A DNA stretch of 64,000 nt, taken from the NCBI GenBank assembly GCA_001767195.1, contig MEKU01000001.1, forward strand, positions 51,705 to 115,704, given 5' to 3'. The position numbers were made by a program, and so were the translations under genes. The notes under the pieces are model-generated. The model searched no databases. It had not been told where the DNA came from and was given only the letters and a program-made list of their open reading frames with translations. Positions within the stretch are counted from its first letter, which is position 1. Each line of letters opens with the position of its first letter. Positions 1 through 64,000 of the stretch are shown piece after piece. The DNA is from Acidobacteria bacterium RIFCSPLOWO2_02_FULL_67_21 (lineage in GTDB: Bacteria > Acidobacteriota > Vicinamibacteria > Vicinamibacterales > UBA2999).

Positions 1-629
1 GGTTCCGCTACGACCTGTCGCGGTACGAGTCGGTCGGGACGATCGTGGCGCAGTGCACGAGCGACCGCTTCGCGCGGTTGGCTGCCAACGACATTCTCGA
101 TCGGCTCGGAATGGTCGACAGCGTCCCCGGGCACGAGCTTGGCGATGATCGGCGCTTCTTCTCGTCGAGCGCGATTCAGCGGTACGAGGCGGTCCTGCAG
201 CGGGTGGCAACGCCGTACCACGTTGACAGCAACGGACGCGCGACGCGCTCGAGCTACACGCGCCCCTCGCTCACCTCATCCACGGGGCTCGTGTCCACCG
301 TTCGCGACCTCGCCCGTTTCGATGCGGCGCTCGACGACGATGGAGTGCTGTTGCGCTCGGGCACGCGGCAGAACGCGTGGGAGACGCTCGGCTCGACGCC
401 CACCGGCCTGGGCTGGTACGTGCAGCGGTACAACGGCGAGCGGATCGTCTGGCACTTCGGCCTCGCCCGCGACGCCTATTCCGCCCTCTACATCAAGATT
501 CCGGGCCGCAATCTCACCTTGATCCTGCTGGCCAACAGCGATCGGCTCGCTGCGCCGTACAACCTGTCCAACGGCGACGTGACCACGTCGATCTTCGCGC
601 AGCTTTTCCTCAAACTCTTCATCGGGTGA
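1..629 (+). CDS. serine hydrolase / beta-lactamase-family protein, C-terminal part (5' end outside window)
   Basis: The frame of ORF 45..629 stays open to the window edge. The sequence resembles esterase/class-C beta-lactamase-type hydrolases (GLGWYVQRYNGERIVWHFG, LILLANS). Its stop overlaps the next start (ATGA at 627-631). Confidence 0.55.
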   Translation, partial: FRYDLSRYESVGTIVAQCTSDRFARLAANDILDRLGMVDSVPGHELGDDRRFFSSSAIQRYEAVLQRVATPYHVDSNGRATRSSYTRPSLTSSTGLVSTVRDLARFDAALDDDGVLLRSGTRQNAWETLGSTPTGLGWYVQRYNGERIVWHFGLARDAYSALYIKIPGRNLTLILLANSDRLAAPYNLSNGDVTTSIFAQLFLKLFIG

Positions 630-1243
630 TGTCCGGCCTCGGGTCGCCAGCGCAGGCAGCGCGGCGGGCACTACTCGGCCTCATGCTCCTGTGCGCGCCG
701 GCCCGGGCTGATGCCGACTGGCTCTTCGTCCCCTTTCTCGGCGGCTCCTTCGCACCGGAAACCACGTTCCTCGTGTTCGAGGAAGGGGCGGGACGCAAGC
801 TGGTCATCGGCGGCGCGGTGATGCTGCTCGGCGATGGGCTGCTCGGTCTCGAGGCCGACGTCGGACACATTCCGGGCTTCTTTGAGGGGGACGATCCGCG
901 CGGGCTCGTCTTGACCAGCCGCGTCACGACGATAGGAGGGAACGTCGTGCTGGCGGTGCCGCGCTCGTTGACGCGCGAATCGCTGCGGCCCTATGTGGTC
1001 GGAGGCGTCGGACTGCTTCAGGCCAGGAGCAAGCATGCCGCTGGCCTCTTCCCCATCGATTGGAATCTGCTCGGCGTCACGATCGGCGGCGGCGCGATCG
1101 GCTTCATCACCGACGCCACAGGCCTCCGCTTCGACCTCAGGCACATCAAGGCGGCCAGCGGCGCAGACGGTCCCCTGGCGCGGCCCGGCATCTCGCGGCT
1201 GAGCTTCTGGCGAGCTACGGTCGGGCTCGTGATTCGGTACTAG
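629..1243 (+). CDS. outer-membrane beta-barrel protein (OmpW/OmpA-like barrel)
   Basis: Internal ATG of ORF 377..1243. It has a signal peptide (LLGLMLLCAPARA/DA), alternating Gly/hydrophobic beta-strand pattern, and ends in ...VGLVIRY, an aromatic C-terminus typical of OM barrels. Confidence 0.55.
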   Translation: MSGLGSPAQAARRALLGLMLLCAPARADADWLFVPFLGGSFAPETTFLVFEEGAGRKLVIGGAVMLLGDGLLGLEADVGHIPGFFEGDDPRGLVLTSRVTTIGGNVVLAVPRSLTRESLRPYVVGGVGLLQARSKHAAGLFPIDWNLLGVTIGGGAIGFITDATGLRFDLRHIKAASGADGPLARPGISRLSFWRATVGLVIRY

Positions 1244-1336
1244 GCGGACCTGAAGGTCCGCCTCTACGATCAGCCGCCCTGCCTGAACGGTCCGCCTCTG
1301 CGAATGCGGTCGTAGAGGCGGGTCTTTAGACCCGCC
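1243..1336. repeat. REP-like composite element (two inverted hairpin units)
   Basis: GGCGGACC-TGAA-GGTCCGCC followed by TCTACG (1243-1268), and CGTAGA-GGCGGGTC-TTTA-GACCCGCC (1311-1336). The units are inverted relative to each other. Same family as 37516-37601. Confidence 0.8.
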
Positions 1337-1347
1337 TGGACATCAGC

Positions 1348-1599
1348 GTGCCCGACGGCGCCGGTGCGTGGTGGACGAACCCGGTCTGGATCGGGGTCGG
1401 GGTCGTCGCGCTCATCCTGCTGATCGTGATGGTCGCCCTGGCGACCCGGGGCGGCGGGGCACGACGATCGTCAAGGAGTAGGCAACCACGCAGACACGAC
1501 GATCGCGAAGACCACGAATACCAATACGAACTTCGTGACCTTCGAGATCTTCGTGTCGTCGTGGTTCACCCTACTGCGGGAAGCGCCCTGTGGCGGTGA
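1348..1599 (+). CDS. hypothetical small membrane protein (frame after the TM segment is doubtful)
   Basis: GTG start and one clear TM helix (WIGVGVVALILLIVMVALA). The tail is Arg/Asp-rich junk that overlaps the 3' end of the TolC-like gene. Another frame gives ...GTTIVKE-stop right after the G-run at about 1447-1460. Confidence 0.25.
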   Translation: MPDGAGAWWTNPVWIGVGVVALILLIVMVALATRGGGARRSSRSRQPRRHDDREDHEYQYELRDLRDLRVVVVHPTAGSALWR

Positions 1600-2833
1600 G
1601 GAGCTCGAGCTGAGCGCGCCTCACCGCGTCCTCGGCAATCGCCGCCGCGGTCTCGGCGTCGCGCGCGCTGCGCTGGGCGTCGATGACCTCGATATTCGTC
1701 GTTGCGCCCTCACGAAACGCAATATCGGTGATCCGGACGACTTCCTGGGCCTGCTCCGCCGCCCGGCGGGCGTACGCCAGAGCGCGTTCGGTGGCGGCCA
1801 CCGCCTCACGCGCGGTACGGATGTCCGAGCCCGCCTGCCGTTTCGCCTCCGCGCGTTCGGCGCGAGCCACATCGACCATCGCCTGCCGTTCGCGCGTCTG
1901 GCCGCGCCGCTGCCCCGCATCGAACAGCGGCACCGTGAAGAGCACGGACGCGCGCCAGGACCGTGAGTTGGCGAACAGGCCGGCGGGCGCGATCACCTGG
2001 GGCGTGAACAGCGCGGTCATCGACGGCAGGTACTCCTTCCACGCGTCGGCGGCGCGCCGCGCGGCGGCCGACTCGCGCGCGACGACCAGCCGCACGTCCT
2101 GACGGCCGTCCACCAGCTCGGCATCGGGCGTGCCGGGGGGCGGCAGAGCAAACGCGGCATCCGCGGCCGCGTCCAGGGGGCCGTCGGCGCCGGCGAGCAC
2201 GCCAAGCGCTTCCTGCGCCCGCCGGACGCCAAGCTGCGCCTCCTCGACCCGCGCCTCACTGGCCGACACCTCCTGCTCCGCCCGGATCGCATTCAGGCGG
2301 CTGCCGACGCCTCCCTGGAAGCGCTGATTCGCATAATCGAAATGCGCGCGCGCGTTGTCGCGCGCCCGCTCGTTCAGCTCGACCACGCGGCGCTGCGTGA
2401 TGATCGTGAGATACGCCTGCCCCGTCGCCACCGCGATCTGCCGCCGCACGTCTTCGGCCACACGCTGCGACACGAGCACCTGGTCGGCCGCCTGCAGCCG
2501 CTCGGCCCATCGCACGGGCATGATGAGGGGCACGCCAATGCTCGGCGTCGTGACGGTCTGCGTCCGCGGAATGATCGCGCTGCCGCTGAAGCGCGTGACC
2601 GGATCGATGACGTTGGTCGCGAGCTCGAAATCGACGGTCGGCAGCGACCGTGCGCGCGTCTGCTGGAGCACGGCCTCGGCCCGCAGGATGTCCGCGGCGG
2701 CGCGCTGCACGGTCGGATGGCTTGCAATCGCGCGCCGGACCGCCTCGTCGAAGGTGACCCGCTCGATCGTCTGCGCCCCGGCGGCCGACACGCCCGCCGC
2801 GGAGCAAAGAATCGCCAGCAGGACCTTACGCAT
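1571..2833 (-). CDS. TolC-family outer membrane efflux protein
   Basis: 420 aa with a signal peptide ([22 protein letters not shown]) and the two-repeat coiled-coil composition typical of OMF proteins. It overlaps the stop of the RND pump by 8 nt. Confidence 0.88.
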
Positions 2834-5800
2834 GCGCCGGCGCCTCCGCGGGGCCGCCCGGCTTGCCGGGAATCACGGTCCGCACCATCACATACAGAAT
2901 CGGAATGAAGATGACGTTCAGGAACGTGGCAAAGAGCATCCCCCCGGCGACCGCGGTGCCCACCGAGTGCCGCGCCTCCTGCCCCGCGCCGCCGGCGAAG
3001 ACGAGCGGCATGACGCCCAGGATGAGCGTCAGCGACGTCATGAGGATCGGGCGGAGCCGGATCCGCGCGGCCTCAATCGCGGCCTCCACGATCGAGAGGC
3101 CCCGCCGCCGCAGCTGCTCGGCGAACTCGACGATCAGAATCGAGTTCTTCGCCGCCAGCGCGATGAGCAGCACGAGGCCGACCTGGCAGTACAGGTCGTT
3201 CTGCAGCCCCCGCACCCACTGCGCGGAGAGCGCGCCCAGCACCGCCAGCGGCACGCCGAGAAGCACGATGAACGGCAGCACGAGCGATTCGTACTGCGCG
3301 GCCAGGGTCAGGTACACCAGCAGGACGCCGATCGCGAAGATCGCGGCCGACTGGCCGCCGGCCCGGATCTCCTCCAGCGAGATGCCGGACCAGGCGTAGC
3401 CAAAGCCCTGGGGCAGCGCGGTCTCCGCGAGCCGCTGCATCTCGGCCAGCGCCTCGCCGGAGCTGAACCCTGGCGCCGCGGCGCCGTTAATCGTCGTCGA
3501 ACGGAACAGGTTGAAGTGATTGATGACCTGCGGGCCCGTCGTTTCCCTCACGCGCACGACGCTCGTCAGCGGCACCATCTGGCCCGTCGCGGTCCGTGCG
3601 TAGTACTGCCCGAGGGCCGCCGGATCGGACCGGAACGCGCGGTCCGCCTGCACGTAGACCCGGTACGCGCGGTTGTTGAAATCGAAGTCGTTGACATACG
3701 CCGAACCGAGGTAGATCTGCATGGCGCTCGTCACCTCGCTGATCGGCAGGCCGAGGCTCTGCGCCTTGTCGCGGTCGATGTCCACGGCGAGCTGCGGGTC
3801 GTTCGCCGTGAAGGCGCTGAACAGACCACGAACGGCGGGCGATTTCTGCGAGGCGCCGATGAGGCCGAAGGTCCCGCCCGCCAGCGCCTGAATGTCGCTC
3901 CCTCCACTCTGATCGAGCACCTGCATCTCGAAGCCGCCGAACGCCCCGAGCCCCTGGATCGAGGGAGGCGCGAACGGAATCACCATCGCGCTCTGAATCC
4001 CGAACAACTGCCCCTGCAGGCGCGGCAGCAGCTGCTGCAGGCGCTGGCCCTCGCCCTGCCGCTGGTCGAACGGCTTGAGCAGCGTGAAGATCATGCCGGA
4101 GTTCGGCGCGCTGCCGGCGAAGCTGAACCCCGCCACCGAGAACACCGACTCGACCTCGGGCGTCTTCATCAGGATCTGCTCGGCATCCCGCATGGCGCCG
4201 GCGGTGTAGTCCAGCGAGGCCCCGGCCGGCGCCTGGACGATCGACAGAAACCATCCGGGATCCTCGTCCGGCAGGAAGGCGCGCGGCACGCGCGTGTACA
4301 CCACATAGGTGAGCCCGAGCAGCGCCACGAAGAGCACGGCAATCGCCCACCGGGCGCGCATCAGCCCCCGGATGAGCCGCTCGTAGACATCGGTGCCTCC
4401 CCGAATGGTCCGCTCGATCAGCCCGAAGACCGTCCCCTGGCCGTAGGCGCCATGCTTCAGGAGCAGCGCCGAGAGCGCCGGTGTCAGCGTGAGCGAGTTG
4501 AACGCGGAGATCGCCACCGCACACGCGATCGTGACCGCGAACTGCTGGTACAGGCGGCCGGTCGTGCCCGGGAAGAAGGCGACCGGCACGAAGACCGCCA
4601 CCACCACGAGCGAGGTGGCAATCACGGCGCCGAACACCTCGCCCATCGCGTCTGAGGCCGCCTGGGCCGCCGTCTTCTTGTACTGCTGGATGTGCCGCTC
4701 GATGTTCTCGATCACGACGATCGCATCGTCGACGACAATGCCGGTTGCGAGAATGACGGCAAACAGCGTGAGCGTGTTGATCGAGAAATCCAGCAGGTTG
4801 ACGAACGCAAACGCGCCGATGAGCGACACGGGGATCGTCAGCGCGGGGATCAACGTGGCGCGCCAGCTCTGGAGAAAGACGAAGAGCACGAGGACGACCA
4901 GCACCGCCGCTTCGAGCAGCGTCTGCACCACTTCGCCGATCGATTCCTCCACGACCGTCGTCGTATCGAACGCGATCCGGATCTGCATGCCCGGCGGGAA
5001 CGACTGCGACAGTCGCTGGAGCTCGGCGGTCACGCCGCGGCTGACCTCGAGCGCGTTGGCCGTCGGCAGGCCGATGACCCCCATGCCGAGCGCTTCGACG
5101 CCCTGGAACCTGAGCGCCGATGAGTACGTCTCCGCGCCCAGCTCCGCGCTGCCGACGTCGCTCAGACGCACCAGGGTGCCGCCCGGCGCCGCTTTGATGA
5201 TGACGTTCTCGAACTCCCGCGGCTCGCGGAGGCGGCCGGCCGCGCGGACGCTCATCTGATAGGTCTGCCCCTCACGCGTCGGCGCACCGCCGACGCTGCC
5301 GGCCGCGACCGTGACATTCTGCTCGCGCAGCGCGTTGACGACGTCGCCGGCGGTCAGCTGGCGCGCCGCGAGGCGCAGCGGATCGAGCCAGAGCCGCATC
5401 GAGAACTTGCGCTCGCCGAAGATGATCACGTCGGCGACGCCGGGCACGCGCTTCAGCGCGTCCTTCACGTACACGTCGAGGTAGTTCGACAGAAACAGCG
5501 AGTCGTACTGCCCGCGGTCGCCGAACGCGCCGACCGCCATGATGAAGTTGTTCGCCGCCTTCTGGACGATGATGCCGGTCTGCCGCACTTCGCCGGGCAG
5601 TCGGCCCAGGGCCTGGTTCACCCGGTTCTGCACGTCGACGGCGGCGATGTCGGGATCGCGCGTCACGTCGAAGGTCACGATGATCTGGCTGACGCCGCTG
5701 TTCGTGCTCGACGAGGACATGTAGCGCATGCCCTCGACGCCGTTGATCGCCTGCTCGAGCGGCGTCGTGACGGCGGTCTCGACCGTCTCGGCGTTCGCTC

Positions 5801-5954
5801 CCGTGTAGACCGCGAGCACCGAGACGGTGGGCGGCGCCACGTCCGGGTACTGCGCGATCGGCATCGTCGGGATGGCGAGCGCTCCCGCGAGGACGATCAC
5901 CAGGGAGCAGACGGTCGCGAGGATCGGCCGGCGGATGAAAGTGTCGACGAACAT
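2826..5954 (-). CDS. RND multidrug efflux transporter permease (AcrB/HAE1 family)
   Basis: 1042 aa with an N-terminus [15 protein letters not shown]...[13 protein letters not shown] typical of AcrB/MexB. 12-TM architecture with two large periplasmic loops. Confidence 0.97.
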
Positions 5955-5966
5955 CTCGTGGTGTGT

Positions 5967-7064
5967 CTAGCTTGGTTTCACCGGCGCGCCGTCCCCGAGC
6001 TTCTGGACGTTGGACACGATGATGCGCGCGCCCGGCTCCAGCCCCGCGCGGACGATATAGCTGTCGCCCAGGACGGCCCCGAGGGTCACCGGCGTCTGAC
6101 GCGCCACGAAGCCCTGATCGCGCGGCTCGGCGAGGTAGACGAAATGCTGGCCGGCCACACGGCTGACCGCGACGATCGGCACGGAGAGCGCCGGCTCGTT
6201 CGACCAGACGATGCGGGCGCGCACGTACTGCATGATGCGGATCGACGGCGGCATCCCGCGCAGCGTCGCCTTCACGAGGACCGACTGCGTGGCATCGTCC
6301 GCGCGCGACGCCACGAACGTGATCGGATTGGACGCGATCACGTCGCCCTGGCCGTCGAGCAGCTCCACGATGAGCCCCGGCCTGAGGTCCATCGCGTGCT
6401 CGAGGGGCACGTTGATGTACGCCTCGAGCCCTTCCGGCTGGTCGATCGTCGTGATGACGGTGGACGGCGTCACGCGGTCGCCCTGGCGAATGGGCAGGTC
6501 GCCGACGATGCCGGCGGTGGGGGCGGTCACGCGGTAATACTGCAGCTCCACCTGGCTTTCGCGGATCTGCGACTGCGTGGCGGCCAGCAGCGCTTCGGCC
6601 GTCGTCTGGGCGGTCTCGGCCTGCTCGAGCTCGGCCCGGCTGACCGCGCCCGCCTCATACAGCTTCTGCAACCGTGCGAGCTGCTGCCTGGCGTACGCGA
6701 GGTCCGCCTCACGAGAGGCCCGTTGTGACTCCGCCGTCGTCACCGTGGCCTGCTGCTTGTCAGGATCGATCTGGATGAGCGGCTGCCCGGGCCGCACGCG
6801 GTCGCCCGCGCGGACCAGTACCTGGCGGACGATGCCCTCGACCTGCGGCTGCACGGTCGTCGAACGCAGCGAGCGGATCGTCGCCACGTACTCGGACGAC
6901 TGCGGCGTCGGGCGCATCTCGAGCACCGCGGTCTTGACTTCCATCGGAGGGAACGCCGCCGGCCCCCCCGGGCCCTGCGCCTGGCCCGACTCGCCGGCAC
7001 AGGCAGTCGCCAGCCACGACGCAAGAAGGCTCAGTAACGCAATCGAACGAAGAGTAGGAGACAT
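5967..7064 (-). CDS. RND efflux periplasmic adaptor (membrane fusion protein), lipoprotein
   Basis: ORF 5967..7142. The likely start is the internal ATG at 7064, giving MSPTLRSIALLSLLASWLATAC (lipobox). It contains biotinyl-lipoyl, coiled-coil and beta-barrel MFP regions and lies immediately upstream of the pump. Confidence 0.88.
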   Translation of the reverse strand: MSPTLRSIALLSLLASWLATACAGESGQAQGPGGPAAFPPMEVKTAVLEMRPTPQSSEYVATIRSLRSTTVQPQVEGIVRQVLVRAGDRVRPGQPLIQIDPDKQQATVTTAESQRASREADLAYARQQLARLQKLYEAGAVSRAELEQAETAQTTAEALLAATQSQIRESQVELQYYRVTAPTAGIVGDLPIRQGDRVTPSTVITTIDQPEGLEAYINVPLEHAMDLRPGLIVELLDGQGDVIASNPITFVASRADDATQSVLVKATLRGMPPSIRIMQYVRARIVWSNEPALSVPIVAVSRVAGQHFVYLAEPRDQGFVARQTPVTLGAVLGDSYIVRAGLEPGARIIVSNVQKLGDGAPVKPS

Positions 7065-7145
7065 GGATGACAGGACGGAGAAGACGCGCGACGCCGAAAA
7101 CACCATGATATCAATACGCGCGGCGGGCGCGCGTGGTTTCACGGC

Positions 7146-9167
7146 TCAGCGGAAGAGATTCCTGAGCCCCTCGCCCAGCGCGCTCAGCACGGTGTGACCC
7201 GCGCGCTCGGTCCGCTGCCGGAACGTGCCGGGATGAAGAGGACAGAGACGGGAAGGAACCTCGTCGCCGGCCTTGAAGTACTCCACGTAGGTGGGGCATC
7301 CCTCGACCGGCCGCTGGAAGGAGATGCGGCACAGCGTCTCGCCGTGCACGTCCGCGGGCGGCGCAAACGGCTCAGCGGGAAGGCGCCGCGATGCGCGGCG
7401 CATGAAGTCGGCCCAGATCGGAAGCGCCACCTGCGCCCCCGATCCGCCGTCGCGGATGCGGGCGGGCTGATCGAATCCCACCCAGACGCCGGCGACGATC
7501 GACGAGGAGAAGCCGACGAACCAGGCATCGCGATAGTCGTTGGTGGACCCGGTCTTCCCGCCCACCGCCCCGCGAACGCCGTAGCGCCGGGCGCCGGCGC
7601 CGGTCCCGCGCGCGACGACATCCTGCAGCATCGACACCATCTGAAACGCGACCTCCTCGGAGAGCACGCGCTCGCGTTCGGCATGGACGCGATGCACGGT
7701 TGCTCCCGATCCGTCGCGAACCGAGACAATGCCGCGCGGCCGGACCCGATACCCCAGCGAGGGGAAGACTGCATACGCGGCGGTCAGCTCGAGCGGCGAG
7801 ACGAGCCCGCTGCCCAGCGCAAGCGACGGCACATCAGGCTGATCGCGCACGCCGAGATCGCCGGCGAGCCGCAGCACCGGCGCGCTGCCCACCTGCTGCT
7901 GCAGCCGCACCGCCGCGGCGTTGCTCGACTCGAGCAGCGCCTCGCGCAGCGTCAGCTCGTCGCGTCCGTTGGCACGCTCGTCGCGCGGAATCCACACGCC
8001 GGTCGGCGCGGCGACCGCCACCTGCCGCAGCCCGCTGATCGTCGAGACGGGCGACAGCCCCCCTTCGAGCGCCGCGGCGTACACGAACGGCTTGAAGGCC
8101 GACCCGGGCTGCCGCCGGCTCCGCACGGCCCGGTTGAACGGCGTCCTGGTGAAATCGGAGCCTCCCACCATCGCGAGGAGATTGCCTGTCTGCGGATCCA
8201 GCGCGACCAGCGCCGCCTGCAGCCCCCGCGCGCCGGCCCGCTTCAGCCCGTCGCGGACCACCGCCTCCGCGGCGTCCTGGAGCACGGGATCGAAGGTCGT
8301 GTCCACTCGCCAGTCCGGCGGGTTGTCGTCGCCGAACAGCTCCCTGAACTGCTGCCGCAGGAAGTCCTTCGCGTACCCGTGCCGCGCGGAGGCGGCCGCC
8401 GGCGGCGGGTTGACGCGGATGGGGTCCCTCGCCGCCGCCTGTTCCTGCGCCGGCGTGATCTTCCCTTCCTCACGCATGCGCCGCAGCACGACCTTCTGCC
8501 GCCCTTCGGCTGCCGCCGGGTGCGTCCAGGGTGAATAGAGCGCCGGCGCCCGGATGACGCCGGCCATCAGCGCCGACTCGGCAAGCGTCAGGTCCGCCGC
8601 GGGCTTCCCGAAGAGCCGCTGCGCCATCGTCTCGACGCCGTGGACTCCGCCGCCAAGGTATACGCGGTTGAAGTACAGCTCGAGAATCTCGCGCTTCGAC
8701 AGCAGGAGCTCGAGCATGACCGCCAGCGCGGCCTCCTTGGCCTTGCGGCCGTAGGTCCGCGTGTTGGAGAGGAACAGCGTGCGCGCCAGCTGCTGGGTGA
8801 TCGTGCTCCCGCCCTGCGTGCCGCGCTCGGACCGGACGTTGTAGACGACCGCGCGCGACAGCGCGATCGGATCCACGCCGGGGTGCAGGTAATACCGGTG
8901 ATCCTCGACGGCGATCACCGCGTCCTTGAAGGAGGTGGCAATGCGATCGAGCGGAACATCCCGCCGCTGCTCATCGAGCCGGAACCACGGCCGTCCGTTG
9001 CCGTCATGGAAGACCGTGTCGCCGACACCCCGGTTCAGCCGGTAGATCGCCCACGCGTGCTCGAGGGTCCAGACCGCCACCGCCGTCGCCGCGACGATGA
9101 GCGTGGCCGCGGCGGCGACAACCGCCCACTGCCGGACCGTCAGCCCCCGCAGCTCGCGAACACGCAT
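7146..9167 (-). CDS. class A penicillin-binding protein (PBP1A; transglycosylase/transpeptidase)
   Basis: 673 aa with an N-terminal TM anchor. GT51 motifs are present (EDHRYYLHPGVD, GGSTITQQLAR, RKAKE), as are transpeptidase motifs (SAFKP, SSN, KTGST). Confidence 0.95.
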   Translation of the reverse strand: MRVRELRGLTVRQWAVVAAAATLIVAATAVAVWTLEHAWAIYRLNRGVGDTVFHDGNGRPWFRLDEQRRDVPLDRIATSFKDAVIAVEDHRYYLHPGVDPIALSRAVVYNVRSERGTQGGSTITQQLARTLFLSNTRTYGRKAKEAALAVMLELLLSKREILELYFNRVYLGGGVHGVETMAQRLFGKPAADLTLAESALMAGVIRAPALYSPWTHPAAAEGRQKVVLRRMREEGKITPAQEQAAARDPIRVNPPPAAASARHGYAKDFLRQQFRELFGDDNPPDWRVDTTFDPVLQDAAEAVVRDGLKRAGARGLQAALVALDPQTGNLLAMVGGSDFTRTPFNRAVRSRRQPGSAFKPFVYAAALEGGLSPVSTISGLRQVAVAAPTGVWIPRDERANGRDELTLREALLESSNAAAVRLQQQVGSAPVLRLAGDLGVRDQPDVPSLALGSGLVSPLELTAAYAVFPSLGYRVRPRGIVSVRDGSGATVHRVHAERERVLSEEVAFQMVSMLQDVVARGTGAGARRYGVRGAVGGKTGSTNDYRDAWFVGFSSSIVAGVWVGFDQPARIRDGGSGAQVALPIWADFMRRASRRLPAEPFAPPADVHGETLCRISFQRPVEGCPTYVEYFKAGDEVPSRLCPLHPGTFRQRTERAGHTVLSALGEGLRNLFR

Positions 9168-9234
9168 CTCTGAAGATGGTACAACTAGACGACGCTGGTG
9201 TTAGGCTGGGGAGCCTCCGGCGTACGAGGGCCTC

Positions 9235-11064
9235 ATGCAGCAGAAGATCGTCGCTCGCGTCCTTCTCGGAATCATTGCGGCCATCGCCTCGGCCGGCGCA
9301 CAAGCTCCGGCACCGGTCCGCTCGCGGCCGCACGTCGAGTTCCTTGCATCGGAGAAGCTCGAGGGCCGCGAGGCCGGCTCGACGGGCGAGCGCCTGGCTG
9401 CCGACTATCTCGCCGCTCAGCTCACGCGCATCGGCGCCCGTCCCCTGCCGGGGCGGTCCGACATGTTCCTGCCGTTCGAGTTCACGGCCGGGAGCCGGGA
9501 CAGCGGCTCGGTCATGGCCATCAGCCGGGCCCCGCGTCTTGCCGATGGCGTTTCCGGCGGAATCGTGGGCGATATCGGCATTCGCGCGCTGCCGTTTTCC
9601 GACGATGCCGACGTCGCCGGACCGGTCATCTTCGCGGGCTACGGCATCGTCGTTCCGGAATCGCAGAACTTCGGCTACGACAGCTACGCCACGCTCGACG
9701 TCAAGGACAAAATCGTCCTTGTTCTCCGCTACTTCCCCGAGGATGCCGACGATAAGACGCGCGCCATCCTCGCGCGCTACTCGGACCTGCGGTACAAGGC
9801 GATGGCCGCGCGCCAGCGTGGAGCCAAAGCCTTGCTCGTCGTCACAGGGCCGCGGTCGCCGAACGCCGGCGAGCTGATCCCGATGACGTTCGACACGGCA
9901 CTCGCCGGGTCGGGAATCGCGGCGGCGAGCATCTTGGGGACCGGCGCGCAGGCGATCCTCGGCTCGACCCGTCCGCTCGCCGACATCCAGCGGGAGCTCG
10001 ATACCGGCAATCCGCACGTGGCCGGTTTCGAGGTGCCCGACGTCACGGTCCACATGAAGACATCCGTGATCCGTGAACGCCACACGGCACGGAACGTCGT
10101 GGCGTACCTGCCCGCCACCGCTCCGACGGCCAATCGCCCGTGGATCGCCGTGGGCGCCCACTACGACCACCTGGGGCGTGGCGACAAGGGGACGTCGCTG
10201 GCATCGAAGGAGGAGGCCTCGGCGATACACGCGGGCGCCGACGACAACGCCTCGGGCACGGCGGCCGTGCTGGCCATCACCGAGCTGCTGGCCCGGTTCG
10301 CGCAGCCGCGGCGGCGCCACGTGCTGGTGGCGTTCTGGTCGGCGGAGGAAATCGGCCTCGTCGGGTCGAACGCGTTCGTGGCGAAACCGCCGGTCCCGGT
10401 CGATCAGATTGCTGCGTACATCAATTTCGACATGGTCGGACGGATGCAGGACAACCGTCTGATCGTCCAGGCCGCCGGCACGAGCCCTGCCTGGAGCGGG
10501 CTGCTGGAGCGGGTCAATGCCGCCGCCGGATTCGATCTGGCCGTGCAGCAGGACCCGTATCAGCCGACCGATGTGGCCACCTTCAACCAGAGCGCGATCC
10601 CGAGTCTGACGTTCTTCACCGGGTCTCACGCCGATTACCACCGGCCGTCGGATACCGCCGCCAAGATCAATTACGACGGTCTCGATCGGATCGCGGTCAT
10701 GGCGGCCTCGCTCGTCCGCGCCGTCGCCGAATCGGAGGACGCGCCGCTGTTCACGAAGGTCGAGCAGCCGGCCACTCGCGGCGCCACCATGGCCGGCGTG
10801 CGCGTCACGACCGGCACGATTCCCGATTACGCCACCGAGGTCAAGGGGCTGCTCCTCGCCGGCGTCATGGGCGGCGGCCCCGCCGATCGGGCGGGCCTCA
10901 TGAAGGGAGACGTGGTCGTCGAGATCGCCGGCCAGACGATCGCCAACATCTACGACTACACGTATGCACTGGAACTGCTGAAGGCCGACGTGCCGGTCAG
11001 GGTGGTGTATCTGCGGAACGGCGAGCGGCGCGAGACGCAGCTGACGCCGGCCGCCCGCCGCTGA
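9235..11064 (+). CDS. M28-family aminopeptidase with PA and C-terminal PDZ domain
   Basis: 609 aa with a signal peptide. M28 metal-binding blocks are present (GAHYDHLG, ADDNASG, SAEEIGLVGS, NFDMVG, SHADYHRPSD). The C-terminal PDZ-like segment reads GLLLAGVMGGGPADRAGLMKGDVVVEIAG. Confidence 0.85.
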   Translation: MQQKIVARVLLGIIAAIASAGAQAPAPVRSRPHVEFLASEKLEGREAGSTGERLAADYLAAQLTRIGARPLPGRSDMFLPFEFTAGSRDSGSVMAISRAPRLADGVSGGIVGDIGIRALPFSDDADVAGPVIFAGYGIVVPESQNFGYDSYATLDVKDKIVLVLRYFPEDADDKTRAILARYSDLRYKAMAARQRGAKALLVVTGPRSPNAGELIPMTFDTALAGSGIAAASILGTGAQAILGSTRPLADIQRELDTGNPHVAGFEVPDVTVHMKTSVIRERHTARNVVAYLPATAPTANRPWIAVGAHYDHLGRGDKGTSLASKEEASAIHAGADDNASGTAAVLAITELLARFAQPRRRHVLVAFWSAEEIGLVGSNAFVAKPPVPVDQIAAYINFDMVGRMQDNRLIVQAAGTSPAWSGLLERVNAAAGFDLAVQQDPYQPTDVATFNQSAIPSLTFFTGSHADYHRPSDTAAKINYDGLDRIAVMAASLVRAVAESEDAPLFTKVEQPATRGATMAGVRVTTGTIPDYATEVKGLLLAGVMGGGPADRAGLMKGDVVVEIAGQTIANIYDYTYALELLKADVPVRVVYLRNGERRETQLTPAARR

Positions 11065-11826
11065 TTACTCTCCGTCCTCCATCAGCATCTGCTCGGCCTT
11101 CTCCTTGAGGCTGTCCGGGTGCCCGGCCACGACCCCCGGTTCGACCGGTCCCTGCATGCGCGCGTAGACGACCGCCACGCCGAAGATCACGATCACCAGC
11201 GCGATCGACAGCCACTGCGGAATCTCGAACGCCACGACCCCTGCCGTGTAGAGGTAGTCGAGCGACAGCTTCATCCCGATCCACGCGATGATGACGAACG
11301 CGCCGTCCACGAGCGCCGGATACCGTTCGACGAGCGTGATCAGCTGGCCCACCACCATCCGGAGCGCCACGATCCCGAGAATCCCGCCGGTAAGCACGAC
11401 CCAGGTCTTCGGCGACATCGCCACGGCCACGAGGATCGAGTCGATGGAGAAGGCGAGATTCACCAGCTCCACGCGCACCACCGTCACCCAGAACGCGGAC
11501 AGGCCGAGCCACGGCTTCGCCCGCGGCGCGATCCGCCGATCCTCCCCTTCCTTGCCGCCCCAGAAATGCGAGCCCGTGAGGTACAGCAGGTACGCGCCGC
11601 CGCCGAGCTTCACCCACGTGATGCGAATCAGGTACACGGCGAGCATTGTCGCGATGATGCGGGCCGCGAATCCGCCGAGCAGGCCGTACCGCAGCGCCTT
11701 GCGATGCTGCGGCCGCGGAAGCCCCAGCACCATGATCGCCATCACCAGCGCGTTATCCGCGCTGAGGAGACCTTCGAGCCCGATGAGCAGGCCTATGGTG
11801 ATGAGGTCGGTGACCTGGATGGGCAC
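11065..11826 (-). CDS. TerC-family integral membrane protein (paralog 1)
   Basis: In-frame GTG at 11826 within ORF 11065..12270. Conserved blocks LEGLLSADNALV, RKALRYG, SIDSILVAVAMS and RYPALVDGAFVII. The part of the long ORF upstream of 11826 is a shadow of paralog 2. Confidence 0.85.
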   Translation of the reverse strand: MPIQVTDLITIGLLIGLEGLLSADNALVMAIMVLGLPRPQHRKALRYGLLGGFAARIIATMLAVYLIRITWVKLGGGAYLLYLTGSHFWGGKEGEDRRIAPRAKPWLGLSAFWVTVVRVELVNLAFSIDSILVAVAMSPKTWVVLTGGILGIVALRMVVGQLITLVERYPALVDGAFVIIAWIGMKLSLDYLYTAGVVAFEIPQWLSIALVIVIFGVAVVYARMQGPVEPGVVAGHPDSLKEKAEQMLMEDGE

Positions 11827-11837
11827 GCCCGACGATC

Positions 11838-12584
11838 TTACCCGTCCGGCCTGTCTCTCGCGAGGACTTCCTGGGCTTCTTCGGCGAGCGGCGCGGCCTC
11901 CACAGGCCCTTCCAGCCGTGCCTTGATGAGCGCCACCGCGAAGATCACGACGATGAGCCCGAGCGACAGCCAGCGCGGAATCTCGAAGGGCACGTACCCG
12001 GCGGCGTGCAGATACTCGAGCACGAGCTTGATGCCGACCCAGGTGATGATCACGAACGCCCCGTCGACAAGGGCCGGGTAGCGGTTCACGAGCACCAGCA
12101 GCTGCCCGATCACGAGCCGCATCGCCACCACTCCCAGGATGCCGCCGGTGATGATCACCCAGAGCTTGTTCGACATCGCGACGGCCACGAGAATCGAGTC
12201 GATCGCGAACACGATGTCGGTCAGCTCCACTTTGACGACCGTCGACCAGAAGGGGGACATCCCGAGCCATGAGGTCGCCGGTTTCGGCCGGCGCCGCGAT
12301 GCCGCGTCCTCACTCCCGGCGAAATGCTGATACGGCAGCCAGAGCAGATAGGCGGCGCCGATGAGCATCACGAACTGGATTCGAATCAGGTACACGGCGA
12401 GCAGGATCGCGACGACGCGAAAAACAAACGCGCCGACGATCCCGTACCGAAGGGCTTTGCGCTGCTGCTGACGTGGGAGCCCGAGGACCAGAACCGCGAG
12501 CACCATCGCGTTGTCCGCGCTGAGCAGCCCTTCGAGCGCCACCAGCAGCGCGACGGTGACGAGATCGGCAACCTGAAAATCCAA
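11838..12584 (-). CDS. TerC-family integral membrane protein (paralog 2)
   Basis: 248 aa with a TTG start. It aligns along its full length with the neighbouring paralog (LEGLLSADNAMV, RKALRYG, IDSILVAVAMS, RYPALVDGAFVII). Confidence 0.85.
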   Translation of the reverse strand: MDFQVADLVTVALLVALEGLLSADNAMVLAVLVLGLPRQQQRKALRYGIVGAFVFRVVAILLAVYLIRIQFVMLIGAAYLLWLPYQHFAGSEDAASRRRPKPATSWLGMSPFWSTVVKVELTDIVFAIDSILVAVAMSNKLWVIITGGILGVVAMRLVIGQLLVLVNRYPALVDGAFVIITWVGIKLVLEYLHAAGYVPFEIPRWLSLGLIVVIFAVALIKARLEGPVEAAPLAEEAQEVLARDRPDG

Positions 12585-12621
12585 GCGTCTTTCGATCCTA
12601 CCGGAAGCCGCCCGCCCAACA

Positions 12622-12650
12622 TTGACGCACGCCGTATCAAGGCCTACACT
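12622..12650 (+). promoter_or_regulatory. candidate sigma70-type promoter of the hspR operon with an overlapping HAIR-like inverted repeat
   Basis: TTGACG (12622-12627), a 17-nt spacer, then TACACT (12645-12650). ATTGACG-N7-TATCAAG (12621-12641) loosely matches the HspR operator CTTGAGT-N7-ACTCAAG. The start codon GTG lies at 12665, so the leader would be very short. Confidence 0.4.
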
Positions 12651-12664
12651 CAGATCATATCAAG

Positions 12665-13003
12665 GTGGAACGCGAGCTCTATTTCATCAGCATGGCGGCG
12701 GAGATGCTGGGCATGCATCCCCAGACGCTGCGGAAGTACGAGCGGCTGGGGCTGATTCAGCCGTCCCGCACGATCGGCAGCATGCGTCTGTACTCACGGG
12801 AGGAGCTGGAGCGGCTGCGTCTGATCAAGCACCTGGTCGACGAAGCCGGCATCAACCTGGCCGGGGTGCAGAGGCTGCTGGTCGTGGCCGAGGTGATGCA
12901 GCGCATCCGCCCGCTGATGGACGAGCACGCGCTGAGCACCGGCGCCGGCCGGCGGCAGCTGCTCAACGAGATCCGGCGCCTCAACGAGGCCCTGGGGCTG
13001 TAG
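12665..13003 (+). CDS. hspR: MerR-family heat-shock repressor HspR
   Basis: 112 aa with a MerR HTH (YFISMAAEMLGMHPQTLRKYERLGLIQPSRTIGSMRLYSREELERLRLIKHL). It is followed directly by a dnaJ-like gene and clpB, a classical HspR regulon context. Confidence 0.85.
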   Translation: MERELYFISMAAEMLGMHPQTLRKYERLGLIQPSRTIGSMRLYSREELERLRLIKHLVDEAGINLAGVQRLLVVAEVMQRIRPLMDEHALSTGAGRRQLLNEIRRLNEALGL

Positions 13004-13005
13004 CC

Positions 13006-14007
13006 GTGGAATTCAAGGACTACTACGCGACGCTCGCCGTCTCCAAGGCAGCCTCCGAGAAGGAGATCAAGCAGACCTACCGGAAGCTCGCCCGCAAGTT
13101 CCACCCGGACGTCAACCCGGGCGACAAGCAGGCGGAGACGCGCTTCAAGGAGATCAACGAGGCCTACGAAGTGCTTGGCGATCCGGCCAAGCGCAAGAAG
13201 TACGACGAGCTCGGCGCCAACTGGCGCCTGTACGAGCAGGCCGAACGGCAGGGCGGACCGAATCCGTTTGCCGGCCAGTGGAACGTCAACATGGACGGGG
13301 ACGGGGGCGGGGGCGGCGCCGGGTTCCGGACGATGACACAGGAGGAGATGGAGGAGCTCTTCGGGGACGCCCATCCGTTCTCCGACTTCTTCACCACGTT
13401 CTTCGGCGGCGAGGCAGACACGCGGCGCGGGGCGCGCGGGCGCGCCCGGCAGCGCGCCGGGCGCGACATCGAGCACGAGATCGAGCTGGCGCTCGAGGAC
13501 GCTTACCACGGCGCGACGCGGCGGCTGTCGCTCAAGCACGGCGGCCACGCGCGTACCGTGGACGTGCGCATCCCGGCCGGCGTCGGCGACGGATCACGCG
13601 TGCGCGTGGCCGGTGAAGGCGAGCATGGCGCCGGGGGCGCCACCTCGGGCGATCTGTACCTCCGCGTGCGCCTCGCGCCGCACCCGGAGTTCGAACGCAA
13701 GGGGCGGGACCTGTATGTGAAGGTCCCGGTGCCGGTGCCGACCGCGGTGGTGGGGGGCGAAGCGGAGGTGCCGACGCTGGCTGGCCGGCCGGTGCGGCTC
13801 CGGATTCCGTCGCTCACGCAGAACGGACAGCTCTTTCGACTCAAGGCGTATGGGATGCCGCGCGTGGGCCACCCGGACGACAAAGGGGATCTCTACGCGC
13901 GGGTCGAGGCCCAGCTCCCGACCGAGCTCTCGGCGGAGGAGCGCGAGCACTACGAGGCACTGGCCAAGACAGCAGGGGGAGCCGCGAAGAAGCACAGCGC
14001 GGCGTAA
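13006..14007 (+). CDS. cbpA: DnaJ-class co-chaperone without zinc finger (CbpA-like)
   Basis: GTG at 13006, in frame with ORF 12622..14007. J domain KDYYATLAVSKAASEKEIKQTYRKLARKFHPDVNPGD, then a Gly-rich linker and C-terminal substrate-binding domains. There is no CxxCxGxG repeat. Confidence 0.88.
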   Translation: MEFKDYYATLAVSKAASEKEIKQTYRKLARKFHPDVNPGDKQAETRFKEINEAYEVLGDPAKRKKYDELGANWRLYEQAERQGGPNPFAGQWNVNMDGDGGGGGAGFRTMTQEEMEELFGDAHPFSDFFTTFFGGEADTRRGARGRARQRAGRDIEHEIELALEDAYHGATRRLSLKHGGHARTVDVRIPAGVGDGSRVRVAGEGEHGAGGATSGDLYLRVRLAPHPEFERKGRDLYVKVPVPVPTAVVGGEAEVPTLAGRPVRLRIPSLTQNGQLFRLKAYGMPRVGHPDDKGDLYARVEAQLPTELSAEEREHYEALAKTAGGAAKKHSAA

Positions 14008-14013
14008 GACGTC

Positions 14014-16627
<2,614 letters not shown>

Positions 16628-16635
<8 letters not shown>

Positions 16636-16696
16636 GCAGTATGCAGCACATGACACTGCCTATCGCTGCCTACTGCCAACTGCCTACTGCCTACTG
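16628..16696. repeat. 7-nt-periodic inverted array (word CTGCCTA / TAGGCAG)
   Basis: Left arm GGCAGTA GGCAGTA TGCAGCA. Right arm CTGCCTA TCGCTGC CTACTGC CAACTGC CTACTGC CTACTG. It contains the clpB stop (TAG 16633-16635) and ends 4 nt before the ftsH ATG. Confidence 0.85.
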
Positions 16697-16699
16697 ACG

Positions 16700-18619
16700 A
16701 TGGCCACACCCCGAATTCCACCCGTCATGAACCCGCGGGACAAGCGTCCCGGCGACCGCCGCTCCGTCCCGCGGCCGGGACGTCCGGCCGGCGCGGTGTG
16801 GTACGTGCTCGCGTTCGTGATGGTGATGGCGCTGGCGCAGGCCTGGTTCCTGGCGCCGGCCGGCCGGCAGATGTCCTACAGCGAGTTCAAGAGCGCGGTG
16901 CGCGGCGGCCAGGTGGCCGAGGTCGTCGTCGGCGAGCAGGCGATCCGCGGCACCTACAATCGCGACGTCAACGGCAGCCGCAACTTCAATGCGGCGCGGA
17001 TCGAGGATCCGAAGCTTCTCGAGGAGCTCGACGCGGCGGGGGTCAAATACACCGGCGAGTTCGTCAGCCGATGGCTGCCCGAGGTGATCGGCTGGGTCGT
17101 TCCCATCCTGCTGCTCTTCGCGCTCTGGAGCTTCTTCTTCCGCCGGATGGGCGGCGCCGAGGGCGGCGTGATGTCGTTCGCGCGCAGCAAGCACCGCGTC
17201 TTCGCCGAAGACGACGTCAAGGTGAGCTTCGCGGACGTCGCGGGGGTGGACGAGGCCGAGCAGGAGCTCAAGGAGATTGTCGAGTTCCTGCAGAACCCGA
17301 AGAAGTACACCGCGCTCGGGGGCCGTATTCCGAAGGGGGTGCTGCTGGTCGGCCCTCCCGGCACCGGCAAGACGCTGCTCGCCCGCGCCGTGGCCGGCGA
17401 GGCCAAGGTGCCCTTCTTCAGCCTGAGCGGGTCCGAGTTCGTCGAGATGTTCGTGGGCGTCGGCGCGGCGCGCGTGCGGGACCTGTTCGCGCAGGCGGAA
17501 CAGAAGGCACCCTGCATCATCTTCATCGACGAGCTCGACGCGCTCGGCCGCGCGCGAGGCGCGAACCCGATGGGGTCGCACGAGGAGCGCGAACAGACGC
17601 TCAATCAGCTCCTGGCGGAAATGGACGGCTTCGACTCCCGGAAGGCCATCATCATCATGGCGGCGACCAACCGCCCCGAGGTGCTCGATCCCGCCCTGCT
17701 CCGCCCCGGCCGGTTCGACCGGCAGGTGCTGGTCGACAAGCCCGACGTGAAAGGGCGCGAGGAGGTGCTGCGGATTCACACCAGGCAGGTCAAGCTCTCC
17801 GCGGATGTCAACCTGAAGATCGTGGCGGCGCGCACGGCGGGGTTTGCCGGCGCGGATCTGGCCAATCTGGTGAACGAAGCGGCGCTGCTGGCCGCGCGCA
17901 AGGACAAGACGGCGGTGGAAATGCGCGACTTCGAGGAGGCGATCGACCGGCTGATTGCCGGCCTCGAGAAAAGGCGCGTGATGAGCCGCAAGGAGCGCGA
18001 GATCGTGGCCTATCACGAGTCGGGCCACGCGATTGTGGCGACGATGCTGCCCGACATGGACCCGGTCCACAAGATCTCGATCGTGCAGCGCGGGTTCGGC
18101 GCGCTCGGCTACACGATGCAGCTGCCGCTCGAGGATCGCTATCTGATGCAGCGCGGTGATCTCCTCAATCAACTGGCCGTGCTGCTCGGCGGCCGCACGG
18201 CCGAAGAGATCGCGCTCGGCGAGATCTCGACGGGCGCACAGAACGACCTGCTGCGCGCCACCGACATCGCCCGTTCGATGGTCACCGAGTGGGGCATGAG
18301 CGACGCGCTCGGCGCCATCAACTACGACGGCCACAAGCGCAACAAGTTCCTCGATATCACGCTCGGACCGGAGCGGGGGCCGTACGGCGAAGATACGGCG
18401 CGGCTGATCGACGCCGAGGTGAAGCGCATCATGAGCGAGGCGCACAACCAGGCCCGGAAGATCCTGACCGCGCACCGCGGCGATCTCGAGTCGGTGACGC
18501 GCCGGCTGCTCGAGCTCGAAGTGATGGAGGGCCAGGAGCTGCGCGCGCTGCTCGGCGTGCCGCCCCCGGCGGCCGAGCCGTCGCCCGAAACGACGCCGCT
18601 GCCGTCCGGAATCCAGTGA
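16700..18619 (+). CDS. ftsH: ATP-dependent zinc metalloprotease FtsH
   Basis: 639 aa with two N-terminal TM segments, an AAA module ([18 protein letters not shown], second region of homology) and the HESGH zinc site. Confidence 0.98.
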
Positions 18620-19806
18620 ACCCCGCCTACTCGGTCGCGCGTACCGTCGCGCCGACGGTGGCGGAGCACCTGCAGCTCCATCGCGCGGCGCTGCCCCCGA
18701 CCGATCCCGAGCGGCCGCCGCTCGAGCTGCTCCCGACCGCCAGGCAGATCGAGGCGCTCGTCGATACCGCGTTCTGGGCCAGCGTCCGGCGCGAAGAGGG
18801 CTATATCCCGAAGATCTCACTCGCCTTTCTGCGGCCGATCCCCGAGGTGTGTCCGCTCGTGTTCGAGGAGCCGCTGCCCCTCGACCCGGGCGCGCTCACC
18901 CGCCTGGCGGCCGCCGTGGAGCAGCCCGGCATCCACCTGGGCGTCTGGCCCGCCTTCGCCGCCGGCGGGAAATCAGAGCCGGCAGCTTCGGCGGGACAAG
19001 CCCGGGACGGCGAGCTCATCGTCTGGGGCACCACGCACACCATCCCGCCGTTCTGCTTCGTCGTCGAGGTCGTGGGCCCGGGGCTGCTCGTGCTGAAGCA
19101 CCGGCCGCGGCACGAGTCACGGAAGTTCGTGAACGTCGCCGTGCTCGAAGGGGATCGCATCAAGATCGTCGACGAGGGGGCCTCGCGGATTGCCGACTGC
19201 CCCGCCCTCCTCACGTCGATGCTCGGGTTCGACGCCGCCTCCATGCAGGACGATGCGCTGAACGTGCAGGTGCAGCTGGCGCTCGCCATGCGGCGGCACG
19301 GGAGAGGCGGCATCCTCCTCGTCGTACCGTCCGGCAGCGAGGCCTGGCGGGAGTCTATCGTCAGGCCCATCCGCTATGCGGTGCAACCTGCCTTCTGCGA
19401 GCTGACCGAGCTGCTGCACAGGCACGGCAGCCTGCCGGAGCATGAGTGGTCGGACCTGGTCACCCGCGCGATCGAGGCGCTGGCGGGCCTGACCGCCGTG
19501 GATGGCGCCACGGTCATCACGGACCGGTATGAGCTGCTCGCGTTCGGCGCCAAGATCGCGCGGCGCGACGGCGACCCGGCCGCGGAGGAAATCGTCGTCA
19601 CCGAGCCGATCGTCGGTGGCGCTGTCCATCGGATGCACCCGGGACAGCTCGGCGGGACGCGGCACCTGGCAGCCGCGCAGTTCGTGCACGATCAGCCCGA
19701 CGCCGTCGCGCTCGTGGCGTCGCAGGACGGACGCTTCACCGTCTTCGCCTGGTCGCCCTGCGACGGCACGGTGCACGCGCACCGGGTCGAGGTGTTGTTG
19801 CTCTAA
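18616..19806 (+). CDS. hypothetical protein with C-terminal diadenylate-cyclase-like (DisA_N/DAC) fold
   Basis: GTG at 18616 overlaps the ftsH stop (GTGA). The C-terminal region carries DAC-like blocks: GGILLVV, VDGATVI (DGA at 19501-19509), and [11 protein letters not shown]...[15 protein letters not shown] (RHL at 19660-19668, where canonical DAC has RHR). Confidence 0.6.
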
Positions 19807-21467
19807 TCCGTCAGACAGCCTTCGGACGCCGAGCGCACCAGCTTGATGTACTTGCCCAGCACGCCGGTGGTGGCGCGTGGCGCGGGCGCGCGCCATGCCG
19901 CACGCCGGGTCTCGAGCTCGCGGTCGGAGAGATCCACGCGCACCTCGCATACGGCGGCATCCACCGTAATCCGATCGCCGTCGCGCAGCAGCGCGATCGG
20001 CCCGCCCTCCTGAGCCTCCGGCGTCACGTGGCCGATGATGAACCCGTGGGATCCACCCGAGAAGCGGCCGTCGGTGATCATCGCAACGTCCTTGCCGAGA
20101 CCCGCGCCCATGATGGCCGAGGTCGGCGTGAGCATTTCGGGCATGCCCGGCCCGCCTTTCGGCCCCTCGTAGCGGATCACGACGACCGAGCCTTTGGCGA
20201 TCTCGCCCCGCTCGAGGCCCGCCAGCATCGCTTCTTCCGAGTCGTACACTTTGGCGGGGCCGGCAAACCGCTCCCCTTCCTTGCCCGTGATCTTCGCGAC
20301 GGCGCCGTCGGGCGCGAGATTGCCGCGAAGAATCCGTATGTGGCCGCGCGGGGACACGGGATCCTCAACCGGATGGATCACCTGCTGGCCGGGGGTCAGG
20401 GCGGGAAGGTCGGCCAGGTTCTCGGCGATCGTCTTGCCCGTGACCGTGAGGCAGTCGCCGTGCAGGTACCCCCGCTCGAGCAGGTATTTCATGACCGCCG
20501 GCGCGCCGCCGGCATTATGGAGATCCTCCTGCACGTACCGGCCGCTCGGCTTGAGATCCGCGAGGAGCGGCACACGGTCGCTCGCGCGCTGAAAATCGTC
20601 GAGCGCGAGGGGCAGGCGGGCCGTCCGGGCGATGGCCATGAGATGCAGGACCGCATTGGTCGATCCCCCCACCGCCATGATGACGGCCAGCGCGTTCTCG
20701 AGCGACTTGCGCGTGAGGATGTCGAGCGGCTTGAGGTCGCGTTCGAGCAGGTGACGGATCGCCGCCCCGGCGCGCCGGCACTCGTCCGCCTTGCCCTCGT
20801 CTTCGGCCGGCGTCGACGAGCTGTACGGGAGCGACAGGCCCATCGCCTCGATGGCGACCGCCATCGTGTTGGCGGTATACATGCCCCCGCACGCGCCCGG
20901 GCCCGGACAGGAGTGCCGGACGATGTCGAGCCGCTGCGCGTCGGTGATGACGCCGGCCAGATACTCGCCGTATGACTGGAACGCCGAGATCACGTCTCGA
21001 GGCGCGCCGAGCGCCTGGCCGGGCCGGATCGTGCCGCCGTACACCATGAGCGACGGCCGGTTGAGCCGCACCATCGCCATGATCGAGCCCGGCATGTTCT
21101 TGTCGCAGCCGGGCACGGTGACGAGCGCGTCGTACCACTGCGCGCCCATCACGGTCTCGATGGAGTCGGCAATGAGGTCGCGGGACGGGAGCGAATAACT
21201 CATCCCCTCGGTCCCCATCGAGATCCCGTCGCTCACCCCGATCGTGTTGAACCGGAGCCCGACCAGACCGGCCGCCTGGATGCCCTCTTTGACGTACGCG
21301 GCCAGCCGATCGAGGTGCATGTTGCACGTGTTGCCTTCCCACCACATGCTGCAGATGCCGACCTGCGGCTTCTGCAGATCCGCGTCGGTGAGGCCCGTGC
21401 CGTACAGCATGGCCTGCGACGCGCCCTGGCTGCGCGGCTGGGTAACCCTGGAGGAGTACTTGTTCAC
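19803..21467 (-). CDS. ilvD: dihydroxy-acid dehydratase
   Basis: GTG at 21467 gives [26 protein letters not shown]..., a typical IlvD N-terminus. The start overlaps the ilvC stop (GTGA). The upstream part of ORF 19803..21614 overlaps ilvC. Confidence 0.95.
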
Positions 21468-22483
21468 ACGCTGGCCGGCTGGGGCAGCTTCACGGGATCC
21501 AGGAAGGGCATCATGTCGCGCAGCTTGGACCCGACGATCTCGATCGGGTGGTTCCGGTCGCGCTCGCGCATGGCCTTGAAGTTCGCGCAGCCGGTCTCGT
21601 TTTCGGCGATCCACTTCTTCGCGAACTCACCCGACTGAATTTCCTTCAGGAGCTGCCTCATCGTGGCCTTCGTTTCAGCCGTCACGATGCGCGACCCGGC
21701 TGTGTAGTCGCCGTACTCCGCGGTGTCGCTGATGGAGTACCGCATGTAGGCGAGACCGCCCCGGTACATCAGGTCGACGATCAGCTTCAGCTCGTGCAGG
21801 CACTCGAAATAGGCGATCTCTGGCTGGTACCCCGCCTCGATCAGCGTCTCGAAACCGGCCTTGACGAGCGCGCTGGTGCCGCCGCACAGGACCGCCTGCT
21901 CGCCGAACAGGTCGGTTTCGGTTTCCTCGGCGAACGTCGTTTCGATCACGCCCGCCCGCGTGCAGCCGATGGCCCTGGCGTACGACAGCGCGAGCGCACG
22001 GCCCTGTCCGGTGACGTCCTGATGCACCGCCAGCAGGCCCGGCGTACCACCGCCCTCCTCATAGACCTCGCGCACCCGGTGCCCCGGCGCCTTCGGCGCC
22101 ACCATCGTCACATCCACGTCCGCCGGGGGCACGATCCAGTTGAACCGCACGGCGAACCCGTGGGCGAACATCAGCATCTTGCCCGCCGTGAGGTGCTGTT
22201 TGATGTCGGCCGTGTAGACCTTGGCCTGGTGCTGGTCCGGCACCAGCACCATGATGACGTCGGCCCACTTGGAGGCCTCCGCGATGCCCAACACCCGCAC
22301 GCCGGCGGATCGCGCCTTCGCGACCGACGTGCTGGTGGACGGCAGCCCGACCGCCACGTCGACGCCGCTGTCCTTCAGGTTGAGCGCGTGCGCGTGGCCC
22401 TGCGATCCATATCCAATGACCGCCACCTTCTTCCTGCGGATCAACTGGATGTCCGCGTCGTCATCGTAAAACATCGTTGCCAT
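21464..22483 (-). CDS. ilvC: ketol-acid reductoisomerase
   Basis: 339 aa, [40 protein letters not shown]..., a class I KARI. Confidence 0.97.
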
Positions 22484-22493
22484 TCGGTCCTCT

Positions 22494-22584
22494 CAATAAA
22501 TGCTCAATGCCCAATGCCTCATGTCCCAATCTATCCCAAACACGTTCTGCATTGGGCATTTTGCATGGAGCATTGGGCATTGTT
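22494..22584. repeat. 7-nt-periodic inverted array (word CCCAATG / CATTGGG)
   Basis: Left arm CTCAATG CCCAATG CCTCATG TCCCAAT. Right arm CATTGGG CATTTTG CATGGAG CATTGGG CATTGTT. It fills the ilvN-ilvC gap. Confidence 0.85.
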
Positions 22585-23087
22585 CAGACGTATTGCGCGG
22601 CGGAGAGCGCCGTGTCGCCCCGGCGCATCGCGACCTGGCCGGTCCGCACCATCTCGATGATGCCGAGCGGCTCGAGCCGGCTGATGACGGCATCGACGTG
22701 CGGTGGCTCGCCGGTGATCTCGAGCGTGATCGTCTGCTCGCCGGTGTCGACGATATGCGCGCGCGTCTCGTCGACCACGCGCAGGAGCGCGGCCCGGTCG
22801 TGCCCACCGACCGCCACCTTGATCAGGGCGAGGTCGCGCGCCACGGCCGGGACGCTGCCGAGATCCTCGACCTGTATGACGTTGACGAGCTTGTACAGGT
22901 ACGCCGTCACCCGCTCGGCGCTCGCCTGATCGCTGTCAATCACGATCGTCATGCGCGAGACGCCCGGCTCGGCCGTGCGTCCGACGGTCAGCGATTCGAT
23001 GTTGAAGTTGCGGCGGCGAAAGAGCGACGCCACGCGGTTGAGAACACCCGGCTTGTCTTCGACGAGCGCGACCAGTGTGTGATGCAT
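22584..23087 (-). CDS. ilvN: acetolactate synthase small (regulatory) subunit
   Basis: ATG at 23087 gives MHHTLVALVEDKPGVLNRVASLFRRRNFNIESLTVG, an ACT domain. The TTG at 23099 in the ORF track lies inside the upstream repeat. Confidence 0.93.
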   Translation of the reverse strand: MHHTLVALVEDKPGVLNRVASLFRRRNFNIESLTVGRTAEPGVSRMTIVIDSDQASAERVTAYLYKLVNVIQVEDLGSVPAVARDLALIKVAVGGHDRAALLRVVDETRAHIVDTGEQTITLEITGEPPHVDAVISRLEPLGIIEMVRTGQVAMRRGDTALSAAQYV

Positions 23088-23089
23088 GT

Positions 23090-23172
23090 CAAATCCCAAC
23101 TCCCAAGTCCCAAGGTCCCAACGCCCCCAAACCCGCCTCTCCCTTTGGGATTTGGGACTTGGTCATTGGGCT
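23090..23172. repeat. 7-nt-periodic inverted array (word TCCCAA / TTGGGA)
   Basis: Left arm ATCCCAA CTCCCAA GTCCCAA GGTCCCAA. Right arm TTGGGAT TTGGGAC TTGGTCA TTGGGCT. It fills the ilvB-ilvN gap. Confidence 0.85.
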
Positions 23173-23177
23173 TTGTC

Positions 23178-24899
23178 TTAGATCGGATCGGCCCCCGTCT
23201 CCGCGAGCACCGACGGCTCCGGCCGGCGGATCATCGCGTGGAGGTCCGCGCCGGCGGGCACCATCGGATACACACTGTCTTCCTGCTCGACGCGGAAATC
23301 GATGATGACGGTGCCGTCGGCGGCCCGGGCGCGCTCGACGATGTCGCTGACGTGCGCGCGCGTCTCGACACGGTAGCCCTCAAGGCCGTGGGCTTCGGCC
23401 AGCTTGACGAAATCAGGGCTCCGCAGGGGCGTCGCCGCGTACCGGCGCTCGTAGAAGAACTCCTGCCACTGACGCACCATCCCCAGATAACCGTTGTTGA
23501 TGATGGCGACGTTGACCTTGACGCCTTCCTGCGCCGCGGTCGCCAGCTCCGCCTGCGTCATCTGGAAGCCGCCGTCTCCCACGACGGCCCAGACCTCCGC
23601 CTCGGGACGCGCCATCTTGGCGCCGATCGCCGCCGGCAGCGCAAATCCCATCGTGCCGAGACCGCCTGACGTGAGGAGCGATCGGGGCGTCTCGTGATGG
23701 TAGTACTGCGCCTCCCACATCTGATGCTGGCCGACGTCGGTGACGACCACGGCGTTGCCGCCGGTCAGCCGCCAGATGTCGTTGATCACGTGCGCGGCAT
23801 ACAGGTGCCCGTTGTCGGGGAGCTTCTGAATGTCCCTGACCGCAGCATCCCCCTTCATCGAGTGGATGTAGGCAATCCACTCCGCATGATCCGCCGCCTC
23901 GAGGCCCTCAAGCAGATCCTCCAGCGTCTCGCGCAGGTCGCCGACGATGGCGGCGTCCGCGCGGACGTTCTTGTTGATCTCCGACGGGTCGATGTCGACG
24001 TGGATCTTCCTGGCGTGCGGCGCATACGTCTTCGCATTGCCGGTGACGCGGTCATCGAAGCGCATCCCGAACGCCAGCAGCAGGTCGGCTTCCTGAATGG
24101 CGTGGTTGACCCACGCCTCGCCGTGCATTCCCATCATCCCGAGATTCAGCGGATGGCTGGCCGGCACGCCGCCGAGGCCGAGCAGCGTCATCGCGATCGG
24201 CGCATCGATCCGTTCGGCCAGCGCCAGCAGATCCCGGGTCGCGCCGCTCTGGATCACCCCCTGCCCGGCCAGAATCACGGGGCGCCGCGCCTGCCGAATC
24301 AGATCCGCCGCCGCGGCGATGTCCGCGCGCGTCACGGGACGGTTCGGACGATACCCGCGCAGTGTCACGCCCGCCGGGTCCCACGCCCACTCGGTCGAGG
24401 CCTGCTGCGCGTCCTTGGTGATATCGACCAGCACCGGGCCGGGCCGGCCCGACTTGGCCAGGTGAAAGGCCTCCTTGATCGCGGGCATGATGTCTTCGAC
24501 CCGCGTGACCAGATAGCTGTGCTTGGTGATCGGAAGCGTGATGCCGGTGATATCGGTTTCCTGAAACGCGTCGTATCCGATCAACTTGCCCGGCACCTGT
24601 CCGGTGATGCAGACGATCGGCGACGAGTCCATCATCGCGGTCGCGATGCCGGTGACCATGTTGGTCGCGCCAGGCCCCGACGTCGCCACGGCGACCCCCA
24701 CTCCACCACCGGCCCGGGCAAACCCGTCCGCCATGTGTGTCGCGCCCTGCTCGTGCCGCACGAGCACGTGACGGATCGGGTAGTCGAGCATCGCGTCATA
24801 GGCCGGCAGGATCGCGCCGCCCGGGTATCCGAAGACGGTATGCACCCCTTCGTGGACCAGGCATTCCCAGATAATCTGCGCACCGGTACGTTTCGGCAT
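23178..24899 (-). CDS. ilvB: acetolactate synthase large (catalytic) subunit
   Basis: ThDP enzyme. The internal ATG at 24899 gives MPKRTGAQIIWECLVHEGVHTVFGYPGGAILP..., a typical AHAS N-terminus. The ORF track start at 24935 is the alternative. Confidence 0.95.
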   Translation of the reverse strand: MPKRTGAQIIWECLVHEGVHTVFGYPGGAILPAYDAMLDYPIRHVLVRHEQGATHMADGFARAGGGVGVAVATSGPGATNMVTGIATAMMDSSPIVCITGQVPGKLIGYDAFQETDITGITLPITKHSYLVTRVEDIMPAIKEAFHLAKSGRPGPVLVDITKDAQQASTEWAWDPAGVTLRGYRPNRPVTRADIAAAADLIRQARRPVILAGQGVIQSGATRDLLALAERIDAPIAMTLLGLGGVPASHPLNLGMMGMHGEAWVNHAIQEADLLLAFGMRFDDRVTGNAKTYAPHARKIHVDIDPSEINKNVRADAAIVGDLRETLEDLLEGLEAADHAEWIAYIHSMKGDAAVRDIQKLPDNGHLYAAHVINDIWRLTGGNAVVVTDVGQHQMWEAQYYHHETPRSLLTSGGLGTMGFALPAAIGAKMARPEAEVWAVVGDGGFQMTQAELATAAQEGVKVNVAIINNGYLGMVRQWQEFFYERRYAATPLRSPDFVKLAEAHGLEGYRVETRAHVSDIVERARAADGTVIIDFRVEQEDSVYPMVPAGADLHAMIRRPEPSVLAETGADPI

Positions 24900-25022
24900 G
24901 CTCGCCAGTCTGCCGCATGGCGGCTCATCAGTCAAATTGATAGTTGTTCAATAACAATAAGCGCTATTAATGCCGACCTCTGGCGCGATCCTTGAATGTC
25001 ACGACCGGGAGAGGTACCAATC

Positions 25023-25880
25023 ATGACGAAATTCTTGGCCGTGGCCGCTCTGGCCAGCGCATCGTTGCTGGGCGCCTGCGGCGGGCGGACACCCGAGGAG
25101 CCGCAAAATACTGAGGAAAACAGGGCTGCCGCCCCCGCGGCGCCGCCGGCGGACTACCAGGCGCCACCCGCCCCCTCGCCGGCCGCGCGGGCGCCCGAGG
25201 TGTCCCCGCGCCGGGACGGCTCGACCGCAGCGCGTCCCGCGCCGACGACCGGCAACCGTACACTCCGGGAAGAATCGCCCACCCCGAGCGCCGGCGCCGA
25301 GGCGCCGCCCGCCCGCGCCGCCGCCCCGCCACCGCCGCCACCCGCTGCGCCGCAGTGGCGCGAAGTCACGGTTCCGGTGGGCACGGCGCTGCCCCTGGAG
25401 CTGATGACGGCAGTGTCGTCCGAGACCGCACAAATTGAGACGCCGGTTCGCGCCCGGCTGCGTCAGGCGCTGGTCGTGGGCGGCTATACGGCGTTGCCCG
25501 CCGGCGCGATCTTCAGCGGGACGGTCGTCGACGTCGTGCGCGCGGGACGGGTACAGGGCCGGTCACGCCTCGCCATCCGCTTCAACGAGGTGGCCTTCGA
25601 TAACGGACGCGAGGACATTCGCACCAATCCGATCGCCTTTGAAGGCGACGCGACCCGGGGTGAGGACGCCACCAAGGTCGGTGCGGGAGCCGTCGGCGGC
25701 GCCATCATCGGCGGGATCATCGGCGGCGGCGACGGGGCCGCCAAAGGCGCGGCGATCGGCGGCGCCGCCGGCACCGGCGTCGTCCTCGCGACGCGCGGGC
25801 GAGAAGTACAGCTCGCCAGCGGCGCGGACATCGCGGCCACGCTGGCCAGCCCGTTCACGGTGCGGGCGCCCGTCCGGTAA
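25023..25880 (+). CDS. hypothetical lipoprotein with Pro/Ala-rich linker and C-terminal glycine-zipper
   Basis: ATG at 25023 gives MTKFLAVAALASASLLGAC (lipobox). This is followed by a low-complexity PA-rich region and a C-terminal GAGAVGGAIIGGIIGGGDGAAKGAAIGGAAGTG glycine zipper. Confidence 0.6.
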   Translation: MTKFLAVAALASASLLGACGGRTPEEPQNTEENRAAAPAAPPADYQAPPAPSPAARAPEVSPRRDGSTAARPAPTTGNRTLREESPTPSAGAEAPPARAAAPPPPPPAAPQWREVTVPVGTALPLELMTAVSSETAQIETPVRARLRQALVVGGYTALPAGAIFSGTVVDVVRAGRVQGRSRLAIRFNEVAFDNGREDIRTNPIAFEGDATRGEDATKVGAGAVGGAIIGGIIGGGDGAAKGAAIGGAAGTGVVLATRGREVQLASGADIAATLASPFTVRAPVR

Positions 25881-25883
25881 GCC

Positions 25884-26114
25884 TCACTCGCGCGTGGGCT
25901 TCTCGACTGCCTCAGGCACCGCGGCCTCCGCCGCCTGGAAGCCCCGCTTCGAGTGCAGCCCGTCGCAAAACGGCTTGGTCGTCGAGGCGCCGCACCGGCA
26001 CAGTGCAACCGGGCGGCGCCCGATTGTGTACGCGGCACCGTTCCAGTCGACAATCTGCACCTCGTCACTCTCGATCACGTAGGGGCCGTTCTTCCGAAGC
26101 CGGATCGTGATCAT
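25884..26114 (-). CDS. CDGSH iron-sulfur domain protein
   Basis: CRCGASTTKPFCDGLH matches the CDGSH 2Fe-2S motif. The likely start is MITIRLRKNGPY at 26114; the ORF track start is 26126. Confidence 0.8.
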   Translation of the reverse strand: MITIRLRKNGPYVIESDEVQIVDWNGAAYTIGRRPVALCRCGASTTKPFCDGLHSKRGFQAAEAAVPEAVEKPTRE

Positions 26115-26130
26115 CTGACACCTCACTCGA

Positions 26131-26502
26131 TCAAAGCGTGGATGGATTCCGGCCGATCGCGATGATGCTGCACGCGGCGATGACGTTCAGTTTCAGCCGC
26201 CTGGCCTCGGCAAGCAACTCGGGACTCTCCGCTCCCGGATTGACCCAGACCTCGGGGATGGCCTTGCCCGCAATCCCCGGAAGCAGCTCCAGGCCGACGT
26301 CGGGCGGCACGTAGAGCGTGGCGATATCGATCGCCTCCGGCACGTCGCCGACCGACGGATACGCGAGGAGTCCTTCCACCGACGTCTCGCGCGGGTTGAT
26401 CGGGATGACGCGGTAGCCTTCCGCCCGATAGGCGCGAACCGCCTTGTTGCCGAACTTCTCACGATCGTTCGACGCGCCGATGACGGCGACGACCTTGGCC
26501 AT
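26131..26502 (-). CDS. CoA-binding domain protein (YccU/YneT-like)
   Basis: 123 aa. MAKVVAVIGASNDREKFGNKAVRAYRAEGYRVIPINP is typical of small CoA-binding Rossmann-fold proteins. Confidence 0.85.
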   Translation of the reverse strand: MAKVVAVIGASNDREKFGNKAVRAYRAEGYRVIPINPRETSVEGLLAYPSVGDVPEAIDIATLYVPPDVGLELLPGIAGKAIPEVWVNPGAESPELLAEARRLKLNVIAACSIIAIGRNPSTL

Positions 26503-26538
26503 GACCCATTCTAGTTGGCAGCGACGTCCTGAACGCGC

Positions 26539-26769
26539 ATGCGCCTCTGGCGGCCCGGCAGCAGGACTATAATGCTCCGAGTGTTACTCTGGGTGTGGCT
26601 GCTGATATCGGTGGCGTGGTTCGCGATCAACGCCCTCCTCCTCGACCGGTACGATGCCAACTTCTGGTTCGTTGCAGGCCTCCCGTTCTGGATTGGCTTG
26701 CTCTTCTTCCTCGGGGCGCGCGCCACGCTGGGGGGTTGGAGAAAGCCCCCCGATCACTCGGAATACTGA
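26539..26769 (+). CDS. hypothetical small membrane protein (2 TM)
   Basis: 76 aa with two hydrophobic helices (LRVLLWVWLLISVAWFAINALLL and FWFVAGLPFWIGLLFFLGA). No family recognised. Local GC is lower than the surroundings. Confidence 0.4.
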   Translation: MRLWRPGSRTIMLRVLLWVWLLISVAWFAINALLLDRYDANFWFVAGLPFWIGLLFFLGARATLGGWRKPPDHSEY

Positions 26770-26811
26770 ATTCGGGGCTGACAAACCAAGCGCCGCCTCC
26801 GACCGGACGCG

Positions 26812-27252
26812 GTGCCACGGTGCGTGAAGATGTTCCGCAGAAAAACAAGAATCCTGATCGTGGGCGACCGCGGGCCCGTCCTGGAATGGCTCCAGGGCCG
26901 GATCGATATCTTCTGGCCGCCTGAGATCCCGGTGAAGACCCTCGCGATGTACTGTGCATGGGGCAACGAGGCCATCGAAGCCATCAAGGAGTATCAACCA
27001 GACATCCTTCTTCTCAACCATGTATTCAGACAGGATGAAGGTGCGGCCCGAGAGGTCGCGCGCTGGATCGACGAGGATTATTCGGCCCCCTTTGTCGTTG
27101 CCGTGTATTCCGATCAGCCTGAGGAAGACGTCCGCACGTTCTTCGCAGGCGCTAGGTGCGTCACGTACTTCATCTGCGGCGATCGCCTCAGGGATTTCGT
27201 CGAGTACTGCATCAGCAGGCGGACTGCCGACGGCACCGATGTCGACGCGTGA
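26812..27252 (+). CDS. CheY-like pseudo-receiver domain protein
   Basis: Receiver-like beta/alpha pattern (RILIVGD ... DILLLNHVF ... VVAVYSD ...). Asn (27016-27018) sits where the phospho-acceptor Asp is expected. The true start may be the ATG at 26830. The stop overlaps the GT39 start (TGATG). Confidence 0.5.
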   Translation: MPRCVKMFRRKTRILIVGDRGPVLEWLQGRIDIFWPPEIPVKTLAMYCAWGNEAIEAIKEYQPDILLLNHVFRQDEGAAREVARWIDEDYSAPFVVAVYSDQPEEDVRTFFAGARCVTYFICGDRLRDFVEYCISRRTADGTDVDA

Positions 27253-28895
27253 TGGCCAGCGACCAACTACAATGGCCCGCGGTGCGTCGCCCGGTCTTCT
27301 CCCTGCTGCTCCTGTCGTCGCTGACGTTCTTCCTTGGCCTGGGGCGCCAGGCGATCAGCGATTCGGATGAGGCGTTCTACGCGGAAGCGGCGCGCGAGAT
27401 GGTGGAGAGCGGCGACTGGCTCACGCCGCATTTCAACTACCAGGACCGCTGGCAGAAGCCGGTGCTCTACTACTGGCTGACGGCCGGCACGTATCTCACC
27501 GCGGGGACGTCCGAGTCGACGGCCAGATGGTGGTCGGCGCTCGGCGGCATGGCGCTCGTCCTCCTCACGTGGGCGGCGGCCCGGCGAATGGGACGGCCCG
27601 AGGCGGCGTGGCTGGCGGGCGCGATCGTCGCGACCTGTTACGGCTGCTTTGCCATGGCCCGGCTCGCGCTGCCGGATCTGCCGCTCGCGTTCCTGGTCAC
27701 CCTGACCATCTGGTCCGCATTCGAAGGGCGATGGCTCGTCGCAGGCGCCGCCGCCGGGCTCGGCCTTCTCATGAAGGGCCCGGTGGCCCTCGCGCTGCCC
27801 GCGCTCGTCCTTCTTCCGGTGTGGTGGCGTGAGCATCGGCTGCGCGCCCTTCCCCTCCGCGAGCTGGCGCTCGCCGGCCTCGTCTGCGCCCTCGTCGGCG
27901 TCCCGTGGTACGCCGCCATGACGCTCGAGCACGGGACGGCGTACCTTCAGAGCTTCTTCGTCGCCGACAATCTCGAGCGCTTCGCCACGGATCGTTTCAA
28001 CGACCCGCGCCCGATCTGGTTCTACCTGCCGATCGTGCTCGGCGGGATGTTGCCGTGGACGATGTACATGGCGATCCTGCCCTGGCGCTCGGTGCGCGGC
28101 GTGGCTCGCCGCGCGCGCGCGCTGACGCCATCGGAATGGCGGCTGCTGGCGTGGGCCGGAATCCCCCTGTTGTTCTTCACACTGTCGATCGGCAAGCAGC
28201 CTCGATACGTCCTGCCTGTGCTGCCGCCGCTCGCCGTGCTGGTTGCGGGCATGATTGCCGCGCGCGTTCACGGTCCGGCGCACGCGCGGATCTCGCTTCG
28301 GGCCGCCACATGGGCGACGGCTGCGCTCTATGCCGTGCTTGCGATTCTGCTCCTTCGGGCCGAGCCGCTGTTTGTCAGTGCGTCTCCCGGGCTCACCAGG
28401 GCGAGCATCGCCATCATCGCGGCCTCGGCCCTCGTCCTGGCGGCGCTGGGGCTGGCCGCAGCCTGGCGATGGCTTCCCGCGACGCTGGCGGCCTGTTCGG
28501 CCGCGCTCCTCCTCTCCCTGCAGTTCGGGGCGCTCGCGGGCGTCCGCCCCGAACCGGTGGAACAGATGGCCGCGGCCGTTCACCGCCATCGCCACTCCGG
28601 CGAATCGGTCGGGGCGTACCAGGTGTTCGTGCGGAATCTGATCTTCTACACGCGGCTTCCGCAGGCGAATCTCTACGACGAGGCGCGCGCGCTCGACTTC
28701 CTCCGCTCGCCGCAGCGGGTGCTGCTCGTCGTGCGGGCCGCGGATGTGCCCAGGCTCGAGGCGATCTCGGGCGTCGCGACGACGCGGCTGGCCGAGGTCA
28801 CCTATCTCGATCCGGCAAACGTCCGTCTGCGAACGCTGCTCGCGCCGATCCCGGATCAGGACCTGGACCGGGTGGTGCTCGTCACCAACAGATAA
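27252..28895 (+). CDS. glycosyltransferase family 39 (ArnT / PMT-like, polyprenyl-phosphate-sugar dependent)
   Basis: ATG at 27252 in the frame of ORF 27156..28895. N-terminal motif SDSDEAFYAEAAREMVESGDWLTPHFNYQDRWQKPVLYYW, at least 10 TM segments, and a soluble C-terminal domain. Confidence 0.85.
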   Translation: MASDQLQWPAVRRPVFSLLLLSSLTFFLGLGRQAISDSDEAFYAEAAREMVESGDWLTPHFNYQDRWQKPVLYYWLTAGTYLTAGTSESTARWWSALGGMALVLLTWAAARRMGRPEAAWLAGAIVATCYGCFAMARLALPDLPLAFLVTLTIWSAFEGRWLVAGAAAGLGLLMKGPVALALPALVLLPVWWREHRLRALPLRELALAGLVCALVGVPWYAAMTLEHGTAYLQSFFVADNLERFATDRFNDPRPIWFYLPIVLGGMLPWTMYMAILPWRSVRGVARRARALTPSEWRLLAWAGIPLLFFTLSIGKQPRYVLPVLPPLAVLVAGMIAARVHGPAHARISLRAATWATAALYAVLAILLLRAEPLFVSASPGLTRASIAIIAASALVLAALGLAAAWRWLPATLAACSAALLLSLQFGALAGVRPEPVEQMAAAVHRHRHSGESVGAYQVFVRNLIFYTRLPQANLYDEARALDFLRSPQRVLLVVRAADVPRLEAISGVATTRLAEVTYLDPANVRLRTLLAPIPDQDLDRVVLVTNR

Positions 28896-28897
28896 GA

Positions 28898-29028
28898 GGT
28901 GCGATCAAGACACCGAGTCGGTGCAATTCGCACCGGTTCTCGTCAGTGCAATCGCACCGATGTTCGTCGGTGCGATCGCACCGATGTTCGTCAGTGCGAT
29001 CGCACCGAATGCCATTCGTGGTCGCACC
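28898..29028. repeat. tandem array of ~24-nt hairpin units with GCGATCGC core
   Basis: Five to six head-to-tail units, e.g. GTGCGATCGCACCGATGTTCGTC at 28970 and a one-mismatch copy (GTGCAATCGCACC...) at 28946. Each carries the palindrome GGTGCGATCGCACC or a degenerate copy. There are no spacers. The array lies between convergent stops (TAA 28895, TAG 29030). Confidence 0.85.
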
Positions 29029-29029
29029 C

Positions 29030-30421
29030 CTACGGAAAGATCTTCCCAGGGTTCAGGATGCCGTGCGGGTCGAACGCCTGCTTGATCCGCTTCATCAGCG
29101 CAATCTCGTCCGGTGAGAGCTCGATCCCGATATAGGGCGCCTTCGCAAACCCGATCCCGTGCTCGCCGCTGATCGACCCTTCGAGCGCGACGACCTGCTC
29201 GAAGAGCTGTCGCTCGGCAGTCCTGGCGCGCGCCCGCTCGCCGGCGTCACCGGGCGTCACCAGCAGGTTGACGTGAATGTTGCCGTCGCCGGCGTGGCCG
29301 AAGGCCGCAATGCGAAGGCCGAATTGCCCGCGCAGCGTCTCCACGATGCCGAAGAGCTCCGGGATACGGCCGCGTGGCACCACCACGTCATGGTTGATCT
29401 TCTGAAGCCCGGTGGCGCGCAGCGCAAGCGAGACCAGCCGCCGGGCGCTCCACAGCCGCTCGCGCTCCTCGTCGCCCGCGGCCAGCGTCACCGCCGTCGC
29501 CCCGGCCTCCCGGCACGCGTGGGCAGCCTGTTCGATCTCCGCGTCGACGGCGGCTCCGGGACCGTCCGCTTCGACAATCAGCATCGCGCCGGTGCCGGGC
29601 GGGGCGATCGGCTCGCCCAGGTGTTCCGCCACCGCCTCGAGCGACTCGGCGTCGATCAACTCCAGCGTGGCAGCGACGACTCGCCGGCGGATCAGCGCGG
29701 TCACCGCGTCGACGGCGGCCTGCACGTCGGCAAAGGTCGCCCGCAGGGTGGCGCGGGCGGGAGGCCTGGGGATCAGCCGGAGGGTGATCTTCGTGATGAT
29801 CGCGAGCGTTCCTTCAGACCCGATGAGCAACTGCAGCACGTCGTAGCCGACGACGTTCTTGACCGCCTTGGATCCGAGCTCGAGCACCTCGCCGCCGGGC
29901 AGCACGACCTCGAGCGCCAGCACGTAGCGGCGGGTCGTCCCGTACTTGAAGCCGCGCGGCCCGCCCGCGCACTCGGCCACGTTGCCGCCGATCGACGAGA
30001 TCTCGAGGCTGGCCGGGTCTGGCGGGTAGAAGAGCCCCACGCGTTCGACCGCGCGCTGCAGGTCGGCGGTGATCACGCCGGGCTCGACCACCGCGAGCAG
30101 ATTGGCCTCGTCCACCTCGAGGATGCGGTTGAACCGCTCCATCGACAGGACCACGCCGCCCCGTGTCGGCACCGCGCCGCCGGTATAACCCGTGCCGGCG
30201 CCGCGAACGACGAGCGGCACGCGGTGCTCGTCGCAGACGCGCGCCACCGCGGAGATCTCGCTCGTCGTGGCGGGGATGACCACCAGGTCCGGCGGGTGCC
30301 CGATGCCGAGCGCATCCTGGCCGTAGCGCTCGAAGGAGGCGGCGTCCGTGCGCACGTGCTCGCGGCCGACGATCTCGGTCAGCAGGCGGACAATGGGGTC
30401 GGGAGTCGACCCCATTGTCAC
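29030..30421 (-). CDS. FAD-linked oxidase (glycolate oxidase GlcD / D-lactate dehydrogenase family)
   Basis: 463 aa with an FAD_binding_4 N-terminal domain (VVIPATTSEISAVARVCDEHRVPLVVRGAGTGYTGG) and a C-terminal GEHGIG...KQAFDPHGILNPGKIFP. Confidence 0.9.
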   Translation of the reverse strand: MTMGSTPDPIVRLLTEIVGREHVRTDAASFERYGQDALGIGHPPDLVVIPATTSEISAVARVCDEHRVPLVVRGAGTGYTGGAVPTRGGVVLSMERFNRILEVDEANLLAVVEPGVITADLQRAVERVGLFYPPDPASLEISSIGGNVAECAGGPRGFKYGTTRRYVLALEVVLPGGEVLELGSKAVKNVVGYDVLQLLIGSEGTLAIITKITLRLIPRPPARATLRATFADVQAAVDAVTALIRRRVVAATLELIDAESLEAVAEHLGEPIAPPGTGAMLIVEADGPGAAVDAEIEQAAHACREAGATAVTLAAGDEERERLWSARRLVSLALRATGLQKINHDVVVPRGRIPELFGIVETLRGQFGLRIAAFGHAGDGNIHVNLLVTPGDAGERARARTAERQLFEQVVALEGSISGEHGIGFAKAPYIGIELSPDEIALMKRIKQAFDPHGILNPGKIFP

Positions 30422-31608
30422 GCCCGGACGGGCTGGAGCGACTCGGCGAAGCGCAGGATCCGGGTGGCGCCCTCGCGGAGGTCCTCCATCGACGCCGCGT
30501 AGGAGATGCGCAGGTAGCCGGGCGCGTCGAATCCTTCGCCCGCCGTGACCGCCACGTGCTCCTTCTCGAGCAGCGCCTGCGCGAAGTCCGCGGATGTGCC
30601 GATGCCCTCGGGCGAGAGCAGCCCCGAAATATCCGGGAACAGATAGAACGCCCCGCGCGGCTTCACGCAGCGGATCGCCGGATGCGCCGTCAGCCAGGCA
30701 TGGATGTTGTCGCGCCGCTCACGATATTCGTTGAGCATCGCTGTGACCGTATCCTGCGGGCCGCCAATGGCAGCGAGCGCCGCCTTCTGCGTGATCGACG
30801 CGATATTCGACGTCGTCTGCCCCTGGATCGTATTGAACGCCCCGGTGAGCGCCTTCGGCGCGATCGTCCAGCCGCAGCGCCAGCCGGTCATCGCATACGA
30901 CTTCGACGCCGAGCCCGCGAGGACGGTACGGTCGCGATGGCGATCGAACAGCAGCTTCGGCAGATTGTGCGGCACCTGTTCGTAAATCAGCTGCTCGTAG
31001 CAGAGATCGACGACGATCCAGATGCCGCGCTTCGCCGCCGCGTCGACAATCGGGCTGAGCGCCGCCTCGTCCACCATCGCGCCGGTCGGATTGCAGGGCG
31101 AGTTGATGATGACGGCCTTGGTGCGCGGCGTCATGGCCGCAATCACGGCCTCGGGGTCGACCGTGAAGCCTTCATCGGACCGCGTCTGCACGATGACCGG
31201 CGTGGCGCCCACCAGCTTGACCTGCTCCGGGATGGTCGGCCAGTACGGCGCGTGGGTAATGACCTCGTCGCCGGGATCGAAGAGCGCGAGCGCCGTGTTG
31301 AAGAGCGCCTGCTTCCCTCCGGCCGTCACGAGCACTTCGGCCGCTGCGATCTCCACCCCGTACTGGCGCCCGTACCGCGCGCAGATCGCCTCGCGCAGCT
31401 CCGGAATGCCCGCCGCGGCGGTGTACCGCGTGAAATTGGCGTCGATGGCCGCCTTGCCAGCCGCCTTGACGTGCTCGGGGGTCGGGAAGTCTGGCTCTCC
31501 GGCCGTGAAGTCAACCACCTTGATGCCGGCGCGCCGAAGCCGTTCGGCTTCCGCCGCGGCCTTGAGCGTGGCCGACGCCGAGACCTGCGCGAGACGTTGT
31601 GCGAACAT
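30418..31608 (-). CDS. class I pyridoxal-phosphate aminotransferase (aspartate aminotransferase-like)
   Basis: 396 aa with typical blocks (VVDFTAGEPDFPTP, INSPCNPTGA, SASKSYAMTGWRCGW with the PLP lysine). It overlaps the next gene by 4 nt. Confidence 0.92.
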   Translation of the reverse strand: MFAQRLAQVSASATLKAAAEAERLRRAGIKVVDFTAGEPDFPTPEHVKAAGKAAIDANFTRYTAAAGIPELREAICARYGRQYGVEIAAAEVLVTAGGKQALFNTALALFDPGDEVITHAPYWPTIPEQVKLVGATPVIVQTRSDEGFTVDPEAVIAAMTPRTKAVIINSPCNPTGAMVDEAALSPIVDAAAKRGIWIVVDLCYEQLIYEQVPHNLPKLLFDRHRDRTVLAGSASKSYAMTGWRCGWTIAPKALTGAFNTIQGQTTSNIASITQKAALAAIGGPQDTVTAMLNEYRERRDNIHAWLTAHPAIRCVKPRGAFYLFPDISGLLSPEGIGTSADFAQALLEKEHVAVTAGEGFDAPGYLRISYAASMEDLREGATRILRFAESLQPVRA

Positions 31609-31617
31609 GCGTGCTCC

Positions 31618-31660
31618 CTGCCTACTGCCTGCTGCCTACTGCCTGCTGCCTGCTGCTGCC
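31618..31660. repeat. one-armed 7-nt-periodic array (word CTGCCTA/CTGCCTG)
   Basis: CTGCCTA CTGCCTG CTGCCTA CTGCCTG CTGCCTG CTGCTGCC. Same word as 16628-16696, but I see no inverted partner. It contains the coaD stop and its last codons. Confidence 0.8.
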
Positions 31661-32160
31661 GACTTCTCCCTCAGCCGCTGCTCGACCAGGGGAGGCACCA
31701 GCCCCTGCACCTGCCCGCCAAGATGAAACACTTCCTTGATGAGCCGCGAACTGAGGTAGGTGTACTGCTCTGCCGGCATCATGAAGACGGTCTCGAGCGT
31801 CGGCTCCAGATGCCGGTTCATCAGCGCCATCTGAAACTCGTACTCGAAATCCGACACGGCCCGGAGCCCCCGCACGATGGCGCTGGCGCGCCGCTGGCGC
31901 GCGTACTCCACGAGGAGGCCGTCGAAGGTGTCGACCTCCACATTCGCGTATTCGCGAAACACCTCACGGATGATCCCGACCCGCTCGTCGGCGGTGAAGA
32001 GCGGCGCCTTGTCGACATTGACGAGCACCGCGACGATCACCCGCTCGAAGAGATGCGCGCTGCGCAGAATGATATCGACGTGTCCGTTCGTCAACGGATC
32101 GAATGAGCCCGGAAACACCGCCACGCGGCCGTTCGGCGCGCTCTGAGGCGTCATCGTCAT
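31636..32160 (-). CDS. coaD: pantetheine-phosphate adenylyltransferase
   Basis: 174 aa, VAVFPGSFDPLTNGHVDII (nucleotidyltransferase HxGH-type motif). The C-terminal tail ...SAAAGSRQ is encoded by the heptamer array. Confidence 0.93.
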   Translation of the reverse strand: MTMTPQSAPNGRVAVFPGSFDPLTNGHVDIILRSAHLFERVIVAVLVNVDKAPLFTADERVGIIREVFREYANVEVDTFDGLLVEYARQRRASAIVRGLRAVSDFEYEFQMALMNRHLEPTLETVFMMPAEQYTYLSSRLIKEVFHLGGQVQGLVPPLVEQRLREKSAAAGSRQ

Positions 32161-32759
32161 CTCCCGGCGGACCCGTCGGGATCCGCGGACCCACCCGCGC
32201 CGCCGGAGGATTCGGGCCGGCGCATGAAGAACGTCAGTGTACTGTCGCCGGATGCCACATCCCGGACGCGCTGCAGCAGAGCCGGCGTCGGCGGCTCGCG
32301 CCGGCTGGCGCGCTCGAGGACAAGAAGCCCGCCGGCCGTCATCCGCCGGGCCGCGGCGTCAAGCGCCTGAGTGACCGTGTCGGGATCGGCGTCGTACGGA
32401 GGATCCAGCAGGACGAGATCGTACGCTCGCTCTTCCGGCGTACGCCGCAGCACCTCCGCGACGTCGCCCTGCTCGATAGTATAGCCCTGCCCGACGCCGC
32501 AGAGCGCCAGGTTGGCGGCCACGAGCGTCGTCGCGCGCCGGTCGCGCTCGACGAACGTCACGTGCGCGGCGCCGCGGCTCAACGCCTCGATGCCGACGGC
32601 CCCGGTGCCTGCGTATCCGTCCAGCACGCGCGCGCCCTCCACGCGCGTGGCGACGATATTGAAGAGCGTCTCCCGCAGCTTGTCCGACGTGGGGCGAACG
32701 CCCTCCCATGTCGGCGCCTTGAGACGGCGGCCCTTGAAGCGGCCCGCGATCACGCGCAC
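32157..32759 (-). CDS. rsmD: 16S rRNA (guanine966-N2)-methyltransferase
   Basis: 200 aa with a GTG start. MRVIAGRFKGRRLKAP...VRPTSDKLRETLFNI...VLDGYAGTGAVGIEALSRGA...DPPY. The rsmD-coaD pairing is typical. Confidence 0.9.
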   Translation of the reverse strand: MRVIAGRFKGRRLKAPTWEGVRPTSDKLRETLFNIVATRVEGARVLDGYAGTGAVGIEALSRGAAHVTFVERDRRATTLVAANLALCGVGQGYTIEQGDVAEVLRRTPEERAYDLVLLDPPYDADPDTVTQALDAAARRMTAGGLLVLERASRREPPTPALLQRVRDVASGDSTLTFFMRRPESSGGAGGSADPDGSAGR

Positions 32760-32764
32760 TCACG

Positions 32765-32866
32765 CAACTCCCAATTCCCAAACTTCCAACTCCCAACCGC
32801 GAGCTCGCGACCTTCAACTCCAACCCACGGCCTTGGGGGTTGGCGTCTTGGGAATTGGAAGTTGAT
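32765..32866. repeat. 7-nt-periodic inverted array (word CAACTCC / GGAATTG) with central CGCGAGCTCGCG palindrome
   Basis: Left arm CAACTCC CAATTCC CAAACTTC CAACTCC CAACC. Centre CGCGAGCTCGCG (32798-32809). Right arm ...GGGGGTTG GCGTCTTG GGAATTG GAAGTTG. It fills the recG-rsmD gap. Confidence 0.85.
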
Positions 32867-32868
32867 TC

Positions 32869-34953
32869 CTACCCCACTTCGATCAGCCCGAACTGCGGCT
32901 CCCAGCGCTGCTGCACGAACTCGAGCAGCTCGCCCGTGAGCCCGCCGTCGGCGACCAGCCGGCGCGCCTCGCGATGCGCGTCTTCCATGACCTCGCGATC
33001 GCGGACGAGATCGCCCGTCCGCAGGCGCGGCAGCCCTGACTGCCGCGTGCCGAAAACGTCTCCGGGGCCGCGCAGCTCGAGGTCCTTCTCCGCGATGACA
33101 AAGCCGTCGCTCGTGGCCGCCAGCGCCTTCAGCCGCTCGCGGGCGTCATCGGTCCAGGGCGATTGATACAGCAGGACGCAGTGCGATTCCCACGGCCCGC
33201 GGCCAACCCGGCCGCGCAGCTGATGCAGCTGCGACAGCCCGAAGCGCTCGGCATGCTCGACCACCATGATGGAGGCGTTCGGGACGTCGACGCCGACCTC
33301 GACGACGGTGGTCGACACGAGGATGTGCACCTGGCCGCCGGCAAACGCGCTCATGACGCGCTCCTTGGCGTCCGGCTTCATCCGCCCGTGCAGCAGCGCG
33401 ACGCGGTATGCCGGGAACACCTCGGCCTGCAGATGGTCCGCCATTTCGGTCGCGGACTTGAGGTCGATCTTCTCCGAATCCTCCACGAGCGGGTAGATGA
33501 TGTAGGCCTGCCGGCCGCGATCGAGCTCATCGCGCAGCAGCTGATAGATCTCGTCGCGCCGGGACTCGGGCTTGACCCAGGTCCGGACCGGCGTCCGACC
33601 GGGCGGCAGGTCCGTAATCTTCGAGACGTCGAGCTCGCTGTAGTCGGTGAGCGCCAGCGTGCGGGGGATCGGCGTCGCGGTCATCAGGAGCACGTCGGGG
33701 TGCAGCCCCTTCGCCCTCAGCGCCGCCCGCTGCTCCACCCCGAAGCGGTGCTGCTCGTCGATGACGACGAGTCCGAGCCGGTGAAAACGGACGTTCTCCT
33801 GGACCAGCGCATGCGTGCCGACCACGAAGTTCGTGGTGCCGCGCTCGACGTGCGCGTGGAGCGTGTGCTTCTCGAGACCGGGGGTGCTCCCGGTGAGCAG
33901 GTCGACGCGAAACCGCGACGCCGCGAGGAGGCCGGCGATCGTCCGGTAGTGCTGCGCCGCGAGGATCTCGGTCGGGGCCATGAAGGCGACCTGCAGCCCG
34001 TTCTCCATCGCCACGAGTGCCGCCAGCAGCGCCACAATCGTCTTGCCCGCACCCACGTCCCCCTGCAGCAGCCGGTTCATCGGCTGCGGCCGCTGCATGT
34101 CCTCCACGATCTCTTTGACCGCCTGCCGCTGCCCCGGCGTCAGTTTGAACGGAAGGATCCGTGCCGCCGCCGCGCGGATGCGGTCATCGACCTTCGGCAC
34201 GTGCGGCTTGATTTCCGTGAGGGCCGCGTGCCGCCGCCACGCGTGGCCGATCTGAAAGAGGAAGAACTCCTCGAAGATCAGGCGCCGCTGCGCGGGCGTG
34301 CGAAATGCGTTCAGCTCCTCGATCGATGCGTCGTTCGGCGGGAAGTGGGAGGCCTCGATCGCCGCCCGCCTCGGCTCGACGTGCAGCCGCGTGCGGAGGG
34401 CGTCCGGCAGAATCTCCGGGAGCGCGGCCGGCAGCGCGTCCAGGGCATGCCGGACCAGCCGGCGCTGCATGTTGGGCGTGACGGTGCCGGTCTTCTCGTA
34501 GAACGGCACGATCCGGCCCGTGTGGACGCCCAGCGCGTCCTCGACGACGAGCTCGTATTCGGGATTGAGGAAATGCAGCCCGCTCGAATCGAGCTTGACG
34601 TCGCCGAAGATCACCACCGCCGCGTGCGGCTGGAGGACGTCGGCCAGGAACGGCTGGTTCATCCAGGTGCACCGGATCGCGCCGCTCGTGTCGCTGACGA
34701 TCGCATTGAAGATCTTGAACCCGCGCCGCCGCGTGATCGCCAGCCGTGCGCTCTTGATCTCGCCGAGCACCGCCGCACGCATGTCGGGCCGCAGCGACGC
34801 GATCGGCTGCATGTGGCTGCGATCCTCGTAGCGGAAGGGAAACCGGTAGAGCAGGTCCTCGACGGTGACCAGCCCGGCGCGCTTGAGGTCGGCCGCCTTG
34901 CGCGGGCCGACGCCCTTCAGATACTGGAGAGGAGTGGAGAGATCAATGCCCAA
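32869..34953 (-). CDS. recG: ATP-dependent DNA helicase RecG
   Basis: 694 aa with an N-terminal LKGVGPRKAADLKRAGLVTVEDLLYRFPFRYEDRS wedge region, helicase motifs (GDVGAGKT, DEQH) and a TRG region. The first in-frame start is a TTG inside the upstream repeat. Confidence 0.95.
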   Translation of the reverse strand: MGIDLSTPLQYLKGVGPRKAADLKRAGLVTVEDLLYRFPFRYEDRSHMQPIASLRPDMRAAVLGEIKSARLAITRRRGFKIFNAIVSDTSGAIRCTWMNQPFLADVLQPHAAVVIFGDVKLDSSGLHFLNPEYELVVEDALGVHTGRIVPFYEKTGTVTPNMQRRLVRHALDALPAALPEILPDALRTRLHVEPRRAAIEASHFPPNDASIEELNAFRTPAQRRLIFEEFFLFQIGHAWRRHAALTEIKPHVPKVDDRIRAAAARILPFKLTPGQRQAVKEIVEDMQRPQPMNRLLQGDVGAGKTIVALLAALVAMENGLQVAFMAPTEILAAQHYRTIAGLLAASRFRVDLLTGSTPGLEKHTLHAHVERGTTNFVVGTHALVQENVRFHRLGLVVIDEQHRFGVEQRAALRAKGLHPDVLLMTATPIPRTLALTDYSELDVSKITDLPPGRTPVRTWVKPESRRDEIYQLLRDELDRGRQAYIIYPLVEDSEKIDLKSATEMADHLQAEVFPAYRVALLHGRMKPDAKERVMSAFAGGQVHILVSTTVVEVGVDVPNASIMVVEHAERFGLSQLHQLRGRVGRGPWESHCVLLYQSPWTDDARERLKALAATSDGFVIAEKDLELRGPGDVFGTRQSGLPRLRTGDLVRDREVMEDAHREARRLVADGGLTGELLEFVQQRWEPQFGLIEVG

Positions 34954-35048
34954 TGCTCAATGCCCAATGCATAACCGGCGTGCGCGAGCCGTTCACATTG
35001 TGCATTAGGCATTGAGCCTTCGGCATTGGGCATTGGGCATTGGGCATT
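34943..35048. repeat. 7-nt-periodic inverted array (word CCCAATG / CATTGGG)
   Basis: Left arm TCAATGC CCAATGC TCAATGC CCAATGC. Right arm CATTGTG CATTAGG CATTGAG CCTTCGG CATTGGG CATTGGG CATTGGG. Same word as 22494-22584. It covers the recG start codon. Confidence 0.85.
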
Positions 35049-35051
35049 TCC

Positions 35052-35654
35052 CTATTGAACGACCACCGCCTGCCCCGGTCCGACCTCGATCTGCAGGATG
35101 TTCGCGGGCAGCGGAAAGGTCTCGTCGATCCGCAGGCCCTGCGGCCGCTCCGGCGACCGGGAGTAGTAGCTCACGAGCTCCTGAAGCATCGAGGAGGGCA
35201 CCGGCAGACCCGCAATTTCGGCCGACTGCGCCTCGAACCGTCCTTTGCCGTCGCGGGTGTGCAGCACGCCGGTGACCGTTACCGGCACGCGGCCGCCCAC
35301 GAGGCTCCATGGGTCGAACGTGCCGCCCGAGGCCCGTTTCTTCGCAATCGCGTCGAGGTCGACCACGGCCTGCCCGGAGACTTTGCCCTGCCCGACGATG
35401 GTCACCTGCGGCTGGGTCACGCCGTTCGGCAGCAGCGGCGCCGCCTGGTAGGCAAACCAGGAGTTCAATTCGTCCTGCGTGAGCGGCGTCCGGCGGGCAC
35501 CGACCCGCTCGCTCGTCTGCGCCTGCTGGCGGATCAGTGTGACCTTCTGGGAAAAGGTCTCGGCGCTCTGGCGCGATACCGTGGCGGCCTGGAGCGAGGC
35601 CAGCGCGAGCAGCGGCAGTGTCAACACGGCGAGCCGGCGAATAGAATAGTGCAT
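35052..35654 (-). CDS. hypothetical secreted protein
   Basis: The internal ATG at 35654 gives MHYSIRRLAVLTLPLLALASLQA (signal peptide). Codon usage looks coding. No family recognised. Confidence 0.5.
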   Translation of the reverse strand: MHYSIRRLAVLTLPLLALASLQAATVSRQSAETFSQKVTLIRQQAQTSERVGARRTPLTQDELNSWFAYQAAPLLPNGVTQPQVTIVGQGKVSGQAVVDLDAIAKKRASGGTFDPWSLVGGRVPVTVTGVLHTRDGKGRFEAQSAEIAGLPVPSSMLQELVSYYSRSPERPQGLRIDETFPLPANILQIEVGPGQAVVVQ

Positions 35655-35730
35655 GGCAGCCTCGCGGGACGTTTTCGAGTGTAGCACCGGAGCAATCGGC
35701 GGGCCGGGCAGGAATGCCCCACCGGGTGCC

Positions 35731-35759
35731 TTGATCTTCGCCTTTCATTCGCGTATAGT
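35731..35759 (+). promoter_or_regulatory. candidate sigma70-type promoter upstream of lexA
   Basis: TTGATC (35731-35736), exactly 17 nt, then TATAGT (35754-35759). It lies about 100 nt upstream of the lexA ATG. Confidence 0.45.
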
Positions 35760-35858
35760 CGGCCCACCTCTGCCGGGTAAACAGTGTGGCGCGTCACCGA
35801 CCGGCGCCCGCACGAATTCATCGGGCCGCGACAACAGAAGGCGAAGGCCGTGGCCCGG

Positions 35859-36476
35859 ATGGAGGAAGACGTGCTTCCGCTCACCAAACGTCAGCGCGAG
35901 ATCCTGGATTACCTCAACGAGTTCATCCAGCAGCACGGCTACGCGCCCAGCCTCGAGGAGATCGGACGGCGTTTCAGCCTCTCCTCGCTGGCCACCGTGC
36001 ACAAGCACCTGACCAACCTGCAGGAGAAGGGGTTCATCCGCCGCGCCTGGAACCGCAGCCGCTCCGTCGAGCTGGTGCCGGCGCGCATGGGCAGCCGGGC
36101 CGTCGAGCTGCCGCTGCTCGGGTTCGTGGCCGCCGGCGCGCCGATCGAGGCCGTGGCGGGCAACGAGACGATTGCCGTCCCCGAGGGGCTCGCGGGCAAG
36201 CGCGACAGTTACGTGCTGCGCGTCAAGGGCGACTCGATGATCGACGAGCAGATCCGCGACGGCGATTACGTGATTGTCGAGGATCGCAAGTCGGCCGACA
36301 ACGGCGAGATGGTCATCGCACTGGTCGGCGGGCTCGATGTGACGCTCAAGAAGTTCTACCGCGAGAACGGTCGCGTTCGCCTGCAGCCGGCCAACCCCGC
36401 CATGCAGCCGATCCTGCTCGAGGCCGACCGCGTGCAGGTCCAGGGCGTCGTCGTCGGCGTCATGCGCAAGTATTAG
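35859..36476 (+). CDS. lexA: LexA repressor
   Basis: ATG at 35859 gives MEEDVLPLTKRQREILDYLNEFIQQHGYAPSLEEIG (winged HTH). The AAG cleavage region, the GDSM serine and the LKKF lysine of the S24 peptidase are all present. Confidence 0.93.
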   Translation: MEEDVLPLTKRQREILDYLNEFIQQHGYAPSLEEIGRRFSLSSLATVHKHLTNLQEKGFIRRAWNRSRSVELVPARMGSRAVELPLLGFVAAGAPIEAVAGNETIAVPEGLAGKRDSYVLRVKGDSMIDEQIRDGDYVIVEDRKSADNGEMVIALVGGLDVTLKKFYRENGRVRLQPANPAMQPILLEADRVQVQGVVVGVMRKY

Positions 36477-36477
36477 G

Positions 36478-36556
36478 CAAGTCGAAAGTACAAACTCGGG
36501 AGTAAGAGGTAAGTTGCGAACTTACTTGATACTTTCAACTTTGTACTTTCTACTTG
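36478..36556. repeat. AT-rich 7-nt-periodic inverted array (word xxxAGTA / TACxxxx)
   Basis: Left arm GAAAGTA CAAACTC GGGAGTA AGAGGTA AGTTGCG. Right arm AACTTAC TTGATAC TTTCAAC TTTGTAC TTTCTAC. Central hairpin GTAAGTT-GCG-AACTTAC. It lies between the lexA stop and the DUF3467 start. Confidence 0.8.
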
Positions 36557-36560
36557 GTCC

Positions 36561-36884
36561 ATGACCGACCAGCCCGAACGCAAGCAGATCAACTTCACGA
36601 TCATCCCCGACGAGCAGACCGGCGAGCCGCGGATCTACGCCAACTTCTGCTCGATCTCGCACACGCCGTTCGACTTCACCCTGACCTTCTGCGAGGTCAT
36701 GCCGCTCTCGGAGAAGGAGCTGCACGAGGCCGAGAACCAGCACGTCGTCCGCGCGCCCGTCCGCGCGCGCATCGTGGTGCCGGTGCAGTTCGTCCCCAAC
36801 CTCGTCGCCGCCCTGCAGGAGCACATGCGGGTGTTCTCCGACTCCTATTCGAACGTGGGATGGCAGAAGGACCCGGTACACTGA
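36561..36884 (+). CDS. DUF3467-family protein
   Basis: 107 aa, ...YANFCSISHTPFDFTLTFCEV... resembles DUF3467 proteins. It overlaps the nth start by 25 nt. Confidence 0.7.
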   Translation: MTDQPERKQINFTIIPDEQTGEPRIYANFCSISHTPFDFTLTFCEVMPLSEKELHEAENQHVVRAPVRARIVVPVQFVPNLVAALQEHMRVFSDSYSNVGWQKDPVH

Positions 36885-37615
36885 AGACGGCCGCCGACAC
36901 GCGCCGCATCATCCGCTCCCTGGCCCGGCAGCACCCGAACGCCGACACGGAGCTGCACTCCCGCAACGCGTTCGAGCTCCTGGTGGCCACCATCCTGTCC
37001 GCCCAGTCGACCGACGAGCGCGTGAACATGGTGACGCCGGCGCTCTTCGCCCGCTATCCCGACGCTGCCGCGCTCGCGCGCGCCTCGACCGGCGAGCTCG
37101 AGCCGCTCATCCTCTCGACCGGATTTTTCAGACAGAAATCGAAGGCGCTGCTCGGCATGGCCCGGCAGCTGGTCGACCGCCACGGAGGGACGGTCCCCGC
37201 CGACATGGCGCTGCTGACCGAGCTTCCCGGTGTCGGGCGGAAGACGGCCAACGTGGTGCTCGGCCATGCGCTCGGCGTGCCCGGCCTCCCCGTGGACCGC
37301 CATGTGCTCCGCGTCTCCAACCGCATCGGCATCGCGAAGGGCGACGACCCCGAGCGGGTGGAACGGCAACTGTGCGCCGCGCTGCCCGCATCGATGTGGA
37401 CGCGCGCCTCGGACGTCCAGATCCTCCACGGCCGGCGCATCTGCCGCCCGAAGCCTCTCTGCGATCGGTGCTCGGTGCGGACGGACTGTGAGTACTATCG
37501 CGAGGTGATCACAACGGGCCGACCTGAAGGTCGGCCCCTACGTTCCAAGAAGGGGACAGCGGGCCGACCTGAAGGTCGGCCTCTACGTTCGAAGAAGAGG
37601 ATTGCAGGGCGGTGA
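36860..37615 (+). CDS. nth: endonuclease III (DNA glycosylase/AP lyase) with repeat-encoded C-terminal extension
   Basis: ATG at 36860 in the frame of ORF 36554..37615. HhH-GPD motifs (LVATILSAQSTDERVN, LPGVGRKTANVVL, VDRHV) and a 4Fe-4S cluster C-X6-C-X2-C-X5-C (CRPKPLCDRCSVRTDC). The last ~30 aa, GRPEGRPLRSKK x2, come from REP units. Confidence 0.92.
   Translation: MAEGPGTLKTAADTRRIIRSLARQHPNADTELHSRNAFELLVATILSAQSTDERVNMVTPALFARYPDAAALARASTGELEPLILSTGFFRQKSKALLGMARQLVDRHGGTVPADMALLTELPGVGRKTANVVLGHALGVPGLPVDRHVLRVSNRIGIAKGDDPERVERQLCAALPASMWTRASDVQILHGRRICRPKPLCDRCSVRTDCEYYREVITTGRPEGRPLRSKKGTAGRPEGRPLRSKKRIAGR
37516..37601. repeat. REP-like element, two direct 45-bp units
   Basis: GGGCCGACC-TGAA-GGTCGGCC-CCTACGTTCCAAGAAGGGGA at 37516 and GGGCCGACC-TGAA-GGTCGGCC-TCTACGTTCGAAGAAGAGGA at 37561. 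Same family as 1243-1336. It lies inside the 3' end of the nth ORF. Confidence 0.85.
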
Positions 37616-38019
37616 CCCGCGCCGAGTTCGAACGCCTCGTGCGTGAGGCGGTCACGCTCATTCCGCCCCGCTTCCGCCGGGAGATGAAGAACCTCGCACT
37701 CGTGGTTGAGGCCGAGCCGTCCGCAGAGCTGCTCGAGGAGATGGGCGTCGAGCCGCCCGACAGCCTCTACGGCCTGTACCAGGGCACGCCGCTCCCCGAG
37801 CGCACCTGGGACTTCGGGAACAACCTGCCGGACCGGATCACGATCTTCCAGCGGCCAATCGAAGAGGATTGCGAGGACGCCGACGAGATTCGCGGCGTAA
37901 TTGGCGAGACGCTGATTCACGAAGTCGGGCACTACTTCGGGCTCAGCGAGGAGGAAATCGAGGAGATCGAAGAACGCTACTGGAGAGGCGACGCCGGCGA
38001 TCCCGATGCCCACGAGTGA
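37612..38019 (+). CDS. zincin-like metallopeptidase family protein (Zincin_1/DUF1025-like)
   Basis: 135 aa with a GTG start overlapping the nth stop (GTGA). It has a HEVGH zinc motif (ETLIHEVGHYFGLSEEEIEEIE). Confidence 0.78.
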   Translation: MTRAEFERLVREAVTLIPPRFRREMKNLALVVEAEPSAELLEEMGVEPPDSLYGLYQGTPLPERTWDFGNNLPDRITIFQRPIEEDCEDADEIRGVIGETLIHEVGHYFGLSEEEIEEIEERYWRGDAGDPDAHE

Positions 38020-38818
38020 CCGATCGTTTCCGCGGGCGCGCAAGCGCTTCGGCCAGCACTACCTGGAGGCCCCCTGGGTGGCGCGGCTGCTCGAGGTGCT
38101 TCAGCCCGCACCCGACGATGTGTTCATCGAGATTGGGCCTGGCCGGGGGGCGCTCACGCGTGCGCTCGCGCCTCTCGTGCGGGAGCTCATCGCAGTGGAG
38201 ATCGACCGCGACCTGACGACGGCGCTTGCGGGCCGTCTGCCGCCCCACGTCAGGCTGATCGAGGGCGACATCCTGGCGATCGCCTTCGACGATCTCACCA
38301 GGCACCATTCTGCGCCGCTGCGCGTCGTCGGCAACCTTCCCTACAACATCTCCTCCCCCATTCTCTTCAGGCTGCTCGAGGCGGCCGACGAAGGGCGCCG
38401 GCTCCGCGATGCAACCGTCATGCTTCAAAAGGAGGTGGCGGACCGGCTCGTCGCCCGTCCCGGCACCCGGGCGTACGGCACGCTGGCGGTGCAGACCCAG
38501 CTGCTGGCCGACGCCGAGCGGCTGCTGACGCTTCCGCCCGGGGCGTTCCGTCCGCCGCCAAAGGTCACCTCCTCGGTCGTTCGCCTGAAATTCCGTCCGC
38601 CGGCTGCCGATGTGGGCAGCCACCAGGCGTTCGAGCGGCTGGTTCGCGGGATGTTCCTGCACCGCCGCAAGACGGTGCTGAATGCGCTCCGGCCGCTCTC
38701 GGCCGCCTTCGGCGTTCCGGTCGGCCAAGTCCTTGAAACGGCGCACATTGCCTCGTCCCGACGCCCGGAGACCCTCACCGTGGAGGAGATAGCCCGGCTC
38801 TCGCGAGCTGTGCTATAG
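38006..38818 (+). CDS. rsmA: 16S rRNA (adenine1518/1519-N6)-dimethyltransferase
   Basis: 270 aa. RKRFGQHYL, EIGPGRGALT (SAM motif) and VVGNLPYNISSPILF are KsgA hallmarks. Confidence 0.93.
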   Translation: MPTSDRSFPRARKRFGQHYLEAPWVARLLEVLQPAPDDVFIEIGPGRGALTRALAPLVRELIAVEIDRDLTTALAGRLPPHVRLIEGDILAIAFDDLTRHHSAPLRVVGNLPYNISSPILFRLLEAADEGRRLRDATVMLQKEVADRLVARPGTRAYGTLAVQTQLLADAERLLTLPPGAFRPPPKVTSSVVRLKFRPPAADVGSHQAFERLVRGMFLHRRKTVLNALRPLSAAFGVPVGQVLETAHIASSRRPETLTVEEIARLSRAVL

Positions 38819-38969
38819 TTTGCCCGGAAGTTGTTGAGCCTGCCCGGTTTGTCAGGCGTTTCCAGCCGCCTGAAACCGATCCGCAGATAGCGGATCGGCC
38901 CGCCGCGTCGTTCGTTCGCCCGGATGAACGGCACGGATCGTACGCGTACGTGTCTGCGTTGGGCTCCAC

Positions 38970-40667
38970 ATGAACCAGTCTGCCGCACCGGCGGTGTCGC
39001 CGGCGACACTCGAGGTCGTTCCGCTCGGAGGCCTCGGCGAGTTCGGCATGAACATGATGGCGGTGTCGTGGGAGGAGACGACGATCCTCATCGACGCCGG
39101 CGTGATGTTTCCCGAACCGGATCAGCTCGGTGTCGACCTGATCATTCCCGATCTCGCCTATCTGGAGTCGCGGCGCGACCGGATCAAGGCGCTCGTCCTC
39201 ACGCACGGCCACGAGGATCACATCGGCGCGGTCCCCCACGTGCTGCCGCTCTTCGACGGACCGGTGTACGGCACGGCGATGACCCTGGCACTCATCGAGC
39301 CCAAGCTCGAGGAGCACGCACTGGATGCCGGCGACCGGCTGAAAGTCGTCAAGCCGCGCGACGTCGTGTCGGTGGGGCCGTTCTCCATCGAGTTCGTCCG
39401 GGTGACGCACAGCATGCCCGACTGCGTCGCGCTGGCCATCACCACGCCGGCCGGCGTCATCGTGCACACGGGCGACTACAAGATCGATCAGACGCCGCTC
39501 GACGGCGAGCACTTCGATCTGCACCGCTTCGCCGAGCTGGGCCGCCAGGGTGTGCTCGCGCTCTTCGCCGACAGCACCAACGTCGATCGCAAGGGGTTCA
39601 CCGGCCCGGAGATCGAGGTCATCGACGCGTTCGAGGAGCTGTTCACCAGCACGCACGGCAAGCTCGTCGTCGCGACGTTCTCGTCGAGCATCTATCGGAT
39701 GCAGATCCTGGTCGACCTGGCCGTGCAGTTCGAGCGGCGGGTGGCCTTCGTCGGCCGCAGCATGATGAAGAACGCCGAGATCGCCCAGCGGCTCGGCTTT
39801 CTGCGTGTCCCGGCCGGCGTGCAGATCCGCGACGCGGACGTGCCCTCCTACGCCTCCCAGGACGTCCTCTGCATCGCCACGGGCTCGCAGGGCGAGCCTC
39901 AGGCCGCCCTGCCCCGCATCGCGATCGACGATCACCGGTTCGTCCATCTCGGCCCGGACGACACGGTCGTCTTCTCCGCCCGTCCCATTCCGGGCAACGA
40001 GAAGGCGATCGCGCGGACCATCAGCCACGTGGCCCGCCGGGGGGCCGACATCGTCACTGAATCGATCAAGCACGTGCACGTCTCCGGCCATGGAAGCGCC
40101 GAGGAGCTCAAGCTGGTGCTGTCGCTCGTCCGGCCGCGCTACTTCGTGCCGATCCATGGGGAATACCGGCAGCTGGCGCAGCATGCGCGCGAGGCGCAGC
40201 GCGTGATGGCCGGCGTCGAGCCGAAGCTGCAGGTCCTGCTGGCGGAGGACGGCGACACGATCCAGTTCGACCGGCACGGCGCCCGCATCGGCGAGAAGGC
40301 GCCGGCCGGCCGCGTCCTGATCGACGTGACGCGCATCGGCGAGGTGGGCGACGAGGTCCTTCGCGACCGGCGGCATCTGGCCGGCGACGGCGTCGTCGTC
40401 GCGGTGGTCGCGATCAACCGGCAGACCGGCGCCCTCGTCGGAGAGCCCGAGATGGTGGCCCGCGGCTTCGTCGTCGGCGAGGGAGAGGCGGCGTCGATCT
40501 TCAAGGATGCTGCGGGAGTCGTGGCCGAGTGCATCGAGACGTCGGGCGTGGAGGAGCGCACCGACCAGGGGCTCATGACAGAGAAGCTCAGGGTCGAGCT
40601 CCGCCGCTTCTTCAAGAAACGTTCGGGGCGGCGCCCGCTGGTGCTGCCCGTGCTGATGGAGATCTGA
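38970..40667 (+). CDS. rnj: ribonuclease J (beta-CASP metallo-beta-lactamase)
   Basis: 565 aa with an LTHGHEDHIGAVP motif, beta-CASP motifs and a C-terminal domain. The overall layout is that of RNase J. Confidence 0.93.
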   Translation: MNQSAAPAVSPATLEVVPLGGLGEFGMNMMAVSWEETTILIDAGVMFPEPDQLGVDLIIPDLAYLESRRDRIKALVLTHGHEDHIGAVPHVLPLFDGPVYGTAMTLALIEPKLEEHALDAGDRLKVVKPRDVVSVGPFSIEFVRVTHSMPDCVALAITTPAGVIVHTGDYKIDQTPLDGEHFDLHRFAELGRQGVLALFADSTNVDRKGFTGPEIEVIDAFEELFTSTHGKLVVATFSSSIYRMQILVDLAVQFERRVAFVGRSMMKNAEIAQRLGFLRVPAGVQIRDADVPSYASQDVLCIATGSQGEPQAALPRIAIDDHRFVHLGPDDTVVFSARPIPGNEKAIARTISHVARRGADIVTESIKHVHVSGHGSAEELKLVLSLVRPRYFVPIHGEYRQLAQHAREAQRVMAGVEPKLQVLLAEDGDTIQFDRHGARIGEKAPAGRVLIDVTRIGEVGDEVLRDRRHLAGDGVVVAVVAINRQTGALVGEPEMVARGFVVGEGEAASIFKDAAGVVAECIETSGVEERTDQGLMTEKLRVELRRFFKKRSGRRPLVLPVLMEI

Positions 40668-42967
40668 TGAGTGACTCCACGTTGTCGCGTCGGGTGAGCG
40701 AGTTTGCGGGGGTGGCGCTCTTCGCGCTGGCGCTGATCTGGCTGATCGCGCTCGTGACCTACGAGCCGACCGATCCGGTCTGGTTCTTCACGACCGACGC
40801 CGGACAGCCGCCGGCCAATTTCGTCGGCCGCGTCGGCGCGTTCCTCGCCGAGCTCTCCTTCCAGTTGTTCGGCTACACCTCGTACCTCCTGCCGGGCGCG
40901 ATTGCCACCGCGGGCTGGCACTACTTCTGGTGTCAGCCCCCCGTCGCGGCCTACACGAAGCTCGTGGGGATGGGGTTCTTCTTCGGGTGCTCCAGCGCAT
41001 TCCTCAGCCTGATCCTGGGCAGCGTGGAGGTCGGAGGCCCCTCGACAGCGCTCGGGGCAGGCCAGATGTTTCACGCCGGGGGCTCGGTCGGCAACTGGGT
41101 CGGCGCCGCGTTTTCGGAGTACCTCAATCGAACCGGATCGATCATCGCACTGATGACGCTGATGACGCTCTCCGTCATCGTGTCCACCCACTTCTCCTTC
41201 GGGTCGATGTTCGCCCGTGCCAGCCAGGAATCCCGGGACCTGTCGGCGCGCAGCGTCGGCTGGGTGAGGCTCTGGATCGAGCGCCAGCGGAAGAACCGCG
41301 AGCGGCGCGCGTCGATCGCCAAGGCAGCCCGGAAGGCCGAGGCGGCCGGCGCCAGGACCGAGACGACCGCACGGTCTGTTGCCGTAAAGGGTCCGGATTC
41401 TCCGTCTCCACGGCCCGCCGAGCGCCAGGCCCCGCCGGTGGTCGCGCGGAAGGCGCCCGAGCCGGCCGCGCCGCCGCCAGAGCCGTCGTCCAAGGCGGCG
41501 CCGCGCCGCCAGGGCACCTATACGCTGCCTCCCGTGTCGCTACTGGACGCTCCCAAGGCCGAGCGGAAGATCGACGAGCGCGAGCTGATGGAGGCCGCGC
41601 GGCAGCTCGAAGAGAAGTGCCGCGAGTTCTCCGTCGAGGGACAGGTCGCGCAGATCCATCCCGGCCCGGTCGTCACGACGTTCGAGTTCAAGCCGGAGGC
41701 CGGGGTCAAGTACAGCAAGATCACGAGCCTCGCCGAGGACCTGTGCCTCGCGATGCAGGCCGAATCGGTGCTCATCGACCGCATCCCCGGCAAGTCGACG
41801 GTCGGCATCCAGATTCCCAACCCGAATCGCGAGACGATCTCGCTCCGCGAGCTCCTCGAGTCGGACGCCTACAGCCGCTCGCTCTCCAAGCTGACACTCC
41901 TGCTCGGCAAGACGATCCACGGCGAGCCCTTTGTCACCGACCTGGCGACGATGCCGCACCTGCTGATTGCGGGGTCGACCGGCACCGGCAAGTCGGTCGG
42001 GCTCAACTCGATGCTGACGAGCATCCTGTACCGGGCCACGCCCGAGGACGTCCGGCTGATTCTCATCGACCCGAAGCGGCTGGAACTGGGGATGTACGAG
42101 GAGATCCCGCATCTGCTCACGCCGGTGGTGGTCGATCCGAAGAAGGCCGCCAACGCGCTCCGCTGGGCGGTGCACGAGATGGAGGAGCGGTACAAGACGC
42201 TGGCTGCCGCCGGCGTACGGAACATCGACCAGTACAACCGCAACATCCGGCTGGCCATGTCGGAAGCCTCGACCCAGGACCCCGAGGTGGCCAGGCCGCT
42301 GCCCTTCATCCTGGTCGTGATCGATGAGCTCGCCGACCTGATGATGGTGGCGAGCAACGAGGTCGAGGAATCGATCGCGAGGCTGGCGCAGATGGCCCGC
42401 GCCGTCGGGATCCACCTGATCCTCGCGACCCAGAGGCCGTCGGTCGACGTGATCACGGGCCTCATCAAGGCCAATTTGCCGGCGCGGATCTCCTTCCGGG
42501 TCTCGTCGAAAACCGATTCCCGCACGATTCTCGACGGCAACGGCGCCGAGCAGCTGCTCGGACGGGGGGACATGCTCTTCCTCCCGCCCGCCTCCTCGCG
42601 ATACATCCGGCTCCACGGCCCGTACATCTCCGAGCAGGAGAGCGCGCGGCTGGCCAGCTTCCTGCGCAAGCAGGGCAAGCCGGTGTTCAACGAATCGATC
42701 ACCGCCGAAGAAGAAACGGCGGGGCCGGGCGGACTCGAATTCGAGAAGGACGAGCTGTACGACGAGGCGTCGCGCATCGTGGTCAGCACGGGGCAGGCGT
42801 CAATCTCCTACCTGCAGCGCAAGCTCCGCATCGGCTTCAGCCGCGCCGCACGCCTGGTGGACATGATGGAGGCCGACGGCCTCGTCTCGACCGGCACGGG
42901 CGGCAAGCCGCGCGAGGTGCTCGTCGACCGCGGCTACTTCGAGGAGGTGGATGCGCAGCTTCGCTAG
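40667..42967 (+). CDS. ftsK: DNA translocase FtsK/SpoIIIE
   Basis: ATG at 40667 overlaps the rnj stop (TGATG). It has N-terminal TM segments, a Pro/Ala-rich linker, a motor domain (GSTGTGKSVGLNSM, VVIDELADLMM) and a gamma winged helix (ASISYLQRKLRIGFSRAARLVDMME). Confidence 0.95.
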   Translation: MSDSTLSRRVSEFAGVALFALALIWLIALVTYEPTDPVWFFTTDAGQPPANFVGRVGAFLAELSFQLFGYTSYLLPGAIATAGWHYFWCQPPVAAYTKLVGMGFFFGCSSAFLSLILGSVEVGGPSTALGAGQMFHAGGSVGNWVGAAFSEYLNRTGSIIALMTLMTLSVIVSTHFSFGSMFARASQESRDLSARSVGWVRLWIERQRKNRERRASIAKAARKAEAAGARTETTARSVAVKGPDSPSPRPAERQAPPVVARKAPEPAAPPPEPSSKAAPRRQGTYTLPPVSLLDAPKAERKIDERELMEAARQLEEKCREFSVEGQVAQIHPGPVVTTFEFKPEAGVKYSKITSLAEDLCLAMQAESVLIDRIPGKSTVGIQIPNPNRETISLRELLESDAYSRSLSKLTLLLGKTIHGEPFVTDLATMPHLLIAGSTGTGKSVGLNSMLTSILYRATPEDVRLILIDPKRLELGMYEEIPHLLTPVVVDPKKAANALRWAVHEMEERYKTLAAAGVRNIDQYNRNIRLAMSEASTQDPEVARPLPFILVVIDELADLMMVASNEVEESIARLAQMARAVGIHLILATQRPSVDVITGLIKANLPARISFRVSSKTDSRTILDGNGAEQLLGRGDMLFLPPASSRYIRLHGPYISEQESARLASFLRKQGKPVFNESITAEEETAGPGGLEFEKDELYDEASRIVVSTGQASISYLQRKLRIGFSRAARLVDMMEADGLVSTGTGGKPREVLVDRGYFEEVDAQLR

Positions 42968-44597
42968 CGCGCTCCTCGTCCTCGTCGTGGCCGCCGGCGG
43001 CGTCCAGGCCCAGGACGCCGCCGTGCAGTACGGGGATCTGCTCACCCGTGAGCGGGAGCTCCGCCGCGAGCTCGACCTGGCGCCGCAGCTCCGCGCGCAG
43101 CCGCCGGGCGAGGCCACGGCAGCCCTGCTGCGCCGCGTCCGCACGGCGGTCGAGAGCTACGAGGCGCTGGCGCGCCGCTTTCCGCGCAGCGGCTACAGCG
43201 ACAACGCACTCTGGCAGGCGGCCGTCCTCGCCGCCGATGCCTACTGGCAGTTCGGCGATTCCCGCGACCGGGCCACCGCGCTGCGGCTCTTCGAGCTGTT
43301 GAAGTCGCAGTTCCCCACGAGCTCCCTCGTCGCCCGCATCGGCGACCAGGCCACGCGGCTCGAGGGCGCCACCACTGCGGCCGGGGGCTCGACGCTCAAG
43401 GCGATCCGGCGCGACGTGCTTCCCGACGCGCTCCGCATCACACTGGAGCTCGAGCGCGAAGCGGTGTTTCACGACGAGCGGCTCGACGGTCCGCCGCGGG
43501 TGTTCGTCGATCTGCGCAACACGCAGGTCGTCGACGCGCTGAAGGACGCCTCGATCCCGTTCCCGGACGACGTCGTGCGGCAGGCGCGGATCGGACGGCA
43601 GCCCGACCACCGCACGCGCGTCGTCTTCGACCTCCAGGACGCGGCCCGGTACAGCGTCTACTCGCTCTACAACCCCTACCGGCTCGTCATCGACTTCGAG
43701 CGGAGCGCCGGAGCCGGCACCCTCCAGGCCGCGGCGCCCGCGGGCGACCCGCCTGCGCCTCCGGATCCGCCGGCAGCACCGGCTGCCCGCCCCGCGGTCG
43801 CGCCTGCCAGGAGCACCCCCGCTCAGCCCCCGGCCTCTCCGCCGGCGTCAGCGGCCGCCAACAGCCGCGGCGGGTTCTCGCTGTCGCGCCAGCTCGGGCT
43901 CGGGATCGCGCGGATTGTCATCGATCCGGGGCACGGAGGGCACGACCCGGGCGCCCAGGTGCGCGGTCTGAATGAGGCCGAGCTGGTGCTCGACCTCGCA
44001 CAACGTCTCGAAAGGCTGCTACTGAAGGAGCCGGGCGTCGAGGTGGTGCTGACGCGCCGCACCAATGCGTACGTGTCACTCGAGGAGCGCACGGCGCTCG
44101 CCAACCGTTCGGGCGCCGACCTCTTTCTCTCGATCCACGCGAATGCGAGCGGGAACGCCGCCGTCCGCGGCTTCGAGACCTACTTTCTGAACTTCGCGCC
44201 GAACCCCGAGGCCGAGGCGATTGCCGCGCGCGAAAACGCCGGCTCGTCGCGAACGATGGGCAACCTGCCAGACCTCGTGAAAGCCATCACGCTCAACAAC
44301 AAGCTTGATGAGTCGCGCGACTTCGCCGCGATGCTGCAGCAGTCGCTGTCCGAGCGGCTCCGGCGCGCCGACCGCAACGCGCGGAACCTCGGCGTGAAGC
44401 AGGCGCCCTTCATGGTGCTCGTGGGCGCCACGATGCCAAGCGCGCTGGCGGAGGTCTCGTTTCTGACCAACCGCGAGGAGGCCGCGCTCCTCGAGACCGC
44501 GAGCTACCGGCAGCAGCTCGCGGAAGCGCTCTTTGCCGGCATCCTCAAGTATCAGCAGTCGCTGAAGGCCGCTCCAGCGCGGGTGGCGACCCAATAG
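42951..44597 (+). CDS. N-acetylmuramoyl-L-alanine amidase (Amidase_3) with AMIN domain
   Basis: 548 aa with a signal peptide and a TPR/YbgF-like N-terminal region. An AMIN-like segment follows (LRITLELEREAVFHDERLDGPPRVFVDL), then the C-terminal amidase (VIDPGHGGHDPGA ... SIHANA ... ALAEVSFLTN). Confidence 0.9.
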   Translation: MRSFASALLVLVVAAGGVQAQDAAVQYGDLLTRERELRRELDLAPQLRAQPPGEATAALLRRVRTAVESYEALARRFPRSGYSDNALWQAAVLAADAYWQFGDSRDRATALRLFELLKSQFPTSSLVARIGDQATRLEGATTAAGGSTLKAIRRDVLPDALRITLELEREAVFHDERLDGPPRVFVDLRNTQVVDALKDASIPFPDDVVRQARIGRQPDHRTRVVFDLQDAARYSVYSLYNPYRLVIDFERSAGAGTLQAAAPAGDPPAPPDPPAAPAARPAVAPARSTPAQPPASPPASAAANSRGGFSLSRQLGLGIARIVIDPGHGGHDPGAQVRGLNEAELVLDLAQRLERLLLKEPGVEVVLTRRTNAYVSLEERTALANRSGADLFLSIHANASGNAAVRGFETYFLNFAPNPEAEAIAARENAGSSRTMGNLPDLVKAITLNNKLDESRDFAAMLQQSLSERLRRADRNARNLGVKQAPFMVLVGATMPSALAEVSFLTNREEAALLETASYRQQLAEALFAGILKYQQSLKAAPARVATQ

Positions 44598-44629
44598 CGC
44601 CAAAGTGCCTGAAGTGCCATATCAGAAGC

Positions 44630-44719
44630 GGTTTCATAACCGACGTAGTGCCCGGCTTTAGCCGGGCTGAAGCCCGGCACTACGTACGAATTGGTGCCGG
44701 TGACCGGGGTTATGAAACC
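44630..44719. repeat. composite REP-like palindrome (three-arm GCCCGGC/GCCGGGC hairpin nested in GGTTTCATAACC / GGTTATGAAACC)
   Basis: GGTTTCATAACC ... CGTAGTG CCCGGC-TTTA-GCCGGGC-TGAA-GCCCGGC ACTACGTACG ... GGTTATGAAACC. Same family as 54351-54378. It lies between convergent genes. Confidence 0.85.
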
Positions 44720-44723
44720 GGTT

Positions 44724-44966
44724 CTAGGCACTCCAGATCCGGAGCCTGACGTGTTCCGTCTCGTTGGTCGCCGGCGCCTTGACGTCCCGCAGCCGCCGGA
44801 TGCCGATGAAGATGGCGCCCGCGATGAGGCCGCCGACGGCGGCAATCAGCAGCACCACCCCGACGGTGGCGAACATCGTCAGGATGTACTCGACACTGAT
44901 GTCGCGCGCCGGCTGCGGCTGCTTGACGACGTCGACGATGATGGGCGCCTGAAGAACGGAGAGCAC
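44724..44966 (-). CDS. hypothetical small membrane protein
   Basis: 80 aa with one strong TM helix (FATVGVVLLIAAVGGLIAGAIFIGI). It sits directly downstream of pepA. No family recognised. Confidence 0.4.
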   Translation of the reverse strand: MLSVLQAPIIVDVVKQPQPARDISVEYILTMFATVGVVLLIAAVGGLIAGAIFIGIRRLRDVKAPATNETEHVRLRIWSA

Positions 44967-44972
44967 GTCCGA

Positions 44973-46487
44973 TTACAGCTTACCCCACGTGTCGACACCG
45001 AGTGCCAGCTCGACGAGGGTGCGGACGGCGACGCCGGTGGCGCCCTTCGGCTGGTACGGCTTGGCGTCTTCGGCCCACGCGGTGCCGGCGATGTCCATGT
45101 GGACCCAGGGCAGGTCGCCTGCGAATTCCTTCACGAACAGCGCGCCGGTAATCGCGCCGCCCGCGCGGCCCCCGGTGTTGGCGAAGTCGGCGATCTCGCT
45201 CTTGAAGAGCTCCTTGTAGTCGTCGAAGACCGGCATCGGCCACGACCGGTCGCCCGCGCGCTCGCTCGCCCGGCGCACCTGCTCCACCCATGAATCGGGC
45301 GTGCCGAAAAGCCCCGTGGTCGTCTTGCCCAGCGCCACCACGCATGCGCCGGTCAGGGTGGCCACGTCCACGAGATGCGTGACGCCGAGGCTGCGGGCGT
45401 ACCAGAGCGCGTCGCCGAGCACCAGCCGTCCCTCGGCATCCGTGTTCAGCACCTCCACGGTCTTGCCGTCGGCGCTCGCGAGCACGTCGCCCGGCTTGAA
45501 CGCCCGGCCGCCCGGCATGTTCTCCGTCATCGGGATCACCCCGACGCACCGGACCGGCGCCTGCAGGCGCGAGACGGCCGACATCGCCGCCAGCACCGCG
45601 GCGCCGCCCGACATGTCGTCCTTCATTTTGTCCATGTTCTCGGCCGGCTTGATGGAGATGCCGCCGGCGTCGAACGTAATCCCCTTGCCGATGAGACCGA
45701 GGACGGGGGCGCCGGGCGCCCCGGCCGGCTGATGCCGCAGCACGACGACCCGGGGCGGTTCCTGGCTGCCGCGCGCCACGCCGAGCAGCAGGCCCATGTT
45801 CAGCTCGGCAATGCGCGCCTCGTCGAGGACGTCCACCGTCAGCCCGGCCGCGGCCGCCACGGCGGCCGCGCGCTCCGCAAATACCCGTGGCGTCAGCGTA
45901 TTGCCCGGCTCGTTGGCGAGCTCCCGCGCGAGGTTGGTGCACTCCCCGAGCACCTGCCCCCGCTCCAGGCCGCGCTTCACGGCCGCGGCGTCGCCAGTGA
46001 CACGCAGCGTCACCGACTCGAGCCACACGCGCGGAGGATCCGTCGTGCGATAGGAGGCGCCGTCGAAATTGCCCACAATCGCGCCCTCGGCCAGCACCTG
46101 CGCGGCGCGCCCGGCATCAACGCCCGTATCCCGCCGATCGATGATGGCCATGCGCGTGACCCCGCGCTGGCGGGCTGCGAGCGCGCCGGTCGTCGCGGCG
46201 CGCCGGAGCCGGTCGTCGGTAAAGTCCTTCCGGGACCCCAGCCCGACGAGCGCGACGCGCGGGGCCTTCCAGCCGCGCACGGCCGTGAAGAACAGCTCGA
46301 ACGGCTTGGCCTTGAACTCGCCCCGCGCGCGCGCGGCGGCCACTTCCCCACCCGACGCGGAGTCGAGCTCCGCCTCATCCTGCAGCGTGTCGTCCTCGAA
46401 AATGGGGATGATGAGAAGCTCGGTTTGAATGTCTCTGGACGTTGTCGCGACGACGGCGATCGCCGGCGTCCGGTGCACGGTCTGCAT
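44973..46487 (-). CDS. pepA: leucyl aminopeptidase (M17)
   Basis: The internal ATG at 46487 gives MQTVHRTPAIAVVATT.... The M17 catalytic domain is present (GKGITFDAGGISIKP, NTDAEGRLVLGDAL, HMDIAGTAW). The longer ORF start at 46559 would overlap the divergent gene. Confidence 0.93.
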   Translation of the reverse strand: MQTVHRTPAIAVVATTSRDIQTELLIIPIFEDDTLQDEAELDSASGGEVAAARARGEFKAKPFELFFTAVRGWKAPRVALVGLGSRKDFTDDRLRRAATTGALAARQRGVTRMAIIDRRDTGVDAGRAAQVLAEGAIVGNFDGASYRTTDPPRVWLESVTLRVTGDAAAVKRGLERGQVLGECTNLARELANEPGNTLTPRVFAERAAAVAAAAGLTVDVLDEARIAELNMGLLLGVARGSQEPPRVVVLRHQPAGAPGAPVLGLIGKGITFDAGGISIKPAENMDKMKDDMSGGAAVLAAMSAVSRLQAPVRCVGVIPMTENMPGGRAFKPGDVLASADGKTVEVLNTDAEGRLVLGDALWYARSLGVTHLVDVATLTGACVVALGKTTTGLFGTPDSWVEQVRRASERAGDRSWPMPVFDDYKELFKSEIADFANTGGRAGGAITGALFVKEFAGDLPWVHMDIAGTAWAEDAKPYQPKGATGVAVRTLVELALGVDTWGKL

Positions 46488-46550
46488 CGACTCTGCCCGT
46501 TCCCTTCTCGCAGCGTCCCTCTTGAAATCCGCGTTAGAATCGAGCTTAGT

Positions 46551-46994
46551 ATGACGCAATCCCGCGGCCTGCGTTGCACGCGGGCCGCCGCGGCGGCCGC
46601 GATCGTATCGCTCGGCTTCGCCGTGGACGCGCAGCAGCCGGACGCCAGGAAGCCCTCGGTGTCGCTGCGGGCGACACCCCCGATGGGCTTTTCGCCGCTA
46701 CGGGTGCGCACGACGGTTGACATCCGCGACGGCAGCGACGACTTCGCGGATTTCTACTGCCCGACGATCGAATGGGACTGGGGCGACGGCACCATCTCCG
46801 AGAATTCCGGCGACTGCAATCCGTACGAGGCCGGCAAGAGCAGCATCCAGCGCCGGTTCACGGCCGAGCACACGTATCGTATGGGCGGCTCGTACCGCGT
46901 CGTCTTCCGGATGAAGCAGAAGTCGAAGCTCGTCGGCAGCGCGACGGCCAGCGTGCAGGTCCGGTCGGGAGCGGGCGAAGGCTTTGGGAGGTGA
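46551..46994 (+). CDS. secreted PKD-like beta-sandwich domain protein
   Basis: ATG at 46551 in the frame of ORF 45375..46994. It has a signal peptide (AAAAAAIVSLGFAVDAQ) and PKD-like motifs (PLRVRTTVDI...WDWGDGT...HTYRMGGSYRVVF). Confidence 0.6.
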   Translation: MTQSRGLRCTRAAAAAAIVSLGFAVDAQQPDARKPSVSLRATPPMGFSPLRVRTTVDIRDGSDDFADFYCPTIEWDWGDGTISENSGDCNPYEAGKSSIQRRFTAEHTYRMGGSYRVVFRMKQKSKLVGSATASVQVRSGAGEGFGR

Positions 46995-47478
46995 CGCGGC
47001 GGTCGATGTCGACGCCGTGATGGCCGACCTGCACGGCCGCGTCCGTGAGCGCCTCCGGCGGCAGCTCGCGGACCGAACCCCCGCGTTCGAAGACCGGCAG
47101 CTCTTTGCCGAGGTCGAGGCCATCCTGCGGGCGGCCTCGACCACCCCCGACACGGCCAGGCTCATCCTGCCCGAGCTGCTCGGCGAGCCCGACACCTGGC
47201 GGCTCACGACGAGCCTCCGGTACCAGTCGCATCGCGGCCAGGCCGCCGCATCGCTCTTCATGTTCGTCAAGCGCCGGCTGCTCATGCCGCTGATGCGGTG
47301 GCTCTACGAGTACAGCCGCGACAACTTCGAGCGGCAGCGGCGGACCAATCACGTGCTCTTTGCCTGCCTGCAGGAGCTGGCGCTCGAGACGGCGCTGCTG
47401 CGGCGCGACCTGAACCGCCTCGCGGCCTCGCTGCCGGCGGCGCGCCCCGACCCCCCTCATCCCACGCCGGAGCGGTGA
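46984..47478 (+). CDS. hypothetical protein (start uncertain)
   Basis: 164 aa predicted to be helical, overlapping both neighbours (PKD-like gene and GT4). Alternative starts are GTG 47017 and ATG 47020. No family recognised. Confidence 0.45.
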   Translation: MGGDAAVDVDAVMADLHGRVRERLRRQLADRTPAFEDRQLFAEVEAILRAASTTPDTARLILPELLGEPDTWRLTTSLRYQSHRGQAAASLFMFVKRRLLMPLMRWLYEYSRDNFERQRRTNHVLFACLQELALETALLRRDLNRLAASLPAARPDPPHPTPER

Positions 47479-48656
47479 AGCTCGCTTTCGTCGTCCAGCG
47501 GTACGGCGCCGGGATCGCCGGCGGATCCGAGGGACATTGCCGCGGGCTGGCCGAGCGCCTCTCCGCCCGCCACGACATCACGGTGCTGACGACCTGCGCC
47601 ACCGACTACGTGACCTGGGACAACGCGCTGCCGGCGGGGCACTCGGTCGAGCGCAGCGTTCCGGTGATCCGGTTTCCTGTTGCGCGTTCCCGCCGCATGA
47701 AGGTGTTTGCAGACCTCAGCGACGAAGTGTTCGACGGCGGCGCGTCCCGCGACCGCCAGCAGGAGTGGTTCCGCGAGAACGGGCCGGAGGCGCCGGCGCT
47801 GCTGGACTTCCTGCGCGATCATGGCCGCGAGTTCGATCTGGTGGTCTTCTGGACCTACCGCTACTACCAGTCGTACTTCGGTCTTCCGCTCGTGGCCGAC
47901 CGAGCCGTCCTCGTGCCGACCGCCGAAGAGGATGCCGCCATCAACCTCGACGTGCTGCCGGATTTTTTCGACAAGCCGGCGGGGTATCTCTTCCTGACAC
48001 CTGAAGAGGAGCAGCTCGTGTCGAGCCGCGCGTATCGTCCGCTGCGGCCGTCGGCCGTTGCCGGCATCGGGCTCGAGCCGGCACCAATCGGCCGGACGCC
48101 GCGGGCGCCGCTCGAGTCACTGGGCATCCCGCACAAGTACCTGCTCTATCTGGGCCGCGTCGACAAGAACAAGGGGTGCGACGCGCTGCTGGAGAGCTTC
48201 CAGGAGTACGCCGCCAGCCGCCCGGACGTGACGCTCGTGCTGGCCGGTCCGGCCAAGATACAGATTCCCGCCCATCGTCAGATTCGCGCGCTCGGCTACG
48301 TGTCCAACGAGGTCCGGGAGGCGCTGCTTGCGCACGCCCGCGCGCTCGTCGTGCCGTCGTGGTACGAGAGCCTCAGCATCGTGCTGCTCGAAGCATGGAA
48401 TTTCGCGGTGCCGGCGCTCGTCAACGGACGCTGCAAGGTGCTGGCGGGACAGGTGTCGCGCGCGAACGGCGGCCTCTACTACATGTTTCCGGCCGAGTTC
48501 GACGAGGCCGCCGACTATCTGCTCAACAAGGAGACCGAGCGGGATGCGCTCGGACGTCAAGGGCTCGCCTACATCGACAGGGAGTACCGGTGGCCGACCG
48601 TGCTGGCCCGGGTGGAGCGACTGTTGGAGGAGGTACGGAGGACACGCCATCGATGA
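47475..48656 (+). CDS. glycosyltransferase family 4 (GT-B, GT1/GT4 type)
   Basis: GTG at 47475 overlaps the upstream stop (GTGA). N-terminus KLAFVVQRYGAGIAGGSEGHCRGLAERL, C-terminal E-x7-E region (PSWYESLSIVLLEAWNFAVPALV). Confidence 0.87.
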   Translation: MKLAFVVQRYGAGIAGGSEGHCRGLAERLSARHDITVLTTCATDYVTWDNALPAGHSVERSVPVIRFPVARSRRMKVFADLSDEVFDGGASRDRQQEWFRENGPEAPALLDFLRDHGREFDLVVFWTYRYYQSYFGLPLVADRAVLVPTAEEDAAINLDVLPDFFDKPAGYLFLTPEEEQLVSSRAYRPLRPSAVAGIGLEPAPIGRTPRAPLESLGIPHKYLLYLGRVDKNKGCDALLESFQEYAASRPDVTLVLAGPAKIQIPAHRQIRALGYVSNEVREALLAHARALVVPSWYESLSIVLLEAWNFAVPALVNGRCKVLAGQVSRANGGLYYMFPAEFDEAADYLLNKETERDALGRQGLAYIDREYRWPTVLARVERLLEEVRRTRHR

Positions 48657-48730
48657 TCGATGATCGATGATCTGACAATCTGATCGAATCATTGGTTCGA
48701 TCCGATGCACAAATCATCGATCATCGATGG
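48647..48730. repeat. 7-nt-periodic inverted array (word ATCGATG)
   Basis: CC ATCGATG ATCGATG ATCGATG ATC ... AATCATC GATCATC GATGG. It contains the stop codons of both convergent genes (TGA 48654-48656 on the plus strand and TGA at 48714-48716 on the minus strand). Confidence 0.85.
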
Positions 48731-49145
48731 AAGCCTCCATTAGCTCAACTACCTCGAAGGCCCCCGCCCGCAGCCGATAGCCGCGAATCGTCATCGCTCC
48801 TGGCGGCTCGGCCGGCCCCGCAATCAGATACAGAAACTCCTCGAACGCCTGCTCCAGATCCGTCGGCGACGGCACCGGATCGCTGTGCGGGTGCGAGTGA
48901 TACACGCCCATCACACGGAGCGGAGTGCCGTCTGGGCTCCGCTCGTCCCGGCAGCGGCGAATCTGCGCGAAATGCTCCGCGGGAGCCACTTCGTACCGCC
49001 GCCGCGGGTCCTGGGCGATATTGGCGGTCGCGACCGCCTCGATGACTTCGGTGTCGCTTCCGATGAGCAGCCCGCAGCACTCCTGAGGGCTGTCGCGCCG
49101 GGCGTGGGCGGCGATCGCCTCGAGCACGCCCCTCCGGATTCGCAC
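48714..49145 (-). CDS. JAMM/MPN+ (Mov34) metalloprotease-domain protein
   Basis: GVRIRRGVLEAIAAHARRDSPQECCGLL... with the GTG at 49145. JAMM motif E-x(n)-HSHPHSDPVPSPTD. The upstream part of ORF 48714..49367 has no coding character. Confidence 0.78.
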   Translation of the reverse strand: MRIRRGVLEAIAAHARRDSPQECCGLLIGSDTEVIEAVATANIAQDPRRRYEVAPAEHFAQIRRCRDERSPDGTPLRVMGVYHSHPHSDPVPSPTDLEQAFEEFLYLIAGPAEPPGAMTIRGYRLRAGAFEVVELMEASIDDR

Positions 49146-49281
49146 GCCAGGAGTGTAGCCGGGTCCACGGCTCGACGATCCTGGCTCGCCGTGGCACCCG
49201 GCCGACGTGCGGAATGTAGGGCGGGTGCCGCCGGAGACGTGATTACATCGACCGCCGGACCCGCCGACATAAGATCTGTCC

Positions 49282-51258
49282 GTGGCGGACCAGTTCACCT
49301 TCGGGGGCGAGATCGCCTGGCGCCCGTCGGCCGAGTACCGCGACCGCAGCCGGCTTGCCGCCTTCATGCGGCGCCACCAGCTGGCGACCTACGACGCCCT
49401 GCTCCGCCGTTCGGTCGAGGATCCCGAATGGTTCTGGCGCGCCGTGTTCGACGATCTCGAGATTCAGTTCTACGAGCCCTTCACCCGGGTGCTCGACACC
49501 TCCCGCGGCATCGCCTGGGCGCGCTGGTGCATCGGCGGCCGGCTGAACATCGTCCACAACTGTCTGGACAAGTGGATCGGCACGCTCGTCGAGCACAAGG
49601 CCGCGGTGCGGTGGGAGACCGAAGAGGGCGCGACCGGCGTGCTCACGTACGGGGAGCTCTGGCGCGAGGTGAACCGCTGCGCGAACGCGCTGCGGGAGCT
49701 GGGGGTCGGCCGCGGCGACCGCGTGGCGCTGTTCCTGCCGATGTGCCCCGAGCTGATTGCCGTCTTTTTTGCCGCCATCAAGATCGGCGCAGGCATTCTG
49801 CCGCTCTTCTCGGGCTACGGCGCCGACGCGGTGGCCGGGCGGCTGCGCGACGCCGACGCCGGGCTGCTGGTGACGGCCGACGGCTTCAGACGCCGCGGAC
49901 AGCCGGTGGCCATGAAAGCGACGGCGGATGCCGCCGTCGCGGCCGCACCCTGCGTCCGCCACGTGCTCGTGGTGCCGCGGATCGGCGGCGACGTTCCCTG
50001 GCGCGCGGACCGCGACCATCGATGGCCGGATCTGGTCGGACGTCAGTCCGCCGACTGCGACACGGTCCGCACCGGTGCCGAAGACCCGCTGATGATCATC
50101 TACACGTCGGGAACGACCGGCCGCCCCAAGGGGGCGGTGCATACGCACTGCGGATTCCCGATCAAGGCGGCGCAGGATCTGGCGCACTGCTTCGACGCCG
50201 GCGCGGCCGACACGATGTTCTGGGTCACCGACATGGGCTGGATGATGGGCCCCTGGGAAGTCTTCGGGATGACGCTGCTGGCCGGGACCATGGCGATCTA
50301 TGACGGCGCGCTGGACTACCCGGGACCCGATCGCCTCTGGGCGCTCGTCGAGCGGCATGGTGTTAGTATCCTCGGCGTCTCGCCAACGCTCGTCCGCGCG
50401 CTGATGCGCCACGGCGAGGAGCCGGTGCGGCGGCACGATCTATCGTCGCTGCGCATTCTCGGCTCGACCGGGGAGCCGTGGAACCCGGAGTCGTGGCGGT
50501 GGCTGTTCGAGACGGCCGGCGGGGGACGCGTGCCCATCATCAACTACTCGGGCGGAACCGAAGTGTCAGGGGGCCTCGTGGCGGGCAACGTCCTCACGCC
50601 CATCAAGCCCTGCTCCTTTGCCGCGCCGCCTCCCGGCATTGCGGCCGACGTGGTCGACGACCAGGGACGCCCGGTGAGGAACCAGGTCGGCGAGCTGGTC
50701 GTGCGCGCGCCCTGGATCGGGATGACCCGCGGCTTCTGGCGCGACCCCGAGCGCTACGAGGAGACCTACTGGTCGCGGTTTCCGAACGTCTGGGTGCACG
50801 GCGACTGGGCCGCCATCGATGAGGACGGGCTCTGGTACATCCTCGGCCGGTCCGACGACACCATCAAGATTGCGGGCAAGCGGCTCGGTCCCGCGGAGGT
50901 CGAGTCGGTCCTCGTGGAGCATCCTGCCGTCATCGAGGCGGCGGCGATCGGCATCCCGGACCCGGCCAAGGGCCAGGCGCTCGTCTGCTTCTGCGTGCTG
51001 CGGACGGGGCACGAGCCGGGCGCCGCGCTGGCCGAGGATCTCAAGGCCCATGTCGCCGCGCGCCTGGGCAAGCCGATGCGACCGGAGGCGATCGAGTTCG
51101 CGCAGGAGCTGCCGAAGACGCGCAACGCCAAAGTGATGCGGCGCGTCATCCGCGCGGTCTACCTGAATCAGGACCCTGGCGATCTGTCGTCGCTCGAGAA
51201 CCCCGGAGCCGTCGAAGGGATCGCGGCGGTGCGGCGGCAGGCGCCGCCGCATGCCTAG
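49282..51258 (+). CDS. AMP-forming acyl-CoA synthetase (acetyl-/acetoacetyl-CoA synthetase family)
   Basis: 658 aa with the AMP-binding signature IIYTSGTTGRPKGAVHTH, a YSGGTE block and the C-terminal LPKTRNAKVMRR lysine motif. Confidence 0.9.
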   Translation: MADQFTFGGEIAWRPSAEYRDRSRLAAFMRRHQLATYDALLRRSVEDPEWFWRAVFDDLEIQFYEPFTRVLDTSRGIAWARWCIGGRLNIVHNCLDKWIGTLVEHKAAVRWETEEGATGVLTYGELWREVNRCANALRELGVGRGDRVALFLPMCPELIAVFFAAIKIGAGILPLFSGYGADAVAGRLRDADAGLLVTADGFRRRGQPVAMKATADAAVAAAPCVRHVLVVPRIGGDVPWRADRDHRWPDLVGRQSADCDTVRTGAEDPLMIIYTSGTTGRPKGAVHTHCGFPIKAAQDLAHCFDAGAADTMFWVTDMGWMMGPWEVFGMTLLAGTMAIYDGALDYPGPDRLWALVERHGVSILGVSPTLVRALMRHGEEPVRRHDLSSLRILGSTGEPWNPESWRWLFETAGGGRVPIINYSGGTEVSGGLVAGNVLTPIKPCSFAAPPPGIAADVVDDQGRPVRNQVGELVVRAPWIGMTRGFWRDPERYEETYWSRFPNVWVHGDWAAIDEDGLWYILGRSDDTIKIAGKRLGPAEVESVLVEHPAVIEAAAIGIPDPAKGQALVCFCVLRTGHEPGAALAEDLKAHVAARLGKPMRPEAIEFAQELPKTRNAKVMRRVIRAVYLNQDPGDLSSLENPGAVEGIAAVRRQAPPHA

Positions 51259-51318
51259 CACAGCTTTTGTATGAACAGCCTTACTATCGCTACGGTCTCT
51301 TGCGAAAGGGTGAATGCG

Positions 51319-53280
51319 ATGCGTGCGCTCTTCTATTCAGCCATCCTGGGTGGGGTTCTCGGCCTCTCGGTCGCCTGCGGCGGCGGCGCGCGCCCCGAGC
51401 GGGACGGGGGGACGACATCGACCGCGGCGCGCAGCGACGGCACGCCGGTCTCGATGGACAAGAACGCGTATCCGGTGTTCCCGGATGCCGACACGGGGGC
51501 CGACCCATCCGTTCCGGCTGAGCAGGGCGGACGCGGGTTCACAGGCGAGGGCTGGGAGACGAGCTCGGACTTCGATCTGATCGGCGATCCGCGCGCCCTG
51601 AAGGGCGGGCGCATTCGGCAGCACTCGGAAGACTTTCCGACAACGCTGCGCTCGCGGGGACCGAACACGACGGAATTCGGTCAGCTTGTGGAGGGTCTCG
51701 TTTATGAGTCGCTGCTGACCCTCCACCCGACCACCCTGGCCTGGATGCCATCGCTCGCCACCCACTGGCAGATCTCGCCCGACCGTCGAACGTATCGCTA
51801 CCGGATCAATCCCAACGCACGCTGGTCCGACGGGCAACCGGTTGTGGCCGACGATGTCGTCGCGACCTACAACCTCATGATGGACAAGGGCCTGCAGGAT
51901 CCGTCCGCACAGCTCGTATACGAGAAATTCGACAGACCTGTCGCGGAAAGCAAGTACGTCGTGAGAGTCGGGAGCAAGGTGCTCAACTGGCGGAACTTCC
52001 TGTACTTCTCTGGTATGGCGATCTTTCCGGCGCACGTGCTCAAGACGGTGGACGGCGCCGCGTACATCAAGGACTACAACTACAAGATGCTCCCGGGCAC
52101 CGGTCCGTACGAGGTCAGGGAGGGCGACATCGATCGCGGCAACAACATCACCATCCGCAGGCGGACCGGCTCCTGGGCGGAGACACATCGCCGCAACGTC
52201 GGCGCGAACAATTTCGACGAGATTCAACAGGTCGTGATCCGCGACCCCAATCTGGCCTTTGAGACCTTCAAGCGTGGGGATCTCGACTATTACTACGTGA
52301 ACGTCTCCCGCGAGTGGGTCGAGGAGCTGAATGTCGATCGCGTCCAGCGCGGGCTCATTCAGAAGCGGAAGGTCTTCACCGACTACCCGTTGAGCCTGTC
52401 CGGAATCGCCATGAACACCCGCCGGCAGCCGCTCGATGACATCCGGGTACGACGCGCTCTGACGCATCTCTACAACCGCGATCTCCTCATCCAGAAGCTC
52501 TTTTTCAACGAGTACACCCCGAAGCACTCCTTCTTCTTCGGAGCCTACGCACATCCCGACAACCCCAGGAATCCGTACGATCCCCAGCTCGGCGTGTCAC
52601 TGCTTGCGGAAGCCGGCTGGAAGACCCGCGATTCCCAGGGCCGGCTCGTCAAAGACGGCCGACCGTTGACCGTCGAGCTGCTGTACGGCCAGAAGGGCTT
52701 CGAGCCGGCGTTCACGATCTACCAGGAGGATCTGCGGAAGGTCGGCATCACCCTGAATCTGCGGCTGGTGACGTTCGAAACGATGATCCGCCTGCTCGAC
52801 GAACGGCGCTACGATCTGGTGTCCATCGGCTATACGGGCCTCCTCTTTCCGAACCCGGAAACCTCGTTCCACTCCTCGCTGGCCGATCAGGACAACACCA
52901 ACAACATCACCGGCATCAAGAATGGCCGGATCGACGAGCTCCTCAAGGCGTACGATGTCGAGTTCGATCAGCGGAAGCGCGAAGCGATCGTCCGGGAGAT
53001 CGACGGCATCGTCGCCAATCTCCACCATTTCATCCTCGGATGGGACGCGCCGTTCTGGCGCCTGGCGTACTGGAACAAGTTCGGCACCCCAGAGAGCTAC
53101 CTCACCAGGTACGGCAATTACCGCGACCCGCTCAGTGTGTGGTGGATCGATCCGCTGAAGGCGCAGCAGCTCGCGCAGGCGATGCGCGATGGCAGCGCGA
53201 AGCTCGCCGTCGGACCGACCGATGTCCACTACTGGGAACAGTGGGCGAAGCAGAACGGTCCCACCGTCGCGACACGTTAG
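51319..53280 (+). CDS. ABC transporter substrate-binding lipoprotein, family 5 (YejA/Opp-like), paralog 1
   Basis: The internal ATG at 51319 gives MRALFYSAILGGVLGLSVAC (lipobox). It is a large cluster-C SBP fold, closely paralogous to 54330..56339. Confidence 0.88.
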   Translation: MRALFYSAILGGVLGLSVACGGGARPERDGGTTSTAARSDGTPVSMDKNAYPVFPDADTGADPSVPAEQGGRGFTGEGWETSSDFDLIGDPRALKGGRIRQHSEDFPTTLRSRGPNTTEFGQLVEGLVYESLLTLHPTTLAWMPSLATHWQISPDRRTYRYRINPNARWSDGQPVVADDVVATYNLMMDKGLQDPSAQLVYEKFDRPVAESKYVVRVGSKVLNWRNFLYFSGMAIFPAHVLKTVDGAAYIKDYNYKMLPGTGPYEVREGDIDRGNNITIRRRTGSWAETHRRNVGANNFDEIQQVVIRDPNLAFETFKRGDLDYYYVNVSREWVEELNVDRVQRGLIQKRKVFTDYPLSLSGIAMNTRRQPLDDIRVRRALTHLYNRDLLIQKLFFNEYTPKHSFFFGAYAHPDNPRNPYDPQLGVSLLAEAGWKTRDSQGRLVKDGRPLTVELLYGQKGFEPAFTIYQEDLRKVGITLNLRLVTFETMIRLLDERRYDLVSIGYTGLLFPNPETSFHSSLADQDNTNNITGIKNGRIDELLKAYDVEFDQRKREAIVREIDGIVANLHHFILGWDAPFWRLAYWNKFGTPESYLTRYGNYRDPLSVWWIDPLKAQQLAQAMRDGSAKLAVGPTDVHYWEQWAKQNGPTVATR

Positions 53281-53304
53281 GGTCATCGACGGCACCCGAG
53301 CCCG

Positions 53305-54333
53305 ATGGCCGGCTACTTCATCCGCCGCTTTCTGCTGATTATCCCGACCTTCATCGGGATCACGCTCGCCGTGTTCGTGATCACGCACTTCGTCCCCGGC
53401 GGGCCGGTCGAGCGGCAGATCATGCGCTACCGCATGGCGGCCATGACTGAAGGCGGCGCCAGCGGCGGCCTGGGCGCGAGCGTGTCGCTCCCGGCGGATG
53501 CCATCGAGGAGATCCGCCGCTTTTACGGGTTCGACAAGCCGGTCCACATCCGGTATCTCCAGTGGCTCGGCAACGTCGTGCGGCTCGACCTGGGAAACTC
53601 GTATATCTACCAGGAGCCGGTCTGGGACGTCATCAAGTCACGGTTTCCGGTGTCGATCACGCTCGGTCTGACCGGGTTCATCCTGAGCTACCTCATCTGC
53701 GTTCCGCTCGGCGTGCTCAAGGCGATCCGCCACCGGTCGCGATTCGATTTCATCAGCAGCTTTCTGGTGTTTCTCGGCTACTCGGTGCCCGGCTGGGCGC
53801 TGGGGACGGCGCTGCTGGTGCTCTTCGGCGGCGGCAGCTTCTGGAGCGTCTTTCCGCTTGGCGGGTTTCGTCCGAGCGACTGGGAGTATCTGACGGTGAC
53901 GCAGAAGATCGCCGGGCAGCTCGAGCACATGTTCCTGCCGGTGCTCTGCTACATGGTCGGATCGTTTGCCACCCTCACCATCCTGACGAAGAATTCGCTG
54001 CTCGAAAACCTGGGACAGGACTACGTGCGGACCGCGTTCGCCAAGGGGCTCGACGAGCGCCGCGTGATCTTCGTGCACGCGCTGCGCAACTCCCTCATTC
54101 CGATCGCGACAGGCCTCGGCCACGTGTTCAGCCTCATCCTCGCGGGGTCGTTTCTCATCGAGCGCGTCTTCAACATCGACGGCATGGGGTACCTCGGCTA
54201 CACATCGATCCTGCAGCGTGACTACCCTGTCGCGCTCGGCATCCTGGTGATCGGCAGCCTCCTCATGCTCGTCGGAAATATCCTCTCGGACATGATCTAC
54301 GCGGTCGTCGATCCGCGGATCCGATTCAAATGA
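53305..54333 (+). CDS. ABC transporter permease (YejB/OppB-like)
   Basis: 342 aa. MAGYFIRRFLLIIPTFIGITLAVFVITHFVPGGP is the typical OppB/DppB N-terminus, and the EAA loop region is present. Confidence 0.93.
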   Translation: MAGYFIRRFLLIIPTFIGITLAVFVITHFVPGGPVERQIMRYRMAAMTEGGASGGLGASVSLPADAIEEIRRFYGFDKPVHIRYLQWLGNVVRLDLGNSYIYQEPVWDVIKSRFPVSITLGLTGFILSYLICVPLGVLKAIRHRSRFDFISSFLVFLGYSVPGWALGTALLVLFGGGSFWSVFPLGGFRPSDWEYLTVTQKIAGQLEHMFLPVLCYMVGSFATLTILTKNSLLENLGQDYVRTAFAKGLDERRVIFVHALRNSLIPIATGLGHVFSLILAGSFLIERVFNIDGMGYLGYTSILQRDYPVALGILVIGSLLMLVGNILSDMIYAVVDPRIRFK

Positions 54334-56339
54334 CGACAATGATTTTTCACCGTCCGGCTAAAGCCGGACACTACGTACTGCTTGCCACGCTGTGTGGCAT
54401 TGTTCTGGCCGGCTGCGGGCGTGGCAACGATACATCCGCCGAGCGCCCCGGCGGCGGCACACCCGCGACCGACGGCCGGATCGCCGCCATGGACAAGAAC
54501 GCCTATCCGGTCTTCCCGGACGCCGACAGCGGTGCGGATCCAGCCGTCGCCGCCGAACAGGGCGGCCGCGGGTTCACGGGACAAGGATGGCAGACCAGCA
54601 CCGACTACGACCTGATCGGGGATCCCCGCGCCGTCAAGGGTGGCGTGATTCGCCAGGGCATGATGACGGACTTCCCGGCGACGCTCCGCTACTACGGCCC
54701 GAACGTGTCGGAGTGGAACCTCGCCCTCCATGAGCTCGTCTACGAAAGCCTCCTCTATCTGCACCCGACGACCCTCGCCTACATTCCCGGCCTGGCCACG
54801 CACTGGCAGATTTCCGACGACCGGCGCACGTTTCGCTTCCGCCTCAATCCGAACGCCCGCTGGGCGGACGGGATGCCTGTCGTCGCGGACGATGTGGTGG
54901 CGACGTGGCGTCTGGCGGTCGACAAGTCCCTGCAGGACCCGGCGCGGAACCTGATCTACGGCAATTTCGAGCCACCCATCGCTGAGAGCAGGTACATCGT
55001 CTCTGTCCGCGCAAAGTCGGACGACTGGCAGAACTTCATGTACTTCACCGTCGGCGCGCACATCGGGGGCCTGTTCATCCTGCCGGCCCACGCGCTCAAG
55101 GGCGTCAGCGGCGACACCTACGTCAAGCAGTACAACTACCGCATGCTGCCGGGAAGCGGGCCGTACGCGGTCGGCGAACAGGACATCGACCGCGGCCGCA
55201 TGATTCACATCCGCCGGCGCGCCGACCACTGGGCAGTCCGCCACCGCCGCAGCATCGGCACGGCGAACTTCGACGAGATCCAGCAGAACGTCGTGCGTGA
55301 CCGCAACCTCGAGTTCGAAATGTTCAAGCGCGGCGATCTCGACTACTACTTCGTGCAGCGCGCCGCCGAGTGGGTCCAGGAGCTCGACTACCCGAACGTC
55401 AGCCGCGGCCTCAACCAGAAGCGGAAGATCTTCAACCACAAGCCGGTCGGCATCGTGGGACTCGCGATGAACACACGGCGAGAGCCTTTCAGCGACATCC
55501 GCGTGCGGCGGGCCCTCGGATACCTCTACAACCGGGAGTCGATGGTCGAGAAGCTGATGTTCAGCGAGTACACGCTCGTCGACTCATTCTTTCCGGCCAG
55601 TCGCTACGAGAATCCAGGAAACGAGAAGGTTCGGTACAACCCGGAGCGCGCCCTGCAGCTCCTTCGGGAGTCCGGATGGACGCGGGACGCGGGGGGCCGG
55701 CTGGTCAAGAACGGCACGCCACTGGCCATCGAGGTCATGTACTTCAGCCAGCCGACGGAGCGCTACCTCACGCTGTATCAGGAGGATCTTCGGCGGGTCG
55801 GCATCACGCTCAACCTCCGGCTCACGACCTTCGAGACGATGATCAAGCTGCTGGACGATCGCGCCTTCGGCATGGCGTCGATCGCCTATACGGGAGAGAC
55901 GTTCCCCAAGCCTGACGCCATCTGGCTGTCCGAGCTCGCCGATCAGAACAACAACAACAACATCACCGGCTTCAAGAACGCGCGGGCCGACGAGATCATG
56001 CGGCAGTACCAGAAGACGTTCGACATCGAGACGCGGACGACGCTGCTGCGGGAGCTCGACGGCATTCTGACCGCCGAGCATCACTGGATCTTCGACTGGA
56101 CGGCGCCCTACGAACGCGTGGTGTTCTGGCACAAATTCGGCCACCCCCGGGGCTCTCTCACCCGGATCGGCAGCTTCCGGGACATCGTGCCGCTCTGGTG
56201 GCTCGATCCGGAGCGTAATCGCAGACTCAGCGCGGCGGTGCGCGATGAGTCCATCCGGCTCGATGCAGGCTCGTCCGACGACACATTCTGGCTCGACTTC
56301 GCGAAGGCCGAGTCGGAGGGAACGCCAGCCCGCCGGTGA
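54330..56339 (+). CDS. ABC transporter substrate-binding lipoprotein, family 5, paralog 2
   Basis: 669 aa with its start overlapping the permease stop (ATGA). The signal peptide ends in the LAGC lipobox. Long identical blocks are shared with paralog 1 (MDKNAYPVFPDAD, AEQGGRGFTG, DLIGDPRA). The N-region is encoded by a REP unit. Confidence 0.88.
   Translation: MTTMIFHRPAKAGHYVLLATLCGIVLAGCGRGNDTSAERPGGGTPATDGRIAAMDKNAYPVFPDADSGADPAVAAEQGGRGFTGQGWQTSTDYDLIGDPRAVKGGVIRQGMMTDFPATLRYYGPNVSEWNLALHELVYESLLYLHPTTLAYIPGLATHWQISDDRRTFRFRLNPNARWADGMPVVADDVVATWRLAVDKSLQDPARNLIYGNFEPPIAESRYIVSVRAKSDDWQNFMYFTVGAHIGGLFILPAHALKGVSGDTYVKQYNYRMLPGSGPYAVGEQDIDRGRMIHIRRRADHWAVRHRRSIGTANFDEIQQNVVRDRNLEFEMFKRGDLDYYFVQRAAEWVQELDYPNVSRGLNQKRKIFNHKPVGIVGLAMNTRREPFSDIRVRRALGYLYNRESMVEKLMFSEYTLVDSFFPASRYENPGNEKVRYNPERALQLLRESGWTRDAGGRLVKNGTPLAIEVMYFSQPTERYLTLYQEDLRRVGITLNLRLTTFETMIKLLDDRAFGMASIAYTGETFPKPDAIWLSELADQNNNNNITGFKNARADEIMRQYQKTFDIETRTTLLRELDGILTAEHHWIFDWTAPYERVVFWHKFGHPRGSLTRIGSFRDIVPLWWLDPERNRRLSAAVRDESIRLDAGSSDDTFWLDFAKAESEGTPARR
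54351..54378. repeat. REP-like unit embedded in coding sequence
   Basis: CGTCCGGC-TAAA-GCCGGAC-ACTACGTAC. Same hairpin and ACTACGTAC tail as 44641-44688. It is translated as ...RPAKAGHYV... in the SBP signal-peptide n-region. Confidence 0.75.
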
Positions 56340-57520
56340 CCATCCCCCGAGATCAGCGCAACTCGGTCTCCGAGATCGCGGCGCGCACGGCAATTGAGTC
56401 GCACGAGGCCGAGCAGGTCGCGGCCCCGCTGGCCGGCGCGGTCGCCGCCGCACCTCCGGAGTCCGTGTTCCGCCGCCGCCTGCGGAAGTTCCGCCGGATC
56501 AAGCGCGGCTACTATTCGTTTCTCCTGATCGCGACCGCGTACATCCTGTCGTTCCTTCTGCCGCTCGCCGTCAACAGCACCGCGCTCGTCGTCAGCTATC
56601 AGGGGGACTATTACGTCCCGATCTGGCGATACTATCCAGCCTCGACGTTCGGCCAGGCCGCATTCGGCGAGCCCGACTACCGGGCGCTTCAGGCGGAGCT
56701 GGCCCAGGCCGGTGCCGGCGACTGGGTCCTGATGCCGCCGTATCCATACAGCCCGAACGAGTCGCTGCTGGATCAGCCGGGGTATCCCCCGCATCCCCCA
56801 TCGCGCCAGCACTTCTTGGGAACCGACGATCGCGGGCGGGACGTCCTCGTTCGCCTCACGTATGGCTTCAACGTATCTTTGACCTTTGCGCTGCTCGTCA
56901 TGCTGATCGCCGACGGGCTGGGCGTGACGATCGGAAGCCTGCTCGGCTACGTCAGCGGCACGCTCGATCTCCTGGGTCAGCGCGTGATCGAGATCTGGTC
57001 GTCGCTTCCTTTCCTCTACACGATCATCATCGTCAGCTCGATCGTCGTCCCAGTGTATGTGCCGGGGCGCATGCAGATCATGCAGCCCTCGTTCTGGCTG
57101 CTGGTGATCATCCTGTCGGCGTTCGAGTGGATGGGGATCACGTATTACATTCGCGGCGAGTTCTACCGCGAGAAGGCGAAGGACTATGTCGCCGCGGCGA
57201 TCGTCACCGGCGTCTCGGAGCCGGCCATCATGTTCCGGCACATCCTGCCGAACGCACTCACCCCCGTGATCTCCTTCGCACCGTTCACCATCGTCGCCAA
57301 CATCGGCGCGCTCGTGGCGCTCGACTTCCTCGGCTTTGGACTGCCGGCGCCCACACCGAGCTGGGGCGAGCTGATCGGCCAGGGGATGGAGAACCTGACG
57401 AAGTGGTGGCTCGTGTTCTTTCCGCTCGGCGCCCTGTTCACCACGCTCCTGCTGGTCGTGTTCATCGGCGAGGCCGTGCGTGAGGCATTCGATCCCAAGG
57501 AGTACTCGAGACTGCGATGA
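56336..57520 (+). CDS. ABC transporter permease (YejE/OppC-like)
   Basis: 394 aa with a GTG start overlapping the upstream stop. It has an extended N-terminal periplasmic segment like YejE, then a DppC/OppC-type TM core (HFLGTDDRGRDVLVRL). Confidence 0.9.
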   Translation: MTIPRDQRNSVSEIAARTAIESHEAEQVAAPLAGAVAAAPPESVFRRRLRKFRRIKRGYYSFLLIATAYILSFLLPLAVNSTALVVSYQGDYYVPIWRYYPASTFGQAAFGEPDYRALQAELAQAGAGDWVLMPPYPYSPNESLLDQPGYPPHPPSRQHFLGTDDRGRDVLVRLTYGFNVSLTFALLVMLIADGLGVTIGSLLGYVSGTLDLLGQRVIEIWSSLPFLYTIIIVSSIVVPVYVPGRMQIMQPSFWLLVIILSAFEWMGITYYIRGEFYREKAKDYVAAAIVTGVSEPAIMFRHILPNALTPVISFAPFTIVANIGALVALDFLGFGLPAPTPSWGELIGQGMENLTKWWLVFFPLGALFTTLLLVVFIGEAVREAFDPKEYSRLR

Positions 57521-58521
57521 CGCCGCTGCTGCAGATCAGAGGCCTCCGCACCCATTTCTTCACCGAGTCGGGCGTCGCCAAAGCGGTCGACGGCGTCGAC
57601 CTCGATATCCGACCGGGGGAAGTGCTCGGTCTGGTCGGCGAGTCCGGATCCGGCAAGAGCGTCACCGCTCTCAGCATCCTCCGGCTCGTGCCCGACCCGC
57701 CCGGGCGGATCGTCGACGGCGAAATCTGGTTCAAGGGGCGGAACCTGCTGGCGCTGTCGTGGGAGGAGATTCGCAAGGTCCGCGGCCGCGAGATCAGCAT
57801 GATCTTCCAGGAGCCGATGACCTCGCTCAATCCCGTCTTCACGATCGGCAACCAGGTGATGGAGATGATCGTCCAGCACGAGCCGTCAGCCCGCGGGGAT
57901 GTCGCACGGCGCCGGGCGCTCCAGATGCTGGGCGAGGTCGGCATCCCGGAGCCGGAGACGCGGATGAAGCAGTATCCGCACGAGCTCTCGGGCGGCATGC
58001 GACAGCGCATCATGATTGCCATCGCGCTCGTGATGAACCCGGCCCTGCTCATCGCCGACGAGCCGACCACCGCGCTCGACGTGACGATTCAGGCCCAGAT
58101 CCTCAACCTCATGCTCGAGCTGAAGACGCGGCACGAGGCCGGCGCGATTCTGCTCATCACGCACAACCTCGCCGTGGTAGCCGAAACGTGCGACCGGGTG
58201 GCGGTCATGTACGGCGGCAAGATTCAAGAGGTCGCTCCCGTCCGCGATCTCTTCCGGAACCCTCTCCATCCGTACACCCGCGGGCTGCTCGCGTCACTGC
58301 CTCGCGTCGACGGCCCGAAAGCCGAGCGGCTCACGACGATTCCCGGGGCGGTGCCCGATATCCACATGCTGCCACCCGGGTGCAAGTTCACCACACGCTG
58401 TCCCGAACGGTTCGAGCCCTGCCCCGGCCTCGAGCCGCCGCTCGTCGAGCGCGAGCCGGATCACTGGGTGCGCTGCCATCTCCATGACGACTGCCACGGA
58501 TACTTCGGACGTCATTCTTGA
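57517..58521 (+). CDS. ABC transporter ATP-binding protein (OppD/DppD-like)
   Basis: Walker A GESGSGKS, signature LSGGMRQR, Walker [13 protein letters not shown], and an oligopeptide C-terminal Cys-containing extension. Confidence 0.95.
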
Positions 58522-59338
58522 CCTGCAGGACCTCCGGGTCCGCTTTCCGGTCTTCGGCGGCATCATTCCGCGGAAGACGTCGGAAGTCCGCGCGGTCGAC
58601 GGCGTCTCGTTGACGCTGCGCCGCGGCGAGACCGTGGGGCTCGTCGGCGAGTCCGGCTGCGGCAAGACCACCGTCGGCCGAGCCATCGTCAACATCCTGC
58701 GCAAGATGACCTATCGGGTGGATATCGAAGGACGGATTGTGTATCACCACCCGAGCGGGGCGGTGGATCTGGCCTCGCTCGGACAGCGGCAGATGCGCCG
58801 GTACCGCCCGGACCTCCAGATGGTCTTCCAGGATCCCTATTCGTCGCTCAATCCACGTATGACGGTGGGCGCGATCGTCGAAGAGCCGCTCAGGATCCAC
58901 ACGCGGCAGACGAAAGCGGAGCGGCGCGACCGCGTACGCTGGCTGCTGGAGAAGGTCCGCCTGTCGCCGGAGCATGCGACGCGGTATCCGCACGAGTTTT
59001 CGGGCGGGCAGCGGCAGCGCATCGGCATTGCCCGCGCTCTTGCCACCAACCCGAAGATTGTGATCGCGGACGAGCCGGTGAGCGCACTGGACGTCTCCAT
59101 TCAGGCGCAGGTCATCAACCTGATGCAGGACCTGCAGGAGGAGTTCGGCCTCTCCTACATCTTCATCTCACACGACCTCTCGGTCGTCCGGCACATTGCA
59201 AACCGGATCTGCGTGATGTACTTCGGCAGGATTGTCGAGGAAGGCCCGGCTGAAGAGATCTACTTGCGGCCGCAGCATCCCTACTCGAAGACGCTGCTCG
59301 CCGCCGTCCCGCGGCCGGATCCGGATCGGAGGCGATAA
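58484..59338 (+). CDS. ABC transporter ATP-binding protein (OppF/DppF-like)
   Basis: Walker [10 protein letters not shown], signature FSGGQRQR, Walker [13 protein letters not shown]. Confidence 0.95.
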
Positions 59339-59403
59339 ATGGGGTCGGAGGTCATTCTTGGAGGACGCTTCAACCAAAAATGACCTCCGACCCCATTTAT
59401 CGC
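59332..59403. terminator. perfect 25-bp inverted repeat between convergent genes (putative bidirectional terminator)
   Basis: GCGATAAATGGGGTCGGAGGTCATT (59332-59356) and AATGACCTCCGACCCCATTTATCGC (59379-59403) are exact reverse complements, separated by a 22-nt loop with a further TTGG/CCAA pairing. Both stop codons (TAA 59336-59338 on the plus strand, TAA at 59397-59399 on the minus strand) lie in the stem. Confidence 0.65.
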
Positions 59404-60431
59404 GGCGGGCTGACCCAGAGCGGGCCCGCCTTGGCGCACTCCTCCGCGACCGTCAGGAACCGGCGCACGCTCTCGTTCCCGACGACCCACGGATGCGGCT
59501 GCCCGGCGGCGCGTGCGGCCAGCGCCGACTGCCTCGCCTTGTAGTCGTCGTACGCCGGGTGGTTCGACAGGATCACGTCGGTGGCGAGCGCCTGCGCGAT
59601 CTCGCGCATCTTCCGCGCTGAGGCGGCGTAGCTGTCGTACCACCACCTCGCCGGGCGGCCCGGCTGAATGTAGCGCGGCGACCCGCTCCGCCAGTTGAAG
59701 CTCGTCCCGCCCCAGAGCAGCGCCGTGTGCGTCCTCGGGCCGTCCTTCACCGGAATCAGCGTCGAGATCGTGCCCGCGGTGTGGCCCGGCGTCAGATAGA
59801 GTGTCAGCGTCGTATCCCCCACCACCAGCTTCTGGCCGTCAGTAGCGACGATGTCGCGCCGCGCCTTCGGCCAGCCGCCCGGGTCGGTCGCCAGCAGCTC
59901 CCAGTCTGCCGCGCTCATGACCACACGCGCGCCGAACCTGTTCTGAAGCAGCGCCGCGCCGGCCACATGGTCGCGATGGGCATGGCTGACGATGACGTAG
60001 CGGATGGCTTTCGCGTCGAGCCCAAGCCGGGCGAGACCGTTGACCACGGCCTCTTCCACGGAGTACTCGAACAGCGGATCGATGATGACGATCCCCTGCG
60101 ACGTGGTCACCGCCCATGCGGTGTACTCGGACTGGCCCACGAAGTACAGGTTGTCGAAGACTCTGGCCGGCGGCGCGTACCACCGATCCCGCGGAGGCGC
60201 AGGCGGCGGCCCCTGCGGCGGTGCAGCATTGCCCCGGCCGGCGGCCTCGACGGGCGCGGGCGGCGGCGAGCAGATGTTGTTGAACAGTGCGAGATGGTCC
60301 TGTCCGGCGGCCGCTCGAGCGGCGCTCACGAACGGCGCGACGGCCGCCGGCGGATCAGCGGGCGCCTGCGCAGCCGCAACGCCAATCGCCACAAAGACGG
60401 TCGAGACGCCCAGGACGCACAGACACTTCAT
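59397..60431 (-). CDS. secreted metallo-beta-lactamase-fold hydrolase
   Basis: 344 aa with a signal peptide (MKCLCVLGVSTVFVAIGVAAAQA) and the MBL motif VSHAHRDHVAG plus downstream His/Asp ligand positions. Confidence 0.85.
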   Translation of the reverse strand: MKCLCVLGVSTVFVAIGVAAAQAPADPPAAVAPFVSAARAAAGQDHLALFNNICSPPPAPVEAAGRGNAAPPQGPPPAPPRDRWYAPPARVFDNLYFVGQSEYTAWAVTTSQGIVIIDPLFEYSVEEAVVNGLARLGLDAKAIRYVIVSHAHRDHVAGAALLQNRFGARVVMSAADWELLATDPGGWPKARRDIVATDGQKLVVGDTTLTLYLTPGHTAGTISTLIPVKDGPRTHTALLWGGTSFNWRSGSPRYIQPGRPARWWYDSYAASARKMREIAQALATDVILSNHPAYDDYKARQSALAARAAGQPHPWVVGNESVRRFLTVAEECAKAGPLWVSPPR

Positions 60432-60465
60432 AGACCCTCCGCGGAAAATGGGATCCCGACCCCAA

Positions 60466-61335
60466 TTAATCGCGCCCTTTCATCAGCTCCGCCCGCCACT
60501 GCGCTGCATGATCGAAGACCGAGTCGATGATCTCGGCGCGCTGGAGATCGTTGCGGACGTCCGACAGCCGCTCGATCAGCAGGTCGAGCGCATGCGCGAT
60601 CTCGTCCGCGTTGGTCAGGCAGATATCCCGCCAGACGTCAGCCGGGCTCGAGGCAAGCCGCGTCGTGTCGATCAGGCCCTGCCCTGCCATCCGCAGGCCA
60701 GGGCCGCCCACGGTCGTGCCCACGATCTCCATCAGCGCGGTGACCGCCAGTTGCGGCAGGTGGCTGATGACGGCCATCAGCCGATCGTGCTCCGCCGCCG
60801 GCATGGTCGTCGGGTGCGCGCCGAGCCCGGTCGCAAACGCCGACAGCCGCTCGACAGCCGGCGCCGACGCGGCCGCCGGACCGTCCGGCGTGAAAATCCA
60901 CGGCCGTCGTGCGAAGAGTCCGGCCGTTGCAAACTCGAACCCGCCGCGCGCCCCGCCGCTAAGCGGATGCCCCCCGACGAACGTCACACGGTCACGCAGC
61001 GCGCCCGCGGCCTCCACGATCGACCGCTTGGTGCCGCCCACGTCGGTAATGACGGCCGCCGGTGAGACCAGCGGGGCGGCCTGCCGCAGCAGCGCCACGT
61101 TCTGGCGCACCGGCGCCGCCAGCACGACGAGGTCGGCCCCGGCGATGGCCGCCAGGTCTGTTGCCCCCTCGTCGATGGCCCGCCGCGCCTGCGCTTCGCG
61201 CAGCACCGCCTCGCGGTCGACCGCGACGACATGCGTCGATGGCCACGCCCGGCGGGCCGCAAAGGCGATCGACCCGCCGATCAGGCCGAGGCCGACGACG
61301 GCGATGCGGGGGAAGACGGGAGAGTCGGAGGACAT
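60466..61335 (-). CDS. tyrA: prephenate dehydrogenase
   Basis: The internal ATG at 61335 gives MSSDSPVFPRIAVVGLGLIGGSIAFAARR (NAD Rossmann GxGxxG). The ORF track start at 61368 lies inside the heptamer array. Confidence 0.9.
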   Translation of the reverse strand: MSSDSPVFPRIAVVGLGLIGGSIAFAARRAWPSTHVVAVDREAVLREAQARRAIDEGATDLAAIAGADLVVLAAPVRQNVALLRQAAPLVSPAAVITDVGGTKRSIVEAAGALRDRVTFVGGHPLSGGARGGFEFATAGLFARRPWIFTPDGPAAASAPAVERLSAFATGLGAHPTTMPAAEHDRLMAVISHLPQLAVTALMEIVGTTVGGPGLRMAGQGLIDTTRLASSPADVWRDICLTNADEIAHALDLLIERLSDVRNDLQRAEIIDSVFDHAAQWRAELMKGRD

Positions 61336-61337
61336 GT

Positions 61338-61433
61338 CAAATCCCAAAACCCAAATCCCAAATCCCAAATAGGACGGGACGCGAGATTTGGGATTCGGTC
61401 ATTGGGGTTTGGGATTTGGGATTTGGGATCTGG
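61338..61433. repeat. 7-nt-periodic inverted array (word CAAATCC / GATTTGG)
   Basis: Left arm CAAATCC CAAAACC CAAATCC CAAATCC CAAATAG. Right arm GATTTGG GATTCGG TCATTGG GGTTTGG GATTTGG GATTTGG GATCTGG. It fills the gap between DAHP synthase and tyrA. Confidence 0.9.
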
Positions 61434-61439
61434 AGTTTC

Positions 61440-62486
61440 CTACCTCGCCCACCCGCGCCTGGCGACCGGTTCGAGGCAGATGCTGCGGCCGATCGCCGGC
61501 GCAATGATGCGCAGTTCCGCCATCAGGCGGTCGAACTGTGCGGGAAACATCGACTGGGCGCCGTCGCTCAACGCGTGGTCCGGATCGTTGTGCACTTCGA
61601 TGATCAGGCCGTCCGCGCCCACGGCCACCGCCGCCCTGGCAAGCTGCGCCACCATGTCGCGCCGCCCGGCGCCGTGGCTCGGATCGGCAATGATCGGCAG
61701 GTGGCTCAGCTTCTTCACCACCGGGATCGCCGAGATGTCGAACGTGTTGCGCGTCGCGGTCTCGAACGTGCGGATGCCGCGCTCGCACAGGATCACGTCG
61801 TTGTTGCCGCCGTCCAGAATGTACTCCGCCGACAGCAGCCATTCTTCGATCGTCGCCGAGATGCCGCGCTTGAGCAGGACCGGCTTGCGGGCGTGGCCGA
61901 GCTCGCGCAGCAGCGTGTAGTTCTGCATGTTGCGCGCGCCGACCTGGAAGATGTCGCAGTACTTCGCCACGAGGTCGATCTGGCTGACGTCCATCACCTC
62001 GGAGACAAGCTTCAGGTTGTGCACGTCGGCGGCCCGCCGCAGCATCTGCAGGCCGCTCTCGCCGTGCCCCTGAAAGCTGTACGGCGAGCTCCGCGGCTTG
62101 AAGGCGCCGCCGCGCAGCACCTTGGCGCCGGCCCGCTTCACCGCGGCGGCCGTGGCCTCGCACTGCTCGTCGGTCTCCGCCGAGCACGGGCCCGCCATGA
62201 CGATCACCTCGTCCCCGCCTATCCGCACATCATCGATCGTGACGACGGTGGGTTCGGGCTTGTAGCTGCGGCTCGCCCGCTTGTAGGGCTCGGAAATGCG
62301 GAGCACCTCGTGCACGCCGTCGAGGATCTCGATCATTTCCTTCTCCACCTTGCCGGCCCCGACGACCCCGAGCACCGTCCGCGTGGCACCCGACGATCGG
62401 TGCACGTCCATACCCAGCTCGATGAGGCGCGCGATGACCGCATCGATCTGTCCCTCTGAGGCCCGCTCTTCCATGACAACGACCAT
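61440..62486 (-). CDS. 3-deoxy-7-phosphoheptulonate (DAHP) synthase, type I-beta with N-terminal regulatory (FL/ACT-like) domain
   Basis: The internal ATG at 62486 gives [21 protein letters not shown]..., followed by a KDO8P/DAHP-synthase TIM barrel ([33 protein letters not shown]). Confidence 0.92.
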
Positions 62487-62555
62487 ACTGCTCTCCCTGC
62501 TTATCGCCGGGTCTGCGGCTCGATGACTCACCGCCTCGCCGCAGGACCCGGCCCA

Positions 62556-62858
62556 CTACTCGTTCTCACGCGCGCTGGCGGCGCGCTCGGCGCGCCTCGC
62601 CTCGTCGATGACCCGCTCGAAGATACGGACCACCGCCTCGGCGGTCAGCGGCCCCGCCAGGTCCCGGGCCGCCTTCCTCACGCTGCTCAGCACCTGCGCC
62701 TCGCGCTCGGGCTGGTAGATGGGCAGGCCGGCTTCGTGCTTCAACTTGCCCACTTCCACCGCGCACGCCACCCGGACGTTCAGCAGGCGCACCAGCTGCT
62801 CGTCGATGACGTCGATCCGGCTGCGCAGCTCCTCGATATTCGTCAGGACTTCAGCCAC
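62556..62858 (-). CDS. chorismate mutase (AroQ class)
   Basis: GTG at 62858 gives [40 protein letters not shown]..., the AroQ helical signature. The start overlaps the trpA 3' end by 16 nt. The upstream part of ORF 62556..62957 is a shadow. Confidence 0.82.
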   Translation of the reverse strand: MAEVLTNIEELRSRIDVIDEQLVRLLNVRVACAVEVGKLKHEAGLPIYQPEREAQVLSSVRKAARDLAGPLTAEAVVRIFERVIDEARRAERAASARENE

Positions 62859-63664
62859 CGCACATACTCCTCCACGCGCGTATTGAGATCCGGGGACGCA
62901 CCCGCGTCGGCGATGACGCTCACGAGTGCGCTGCCGACGACGGCGGCGTCCGCCCACCGGCCCACTTCACGTACGTGCTCCGGTGTGGAGATGCCGAACC
63001 CGAGGGCGATGGGCAGGGAGCTGACGGCCCGTACGCGCCGCACCATCTCCTCGGCGCCCTCGGCCAGCGCCTCGCGCGCCCCGGTCACGCCGAGCCGCGA
63101 GATCGCATACAGAAACCCGCTGCCGAGCGCGGCGACCCTGCGCAGGCGGTCGTCGGTCGTCGTCGGACTGAGCAGCAGGATTGTATCAATCTCCCGCGCC
63201 GCGAGCAGGCCGCGGAACTCGGCGGCCTCCTCGATCGGCAGGTCGAGCACCAGCACCCCGTCAACGCCGGCCGCCCGCGCCCGGTCGGCAAACTGCTCCG
63301 CGCCCATCCGGAGAATCGGATTCGCGTAGCTGAACAGGACTATCGGCGCACGAAGGTCCGCGCGTAAGCGCTCGACCAGATCGAGGACTCCCGCCAGGGT
63401 CGTGCCGGCCGCCAGCGCCCGCTCGGTCGCGCGCTGGATCACCGGGCCGTCGGCCAGCGGGTCGGACCAGGGGACGCCGACCTCGAGGACGTCTGCCCCG
63501 CCCCGCTCGAGCGCGCGGAGGATGCCCTCCGTGCGCGCGAGGTCGGGATCGCCGGCGGTGATGTAGGTGACGAGCCCGGAACCATCCGCCTTCGTGGCTC
63601 CGCCGCTTCGGCGAGACAGGTTCGTCTCCCGCAGGCGTGCGAAGGTCTGCTCAAGGCGGCTCAT
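62843..63664 (-). CDS. trpA: tryptophan synthase alpha chain
   Basis: 273 aa with typical blocks: [33 protein letters not shown]. Confidence 0.95.
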
Positions 63665-64000
63665 GACAGTTTCAACGCCTCGATGACGCTCTGCACGTCC
63701 TTGTCGCCGCGGCCCGACAGGTTGACGAGCACGACGCTGCCGGCCGGCAGGTCGGGCGCCATCCTGACCGTGTAAGCCACCGCGTGCGCCGACTCGAGCG
63801 CCGGCAGAATGCCCTCGCGTCGCGCCAGCATCTGGAACCCCTCGAGGGCCTCGGCGTCGGAGATGTGCACGTATTCCGTGCGGCCGAGCTCGCGAAGCCA
63901 GGCATGTTCGGGACCGACGGCGGCGTAGTCGAGGCCGGCCGAGATCGAGTGTGTCAGCTCGATGTTGCCCGCCTCGTCCTGGAGGACGAACGTGCGCGTG
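63661..64000 (-). CDS. trpB: tryptophan synthase beta chain, C-terminal part (5' end outside window)
   Basis: The frame stays open to the window edge. The C-terminal sequence [27 protein letters not shown]...[12 protein letters not shown] is diagnostic. The stop overlaps the trpA start. Confidence 0.93.

Follow-up and report, generated by a model that had tools for sequence, protein, structure and literature searches.

The gap between the DAHP synthase and tyrA genes of an acidobacterial contig raises the question of what kind of element consists of two inverted runs of one 7-nt word, and how such an element comes to lie inside a housekeeping operon. In the window, by which is meant the whole stretch of 64,000 nucleotides that was analysed, positions 61338-61433 are made up of two inverted arrays of a 7-nt unit, and these wholly occupy the gap from the DAHP synthase stop to the tyrA start. 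The left run (61338-61372) reads CAAATCC CAAAACC CAAATCC CAAATCC CAAATAG, as the earlier note gave it, and the right run (61385-61433) reads GATTTGG GATTCGG TCATTGG GGTTTGG GATTTGG GATTTGG GATCTGG. Both this sequence and the description of the runs as reverse-complementary heptamer arms were upheld. More specifically, TRF returns period-7 arrays of 4.7 (left) and 7.0 (right) copies, complementarity between the arms is 82-88% over 31-40 nt, and of the periods 4-12 compared across the window, period 7 alone is strongly autocorrelated. The fold has an energy of -57.7 kcal/mol on the plus strand and -50.3 kcal/mol on the minus strand, with z of about -6 on both and none of 200 shuffles equally stable. 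An assembly artefact is ruled out by three independent metagenome contigs, from other samples and assemblies, in which the element is 100% identical.

The anatomy of the element is best described in the sense of the mRNA, with all features on the minus strand. The upstream gene (61440..62486; Pfam DAHP_snth_FXD and DAHP_synth_1; TAG stop at 61440-61442) encodes a DAHP synthase whose relatives in Vicinamibacterales show 75-96% identity. The 5' arm (61385..61439) begins at the first base past this stop codon and holds about seven CCCAAAT-type units, as seen in the sequence, the TRF output and the inverted-repeat pairs. It is followed by a non-repetitive loop or centre (61371..61384), delimited by sequence and folds, and by the 3' arm (61338..61370), which sequence, TRF and the family logo resolve into GGGATTT GGGATTT GGGTTTT GGGATTT. 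This latter arm carries four G3 tracts, and its terminal ...TTTGAC abuts the ATG (61333-61335) of the prephenate dehydrogenase gene tyrA (60466..61335; Pfam PDH_N and PDH_C), whose 289-aa product is called in three contigs. The type unit is GGGATTT, a word of the (GGGANTN)n type, and the element sits inside a trpF-trpB-trpA-chorismate mutase-DAHP synthase-tyrA operon.

The earlier note had proposed a family of intergenic two-arm heptamer hairpins in which the word differs by locus and which occurs within operons and also between convergent genes, and this was borne out on each point. When each element was folded, seven of the eight further loci that it listed proved to be heptamer-array hairpins (z -3.4 to -7.5). 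Between clpB and ftsH, a GGCAGTA/CTGCCTA hairpin (16628..16696, plus strand; z = -4.0) starts within the last clpB codons and provides the TAG of clpB. The ilvN-ilvC gap holds a CCCAATG/CATTGGG hairpin (22499..22583, listed at 22494; minus strand; z = -4.4) and the ilvB-ilvN gap a CCCAANN/NNTTGGG hairpin (23081..23184, listed at 23090; minus strand; z = -3.4), the latter terminating in GGGATTTGAC-ATG as the type element does. On the minus strand, too, a CAACTCC/GGAGTTG-type hairpin fills the recG-rsmD gap (32765..32864; z = -7.5) and a CCCAATG/CATTGGG hairpin lies upstream of recG (34944..35048, listed at 34943; z = -5.9), while an AT-rich GAAAGTA/TACTTTC hairpin is found on the plus strand between lexA and a DUF3467 gene (36478..36556; z = -6.1). 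Convergent glycosyltransferase and JAB genes are separated by an ATCGATG hairpin (48649..48728, listed at 48647; assigned to neither strand; z = -4.2), and both genes stop at TGA codons within its arms. The eighth locus (31618..31656, minus strand) is a single TAGGCAG/CAGGCAG array that overlaps the 3' end of coaD; with no inverted partner and z = -0.84, it forms no hairpin.

The distribution of such arrays was determined in a census of 1.486 Mb of Vicinamibacterales DNA, 89% of which is coding. Period-7 arrays numbered 111 in intergenic and 28 in coding DNA, an enrichment that the earlier note had put forward as a test of the family. Period 7 was the only strongly intergenic period, with period 8 showing a weaker but similar trend, and the same imbalance was seen again in a separate 253 kb from unrelated contigs (16 intergenic versus 6 coding heptamer arrays). 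An inverted partner lies within 400 nt for 66 of the 111 intergenic arrays (about 60%), palindromes of at least 18 pairs occur in 50 gaps, and many arrays are single arms without an inverted partner. Array density is about 0.9 per kb in co-directional or convergent gaps versus 0.08 per kb in divergent gaps, roughly a ten-fold difference, and no two-arm elements were found in the divergent gaps of the Vicinamibacterales census. Arrays are also closely associated with stop codons, 44 of 115 starting no more than 5 nt from one. Stop and array share a register at 1.28 of 3 positions versus 0.58 in controls, a figure that fits derivation in either direction. TAG stops are enriched beside arrays, being used in 20 of 39 gap types as against 27% of all genes (p = 0.002).

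Comparison of the DAHP synthase-tyrA gap in 74 relatives is revealing of the turnover of these elements. The gap ranges in length from 0 to 351 nt, contains arrays in at least 32 of the genomes and displays at least 19 words, at least 8 of them unrelated. In these orthologous gaps the architecture is thus retained and the word altered, which is the outcome that the earlier note had looked for among relatives. Other conserved gaps of the same operon contain arrays in only 1-2 of 50-77 genomes, versus at least 32 of 74 here; this hot spot is a defined site for functional tests. Unit-multiple indels and derivatives with one arm deleted are both seen among relatives. The complementarity of the two arms within one element (0.76) exceeds the identity of the same arm between genomes (0.53), and a single ancient insertion followed by neutral drift was rejected because the arms match each other better than orthologous arms do.

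The words themselves are diverse. A GGGANTT logo was obtained from 129 units of 28 arrays (G.95, G.91, G.88, A.60, N, T.77, T.70), and these arrays most commonly have 3-4 GGG units per arm. However, in-register GGG is found in only 28 of the 111 intergenic heptamer arrays; the other approximately 75% use other words, dozens of which do not fit GGGANTN and many of which are not G-rich, and some 8-nt units also build the two-arm architecture. Vicinamibacterales therefore represent an extreme, multi-word case in which the combination of hairpin and stop codon is clearly independent of the word, and this independence suggests that palindromes arise and decay at gene 3' ends through some general process. 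The vocabulary is nevertheless restricted, and identical words turn up in non-orthologous and in adjacent gaps: similar words are shared by 19% of neighbouring gaps, 5.9% of between-genome gap pairs and 1.7% of random word pairs. Local slippage with strand switching, as suggested in the earlier note, is for this reason incomplete as a sole explanation. The orientation of the arms is also uneven. Of 41 elements, 31 have an A-rich 5' arm (14 of 19 when counted by gap type, p = 0.06), and every co-directional two-arm GGGANTT element, across 6 gap types, has its C-rich arm behind the stop; G-first arrays do exist (L051, L037:13863 and L054/L062/L064), and a G/C polarity rule for the arms was rejected (20 versus 21). 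Stop codons in three frames were considered as a property that might unify the words and were likewise rejected, holding for TAGGCAG, ATCGATG, CTAGAAT and GCTGATG and failing for CCCAANN, CAAGTCA and AAGGTCA. Word clusters built by single linkage were discarded, as nearly all words became chained together.

Several families of bacterial hairpins resemble these elements in placement. REP/BIME, Correia and ERIC sequences are intergenic, co-transcribed hairpins at gene 3' ends, and REP/BIME and hairpin MITEs stabilise the upstream mRNA or are targets of RNase III or RNase E. Unlike the elements described here, the REP/BIME and MITE families have a genome-wide consensus, lack 7-nt periodicity and come with RAYT (REP) or target-site duplications (MITEs), neither of which was found at the elements or among the flanking genes scanned. 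The elements are not copies of one 20-40 nt imperfect REP/BIME palindrome with a GTAG-type head: words and loops differ from locus to locus, GTAG is present in the TAGGCAG word only, and there is no transposase, RAYT included, among the flanking genes scanned. Elements with the same word have unrelated loops and thus no MITE-like internal consensus. In place of the 23-50 nt repeats and unique spacers of a CRISPR, there are 7-nt units arranged head to tail in two inverted blocks, and where an intrinsic terminator has a short GC-rich stem and a U-tract, the 3' arm of the type element runs into the tyrA ATG. A covariance-model scan of the whole window against Rfam gave no matches at the gathering score. 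The earlier view that the elements are not REP/BIME, MITE, CRISPR or classical terminators therefore stands.

The accompanying view that the class was unrecognised does not, because the type unit fits repeats already described. Xanthomonas campestris and X. axonopodis carry heptameric G-rich (GGGANTN)n repeats, and Nostoc PCC 7120 carries GGGGA(C/T)T (Rehm et al. 2015, PMC4692102). The Xanthomonas repeats are approximately 90% intergenic, lie nearer to the ORF upstream, in many cases overlapping its stop codon; aligned and convergent ORFs commonly have them in between, divergent ORFs rarely do, and 70-75 convergent pairs per genome are capable of forming stem-loops (PMC4692102). They adjoin housekeeping genes, change in length between species while keeping their single or paired type, and are 83% conserved between the two species (PMC4692102). 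The tandem 7-nt array, the intergenic, stop-proximal and divergent-gap-poor placement and the frequent inverted pairs are all shared by the elements described here, and the type unit and the GGGANTT logo agree with the GGGANTN consensus. Thus, the type element belongs to a little-studied class of intergenic heptameric repeats known from Xanthomonas and cyanobacteria, and what is new is the acidobacterial membership, with many more words than the Xanthomonas repeats possess. Only about one quarter of the arrays here are GGGANTN. The C-rich arm usually follows the stop, whereas the text of PMC4692102 places the G-rich strand downstream of the stop on the coding strand, with a figure legend that is ambiguous and disagrees. 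Turnover among relatives is far above that implied by 83% conservation between two species, and the host phylum is Acidobacteriota. A literature search found no description of such elements in Vicinamibacterales.

Heptamers are also known from cyanobacteria as the STRR repeats of Calothrix, and they are the most abundant long simple-sequence repeats of many large bacterial genomes. Long simple sequence repeats with units of 5-11 nt are mostly heptanucleotide, and tandem heptamers are over-represented intergenically in free-living bacteria with large genomes; their proposed origin is slippage by a polymerase with a footprint of 7 nt (Mrazek et al. 2007, as cited in PMC4679880). As far as they are summarised there, such surveys, like those of STRR repeats, concern direct arrays, in contrast to the two-arm inversion, stop abutment and hot spots described here. 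Marine Beggiatoaceae possess intergenic TAACTGA direct heptamer repeats a few nucleotides from the coding boundary, for which a role in translation is suspected (MacGregor 2015, PMC4679880). Those repeats use one word, are direct (one inverted in 170) and lie upstream of starts, whereas many words are used here and the arrays follow stops.

Anatomy, distribution and turnover, as observed across these genomes, are most readily reconciled if the elements are foldback simple-sequence elements that slippage and template switching create and homogenise, that are tolerated nowhere but behind stop codons and that form hairpins once transcribed into mRNA. A probability of roughly 0.55 is given to this reading. 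In the mutational mechanism that we infer, replication slippage would lengthen and shorten arrays, consistent with the unit-multiple indels, and one arm would be made from, or re-homogenised against, the other via intrastrand or ectopic template switching. An arm copied in this manner would therefore yield a near-perfect palindrome at birth, with one word in both arms. Words may now and then be copied into neighbouring gaps, and decay would proceed by uncompensated point mutations and by the loss of one arm. Survival would be limited to harmless sites, namely positions just past stop codons, short operon spacers and convergent gaps, but not promoter regions. Because the type element would be transcribed inside the trp/aro operon, it should form an mRNA stem of about 40 bp, reaching from the base past the DAHP synthase stop to just short of the tyrA ATG. 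Such a stem might act as a barrier to 3' exonucleases, as an RNase III target or as both, and the tyrA ribosome-binding region could be hidden in its base and opened by the ribosome that terminates at the adjacent stop.

Alternatively, the elements may have been selected as RNA, either setting operon stoichiometry through selective mRNA processing and stabilisation, as 3' exonuclease barriers or RNase III sites, or coupling translation by sequestering the next gene's ribosome-binding site in a stem that opens only as a ribosome terminates at the adjacent stop. This explanation is unlikely, and yet several features agree with it. Stems begin at the stop codon and many end at the next start codon, with the last GGGANTT-family unit (GGGAG or GGGAT, then TTGAC) at the expected Shine-Dalgarno position. 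The orientation of the arms is biased relative to transcription, the DAHP synthase-tyrA junction has been occupied repeatedly by unrelated words, and the stems are very stable, with a median of -49 kcal/mol. According to two reports, the stoichiometry of clostridial operons is set by intergenic stem-loops (PMC4423207, PMC8219983). However, no sign of tuning specific to the RNA strand was obtained: on the mRNA strand, G-U mismatches are not in excess over A-C mismatches (97 versus 83), and sense and antisense folds do not differ in stability (p = 0.87). In close orthologues, mismatches accrue and pairs are lost without compensation. These results run counter to the selection on structure for which the earlier note had argued. 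Furthermore, near relatives differ in whether an element is present, in its length and in its word, and many relatives have a DAHP synthase-tyrA gap of just 0-6 nt; many elements are followed by a separate, unpaired Shine-Dalgarno sequence, and many arrays have a single arm. A regulatory role for the elements is at most putative.

Drosophila foldback (FB) transposons have inverted arms of short tandem repeats around a centre that varies, and now and then they hold cargo between the arms. A bacterial parallel would be a non-autonomous mobile foldback element whose arms serve as terminal inverted repeats for an unseen transposase or HUH nuclease and which inserts after stops, sometimes with cargo; this appears quite unlikely. 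FB transposons are eukaryotic, have kilobase-scale arms and are known to transpose, whereas no evidence of transposition was found for the elements described here. Mobility would explain why different genomes have the same words in non-orthologous gaps, why words cluster in adjacent gaps, and why the order of variant units CCCAATG-ACCAAGT-CCCAA, the single shared order found between elements, is common to position 23169 of the window and the DAHP synthase-tyrA gap of relatives L007 and L018. It would also accommodate the inverted AATCTAG arrays that enclose a lower-GC metallophosphoesterase gene in relatives L069 and L062, the nested inserts in the element loops of L001, L030 and L037, the TAG excess at the flanks and the element at 48657, which resembles a recent gain. 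On the other hand, no target-site duplication was found at element borders or in comparisons of filled and empty sites, and no transposase gene was seen beside an element or in the set of flanking genes examined. Elements that share a word have unrelated loops, the words run to dozens and do not fall into a few consensus families, and unit-multiple indels and mixed-word arrays suit evolution in place.

The hot spot, the TAG excess, the orientation bias, the presence of the GGGANTN word in three phyla and the gene-flanking arrays do point beyond random slippage in their specificity. They might reflect a dedicated activity that places heptamer palindromes of a specific word at stop codons and that would come from a foldback mobile system, a nuclease or a polymerase. 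Such an activity, which would be TAG-biased, prone to hot spots, gene-trapping and common to Acidobacteriota, Xanthomonas and cyanobacteria, is a long shot.

It is highly unlikely that the elements act through G-quadruplexes of the G-rich arm that influence transcription or translation beside the ORF, a role put forward for the heptamers of Xanthomonas and Nostoc, for which G-quadruplex formation was shown in vitro (PMC4692102). The type element does have a G3-N4-G3-N4-G3-N4-G3 motif in the mRNA just 5' of the tyrA ATG, with another on the opposite strand, and the abundance of GGG units per arm in GGGANTT arrays is in keeping with the proposal. Nevertheless, CTGCCTA, ATCGATG, AAGGTCA and GCTGATG arrays share the architecture without G tracts, and this independence of the word argues against the explanation offered for Xanthomonas, which cannot account for most words here. 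In addition, a complementary C-rich arm lies nearby, and a duplex of at least 30 bp should outcompete a G-quadruplex. Unusual factor-independent or bidirectional terminators lacking a U-tract are extremely unlikely, for although the elements are stable, GC-containing 3'-end hairpins and reach their highest frequency per gap where genes converge (13% of convergent gaps), a promoter and terminator scan around the type element found no promoter, nothing terminator-like and no U-tract at the element, most elements lie in tight housekeeping operons (ilvB-ilvN-ilvC, trp/aro) where termination would harm, and stems of 30-50 bp or longer with large internal loops differ from intrinsic terminators.

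Stems of 30-50 bp are placed in housekeeping operons (ilvBNC, trp/aro, clpB-ftsH and recG), and gene termini can be rewritten by them, so that the elements matter for gene calling, operon prediction and the mRNA biology of uncultured soil bacteria. The ATCGATG element at 48657 illustrates the rewriting of gene ends, as it is missing in about 55 relatives and both flanking gene ends have been remodelled. Derivation of its word from the native gene end was rejected, because the C-terminus in relatives is longer and different and the likeness is no more than weak (CGATCAG versus CGATGAT); the gene end at this site therefore derives from the element.

The sequence of the hairpin element at 61338-61433, between the DAHP synthase gene and tyrA, was confirmed base for base. 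Tandem Repeats Finder resolves it into 4.7 copies of CAAATCC and 7.0 copies of GATTTGG, both arrays having period 7; the arms are 82-88% complementary across 31-40 nt and fold as a single long hairpin of -57.7 kcal/mol on the plus strand and -50.3 on the minus strand. Fold z-scores are about -6 on both strands, none of 200 shuffles matches the element, and among periods 4-12 long autocorrelated stretches occur in the window at period 7 only. In mRNA sense the element begins at the first base 3' of the DAHP synthase TAG and stops two bases 5' of the tyrA ATG (TAG-GAAACTCCAGATCCCAAATCCCAAATCCCAAACCCCAATGACCGAATCCCAAATC...TATTTGGGATTTGGGATTTGGGTTTTGGGATTTGAC-ATG), and thus constitutes the entire 104-nt gap. 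Three independent metagenome contigs carry it at 100% identity; the element is therefore real and its consensus is not hypervariable. The operon, on the window minus strand, reads trpF-trpB-trpA-chorismate mutase-DAHP synthase-prephenate dehydrogenase (tyrA)-metallo-beta-lactamase-fold protein, according to gene calls on these three contigs, which encode the identical DAHP synthase. The window has a G+C content of 68%, and its DAHP synthase shares 75-96% identity with genes of Vicinamibacterales (Acidobacteriota).

Eight other loci had been listed in the earlier note as hairpins of the same architecture. This holds for seven of them (16628, 22494, 23090, 32765, 34943, 36478 and 48647; heptamer arrays, z -3.4 to -7.5), but 31618 is a lone array without inverted partner (z = -0.84). 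The window elements, like the type example, lie in housekeeping contexts: the clpB-ftsH, ilvB-ilvN, ilvN-ilvC, recG-rsmD and lexA-DUF3467 gaps, the gap upstream of recG, and the space between convergent glycosyltransferase and JAB genes. This last hairpin, of the word ATCGATG (48649-48728), is missing from about 55 metagenomic relatives, whose two genes abut or overlap; in most relatives at this locus (L084-L153) the overlap is tail to tail. The stops of both window genes are TGA codons within the hairpin arms, and the glycosyltransferase (C-terminus ...VRRTRHR*) is about nine C-terminal residues shorter than in relatives (...VRRVRTRSAPRAQTVRS*). The element appears to have been gained recently and to have rewritten the ends of both genes.

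The distribution of such arrays was surveyed in the window and 80 related loci (1.486 Mb, 89% coding by a codon-usage model trained on the same sequences), with a cut-off of at least 2.8 copies. Period 7 gave 111 intergenic and 28 coding arrays and period 8 gave 30 and 12, while all other periods had few intergenic arrays and were mostly the coding periods 3, 6, 9 and 12. The intergenic enrichment on which the earlier note had proposed to check the family is thus present, period-7 density being about 30-fold greater in intergenic than in coding DNA. An independent 253 kb around another gene replicated it (16 intergenic versus 6 coding), with enrichment absent there for every other period. Of the 111 intergenic arrays, 66 have an inverted partner no more than 400 nt away (at least 15/18 matches), and palindromes of at least 18 pairs occur in 50 gaps. 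The heptamer-hairpin feature is real and statistically robust.

Arrays occupy 13% of convergent, 7% of co-directional and 3% of divergent gaps; among co-directional gaps of at least 40 nt the figure is 21%. The density is about 0.9 arrays per kb of co-directional or convergent gap versus 0.08 for divergent; divergent gaps of the census set hold no two-arm elements. The median co-directional gap is 104 nt with arrays and 1 nt without, the element usually constituting the whole gap. The upstream stop codon lies within 5 nt of the array start in 44 of 115 arrays and frequently shares the register of the array (1.28 matching positions of 3 versus 0.58). Where the word has a stop triplet (TAGGCAG, ATCGATG, CTAGAAT, GCTGATG), the word itself often supplies the stop. 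Next to arrays the stop codon is TAG in 20 of the 39 gap types, a share exceeding the 27% that TAG has among all genes (p = 0.002; window and L001-L080).

Among 76 relatives the DAHP-tyrA gap measures between 0 and 351 nt. As the earlier note had anticipated for orthologous gaps, arrays recur (at least 32 of 74 relatives) while the word differs: there are at least 19 canonical words, at least eight of them unrelated (CCCAANN, TAGGCAG, GGCTGAT, TGCTGAA, GGGATTA as a single arm, GATTGGNA as an octamer, TGCAAAT and GTGCTCG). Elsewhere in the operon, conserved gaps are occupied by arrays in no more than 1-2 of 50-77 genomes; the DAHP-tyrA junction is a hot spot. A word common to a subclade indicates vertical inheritance, and elements within subclades differ by unit-multiple indels and uncompensated substitutions, with one arm only left in L072 and L020. 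Mean complementarity between the arms of one element is 0.76, whereas the same arm across genomes has a mean identity of 0.53, equal to the cross-genome control, which rules out a single ancient insertion followed by drift. Either new near-perfect palindromes keep arising, or the two arms of existing elements become re-homogenised. The short gaps of two other relatives, L029 (TAG-GCAGGGAGTTGACAG) and L019 (TGGGATTTGG at the tyrA start), resemble footprints of lost elements.

With the anatomy, the intergenic 3'-end distribution, and the birth, length change and decay of elements all observed, the favored reading, at a probability of roughly 55%, is that the elements are products of slippage and template switching, tolerated where harmless and transcribed as mRNA stems. 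Arrays would grow and shrink via replication slippage, and each arm would be made or corrected from the other by template switching, so that both share one word. Elements would survive only at harmless sites. When transcribed they would form stems of about 40 bp, expected to halt 3' exonucleases or to recruit RNase III. The stem base would hold the downstream ribosome-binding region and adjoin the upstream stop codon, and a terminating ribosome would therefore open the stem.

The rival explanations overlap, and one does not wholly exclude another. That the elements are selected RNA devices is unlikely. Some orientation bias is present: 31 of 41 elements have an A-rich 5' arm (14 of 19 taking one per gap type, p = 0.06), and in the GGGANTT family, whose arrays have GGG in register, the C-rich arm nearly always lies 3' of the stop and the G-rich arm ends GGGAnTTGAC before the next ATG. 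RNA-strand tuning is absent, G-U and A-C stem mismatches in mRNA sense numbering 97 versus 83 (not significant) and fold stability not differing between sense and antisense (20 versus 18 elements, Wilcoxon p = 0.87). The Rfam search likewise gave zero family matches, in keeping with the earlier note.

An origin as mobile foldback elements is less probable again. Word pairs at most one mismatch apart make up 7.8% of all pairs versus 1.7% for random words, a restricted vocabulary; among non-orthologous gaps only, similar pairs are 5.9% between genomes versus 19% within 6 kb of one genome (p = 0.003). The unit order CCCAATG-ACCAAGT-CCCAA is common to the window ilvB-ilvN element and the DAHP-tyrA elements of relatives L007 and L018. 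Together these support copying between loci. Against simple transposition, filled and empty sites reveal no target-site duplication, same-word elements have unrelated loops, and mixed-word arrays and unit-multiple indels indicate evolution in place. Local generation rather than dispersal, as first proposed, agrees with the in-place changes but does not fully account for the restricted, recurring vocabulary; slippage together with copying between nearby elements fits both sets of evidence.

The elements belong to a described, poorly understood repeat class and are not a new kind of element, and the cyanobacterial STRR heptamers are further related repeats. The TAACTGA repeats of Beggiatoaceae are also relatives (PMC4679880), and among long simple-sequence repeats heptanucleotides have been described as the most common, which was explained by slippage (Mrazek 2007, as summarised in PMC4679880). 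The (GGGANTN)n heptamers of two Xanthomonas genomes, conserved at positions 1-4 and 6, are 89-93% intergenic, lie on average 28 nt from the upstream and 160 nt from the downstream ORF, and in some cases overlap the stop codon (Rehm et al. 2015, PMC4692102). Aligned ORFs flank the majority, with 16% found between convergent and 7-8% between divergent ORFs; 70-75 convergent pairs per genome could form stem-loops, and repeat length differs between species (PMC4692102). The G-rich family logo here, GGGANTT, resembles that unit and the type unit GGGATTT fits it; the GGGANTN word recurs in three phyla. The literature search found no report of such elements for Vicinamibacterales. Unlike in Xanthomonas, the words are numerous and only a quarter of them G-rich, some units are of 8 nt, turnover is much faster and the DAHP-tyrA junction is a hot spot; the polarity of the G-rich family is opposite to the Xanthomonas text (PMC4692102), the figure legend of which is ambiguous. 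The multi-word architecture weakens the case for G-quadruplex switches, an improbable reading, and makes it easier to address how heptamer repeats originate in bacteria. Terminators are scarcely credible, the type element having no U-tract or terminator-like site and thus, as the earlier note held, being unlike the classical kind.

Several further arrangements were encountered in the related loci. Inverted AATCTAG/CTAGATT arrays surround a whole metallophosphoesterase-family gene (249 aa; G+C about 59% versus 68% for the genome) in L069 (16612-17850), and in L062 (17272-18202; 14421-15115) a decayed copy of it and a 590-nt segment without ORF; in these cases the foldback "loop" carries cargo. 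The loop of an AAGGTCA/TGACCTT hairpin (L037 12899-13235) is occupied by a 14-nt unit (GTGTAGGTTCTCRG) repeated in tandem about 12 times, and nested hairpins lie within the loop at L001 5879-6229 and L030 11054-11254. Very long heptamer arrays of 10-18 copies, single or paired (GCTTCCG, GAACCCA, CGTTCTG/CCCGGAA, GACCAGA), occur at L039 868-994, L084 114-207, L091 298-491 and L147 775-844. The largest element encountered (L023 4054-4352) has arms of about 150 nt, in which the 8-nt unit GACGGATT is repeated about 14 times, and lies in another recurrently filled operon gap (arrays in 9 of 61 genomes, mainly 8-nt words).

Two other repeats lie in the window. At 37511-37601 a 45-nt unit occurs twice, each copy with the GC-rich hairpin GGGCCGACCTGAAGGTCGGCCC; similar hairpins of GGCGGACC...GGTCCGCC type occur in L089-L092, at about 4490 of L041 and in the DAHP-tyrA gap of L009, and together these look like a second, REP-like hairpin family of these genomes. 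At 28917-29008 a 24-nt unit x 3.8 (GTCAGTGCAATCGCACCGATGTTC) with embedded GGTGCGATCGCACC palindromes lies in a gap whose flanking genes end at 28895 and 29030, and its GTGCGAT core is similar to an 8-nt word at L018 4454-4528.
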